DNA from: a virus
Virus record (IMG/VR): IMGVR_UViG_3300045988_000143
Span: 1 to 5,876 of that record
DNA length: 5,876 bases
Reading direction: 5' to 3' (one strand)
Position numbers and translations under genes: made by a program. How positions within the stretch are numbered: the stretch's first letter is position 1; each line of letters starts with the position of its first letter. The notes under the pieces were generated by a model. The model did no database searches. It worked only from the letters and a program-made list of their open reading frames with translations, and was not told the DNA's origin. Below, piece after piece: positions 1 through 5,876 of this stretch.

Positions 1-1005
1 GTTCCACTAAATGGGAACGCAGCTGTAAGCCTCTTCAGTAACCAAAGCTTAACCAGCAAACTAGGAACAGAAGACGAAATCTTTCTGAACAGTACCGCAA
101 CCGGGACCAACAGCGCAGAACCAAAAATCGGAAACTATCCAACATACTACAACGAAGGCCACCCGGCACTAGTAGTCGGAGCAACAACGGGCAAAGGAAC
201 AGAAAGAAGGGATGGATACTTAGGAGCAGACCTAAGCAGTATAACCGCAACAACAATCAACGACTTGAGAAAAGCCGTAGCAGTACAGCAGTACTACGAA
301 GCACTTGCAAGAGGTGGCAGCCGTTACCGTGAACAGGTAAAGGCACTGTGGAACGTGGTTATCAGTGATAAAACCGTACAGGTGCCGGAATACCTTGGCG
401 GTGGTAGATACCATGTAAACATTAACCAGATCGTGCAAACCAGCGGACAGCAGACCAACAATGACACGCCAATTGGTGAAACCGGTGCAATGTCAGTAAC
501 ACCAATCAACGAAAGCAGCTTCACAAAATCTTTCGAGGAACACGGATTCGTAATCGGAGTGTGTTGTGTACGACACAATCGCAGTTATCAGCAAGGCTTG
601 GAACGTTTCTGGAGTCGAAATGACAGACTTGACTACTATGTGCCACAGTTCGCAAACTTAGGTGAGCAGCCGGTAAAGAAAAAAGAAATCATGTTAACCG
701 GCGATGCAAGCGATGAAGAAACCTTCGGATATCAGGAAGCTTGGGCAGACTATCGTATGAAGCCTAACCGGGTGTCCGGTAAAATGCGAAGCAACGCAAC
801 CGGAACACTGGACTTCTGGCATTATGCTGACAGCTATGAAACCGTACCAACGCTGTCGCAAGAATGGATGGCAGAAGGAAAAACAGAAATCGCAAGGACG
901 TTGATAGTCCAAGATGAGCCCCAATTTTTCGGAGCAATCCGTGTAGCAAACAAAACCACAAGACGGATGCCACTGTACAGCGTGCCGGGCTTGTACAAAC
1001 TATAA
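1..1005 (+). CDS. VP1: Major capsid protein VP1, C-terminal part (334 codons plus stop); continues from 5141..5821 across the circular junction
   Basis: Frame 1 is open from base 1 to TAA 1003-1005. The translation ...TINDLRKAVAVQQYYEALARGGSRYREQVKALWNVVISDKTVQVPEYLGGG...FEEHGFVIGV... carries conserved core blocks of microvirus capsid proteins. Base 1 equals 5822, which is in frame with ATG 5141. The track ORF 265..1005 is only the TTG-truncated tail of this gene. Confidence 0.93.
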   Translation, partial: VPLNGNAAVSLFSNQSLTSKLGTEDEIFLNSTATGTNSAEPKIGNYPTYYNEGHPALVVGATTGKGTERRDGYLGADLSSITATTINDLRKAVAVQQYYEALARGGSRYREQVKALWNVVISDKTVQVPEYLGGGRYHVNINQIVQTSGQQTNNDTPIGETGAMSVTPINESSFTKSFEEHGFVIGVCCVRHNRSYQQGLERFWSRNDRLDYYVPQFANLGEQPVKKKEIMLTGDASDEETFGYQEAWADYRMKPNRVSGKMRSNATGTLDFWHYADSYETVPTLSQEWMAEGKTEIARTLIVQDEPQFFGAIRVANKTTRRMPLYSVPGLYKL

Positions 1006-1016
1006 GAAAGGAGGAA

Positions 1017-1041
1017 GCCCGGAGAAATCCGGGCAATTTTT
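1017..1041 (+). terminator. GC hairpin plus T-run directly after VP1 (candidate leaky intrinsic terminator/attenuator)
   Basis: GCCCGG (1017-1022), loop AGAAAT, CCGGGC (1029-1034), then AATTTTT (1035-1041). It lies between the VP1 stop (1005) and the VP2 ATG (1044). Confidence 0.5.
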
Positions 1042-1043
1042 AA

Positions 1044-1880
1044 ATGAGTATATTATCAGGACTGTTAACAGGACTAAACGTAGCGGGAAACGTAGCGAAT
1101 ACAGTTGGAACAATTGCCGGCGCGGCAAAAGACATTGCCGGAATATTCGGCGGATGGGGTCAAACCGGCAACAGCCAAAGTAGCGGCGGCAGTACAAGCG
1201 AAGGCGGCGGTCATTCAGAAAGTGGAAGTCACTCGGGCACAAACGTACAACAAGTAAACGACTGGCTAAAACAGGCATACGCATACCAAGGGCAAGAAGC
1301 TGCCATGCAAGGTAAATACAACAGTCAAAGCATGCTTAAACAGATGGGTTACAACACCTTACAAGCAATCATGCAAGGAGTATACAACCACATTGAAAAC
1401 AGTGTAGCAATGAACTACAACAGCGCAGAAGCACTAGCAAACCGGGAATGGCAAGAGCACATGAGCAATACAGCATATCAACGAGCCGTTGAAGATATGA
1501 AAAAAGCGGGACTTAACCCAATTTTAGCATTTGCAAACGGTGGAGCAAGCACACCGGGCGGCAGTGCAGGAACAATCAGCGGCGCAAGCATGGGACTGGC
1601 AAGCAGTAGCGCACTAGGAGTAAGTAGAAGCGGCGGCTTCGTACCGAACGCATACGAAAGCAATAGCTGGAGTAAAAGCGACTGGTACAACGCATCGCAA
1701 AGTTGGCAACAGATGCTCAGTAGTACGCAAATGACACCTTACGGATTAGCGAAGGTTTTAACAAACATCGGAAACGATACCGGAAAAGCAATAGAAAAAG
1801 CAACAAAGACAAAAAGCAAAACGCACAAGAGCAAAAGCGGAGTAGAACATGGCGGCGGTGGAGGTGATATCAAAAAGTGA
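1044..1880 (+). CDS. VP2: Minor capsid / DNA pilot protein VP2
   Basis: 278 aa. It has a hydrophobic Gly/Ala-rich N-terminus (MSILSGLLTGLNVAGNVANTVGTIAGAAKDIAGIFGG), a G/S-rich linker, and the block EWQEHMSNTAYQRAVEDMKKAGLNPILAF typical of gokushovirus VP2. It sits immediately downstream of VP1. The in-frame stop at 1041-1043 fixes ATG 1044 as the first start. Confidence 0.85.
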   Translation: MSILSGLLTGLNVAGNVANTVGTIAGAAKDIAGIFGGWGQTGNSQSSGGSTSEGGGHSESGSHSGTNVQQVNDWLKQAYAYQGQEAAMQGKYNSQSMLKQMGYNTLQAIMQGVYNHIENSVAMNYNSAEALANREWQEHMSNTAYQRAVEDMKKAGLNPILAFANGGASTPGGSAGTISGASMGLASSSALGVSRSGGFVPNAYESNSWSKSDWYNASQSWQQMLSSTQMTPYGLAKVLTNIGNDTGKAIEKATKTKSKTHKSKSGVEHGGGGGDIKK

Positions 1881-2896
1881 GTTGCTACAAGCCATTAATA
1901 AGGCTGTACAACCCTAACGACAAAGACATTAGCGGGAGGGTGTATTCACTCTCCCGCTATTCTCAGTTAGCGGGAAAACAACTAAAGTATGAAGATTTGA
2001 TGTTTAGAAAAGATGTCATGCTAATACCATGCGGACAGTGCATCGGATGCAGAATCAGACAAAGAGAGGACTGGACAACACGAATAGAATTAGAAGCACG
2101 AGACTATCCAAAAGAAGAAGTTTGGTTTATCACATTAACCTATGACGATGAACACGTGCCGGGCATGATAGTAAACACAGGCGAAATCATGCGAAAAGTA
2201 CAATACGTCTGGAAGCCGGGAGAGAAGCGCCCTGAAAGCGTCCAAACTTTGCTATATACTGACGTTCAAAAGTTCTTAAAACGCCTCAGGAAGGCTTACA
2301 GGGGCAAATTACGCTATTTTGTGGCGGGAGAATACGGAGAGCAGACAGCTAGGCCACATTTCCATATGATTCTATATGGATGGAGACCAACAGACCTAGA
2401 ACACCTATATAAGATACAACACAACGGATACTTTACAAGTAAATGGCTAGCAAACCTATGGGGCATGGGTCAAATACAGATAGCACAAGCAGTACCAGAG
2501 GCATATAGATATGTTGCGGGATACGTCACGAAAAAGATGTACGAAATTAACGGCCAGAAATCAAACGCATACTACGAACTAGGACAACAAAAACCTTTTG
2601 CATGTATGAGCCTCAAGCCGGGCTTGGGAGATCACTATTACCAAGAACACAAAGAAGAAATCTGGAAACAAGGCTACATCCAATGCACAAACGGCAAACG
2701 CGCAAAAATTCCGCGCTATTATGAAAAAATGATGGAAGCTGAAAACCCACAAAGATTGTGGAGAATTAAACAGAACAGACAAGCAGCAGCCATAGCAGAG
2801 AACCGGCTTAAATACGAAAATGCAGACTTTGCAGAGCAATGTAAGACAAAAGAAAGAGTGATAAAGAAGCAAATGAAGAAGAGGGGGACGCTTTAA
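1877..2896 (+). CDS. VP4: Replication initiation protein VP4 (HUH rolling-circle endonuclease, phiX174 A-like)
   Basis: 339 aa. Motifs seen are the Cys cluster CGQCIGCR, motif 1 FITLTYDD, the HUH motif RPHFHMILYG (HFH at 2357-2365), and YRYVAGYVTKK with two Tyr three residues apart (2510-2512, 2522-2524), as in phiX174 A. The GTG start at 1877 overlaps the VP2 stop (GTGA), with GGAGG at 1860-1864. The N-terminus MSCYKPL resembles the M-x-C-x-x-P start of other VP4 proteins. Confidence 0.9.
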   Translation: MSCYKPLIRLYNPNDKDISGRVYSLSRYSQLAGKQLKYEDLMFRKDVMLIPCGQCIGCRIRQREDWTTRIELEARDYPKEEVWFITLTYDDEHVPGMIVNTGEIMRKVQYVWKPGEKRPESVQTLLYTDVQKFLKRLRKAYRGKLRYFVAGEYGEQTARPHFHMILYGWRPTDLEHLYKIQHNGYFTSKWLANLWGMGQIQIAQAVPEAYRYVAGYVTKKMYEINGQKSNAYYELGQQKPFACMSLKPGLGDHYYQEHKEEIWKQGYIQCTNGKRAKIPRYYEKMMEAENPQRLWRIKQNRQAAAIAENRLKYENADFAEQCKTKERVIKKQMKKRGTL

Positions 2897-2907
2897 AGGT
2901 GTCACCT

Positions 2908-2943
2908 AGCCAAGTACCTATCAAGTAAGGTACTTGGCTTTTG
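2908..2943 (+). terminator. Rho-independent terminator after VP4
   Basis: Perfect 12-bp stem AGCCAAGTACCT (2908-2919) / AGGTACTTGGCT (2928-2939) with an 8-nt loop ATCAAGTA. It runs into TTTT (2939-2942), 12 nt after the VP4 stop. Confidence 0.7.
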
Positions 2944-2980
2944 TCGTCTAAAGACTCCATGTATCAGACTATTCAGTCTA

Positions 2981-2998
2981 TCAAATAATCAAATAATC
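2981..2998. repeat. Tandem 8-mer TCAAATAA x2 (plus partial TC)
   Basis: TCAAATAA at 2981-2988 and 2989-2996, read directly from the sequence. Confidence 0.8.
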
Positions 2999-3003
2999 TA
3001 ATT

Positions 3004-3050
3004 CGCACGTGCGCACACGCGCGATAGCGCGCACGCGCGCACGCGCGATA
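3004..3050. repeat. Two 20-nt perfectly alternating pyrimidine-purine GC-rich blocks, each ending CACGCGCGATA (imperfect 24-nt tandem repeat)
   Basis: 3004-3023 CGCACGTGCGCACACGCGCG and 3028-3047 CGCGCACGCGCGCACGCGCG alternate Y-R without interruption. They are separated by ATAG and followed by ATATAATATTAAC. The two 23-nt units match at 19/23 positions. CACGCGCGATA is exact at 3016-3026 and 3040-3050. Confidence 0.9.
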
Positions 3051-3094
3051 TAATATTAACTTGTTGTAGGAGTAGTAGTAGAGGTAGTGGAAAA

Positions 3095-3261
3095 GTTGAA
3101 AAGTACTAAAATTTAACGCTAAAGCGTAAATAAAAAGAAAAAAACACTGTTGAAAGTTTTGTTGAAAACTTGTTGAATTGTTGAAAGTTCGTCAAAATGA
3201 CTAAAATCGTTGTGCAACATTTTGTGGAAAACCTGTTGAAAGTGTTGAAAGTGTTGAAAAC
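3095..3261 (+). repeat. Iteron-like array: 8 exact same-orientation GTTGAA(A) copies plus degenerate copies
   Basis: GTTGAA starts at 3095, 3149, 3161, 3172, 3180, 3235, 3244 and 3253. Positions 3234-3260 form three head-to-tail 9-mers TGTTGAAA(G/A). Degenerate copies are GTCAAAA at 3191 and GTGGAAAAC at 3224. Confidence 0.85.
3117..3126. repeat. CGCTAAAGCG mini-palindrome, copy 1 (upstream flank of the main iteron clusters)
   Basis: The exact 10-mer is repeated at 3322-3331. ACGCT/AGCGT are self-complementary arms. Confidence 0.7.
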
Positions 3262-3321
3262 GCGCACAGCGCTAACAATGAAAGAATTAGCCGAGCTCCG
3301 CGTGCGCTCCGCACGGCAGAG

Positions 3322-3331
3322 CGCTAAAGCG
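3322..3331. repeat. CGCTAAAGCG mini-palindrome, copy 2 (downstream flank of the iteron array)
   Basis: Embedded in AGCGCTAAAGCGCT (3320-3333). It is identical to the 10-mer at 3117-3126. Confidence 0.7.
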
Positions 3332-3357
3332 CTTTCAAAACAAAGGAGCAAAACCAG

Positions 3358-3388
3358 GTTACAAGAGAAAGTTACAAATATATTACAA
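3358..3388 (+). promoter_or_regulatory. Three direct (G/A)TTACAA repeats upstream of the promoter (possible operator or UP-like element)
   Basis: GTTACAA at 3358-3364, GTTACAA at 3371-3377 and ATTACAA at 3382-3388, with 13- and 11-nt spacing. They end 14 nt upstream of the -35 hexamer. Confidence 0.4.
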
Positions 3389-3401
3389 AACAGCAAAATC
3401 A

Positions 3402-3430
3402 TTGAAATCCCTATTGACATATGATATAAT
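3402..3430 (+). promoter_or_regulatory. Near-consensus sigma70-type promoter with extended -10
   Basis: TTGAAA (3402-3407), a 17-nt spacer, then TGaTATAAT (TG at 3422-3423, TATAAT at 3425-3430). It lies about 29 nt upstream of ATG 3459, at the 3' end of the long non-coding region. Confidence 0.75.
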
Positions 3431-3458
3431 GAAATCAGAAAAAAAGGGGGCAATTAAA

Positions 3459-3650
3459 ATGAAACACAACTACGAACTTAGAGAATTAAACAGCGATGCA
3501 ACCACAACAATCGTGCTAAGAATGACAGAAGAGCCAAGGGACGCGAAAAAGCGTGCAAAGGCATATGCAAAAGAAAACCCGGGATTGTATTCACTAAAAA
3601 GAATCGAAACGGTTGAGGTATACTTCACGGAGGTTGACGAAAATGCTTAA
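3459..3650 (+). CDS. Hypothetical protein, 63 aa (first gene after the promoter)
   Basis: ATG 3459 is preceded by AAGGGGG (3444-3450, 8-nt spacing). The track ORF 3402..3650 starts at a TTG that is actually the -35 hexamer. I recognise no family for MKHNYELRELNSDATTTIVLRMTEEPRDAKKRAKAYAKENPGLYSLKRIETVEVYFTEVDENA. Confidence 0.6.
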   Translation: MKHNYELRELNSDATTTIVLRMTEEPRDAKKRAKAYAKENPGLYSLKRIETVEVYFTEVDENA

Positions 3651-4035
3651 AAGCTATATACTGAACACAGATGGAAATGTACAACTTGCAAGACACTTCA
3701 AAGTAAAAGAATTTGCTTGCAAAGACGGCAGTCCGGTAGTATTCATAGACGACTACTTATACACCGTTCTAGACATCCTCCGACATAAACTAGGAAAGCC
3801 GGTGATCATCACCAGCGGATACAGAACACCAGAGTGGAACAAAAAATGCAACGGAGCAAAATACAGCTACCACATGCGCGGTATGGCAGCAGATATCCGA
3901 GTCGATGGCATGAGTGCAAAAGAAGTTGCCAACAAACTAAATGAAATCATACCGGATGAATGCGGCATTATCGTATATAACAGTTGGGTGCATTTTGATG
4001 TGCGAACCGGGAAAAAATACAGAAAGGGGGTATAA
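3643..4035 (+). CDS. Zinc D-Ala-D-Ala-carboxypeptidase-like peptidase, M15 family (candidate endolysin), 130 aa
   Basis: ATG 3643 has GGAGG at 3629-3633 (9-nt spacing). Family hallmarks are FKVKEFACKDG, ITSGYRTPEWN and SYHMRGMAADI (an H-x6-D zinc ligand pair, H77/D84), with the third ligand in WVHFDV (H117). I see no signal peptide or TM segment. Confidence 0.8.
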   Translation: MLKSYILNTDGNVQLARHFKVKEFACKDGSPVVFIDDYLYTVLDILRHKLGKPVIITSGYRTPEWNKKCNGAKYSYHMRGMAADIRVDGMSAKEVANKLNEIIPDECGIIVYNSWVHFDVRTGKKYRKGV

Positions 4036-4036
4036 A

Positions 4037-4159
4037 ATGGCACTGATTTCCATTAAAGACGTCAAACAGGCAATCCACATTATGATGGAAATCCTCGAAA
4101 AGCTCGATGAGATCTATCATGCACTGCACGACGAAATCGTCGAAAACGAAAAGGAGTAA
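4037..4159 (+). CDS. Hypothetical small acidic helical protein, 40 aa
   Basis: ATG 4037 has AAGGGGG at 4024-4030 (6-nt spacing), 1 nt after the peptidase stop. Sequence: MALISIKDVKQAIHIMMEILEKLDEIYHALHDEIVENEKE. The longer track ORF from ATG 3941 has no SD and lies inside the peptidase gene. Confidence 0.5.
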   Translation: MALISIKDVKQAIHIMMEILEKLDEIYHALHDEIVENEKE

Positions 4160-4163
4160 GCAA

Positions 4164-4391
4164 ATGACAAGAACAACATGGAATGCAAGAGACACCCCCA
4201 CAGACGCACTAGAAGAACTGCTCGCACGAAAATACAAAGAAATTGAAGGCAATTACAAAATGCTACGCAAAGTCGGAAAAAAAGAAGACGCAATAAAGTT
4301 AATTGAAGAAATTTGGCAAATAAAAAGCTTTGCAAACAGCATTGAAGTAGAGCTGATGAGAAGGGAGTACAACAATGGCACGACATCGTAA
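4164..4391 (+). CDS. Hypothetical protein, 75 aa
   Basis: ATG 4164 has AAGGAG at 4151-4156 (7-nt spacing). Sequence: MTRTTWNARDTPTDALEELLARKYKEIEGNYKMLRKVGKKEDAIKLIEEIWQIKSFANSIEVELMRREYNNGTTS. I recognise no family. Confidence 0.6.
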   Translation: MTRTTWNARDTPTDALEELLARKYKEIEGNYKMLRKVGKKEDAIKLIEEIWQIKSFANSIEVELMRREYNNGTTS

Positions 4392-4497
4392 ACTCATGAG
4401 CGGCGCAAAAGACCGCCGTATGTTTAACGTAACAGCAAGAAAAACGAAAAGCATTAACCTTAGCCAGAAGCCCATGCGCGGCGGCATCCGGCTGTAA
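4375..4497 (+). CDS. Small arginine/lysine-rich DNA-binding (packaging) protein, phiX174 J / gokushovirus ORF8-like, 40 aa
   Basis: Not in the supplied ORF track; found by reading. ATG 4375 has AAGGGAG at 4361-4367 (7-nt spacing). Translation: MARHRKLMSGAKDRRMFNVTARKTKSINLSQKPMRGGIRL. The basic N-terminus, the R-x-F-x-x-TA core and the C-terminal MRGGIRL match my recollection of the small basic proteins of gokushovirus-like genomes. Confidence 0.7.
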   Translation: MARHRKLMSGAKDRRMFNVTARKTKSINLSQKPMRGGIRL

Positions 4498-4513
4498 AAG
4501 AAAGGAAAAGACA

Positions 4514-4753
4514 ATGGAACATCTGTATTATGGCCTGTGGGATAGCGTGGCAAAGTGCTACGCATGGGTAGGCGAGAGCAAGAACAATGCAACCTTCGCA
4601 CGTATGTGCAACGTAATGGCAAAGGATGAAAAAACCTTTGTAGGACAGGCGCCGGAAGATTATACCGGCTATAAGTTAGCAAAATTCAACGATGAAAGCG
4701 GCGAATTTGTCAACGACAAGGAGAAAGTTTGGGAGGGCAAGCCGCATGAATAA
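4514..4753 (+). CDS. VP5: VP5-like non-structural protein (ORF5 family), 79 aa
   Basis: ATG 4514 has AAGGA at 4502-4506. YYGLWDSVAKCYAWVGESKNNATFARMCNVM...APEDYTGYKLAKFNDESGEF follows the pattern of gokushovirus VP5 (aromatic-D-x-K-A...A-x-R-x-F...PEDY/F...G-x-F-D-D-x-x-G). It sits directly upstream of VP3. Confidence 0.6.
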   Translation: MEHLYYGLWDSVAKCYAWVGESKNNATFARMCNVMAKDEKTFVGQAPEDYTGYKLAKFNDESGEFVNDKEKVWEGKPHE

Positions 4754-5144
4754 ACGATACGAAGAAGGGCGAAAGCCCTTCTTTTCCAAATCAGGCGAAA
4801 AATTCCAAAAACAATACGTCTGGACAAAGGACGAAAAAGGGCAAGAAGTACTGAAAGAAACTGCGCCAATCGACATCCAACAGGAAATTGAAAGCTATTC
4901 GGACGAATGTGATATCAAAAACATCGTCCGAAAAGCAAGTTTTGACCCGCAGTTTCTGAAAAGCCTGTCAGAAGGAGCATTAAACGATACGTACACAGAT
5001 ATTACGGAATTCCCGCAAAACATCCATGAGTATCACCGCATGGTGGCGACCGCGCAAGCAAACGTCATGAAGCTTGAAGAACTGCAAAAAAAGGCGGCAG
5101 AAGAGCCTAAAGAAGAATCTAAAGCAAAGGATGGCGAAGAATGA
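4746..5144 (+). CDS. VP3: Internal scaffolding protein VP3, 132 aa
   Basis: ATG 4746 has GGGAGGG at 4731-4737 (8-nt spacing) and overlaps the VP5 stop (ATGAATAA). SYSDECDIKNIVRKASFDP...YTDITEFPQNIHEYHRMVATAQANVMKLEE resembles VP3 of Chlamydia-type microviruses, and the tail is acidic. The stop overlaps the VP1 ATG. The upstream ATG 4692 has no SD. Confidence 0.7.
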   Translation: MNKRYEEGRKPFFSKSGEKFQKQYVWTKDEKGQEVLKETAPIDIQQEIESYSDECDIKNIVRKASFDPQFLKSLSEGALNDTYTDITEFPQNIHEYHRMVATAQANVMKLEELQKKAAEEPKEESKAKDGEE

Positions 5145-5876
5145 ATCGAAACAATGAACGGCACTTCAATCAAATTCCAGAAATGAGAGCGAGCCGAACG
5201 CGATTCAACCGTGACCAGACGATTTTAACAACGTTCGACTCTGGCAAGCTGATTCCATTTTACGTTGACGAGGTATTACCGGGCGATACTTTCAACGTGG
5301 ATACATCGGCTATCATCCGCATGACCACACCGAAGTACCCGGTAATGGACGATGCATTTATCGACTTCTACTATTTCTACTGTCCCAACAGAATTTTGTG
5401 GGACAACTTCAAACAATTCATGGGAGAAGTAGAAGAAACACCATGGATGCCAAAAAAAGAGTATAGTGTACCACAAATCGAAATCCAAGGGTCAACAAAT
5501 GACCCTAAACCATATGAAGGCTCAATACTGGACTACATGGGAATCCCAACGAAAGTTAAAATGGTTTTCAAAGTAAATGCACTACCAATCAGAGCATACA
5601 CAATGATTTGGAACGAATTTTTTAGGGACGAAAATGTAGACAATGCGGCAGTCTTCAGTAGCAAAGACGAAAATAGGGTATACACAGACAGCAAAAAAGA
5701 AGAACAAATAGAAGAAAATCTAAAGAATGCAATAAGCGGCGGAAGATGCTTACCAGTCAACAAATTCCACGACTACTTCACGTCCTGTCTTCCTTATCCT
5801 CAGCGCGGGCCAGCAGTAACAGTTCCACTAAATGGGAACGCAGCTGTAAGCCTCTTCAGTAACCAAAGCTTAACCA
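5141..5876 (+). CDS. VP1: Major capsid protein VP1, N-terminal part (open to the window end; continues at base 56 of the window after the 55-nt duplicated overlap)
   Basis: ATG 5141 forms an ATGA overlap with the VP3 stop, with AAGGA at 5127-5131. I read no stop through 5876. MNRNNERHFNQIPEMRASRTRFNRDQTILTTFDSGKLIPFYVDEVLPGDTF...ILDYMGIP...ALPIRAYTMIWNEFFRDENV...HDYFTSCLPYPQRG are hallmark microvirus capsid blocks. It is missing from the track because it has no stop inside the window. Confidence 0.93.
   Translation, partial: MNRNNERHFNQIPEMRASRTRFNRDQTILTTFDSGKLIPFYVDEVLPGDTFNVDTSAIIRMTTPKYPVMDDAFIDFYYFYCPNRILWDNFKQFMGEVEETPWMPKKEYSVPQIEIQGSTNDPKPYEGSILDYMGIPTKVKMVFKVNALPIRAYTMIWNEFFRDENVDNAAVFSSKDENRVYTDSKKEEQIEENLKNAISGGRCLPVNKFHDYFTSCLPYPQRGPAVTVPLNGNAAVSLFSNQSLT
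5822..5876. repeat. 55-nt terminal overlap identical to 1-55 (circular-contig signature)
   Basis: Base-by-base identity of 5822-5876 with 1-55. The VP1 reading frame is continuous across the junction. Confidence 0.95.

Follow-up and report, generated by a model that had tools for sequence, protein, structure and literature searches.

Gokushovirinae are among the commonest phages of gut viromes, yet we know of no experimentally mapped replication origin for either of their strands. The lambda origin combines iterons, an AT-rich region and a 28-bp palindrome, and pC194-type plasmids are nicked at the core CTTG^ATA. Hairpins serve as complementary-strand origins in G4 and phiX174 and as single-strand origins in rolling-circle plasmids, where they are modular, and AT-rich flanks are known to ease cruciform extrusion. 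In bacterial chromosomes, the basal unwinding system (BUS) of oriC follows a sequence rule, by which a DnaA box with no more than two mismatches has, within 16 bp and on the correct strand, three or more NAN trios (consensus 3'-GAT-5'), past which lies an AT-rich element (PMC8287927); the trio sequence of C. difficile was taken from PMC8287927 and PMC7561715. Conserved hairpins of other microviruses have been tentatively considered for a complementary-strand origin role, which could not be certified (PMC9865509). In the literature we searched, neither DnaA boxes nor DnaA-trios nor Z-DNA were described for microvirus origins.

The window analysed here is the whole 5,876-nt stretch of the IMG/VR record IMGVR_UViG_3300045988_000143. 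A reading made from its letters alone, hereafter the sequence-only reading, had pointed to twin GC-rich alternating blocks beside an AT-rich palindrome as a candidate plus-strand origin or Z-DNA element. The non-coding region that holds them is made up of the following parts:

2908–2939, plus strand: hairpin at the end of the VP4 (Rep) gene, with a perfect 12-bp stem, the loop ATCAAGTA and then TTTTGT (-12.3 kcal/mol, z = -6.9).
2961–3003, plus strand: AT-rich spacer with the repeats TATCAG, TATTCAG and CTATCAAATAA (direct repeat; duplex stability low at 2983).
3004–3023, no strand assigned: arm 1 of a GC-rich alternating inverted repeat, equal to block 1 (sequence, inverted-repeat search, folds and alignment).
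3024–3027, no strand assigned: centre or loop ATAG, where the phase of alternation is broken (in relatives GAA, GAAA, GTA, AAA, TAA and others).
3028–3047, no strand assigned: arm 2, equal to block 2, holding the most stable 15-mer duplex of the genome, 3027–3041 (alignment, duplex stability).
3048–3060, no strand assigned: AT-rich stretch ATATAATATTAAC with the palindrome TAATATTA, a candidate DNA unwinding element (duplex stability).
3061–3081, plus strand: trinucleotide repeats TTG TTG TAG GAG TAG TAG TAG (trio consensus from PMC8287927 and PMC7561715).
3082–3103, plus strand: 4-nt spacer AGGT, then the tandem DnaA-box-like 9-mers AGTGGAAAA and GTTGAAAAG (in most relatives TGTGGAAAAGTTGAAAA).
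3148–3260, plus strand: same-orientation iterons TGT(T/G)GAA(A/T)(A/G), the right part of a cassette spanning 3048–3260 (direct repeats).
3261–3272, no strand assigned: CGCGCACAGCGC, a short GC tract that resembles the blocks and bounds the cassette on its right (direct repeat).
3402–3430, plus strand: strong sigma-70-type promoter TTGAAA-17-TGaTATAAT for the downstream genes, at the end of the non-coding region (11 of 12 matches, TG extension).

The hairpin at 2908–2939 looks like an intrinsic terminator, since its 12-bp stem is followed by TTTTGT. Its loop motif (C)TATCAAG(T/A)A, the reverse complement of which is CTTGATA, is conserved, TATCAAG lying inside the VP4-terminal hairpin in 117 of 129 distinct VP4 3' flanks despite differing stems, and CTATCAAATAA at 2978–2988 is a second copy of this motif. 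The iterons start at 3148, 3160, 3171, 3179, 3223, 3234, 3243 and 3252, and GTTGAAA occurs seven times in this array and nowhere else in the genome. The tract CGCGCACAGCGC repeats the GA(A/T)A(A/G)CGCGCAC of the loop/arm-2 junction. The 75-residue ORF at 3197–3424 was discarded as a gene: it belongs to no Pfam or PHROG family, overlaps the iterons and would be broken in genomes with an inverted cassette.

The two blocks are the arms of a single imperfect GC-rich inverted repeat of about 44 nt. Arm 1 (CGCACGTGCGCACACGCGCG) alternates perfectly between pyrimidine and purine over 20 nt and opens with the perfect palindrome CGCACGTGCG (3004–3013), as the sequence-only reading had it; so does arm 2 (CGCGCACGCGCGCACGCGCG) alternate, except that its run is really 21 nt long (3027–3047). 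Both blocks end in CACGCGCG followed by ATA, with ACGCGCGATA at 3017 and 3041, which is true of the window as had been claimed, while neither the shared 'GATA' ending nor the exact 20-nt length is general among relatives. The palindrome TAATATTA was likewise correctly placed at 3051–3058. Pairing of GCGCG with CGCGC round an ATAG loop does appear in the predicted fold, but this small stem is not supported as the relevant hairpin, the whole 20+20-nt element folding instead. In first-order Markov simulations of the genome, a single alternating run of at least 20 nt arose in 30 of 5000 replicates, and two such runs within 10 nt in none of 5000. The suspected location in an origin region gained from the duplex stabilities, the least stable 15-mer of the genome (3048–3062, with the AT-rich palindrome) directly abutting the most stable one.

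An assembly or amplification artefact, a worry raised at the outset, has next to no probability left. GC-rich palindromes are prone to chimeric assembly, and one contig (L024) has an odd CCCCC in arm 2; yet the same element, varying in an orderly way, recurs in GenBank and IMG/VR assemblies made independently for many studies and datasets, so that the tract is real. It is present in KT264791, a GenBank entry from another study (98.9% identity over 88 nt), in gokushoviruses from pig, monkey and human in GenBank, in most IMG/VR relatives (at least 15 metagenome datasets) and in the contig L200, whose Rep is only 50% identical. GC-rich alternating runs of 16 nt or more number 161 in 625 kb of related contigs; every one is found no further than 450 nt from one and the same conserved box, with none away from it. 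The classical gokushoviruses Chp2, phiMH2K and SpV4 have no blocks, trios or iterons. As judged from these alignments, what a clade of gut gokushoviruses conserves is the pattern of the element and not its sequence, and the comparison with relatives that had been called for has thus turned up a genuine conserved non-coding element able to form a hairpin.

Within this pattern, the arms measure 17–26 nt, contain repeat units of 4, 6 and 8 nt and enclose an A-rich centre of 0–6 nt (ATA and TAG also occur); the segment CGCGCAC(GC) directly past the loop is the best conserved part of arm 2. Over 74 distinct elements the dinucleotide steps are CG (970), CA (378), TG (95) and TA (89), and the two runs are always out of phase with each other. 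The orientation is fixed, all scored twin blocks being CA-rich on the coding strand and downstream of VP4. Among 116 distinct cassette-bearing relatives, a twin block lies upstream of a forward cassette in 93 and beside an inverted cassette in five more. About 15% of close relatives have no element, and others have it with one arm cut short or without a loop (L059, L110), which makes it dispensable or redundant. About 28% of relatives have an insert of about 38 nt between block 2 and the AT-rich element; this insert and the inverted cassettes indicate that a fixed geometry with the unwinding element is not needed.

The arms have evolved together, and have done so on one strand in particular. 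When 19 lineages were aligned as the strand complementary to the genes, the consensus was a helix of 20 bp (-40.0 kcal/mol) in which standard pairs filled 98.1% of 370 cells, against 93.6 ± 0.6 after shuffling, and compensatory double changes occurred at 13 of 20 pairs, against 5.9 ± 1.7; none of 500 shuffles reached either value. Registers shifted by ±2 were about 90% paired, with just three to six pairs showing compensatory double changes, and a separate within-arm permutation gave 277 observed Watson-Crick pairs against 245 ± 4.6. Complementarity between the arms thus exceeds what composition and alternation provide, as is expected of a hairpin or cruciform. The coding-strand alignment, on the other hand, has a consensus fold of just -2.9 kcal/mol with nine pairs: about 22% of its pairs are A.C mismatches where the complementary strand has G.T wobbles, and the helix is uninterrupted only on the latter. 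Similarly, DNA folding favoured the complementary strand in all 18 lineage representatives (mean -22.5 versus -16.6 kcal/mol), and the coding strand of some lineages reached no better than about -8 kcal/mol, in shapes that disagreed. In the window itself the coding strand folds at -20.2 kcal/mol (z = -1.5) and the complementary strand at -26.2 kcal/mol (z = -4.0), which none of 200 shuffles equalled.

Rare variants within the blocks are skewed to G>A (13, versus six C>T), the reverse of synonymous VP4 sites (two G>A versus 14 C>T; Fisher P = 0.0016), and this reversal indicates that changes giving A.C on the complementary strand are purged. Transitions outnumber transversions 25:2 in the blocks, compared with 184:180 in the flanks (P = 1e-5). 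Taken together, the compensatory changes, the exclusion of transversions and the asymmetric purging show purifying selection on structure, and arm-to-arm complementarity is, on this comparative evidence, maintained by selection. The strand asymmetry could be partly compositional, as CA:TG in the blocks (4.0:1) equals the A-over-T bias at four-fold sites and the depletions of the two mismatch classes are arithmetically linked. Composition as the sole cause was rejected: it covers the 4:1 CA:TG ratio, not the reversed rare-variant spectrum in the blocks. The A-richness of the coding strand itself looks selective.

To the right of the blocks lies a cassette of about 210 nt whose sequence has the layout of the unwinding module of bacterial oriC (BUS), with an AT-rich element followed by TAG trios, a 4-nt spacer, tandem DnaA-box-like 9-mers and box-like iterons. 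In all, 148 distinct cassettes were collected, of which 132 could be parsed; the proximal box reads TGTGGAAAA in 53 of these and AGTGGAAAA in 26, and the spacer is mostly 4 nt. The window itself has (TAG)3, the 4-nt spacer and AGTGGAAAA, as the BUS sequence rule demands. DnaA-box-like sites number five in 226 nt of the window, against a mean of 2.9 and a maximum of six in shuffles, which is a modest enrichment, and at one position where the relaxed consensus TTWTNCACA is fixed, the common iteron TGTTGAAA does not follow the DnaA box. At least 120 metagenomic loci match TAGTAGTAG-N4-TGTGGATAA and have AT-rich 5' flanks and tandem second boxes, and in 26 of them a DnaA signature lies 220–450 nt past the boxes on the opposite strand. 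The bacterial counterparts of the tandem boxes read TGTGGATAAGTTGATAA, and the 5' flanks of genuine oriC trios are AT-rich (76% on average). An E. coli string with the same order of motifs, taken here to be the DUE-R1 junction of oriC, occurred in 5421 of 5426 genomes. It is the cassette, not the blocks, that resembles the oriC BUS of B. subtilis and C. difficile (PMC6669920, PMC8287927, PMC7561715). The two have in common the order and strand of the parts, the 4-nt spacer, three TAG trios, tandem boxes in an 8–9-nt register and the AT-rich outer flank. They differ in that the cassette boxes read TGTGGAAAA or TGTTGAAAA where oriC has TGTGGATAA, and in that the cassette resides in a rolling-circle phage, occurs in both orientations and has a GC hairpin at its border.

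A GC-rich stem of at least 6 bp within 150 nt beyond the trios was found in none of 73 oriC-like metagenomic loci. The idea that a GC hairpin is a normal flank of bacterial unwinding elements was accordingly dropped, and any role of the hairpin would be without cellular precedent. The cassette is inverted in six of 116 relatives, where its AT-rich element faces away from the blocks and the whole sits exactly between the twin blocks and the block-like CGCGCACAGCGC. A BLAST search of the cassette against 72,556 plasmids gave short chance matches only, so no plasmid origin of this kind was recognised. A search for VP4 in 185,579 species genomes gave one match, a free contig of 5.8 kb in the bin of a Prevotella MAG, and no integrated copy, from which neither an attachment site nor a host can be inferred.

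Our best explanation, offered tentatively, is that the element is a structural accessory at the border of the origin that acts on the complementary strand. It occupies non-coding DNA, flanked on one side by the VP4 terminator hairpin and on the other by the cassette, and there the most stable duplex of the genome abuts the least stable. Its role would be that of a DNA structure serving the replication origin, rather than of a site recognised by its sequence. On the double-stranded replicative form, it would set the left edge of origin melting; once the AT-rich element had opened, the complementary strand could snap into a hairpin of 20–21 bp. In the usual orientation this strand is the one without trios and would serve a leftward fork as its lagging-strand template; the folded hairpin might keep the origin open or act as a landmark for the host machinery of priming or helicase loading. 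The element would be an accessory rather than essential, and would not be the Rep nick site. A bolder version, which we consider unlikely, proposes a hybrid origin in which a rolling-circle single-stranded-DNA phage combines the unwinding layout of host chromosomes with a strand-asymmetric GC hairpin of its own: host DnaA would open the replicative form at 3048–3081, after which the complementary strand of the blocks would fold so as to hold the origin open or steer the loading of helicase and primase. Were it true, Gokushovirinae would have their first defined origin, and a DnaA-trio origin would have been described outside a chromosome for the first time; action of the cassette on duplex DNA would follow from its being found in either orientation. 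Involvement of host DnaA would also tie phage replication to the host initiation machinery, and the dialect of DnaA boxes might then help to predict hosts. What began as an odd GC tract has become a concrete map, with a co-varying complementary-strand hairpin, an adjacent melting minimum, an oriC-like cassette and a second hairpin with a conserved loop that, in its complement, spells the classical nick core CTTGATA, and the region is a first testable candidate origin for these gut single-stranded-DNA phages. Should the hairpin prove dispensable, it would still be a clean natural example of a DNA helix that evolves via wobble intermediates only.

Other explanations fit parts of this evidence. 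The element may instead be a complementary-strand origin, that is, a hairpin of the encapsidated strand, free of SSB, which primase, RNA polymerase or a PriA-type primosome recognises for conversion to double-stranded DNA; we regard this too as unlikely, although a conserved intergenic hairpin with compensatory changes, non-coding, near the Rep gene, fixed in orientation relative to the genes and modular in its presence among close relatives, is what one would look for in such a phage. The centres of type-B elements also read GCGAAGC, a hyperstable DNA mini-hairpin. However, the coding strand, which is held to be packaged in microviruses, is the one that folds poorly, and the loops have no conserved motif. 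The synonymous C>T excess (14 versus 2) fits this usual polarity, with the coding strand exposed as a single strand, which would leave the well-formed hairpin on the strand that is not packaged; moreover, a conserved loop and a perfect stem make the VP4-terminal hairpin a candidate of at least equal merit. That the blocks are Z-DNA switches, flipping to left-handed DNA in the supercoiled replicative form so as to absorb supercoils and tune origin melting or promoters, is doubtful. The sequence-only reading was right that they have the makings of Z-DNA: the uninterrupted runs are rich in CG and CA, alternation is perfect in all lineages with transversions excluded, and promoter-like -10 boxes and the strong promoter follow downstream of the element, a setting in which transcription would create negative supercoils. 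What selection is seen to maintain, however, is complementary arms of equal length split by a loop, none of which Z-DNA needs; the constant phase difference between the blocks would add junctions, and strand-specific purging of C>T cannot be explained by duplex Z-DNA. Furthermore, a helix that evolves only via wobbles keeps its alternation by descent, so separate selection on alternation is unneeded. A crude two-state model with assumed B-to-Z energy parameters made the flip favourable only from a superhelical density of about -0.045 to -0.05 or beyond, and disfavoured it at the effective in vivo density of about -0.03.

A recombination origin of the pattern, in which a (CG)n-type quasi-palindrome expands by slippage and serves as a breakpoint for exchange or inversion of non-coding modules while being functionless itself, seems to us similarly improbable. 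It would account for the units repeated in arms of varying length, for genomes with 91–96% identical VP4 that differ round the blocks (type A, B or C, blockless, or with an inverted cassette), and for the position of the cassette, in both orientations, exactly between the blocks and CGCGCACAGCGC. It does not account for the compensatory changes, the excluded transversions and the asymmetric purging, nor for the persistence of the element where Rep is only 50% identical; the inverted junctions, too, have extra, diverged bases and are thus not fresh flips. A function as RNA is slightly less probable still, whether the hairpin were to protect the origin from read-through as an insulator or reserve terminator, or to form the 5' end of an antisense transcript. 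The element does lie where one operon has ended and the next has yet to begin, wobbles are tolerated at about 22%, as in RNA helices, and an antisense role would fit a G.U-tolerant helix on the complementary strand, the antisense-sense RNA folds having a mean of -38 kcal/mol. Yet most types have no U-tract after the stem on either strand, a canonical terminator is already present upstream (2908–2939), a scan found no leftward promoter and none would be conserved in the inverted-cassette genomes, and Rfam covariance models run over the whole window gave no match at E-values up to 1. Very unlikely, finally, is the plus-strand origin first suggested for the blocks, in which VP4 would cut at ACGCGCG/ATA or in the loop, in the manner of HUH endonucleases at hairpins with GC stems. 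It drew on the nearby Rep gene, an easily melted AT-rich stretch and a G/ATAT...TAA context that recalls phiX174. Closely related Reps, however, do not share a conserved sequence here: genomes with 90–96% identical VP4 vary freely in the loop and post-block bases (ATAG, GAAG, GAAA, AAAC, AATA and so on), the roughly 38-nt insert intervenes in one large group, ACGCGCGATA is specific to the type of the window, and about 15% of relatives have no element at all. Better conserved candidates lie nearby, namely TAACTTG at 3057–3063 and, on the opposite strand, CTTGATA in the loop of the 2908–2939 hairpin.

The phiX174 origin had been given correctly as CAACTTG^ATATTAATAAC (rep_origin annotation at 4306), and a likeness does exist, in that an AT-rich stretch adjoins a (C/T)AACTTG heptamer at 3048–3063, to the right of the blocks. 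It is not the likeness that had been described: nothing inside 3004–3047 resembles CAACTTG^ATA, whereas TAACTTG, which matches at six of seven positions and overlaps the start of the trinucleotide repeats, lies to the right of the place first proposed and 3' of the AT-rich part, and reads TATTTG in L200. The order is thus reversed relative to phiX174, with the AT-rich part 5' of AACTTG, and the site is non-coding instead of inside the Rep gene. The blocks have no phiX174 counterpart except a small CCCCGAAGGGG hairpin 3' of its origin. The SpV4 coding strand carries AACTTGATA.

The other known systems each share some features with the element. Like the lambda origin, the region has the same order of parts and a palindrome of unclear role at the far border; lambda differs in using the O protein as initiator, and its palindrome is not an alternating CG tract. 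Cloned d(CG)n/d(CA)n Z-tracts and cruciform-forming repeats in supercoiled plasmids are likewise alternating, GC-rich, borne on a small supercoiled circle and flanked by AT-rich DNA, whereas the element is natural and conserved, with co-varying arms in two out-of-phase 20-nt blocks. With the complementary-strand origins (the phiX174 primosome assembly site, G4 oric, plasmid sso and the hairpins of reekeekee- and roodoodoo-microviruses; PMC9865509) it shares an intergenic hairpin that is conserved, modular, near Rep and marked by compensatory substitutions, but its good helix is on the strand not expected to be packaged, its stem is purely alternating CG/CA and its loop has no conserved motif.

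Several further assignments were tried and set aside. A packaged strand complementary to the genes, which would turn the blocks into an ordinary single-strand origin, was rejected, since the synonymous changes (C>T 14 versus G>A 2) mark the usual polarity, and is kept as a minor variant of the complementary-strand origin. Blocks as a promoter -35 box or spacer were dismissed because their distance to the TATAAT-like box ranges from about 1 to about 60 nt, and blocks as an intrinsic terminator because they have no U-tract and the terminator scan does not report the element. Long-range pairing of arm 2 with CGCGTGCGC at 3299–3307 is not kept in relatives, and a dif/Xer-site reading was dropped after comparison by eye only. 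Hints toward a packaged complement were also noted, namely the complementary-strand helix, CTTGATA in the hairpin loop of that strand and its T-richness. Past the element, the coding strand continues with ATATAAT, GCTCTTC or TATATT and its complement with AATTAG or ATAAAG, and the AT-rich stretch at 3048–3060 can be read as a TATAAT -10 box as well.

The window, 5876 bases long, represents a gokushovirus genome that is circular and 5821 nt in size, its ends overlapping by 55 nt; the + (coding) strand carries every gene. The twin blocks, arm 1 (3004-3023) and arm 2 (3028-3047) around the centre ATAG, lie between VP4 and a small ORF:

5141 across the junction to 1005, + strand: VP1
1044-1880, + strand: VP2 pilot protein
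1877-2896, + strand: VP4 Rep
2897-3458: non-coding stretch holding the twin blocks and the cassette (3048-3260)
2908-2939: terminator-like hairpin at the start of the non-coding stretch
3402-3430: strong promoter, near-consensus sigma-70 with an extended -10 box, at the end of the non-coding stretch
3459-3650, + strand: small ORF
3643-4035, + strand: M15 peptidase/endolysin
4375-4497, + strand: basic 40-aa protein
4514-4753, + strand: VP5
4746-5144, + strand: VP3 scaffold

The perfect pyrimidine-purine alternation described in the sequence-only reading is borne out, with runs of 20 and 21 nt; both blocks finish in CACGCGCG followed by ATA, and the palindromes named there are present. Of 5000 simulated genomes, 30 contained one run of 20 nt or more, and none contained a pair of them within 10 nt of each other. 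The suggestion that the tract might be an assembly artefact has virtually nothing left to recommend it, since GenBank gokushoviruses sampled from humans, pigs and monkeys carry the tract too, as do most of some 180 IMG/VR relatives, drawn from at least 15 datasets, and a contig (L200) with a Rep of only 50% identity. Related contigs totalling 625 kb contain 161 such GC-rich alternating runs, all of them at the twin-block locus; Chp2, phiMH2K and SpV4, which are classical gokushoviruses, lack them. Aberrant elements occur in three related contigs (loop deleted to give a single alternating run of about 41 nt in L110, arm 1 shortened to CGCGCG in L059, CCCCC inside arm 2 in L024); these may be genuine, or may come from misassembly of a difficult palindrome.

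Among 74 distinct versions of the element, representing 18 lineages at least 8 edits apart, the sequence drifts and the design stays constant: two alternating arms of 17-26 nt, correlated in length (r = 0.57, mean difference 1.9 nt), flank a centre of 0-6 A-rich bases that breaks the alternation phase. The arms are more complementary than expected from alternation and composition, forming 277 Watson-Crick pairs where within-arm shuffles give 245 +/- 4.6. An alignment of the complementary strand from 19 lineages folds (RNAalifold) into a single 20-bp helix of -40.0 kcal/mol, with standard pairs in 98.1% of cells and compensatory double changes in 13 of 20 pairs, both values exceeding those of all 500 shuffles and of slid registers. 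Comparison of close relatives gives 25 transitions to 2 transversions within the blocks and 184 to 180 in the flanking sequence (P = 1e-5). A helix that evolves solely via wobble intermediates would retain strict alternation by descent, which therefore needs no separate explanation.

The pairing differs between the two strands. The coding-strand alignment of the same 19 lineages reaches only -2.9 kcal/mol and 9 pairs, as the positions outside Watson-Crick pairing are A.C mismatches on the coding strand and G.T wobbles on the complementary strand. In the window itself, the complementary strand folds into a helix of 21 bp without interruption (-26.2 kcal/mol, z = -4.0); the coding-strand fold (-20.2 kcal/mol) is no better than those of 13 of 200 shuffles. 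Composition could explain part of this asymmetry, the CA:TG ratio of 4.0:1 in the blocks being matched by a 4.2:1 bias at four-fold degenerate sites, and the depletions of the two mismatch classes are arithmetically coupled. Even so, rare-variant spectra argue for selection: C>T versus G>A variants number 14 to 2 at synonymous VP4 sites and 6 to 13 in the blocks (Fisher P = 0.0016), so that changes giving A.C on the complementary strand are purged and those giving G.T tolerated. A C>T excess is the usual mark of a strand that spends time single-stranded; the excess at synonymous sites is thus indirect evidence in keeping with packaging of the coding strand, as conventionally held.

Directly right of arm 2 lies the cassette, which is conserved better than the Rep protein and comprises, in order:

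AT-rich stretch
box TAACTTGTTGTAGnnGTAGTAGTAG, holding TTGTTGTAGnnGTAGTAGTAG trios
4-nt spacer
tandem DnaA-box-like 9-mers, TGTGGAAAA (AGTGGAAAA in the window) and then directly GTTGAAAAG
two small hairpins
at least 8 same-orientation iterons TGT(T/G)GAA(A/T)(A/G)

In bacterial oriCs the basal unwinding system is made up of DnaA boxes, a short spacer (about 4 bp on average), DnaA-trios of consensus 3'-GAT-5' (5'-TAG-3') and an AT-rich element (PMC8287927, PMC6669920, PMC7561715), the trio tract of C. difficile reading TAGTAGTAATAGTAGTAGGTG on the corresponding strand (PMC7561715). The cassette matches this system in order, strand and spacing. The motifs come in the same order in the E. coli string TTATTAG-13 nt-TGTGGATAA, found in 5421 of 5426 genomes and which we take to be the oriC DUE-R1 junction. 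When metagenomes were scanned for TAGTAGTAG-N4-TGTGGATAA, at least 120 loci matched; most sit on long bacterial contigs, and the loci have 5' flanks of 76% AT and GC-rich 4-nt spacers. Their second tandem boxes include TGTGGATAAGTTGATAA; the phage counterpart TGTGGAAAAGTTGAAAA departs from it in nothing but the A/T position of each box. On the opposite strand of 26 loci, 220-450 nt past the boxes, there is a DnaA protein signature, giving the arrangement dnaA-boxes-trios-unwinding element; oriCs beside dnaA thus have the geometry of the cassette, TGTGGATAAGTTGATAA included. The cassette, with its putative DnaA boxes, therefore resembles genuine oriC unwinding modules, box-like sites being only modestly enriched in the window alone and the common iteron failing to match the DnaA box at a position that is normally invariant. 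Some relatives (L084, L106, L116, L184) carry an inverted box TTTTCCACA beyond the last iteron, which could pair with TGTGGAAAA into a predicted hairpin with a DnaA box in its stem, an arrangement reminiscent of the 'ABC primosome' site of plasmid R6K, which depends on DnaA.

In 73 oriC-like loci, no GC hairpin was found on the far side of the unwinding element, and on this comparison the twin blocks are not part of the putative oriC-like module. Among 116 distinct cassette-bearing relatives, a forward cassette is preceded by the blocks in 93 and lacks them in 17, and the cassette is inverted in 6; in 5 of these 6 the blocks are present and keep their orientation. Inversion relative to the genes is seen in IMG/VR contigs L009, L021, L027, L033, L069 and L198 and in GenBank MG945447; the inverted span runs exactly from arm 2 to the block-like CGCGCACAGCGC (3261-3272), with a few extra, diverged bases at the junctions, and may result from active flipping or from old rearrangements. 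A cassette that works in either orientation would most simply act on duplex DNA; the blocks, unlike it, stay fixed relative to the genes. The right flank of the cassette (3261-3340) is likewise GC-rich and hairpin-prone, containing CGCGCACAGCGC, CGCGTGCGC (complementary to arm 2) and GCGCTAAAGCGC; CGCTAAAGCG occurs at 3117 and 3322, and the last iteron could pair with GCGCTTTCAAAAC at 3329-3341. About 32 distinct relatives of the L001 type have an insert of about 38 nt, GCTCTTCAGCGCTATTGTTCGCAAGCTCACAAGCGCTG, between arm 2 and the AT-rich element, with its own 7-bp stem and readable as a promoter, TTGTTC-18-TGTATAAT; in the L084-type group, which has no GC blocks, TTGACA precedes the AT-rich box by about 16 nt. 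In many relatives a putative rightward promoter may therefore fire into the conserved box.

That VP4 nicks at the blocks, as had been proposed, is very improbable and was rejected: genomes whose Rep is nearly identical differ in loops and block ends, and the element is absent from 15% of relatives. A possible Rep recognition site is the conserved loop motif (C)TATCAAG(T/A)A of the VP4-terminal hairpin (2908-2939). The motif occurs in 117 of 129 distinct flanks, although each lineage has its own stem sequence, with a second copy in the window, CTATCAAATAA, 60 nt downstream (2978-2988). Its reverse complement is the phiX174 nick core CTTGATA, presumably also that of pC194-type plasmids, but here antisense to the genes. 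The coding strand of SpV4 has AACTTGATA, identical to the phiX174 origin core, at position 1640, shortly before the capsid gene. Two copies of AACTTGTTG are present in the window's non-coding region (3057-3066, overlapping the conserved box, and 3167-3175).

We tentatively favour a structural role for the twin blocks at the origin border. The most stable 15-mer of the genome (3027-3041) lies inside arm 2 and the least stable (3048-3062) directly to its right; the element would be a duplex clamp adjoining the melting site and, once the origin opens, would fold on the complementary strand. This reading is preferred because the nick site fails, Z-DNA leaves features unexplained and a single-strand origin, the field's default reading of such hairpins, fits poorly, its helix being degraded on the strand expected to be packaged. 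We consider a single-strand origin unlikely on that account, yet it would become the best reading if the complementary strand proved to be the packaged one.

The earlier suggestion of a Z-DNA former is allowed on sequence grounds, but a Z-DNA switch leaves the co-variation, the phase break and the strand-specific purging unexplained and, by a rough energy estimate, demands high superhelical density; we give it only a slim chance. The same slim chance is given to a tract that is merely a functionless recombination junction, and a role at the RNA level is expected still less.

Conserved intergenic hairpins are already known in microviruses; what is new about this one is its composition, its strand asymmetry and its place beside an oriC-like cassette. 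Records containing the tract have nothing annotated there or only hypothetical proteins, and in the literature we found no description of it, nor of DnaA boxes or trios in Microviridae.

Most genes of the window are preceded by strong Shine-Dalgarno sequences, which with the predicted sigma-70 promoter (3402-3430) point to a Firmicutes-like host rather than Bacteroidota; in contrast, the sole match in a genome collection is a contig binned with Prevotella. The coding strand has a strong A-over-T bias in all genes (four-fold sites A 50%, T 12.5%), and rare-variant spectra, in which A>G variants are frequent yet unfixed, suggest that it is maintained by selection. C>A is far above G>T (28 versus 3), mainly at non-synonymous positions. 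The A-over-T skew is similar in phiMH2K and absent in Chp2 and SpV4.

Follow-up and report, generated by a model that had tools for sequence, protein, structure and literature searches.

A compact oriC-like module of predicted DnaA boxes in microvirus genomes

We analysed a 5,876-nt stretch of viral DNA, hereafter the window (IMG/VR record IMGVR_UViG_3300045988_000143, positions 1 to 5,876), in which a series of GTTGAA repeats most likely represents predicted binding sites of the host initiator DnaA. The segment at 3049–3261, with 10–11 predicted boxes in one orientation, is small and self-contained and is probably either a mimic of a chromosomal origin from Firmicutes or a captured copy of one, on which host DnaA would act: the repeats read as DnaA boxes in an oriC arrangement, so these small gut ssDNA phages appear to carry a copy or mimic of a host origin. 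At the sequence level, this reading is supported by the architecture of the segment, its conservation, the fact that neither its orientation nor its position is fixed, and a sequence almost identical to that of the Oscillospiraceae dnaA-dnaN origin. What the original prediction had overlooked is that the motif, read on the opposite strand, is a DnaA box and that it stands directly beside DnaA-trios, as in a canonical oriC. Its general view of a non-coding array resembling a binding platform for a replication initiator appears upheld; the VP4, minus-strand origin, −35 and Spo0A roles that it proposed were not borne out. It was also unaware of such an array in Microviridae, and our search of the searchable literature likewise gave no earlier description of a DnaA-type array in these phages. 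A host-origin-type DnaA module would be new for Microviridae, the basal unwinding system (BUS) itself being already known from bacteria.

The plus strand of the window carries eight exact copies of GTTGAA (3095, 3149, 3161, 3172, 3180, 3235, 3244 and 3253), all of which had been located correctly before. Over the whole genome and both strands, 12 copies were observed compared with 3.6 expected, and 0 of 200 shuffled genomes contained 12 or more, which confirms that the array lies far beyond chance. The one further plus-strand copy is at 1488, as noted before, and the minus strand carries three. The distances of 54 nt from the solo copy to the first cluster (A) and of 55 nt from there to the second (B) are both right, and TRF agrees with three head-to-tail 9-mers in cluster B (3234–3259). 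The true repeat unit is the 9-mer TGTKGAAAR, which reads YTTTCMACA on the other strand, and the count rises to 9–11 copies when GTGGAA variants are included. Two degenerate copies had been proposed: the one at 3224 (GTGGAA) is a genuine homologous copy because relatives carry GTTGAA there, and the one at 3191 is instead part of a conserved block, GTTCGTCAnnnTGAC. Two others had been missed, at 3087 (GTGGAA) and, in degenerate form, at 3211–3219. When TTWTCMACA (≤ 1 mismatch) was searched on the minus strand, nine of the ten genome-wide matches fell inside 3086–3260, and the largest same-strand cluster held nine matches versus a maximum of three in 200 dinucleotide shuffles. Because this pattern is partly data-derived, the literature consensus TTWTNCACA was used as a control; with this untuned consensus, five of ten matches lay within the module, one of them exact.

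The array belongs to a larger conserved module of 210 nt (3049–3261), which further comprises a run of TAG trinucleotides in phase and an AT-rich end. On the minus strand, from 3260 to 3049, the order of elements is distal box clusters, proximal box pair, 4-nt spacer, DnaA-trios and AT-rich end. The features are as follows.

3049–3261, minus strand: the whole oriC-like module ('cassette'), delimited by the extent of similarity among lineages that differ in its placement and orientation.
3048–3060, unstranded: AT-rich end ATATAATATTAAC, a candidate DNA-unwinding element (DUE) adjoining the trios, placed as the DUE is in the B. subtilis and Clostridium BUS.
3061–3081, plus strand: DnaA-trio run, TTG TTG TAG GAG TAG TAG TAG, which read 3′ to 5′ is GAT GAT GAT GAG GAT GTT GTT.
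3082–3085, unstranded: 4-nt spacer between the proximal box and the first trio, AGGT (ACCT on the box strand); GGGC in the KT264798 lineage.
3086–3102, minus strand: proximal DnaA-box pair, TTTTCCACT (3086–3094) and TTTTCAACT (3094–3102), 8 nt start-to-start.
3148–3187, minus strand: middle cluster of four boxes, 3148 CTTTCAACA, 3160 TTTTCAACA, 3171 AATTCAACA and 3179 CTTTCAACA, spaced 12/11/8.
3187–3201, unstranded: conserved block GTTCGTCAAAATGAC, a GTCA-N3-TGAC palindrome containing TTCGTCA.
3211–3219, minus strand: degenerate box TGTTGCACA, one mismatch to TTWTNCACA.
3223–3260, minus strand: distal cluster of four boxes, 3223 TTTTCCACA, 3234 and 3243 CTTTCAACA and 3252 TTTTCAACA, spaced 11/9/9.
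3003–3048, unstranded: flanking alternating CG/CA tract outside the module, marking where the inverted segment of group i ends on its left side.

The trio run is the best-conserved part of the module, with an identity of 0.90–0.95 between lineages, compared with 0.76–0.97 for the boxes, 0.75–0.92 for the AT-rich end and 0.42–0.64 for the spacers. (TAG)3 occurs once in the genome, abutting the boxes, and 7 of 500 shuffles contain any; at least three in-phase NAG are retained in 183 of 187 cassettes. The 12/11/8 spacing of the middle cluster is preserved across all lineages, and the distal cluster varies between three and four copies among relatives through gain or loss of a 9-mer, its box at 3223 (TTTTCCACA) matching TTWTNCACA exactly. 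The degenerate box at 3211–3219 is kept in groups i and ii, not in group iii. The 4-nt spacer of the window corresponds to GCCC (box strand) in group iii and to 0 nt in group ii, and it is GC-rich in some lineages only. The AT-rich end ATATAATATTAAC (plus TTGTTG) measures 13–19 nt, is shorter than bacterial DUEs and in the window runs into a GC-rich tract. The CG/CA tract is absent beside the module in group ii.

The BUS of bacterial oriC and incC of B. subtilis are reportedly described in work by Richardson from 2016 and 2019. The BUS combines a DnaA-box pair, DnaA-trios and a DUE, the trios having the consensus 3′-GAT-5′ and the form (.A.){3,} (Pelliciari 2021, PMC8287927). By the criteria of that study, the first box has at most two mismatches to TTATCCACA or to a species-specific box, and a second adjacent box with at most four mismatches lies 0–3 bp from the first; 0–16 nt, typically a GC cluster of about 4 nt, separate the first-located box from the first trio; at least three trios stand in phase, and the boxes read 5′-TTATCCACA-3′ towards the trios, with 5′-CTA-3′ on the same strand (Pelliciari 2021, PMC8287927). 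In the window, the box at 3086–3094 (TTTTCCACT) has two mismatches and that at 3223–3231 (TTTTCCACA) one, and several boxes of the module have 0–1 mismatches to the DoriC species-specific box TTTTCAACA. The second box (TTTTCAACT, 3094–3102) has three mismatches and starts 8 nt from the first. A spacer of 4 nt is followed by the five trios GAT GAT GAT GAG GAT (3081→3067), and boxes and trios are oriented as in the B. subtilis and Clostridium table entries and in at least 120 bacterial matches. A chromosomal oriC is the origin of a chromosome and usually lies beside dnaA/dnaN; the module lies between VP4 and small ORFs in a 5.8-kb phage genome. Since it sits on a phage genome and has no exact match in bacterial or archaeal genomes, we call it oriC-like and not an oriC.

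Read 3′ to 5′ from 3102 to 3049, the window gives AAAAGTTGA-AAAGGTGA-TGGA-GAT GAT GAT GAG GAT GTT GTT-CAATTATAATAT. In the same notation, the B. subtilis BUS is AATAGGTGT-TTAGGTGT-CCGG-GATGATAATGAAGATGAT-AAAAAATAT and that of C. acetobutylicum is AATAGTTGT-TTAGGTGT-GAGG-GATGATGATAATGATGAA (PMC8287927), and the KT264798 module is (TAG)5-GGGC-TGTGGAAAA-GTTGAAAAC. The 4-nt 'GC cluster' is CCGG in B. subtilis, GAGG in C. acetobutylicum and TCGG in C. botulinum (PMC8287927); the group iii spacer GCCC is identical to that of the Oscillospiraceae origins. Both TTTTCAACA and TTATCAACA appear as species-specific DnaA boxes or predicted BUS boxes in a DoriC-based table. A single pattern fitting the window and C. 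acetobutylicum found at least 120 bacterial sites versus about 0.5 expected by our own estimate; among the matches listed, nearly all were Firmicutes, and a DnaA signature lay just upstream in 67 of the 92 sites with enough flank. The box-box-spacer-trio stretch has a near-identical counterpart in the dnaA-dnaN origins of Oscillospiraceae and Ruminococcus from the gut, and a profile of the phage modules matched the dnaA-dnaN intergenic region of an Oscillospiraceae MAG over nearly its full length (E = 3.8e-9). That region also has repeated TTTCAAC boxes and ends in TTTTCAACATTTCAACAGCCCCTACTACTA. From the flavour of the boxes among the matches listed, Oscillospiraceae/Ruminococcus are the likely host group. 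An exact search with the module core gave 0 matches in 185,579 bacterial and archaeal genomes, which therefore speaks against the module having been captured recently or lying in a prophage of the genomes sampled.

In microvirus contigs, 187 distinct full-length cassettes of the 210-bp module were found, and the VP4 (Rep) proteins of the carriers are 37–48% identical. In group i, the module lies on the downstream side of VP4 and may face either way; 44 of the 45 group ii genomes carry it inverted and upstream of VP4. Among the viral matches listed, the BUS pattern was almost confined to microviruses (114 of 119). The A/T skew of the spacers reverses with orientation (+0.25 and +0.17 vs −0.37 and −0.52). 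Because boxes and trios are kept while spacers drift and their skew flips, the data point to a predicted function of duplex DNA that does not depend on orientation, and the independence of orientation and position would fit an autonomous duplex-DNA origin module. We considered an invertible (phase-variable) switch, in which a segment between inverted repeats would have flipped recently and be otherwise identical, and rejected it: inverted copies are only 75–79% identical to that of the window, and their spacers, having re-equilibrated, now show the opposite A/T skew. Given this divergence and re-equilibration, the inversions appear to be old, fixed rearrangements. The module, an adjoining GC-rich block and an M15 lysis gene have been exchanged between otherwise very different microvirus backbones.

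A DnaA-dependent origin mimic would work in steps that parallel those of a chromosomal origin. Host DnaA would first fill the boxes on the double-stranded replicative form; ATP-DnaA would then form an oligomer that starts at the proximal box pair, extends along the trio strand and melts the AT-rich end. More speculatively, the host helicase might be loaded, so that the replicative form is replicated or maintained in a DnaA-dependent, theta-type and host-controlled manner, or, equally speculatively, local melting might aid the phage's own rolling-circle initiation. Against this reading, position 6 of most boxes is A and not the C of the classical consensus, the AT-rich end is short and in the window gives way at once to a GC-rich tract, and the spacer of the window (ACCT) is not GC-rich and is missing altogether in group ii. 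Microviruses also have a rolling-circle initiator of their own; a second, DnaA-dependent mode is therefore not obviously needed. We tentatively raise a further possibility for gut gokushoviruses that lack an integrase: the pirated origin might allow a DnaA-dependent, cell-cycle-coupled mini-chromosome, a plasmid-like carrier state beside rolling-circle virions, and the box flavour might then read out the host of these uncultured viruses (Oscillospiraceae/Ruminococcus).

We also asked what else such an array could do. The boxes might titrate host DnaA, as datA and other DnaA-box clusters do, and so shut down host initiation, or they might couple phage genes to the DnaA-ATP level, with no origin firing on phage DNA. 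With about ten boxes in each of many copies of the replicative form, the sink would be strong, the AT-rich end is short and weaker than bacterial DUEs, and the identification of the boxes is common to both readings. Titration, however, requires boxes alone, yet the trios, the orientation, the spacer geometry and the AT-rich end are best conserved, and in the published model the trios, the box-to-trio orientation, the spacer and the AT-rich end serve unwinding only (PMC8287927). We regard a sink or sensor as unlikely.

The leading idea of the original prediction was an auxiliary binding site for VP4, that is, VP4-specific iterons positioning the phage rolling-circle initiator in the manner of geminivirus or circovirus iterons or the pMV158 bind locus. 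Direct repeats do lie in a non-coding region beside the rep gene in every lineage. Rep iterons co-vary with their cognate Rep, whereas here the modules are about 75% identical, with core motifs and spacing kept, among VP4 proteins that are only 37–48% identical, so that one module serves them all. Nor are place and orientation fixed beside a nick site, as the module lies up- or downstream of VP4 in either orientation; its sequence, moreover, matches bacterial dnaA-dnaN origins. VP4 iterons are thus very unlikely. The sequence AACTTG at 3058–3063 resembles the phiX origin CAACTTG^A over only 6 nt and was set aside as evidence of a phiX174-like nick site; a strand-specific nick is also difficult to square with inversions in genomes whose A/T skew remains tied to the coding strand. 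A XerCD/dif-like site near 3044–3064 was considered, and the resemblance was weak.

Sites for another host regulator (Spo0A or an OmpR/PhoP-type protein), or a −35-like promoter cluster, have a similarly slim chance. TGTTGAA is one mismatch from the 0A box, and the conserved block at 3187–3201 includes TTCGTCA, whose other strand gives one exact match, TGACGAA (3188–3194, minus strand), to the Spo0A consensus TGNCGAA. This block is kept in groups i and ii, its central N3 flipping from A to T with orientation, but the block and its exact 0A-like box are missing from the KT264798 and MG945391 lineage. At the variable position of the motif, T was found in 1,496, G in 201, A in 11 and C in 0 of 1,708 copies; the C critical for 0A-box sensing is absent from every one of them, and the proposed sensing of Spo0A fails on this point. 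TTGAAA resembles a −35 element but has no −10 partner: a promoter/terminator scan called no promoter inside the array and placed a strong one outside it, at 3402–3430. Both readings leave the adjacent trios unexplained and conflict with an orientation that flips relative to all genes.

A folded or RNAP-recognised minus-strand origin in packaged ssDNA had also been proposed, and it could take the form of an sso, a G4/M13-type fold or a DnaA-box hairpin ('ABC primosome') site. Folded single-strand origins are strand-specific and strongly structured. Although ssDNA phages require an origin for the complementary strand, the module may face either way with respect to the coding strand, its boxes are direct repeats unable to pair with each other, and its ssDNA fold is unremarkable (z = −0.73); folds of the module, the CG tract and the right-hand block were no better than those of shuffles, and an Rfam scan of the whole window (E ≤ 1) gave no match. 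In group ii, an extra inverted box creates a small hairpin containing a duplex box, but this hairpin is weak (−5.6 kcal/mol, z = −1.4) and absent from the window; an ABC-primosome hairpin was rejected on these grounds. Such an origin is highly improbable. Finally, a coding repeat in ORF 3197–3424 (LLKVLKVLK) or on the opposite strand can be dismissed almost entirely: the 9-nt tandem unit is in frame with the 75-aa ORF, but this ORF has no Pfam family, spans the module boundary and is not a gene, because its frame beyond 3261 changes among close relatives and VP4 separates its halves in group ii, and opposite-strand ORFs vary in length and stop position between lineages, in agreement with the earlier view that the repeats are non-coding.

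Microviridae are textbook rolling-circle ssDNA phages with their own HUH Rep, and the predicted origin mimic would add a second route of initiation. If true, the abundant gokushoviruses of human and animal guts would also tap the host machinery for chromosomal initiation, which would offer a concrete mechanism for persistence or host takeover. Comparing the flavour of phage BUS and boxes with bacterial origins could allow sequence-based host prediction for uncultured microviruses, and the module could serve as a marker of exchange between microvirus backbones. As a natural 210-bp 'minimal origin' pared by selection, it might also become a tool for defining sufficient oriC features and DnaA unwinding in Clostridia.

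Several known systems resemble the module in part. Geminivirus and circovirus iterons and the pMV158 bind locus likewise consist of short direct repeats close to rep in replicons with an HUH Rep; theirs co-vary with Rep and are fixed beside the nick-site hairpin, whereas the phage array does neither. datA and other DnaA-box clusters share dense DnaA boxes outside oriC but lack the conserved trios, spacer and candidate DUE of the phage module. The bacterial BUS has the same order and orientation of elements, a 9+8-nt box pair (B. subtilis boxes #6/#7, Clostridium), a 4-nt spacer and at least five trios of consensus 3′-GAT-5′, beyond which the phage module has a short AT-rich candidate for the DUE, and B. 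subtilis incC has further boxes upstream of the BUS, as the phage module does. Unlike the bacterial BUS, the phage module lies on a 5.8-kb ssDNA rolling-circle genome with no dnaA/dnaN nearby, totals about 210 bp with a short AT-rich end, varies in genomic place and orientation, and uses chiefly the A6 variant of the box (TTTTCAACA). DnaA boxes are also found in plasmid and phage theta origins (P1 oriR, F, pSC101 and RK2), where a mobile replicon likewise recruits host DnaA through boxes. In these origins, one to five boxes help the element's own iteron-binding Rep, and to our knowledge no trio-type BUS has been reported for them; in the phage module, by contrast, the predicted boxes are themselves the 'iterons', and the layout appears to copy the chromosomal unwinding module.

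The window holds a complete circular gokushovirus genome (5,821 nt plus a 55-nt terminal overlap) with the following features:

Spanning the genome ends: VP1
1044-1880: VP2
1877-2896: VP4, the Rep protein
560 nt directly after VP4: non-coding region
2908-2939: clean terminator after VP4
3049-3261, minus strand: the repeat-bearing module
3402-3430: near-consensus extended -10 promoter, TTGAAA-17-TGnTATAAT (TTGAAA-17-TGATATAAT), 11/12 matches
After the non-coding region: small ORFs
3643-4035, after the small ORFs: M15 peptidase
After the M15 peptidase: ORF5-family protein, then VP3 scaffold

The module lies between the terminator and the promoter. The promoter is upstream of a 63-aa ORF and the M15 gene and is followed by strong Shine-Dalgarno sites, an arrangement consistent with a Firmicute host.

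All eight GTTGAA copies of the original prediction lie where it had placed them, and their enrichment held against shuffled controls (12 genome-wide versus 3.6 expected, with no shuffle reaching 12). Additional copies were found as GTGGAA variants at 3087 and 3224 and a degenerate one at 3211; the degenerate copy claimed at 3191 has no homologous copy in relatives. The unit conserved in 187 distinct related cassettes is the 9-mer TGTKGAAAR, present 6-11 times in each (mode 9-10). Its reverse complement, YTTTCMACA, compares with a DnaA-box consensus of TTATCCACA (relaxed form TTWTNCACA). Using the relaxed form, an untuned literature consensus, 5 of 10 minus-strand matches (≤ 1 mismatch) fell within the module, which makes up 3.7% of the genome. 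Box variants with A at position 6 (TTATCAACA, TTTTCAACA) appear in published tables of DoriC species-specific boxes and of predicted boxes of the basal unwinding system (BUS) of bacterial oriC, in Clostridium, Porphyromonas and others (PMC8287927). By definition, a BUS comprises a DnaA box (≤ 2 mismatches), a second box next to it (≤ 4 mismatches), 0-16 nt of spacer, usually a GC cluster of 4 nt, and three or more DnaA-trios of the pattern (.A.), consensus 3'-GAT-5' (PMC8287927); in the Firmicute origins consulted, the AT-rich unwinding element comes after the trios. On its left side the module consists, in order, of an AT-rich stretch, TTG TTG TAG GAG TAG TAG TAG, AGGT and two boxes, and the sole (TAG)3 in the window adjoins these boxes. 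Within the searchable open-access full-text literature, we found no link of Microviridae or gokushoviruses to DnaA boxes, nor of phages to DnaA-trios or oriC-like elements, in line with the earlier impression that such an array is undescribed for Microviridae.

The original prediction had proposed a comparison with related contigs, and BLAST searches of GenBank phages and of IMG/VR supplied the relatives. Conservation of the non-coding region is widespread in gokushoviruses of the human, pig and monkey gut, and the core conserved in distant relatives is the array itself. Six close relatives, with VP4 91-95% identical, carry segment 3049-3261 in reverse complement, while its flanks are collinear. 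Scanning with the core of the module matched 100 microvirus contigs, which split into separate Rep lineages:

Group i, VP4 83-96% identical to the window: module downstream of VP4, mostly in window orientation, some inverted
Group ii, VP4 36-41% identical to the window: module between VP2 and VP4, inverted
Group iii (KT264798, MG945391, MT135268), VP4 45-48% identical to the window: module downstream of VP4, window orientation

When group ii was retrieved independently through VP4, the module was present in 45/45 genomes with enough flank, upstream of VP4 and inverted in 44 and downstream in window orientation in one. The VP1, VP2 and VP4 proteins of groups i and ii are about 37-48% identical, whereas the DNA of the module, the GC-rich block at its right (3262-3344 and beyond) and the M15 gene is 75-89% identical; these genomes are thus mosaics sharing an accessory set. 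The M15 peptidase (lysis) gene shares ~86% DNA identity between window 3629-4035 and 4620-5025 of the group ii contig L083, against ~40% for the capsid and Rep proteins, which shows that distinct gokushovirus backbones have recently exchanged an accessory module. The group i inverted segment is bounded on the left by a CG/CA tract (3003-3048, CGCACGTGCGCACACGCGCG...GCGCGCACGCGCGCACGCGCG), an imperfect palindrome with almost perfect pyrimidine-purine alternation that is prone to Z-DNA or cruciform formation; the right boundary (3260-3267) has a related short motif, ACGCGCAC, and in MG945391 the same place is taken by a perfect (CG)n hairpin. The tract may have mediated the module inversions. 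GenBank records with the module leave the region unannotated or label it 'hypothetical protein'.

Between lineages, consensus identity was 0.76-0.97 in the boxes, 0.90-0.95 in the TAG run and 0.75-0.92 in the AT-rich end, and only 0.42-0.64 in the spacers. In the spacers, whichever strand codes is the A-rich one: their A/T skew on the module top strand is +0.25 and +0.17 in window orientation and -0.37 and -0.52 when inverted. Since skew follows orientation, the inversions are old, with spacers drifting under genome strand bias and motifs kept on either strand. This pattern favours a duplex-DNA function, independent of orientation to the genes or the packaged strand.

We searched bacterial genomes with the pattern TTWTCAACNWWTCMACNNNNNYTAYTAYTA, designed to fit the published BUS of C. 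acetobutylicum as well as the window. At least 120 sites were found in GTDB species genomes, versus ~0.5 estimated by chance from information content. Among the matches listed, nearly all are in Firmicutes, and a DnaA DH[TS]TV signature lies upstream on the same strand in 67 of the 92 listed sites with ≥ 1.5 kb upstream. An nhmmer profile of the phage module aligned to bacterial loci well past the searched pattern; among the loci listed, the best was an Oscillospiraceae MAG (E = 3.8e-9, profile positions 12-199), and next came Ruminococcus, other Oscillospiraceae, Ruthenibacterium and Ca. Faeciplasma. The best locus (aligned 5888-6094) is a chromosomal origin, as its flanking genes encode Bac_DnaA plus Bac_DnaA_C and DNA_pol3_beta; TTTCAAC boxes recur along it in one orientation, and it ends in TTTTCAACATTTCAACAGCCCCTACTACTA. 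Among the matches listed, 15 of 120 sampled origins have the phage-type T-rich box flavour (nine from Oscillospiraceae, Ruminococcus, Ruthenibacterium or Faeciplasma; four from Selenomonas), and the four with 6-7 exact upstream TTTCAAC copies are all Oscillospiraceae. The exact module core was absent from all 185,579 genomes searched, so the module is either an old capture or a mimic and does not stem from contamination or recent transfer. Among viral contigs, TTWTCAACNWWTCMACNNNNNYTAYTAYTA is almost confined to microviruses (114 of 119 matches listed). Five non-microvirus 'viral' contigs of 12-82 kb from IMG/VR (L363, L366, L383, L385, L409) also show the box-box-spacer-trio pattern, with no VP4 relative and no DnaA signature in the stretches searched; these may be bacterial DNA that was misbinned, or further phages carrying BUS-like modules.

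Other readings of the array fared less well. The suggested Spo0A 0A-boxes fail because the key position of the motif copies is never C. Separately, TTCGTCA at 3188-3194 (TGACGAA on the minus strand) matches the 0A-box consensus TGNCGAA exactly, inside a GTCA-N3-TGAC palindrome (3187-3201); groups i and ii conserve it, and KT264798 and MG945391 lack it. Spo0A binds within oriC in B. subtilis, and by analogy this match could be a genuine regulatory site. The proposal of VP4-binding iterons fails because the repeats do not co-vary with Rep and their position is inconsistent. A folded minus-strand origin is contradicted by the occurrence of the module in either orientation and by an ssDNA fold no better than shuffles (z = -0.73), and an Rfam search of the window gave no match. 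Coding, already doubted in the original prediction, does not explain the repeats: ORF 3197-3424, which has no Pfam family, spans the module boundary, its downstream frame is shifted between close relatives, and VP4 sits between its two halves in group ii.

Following the published BUS model, DnaA would bind the boxes in the duplex replicative form, and ATP-DnaA, starting at the proximal pair, would extend along the trio strand and open the AT-rich end. Helicase loading might then lead to DnaA-dependent theta-type replication or plasmid-like maintenance; alternatively, the module might assist VP4 initiation, or act by DnaA titration alone. A genuine unwinding function is favoured, since trios, spacer geometry and AT-rich end are conserved like the boxes and titration needs none of these. 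The origin of VP4 itself more likely lies elsewhere. The GC-rich block 3262-3344 (to ~3448; GCGCACAGCGCTAA...AGCGCTAAAGCGC), non-coding as judged by frameshifts among relatives, is 85-89% identical across lineages with VP4 ~38% identical; in groups i and ii it keeps its direct orientation and its site downstream of VP4, also where the DnaA-box module has moved. Its ssDNA fold is non-significant (z = -0.96). It is a candidate Rep origin or transcript leader.

Group ii contigs showed further elements. An extra opposite-orientation box (TGTGGAAAAC ... GTTTTCAAC) lies at the module distal end in L083 (3165-3190) and in contig L174 (~1705-1725); it can form a small, weak hairpin (-5.6 kcal/mol) that holds a duplex DnaA box, and the window lacks this hairpin. 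Between module and VP4 start, L083 has a GC hairpin (3395-3445, CCGGCACAAG...CTTGTGCCGG) whose loop holds the only Shine-Dalgarno-like sequence there, AAGGAAG, a placement suggesting possible translational control of Rep.

Box pairs, spacers and trios of the phage and bacterial systems compare as follows.

BUS comparison, written 3'->5' as in PMC8287927 (box; box; spacer; trios; AT-rich)
B. subtilis (PMC8287927): AATAGGTGT; TTAGGTGT; CCGG; GATGATAATGAAGATGAT; AAAAAATAT
C. acetobutylicum (PMC8287927): AATAGTTGT; TTAGGTGT; GAGG; GATGATGATAATGATGAA; AT-rich not listed
Window 3102->3049: AAAAGTTGA; AAAGGTGA; TGGA; GATGATGATGAGGAT GTTGTT; CAATTATAATAT
KT264798: AAAAGTTG; AAAAGGTGT; CGGG; GATGATGATGATGAT; AT-rich not shown

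The AT-rich end of the module is short, and its spacer in the window is not GC-rich, whereas the typical BUS spacer is a GC cluster. The elements follow the order and orientation seen in B. subtilis and C. acetobutylicum, with a matching 9+8 box pair, spacer of 4 nt and trios, and we rate the module, from its sequence, as a putative chromosomal DnaA/BUS origin module that rolling-circle ssDNA phages use in compact, movable form.
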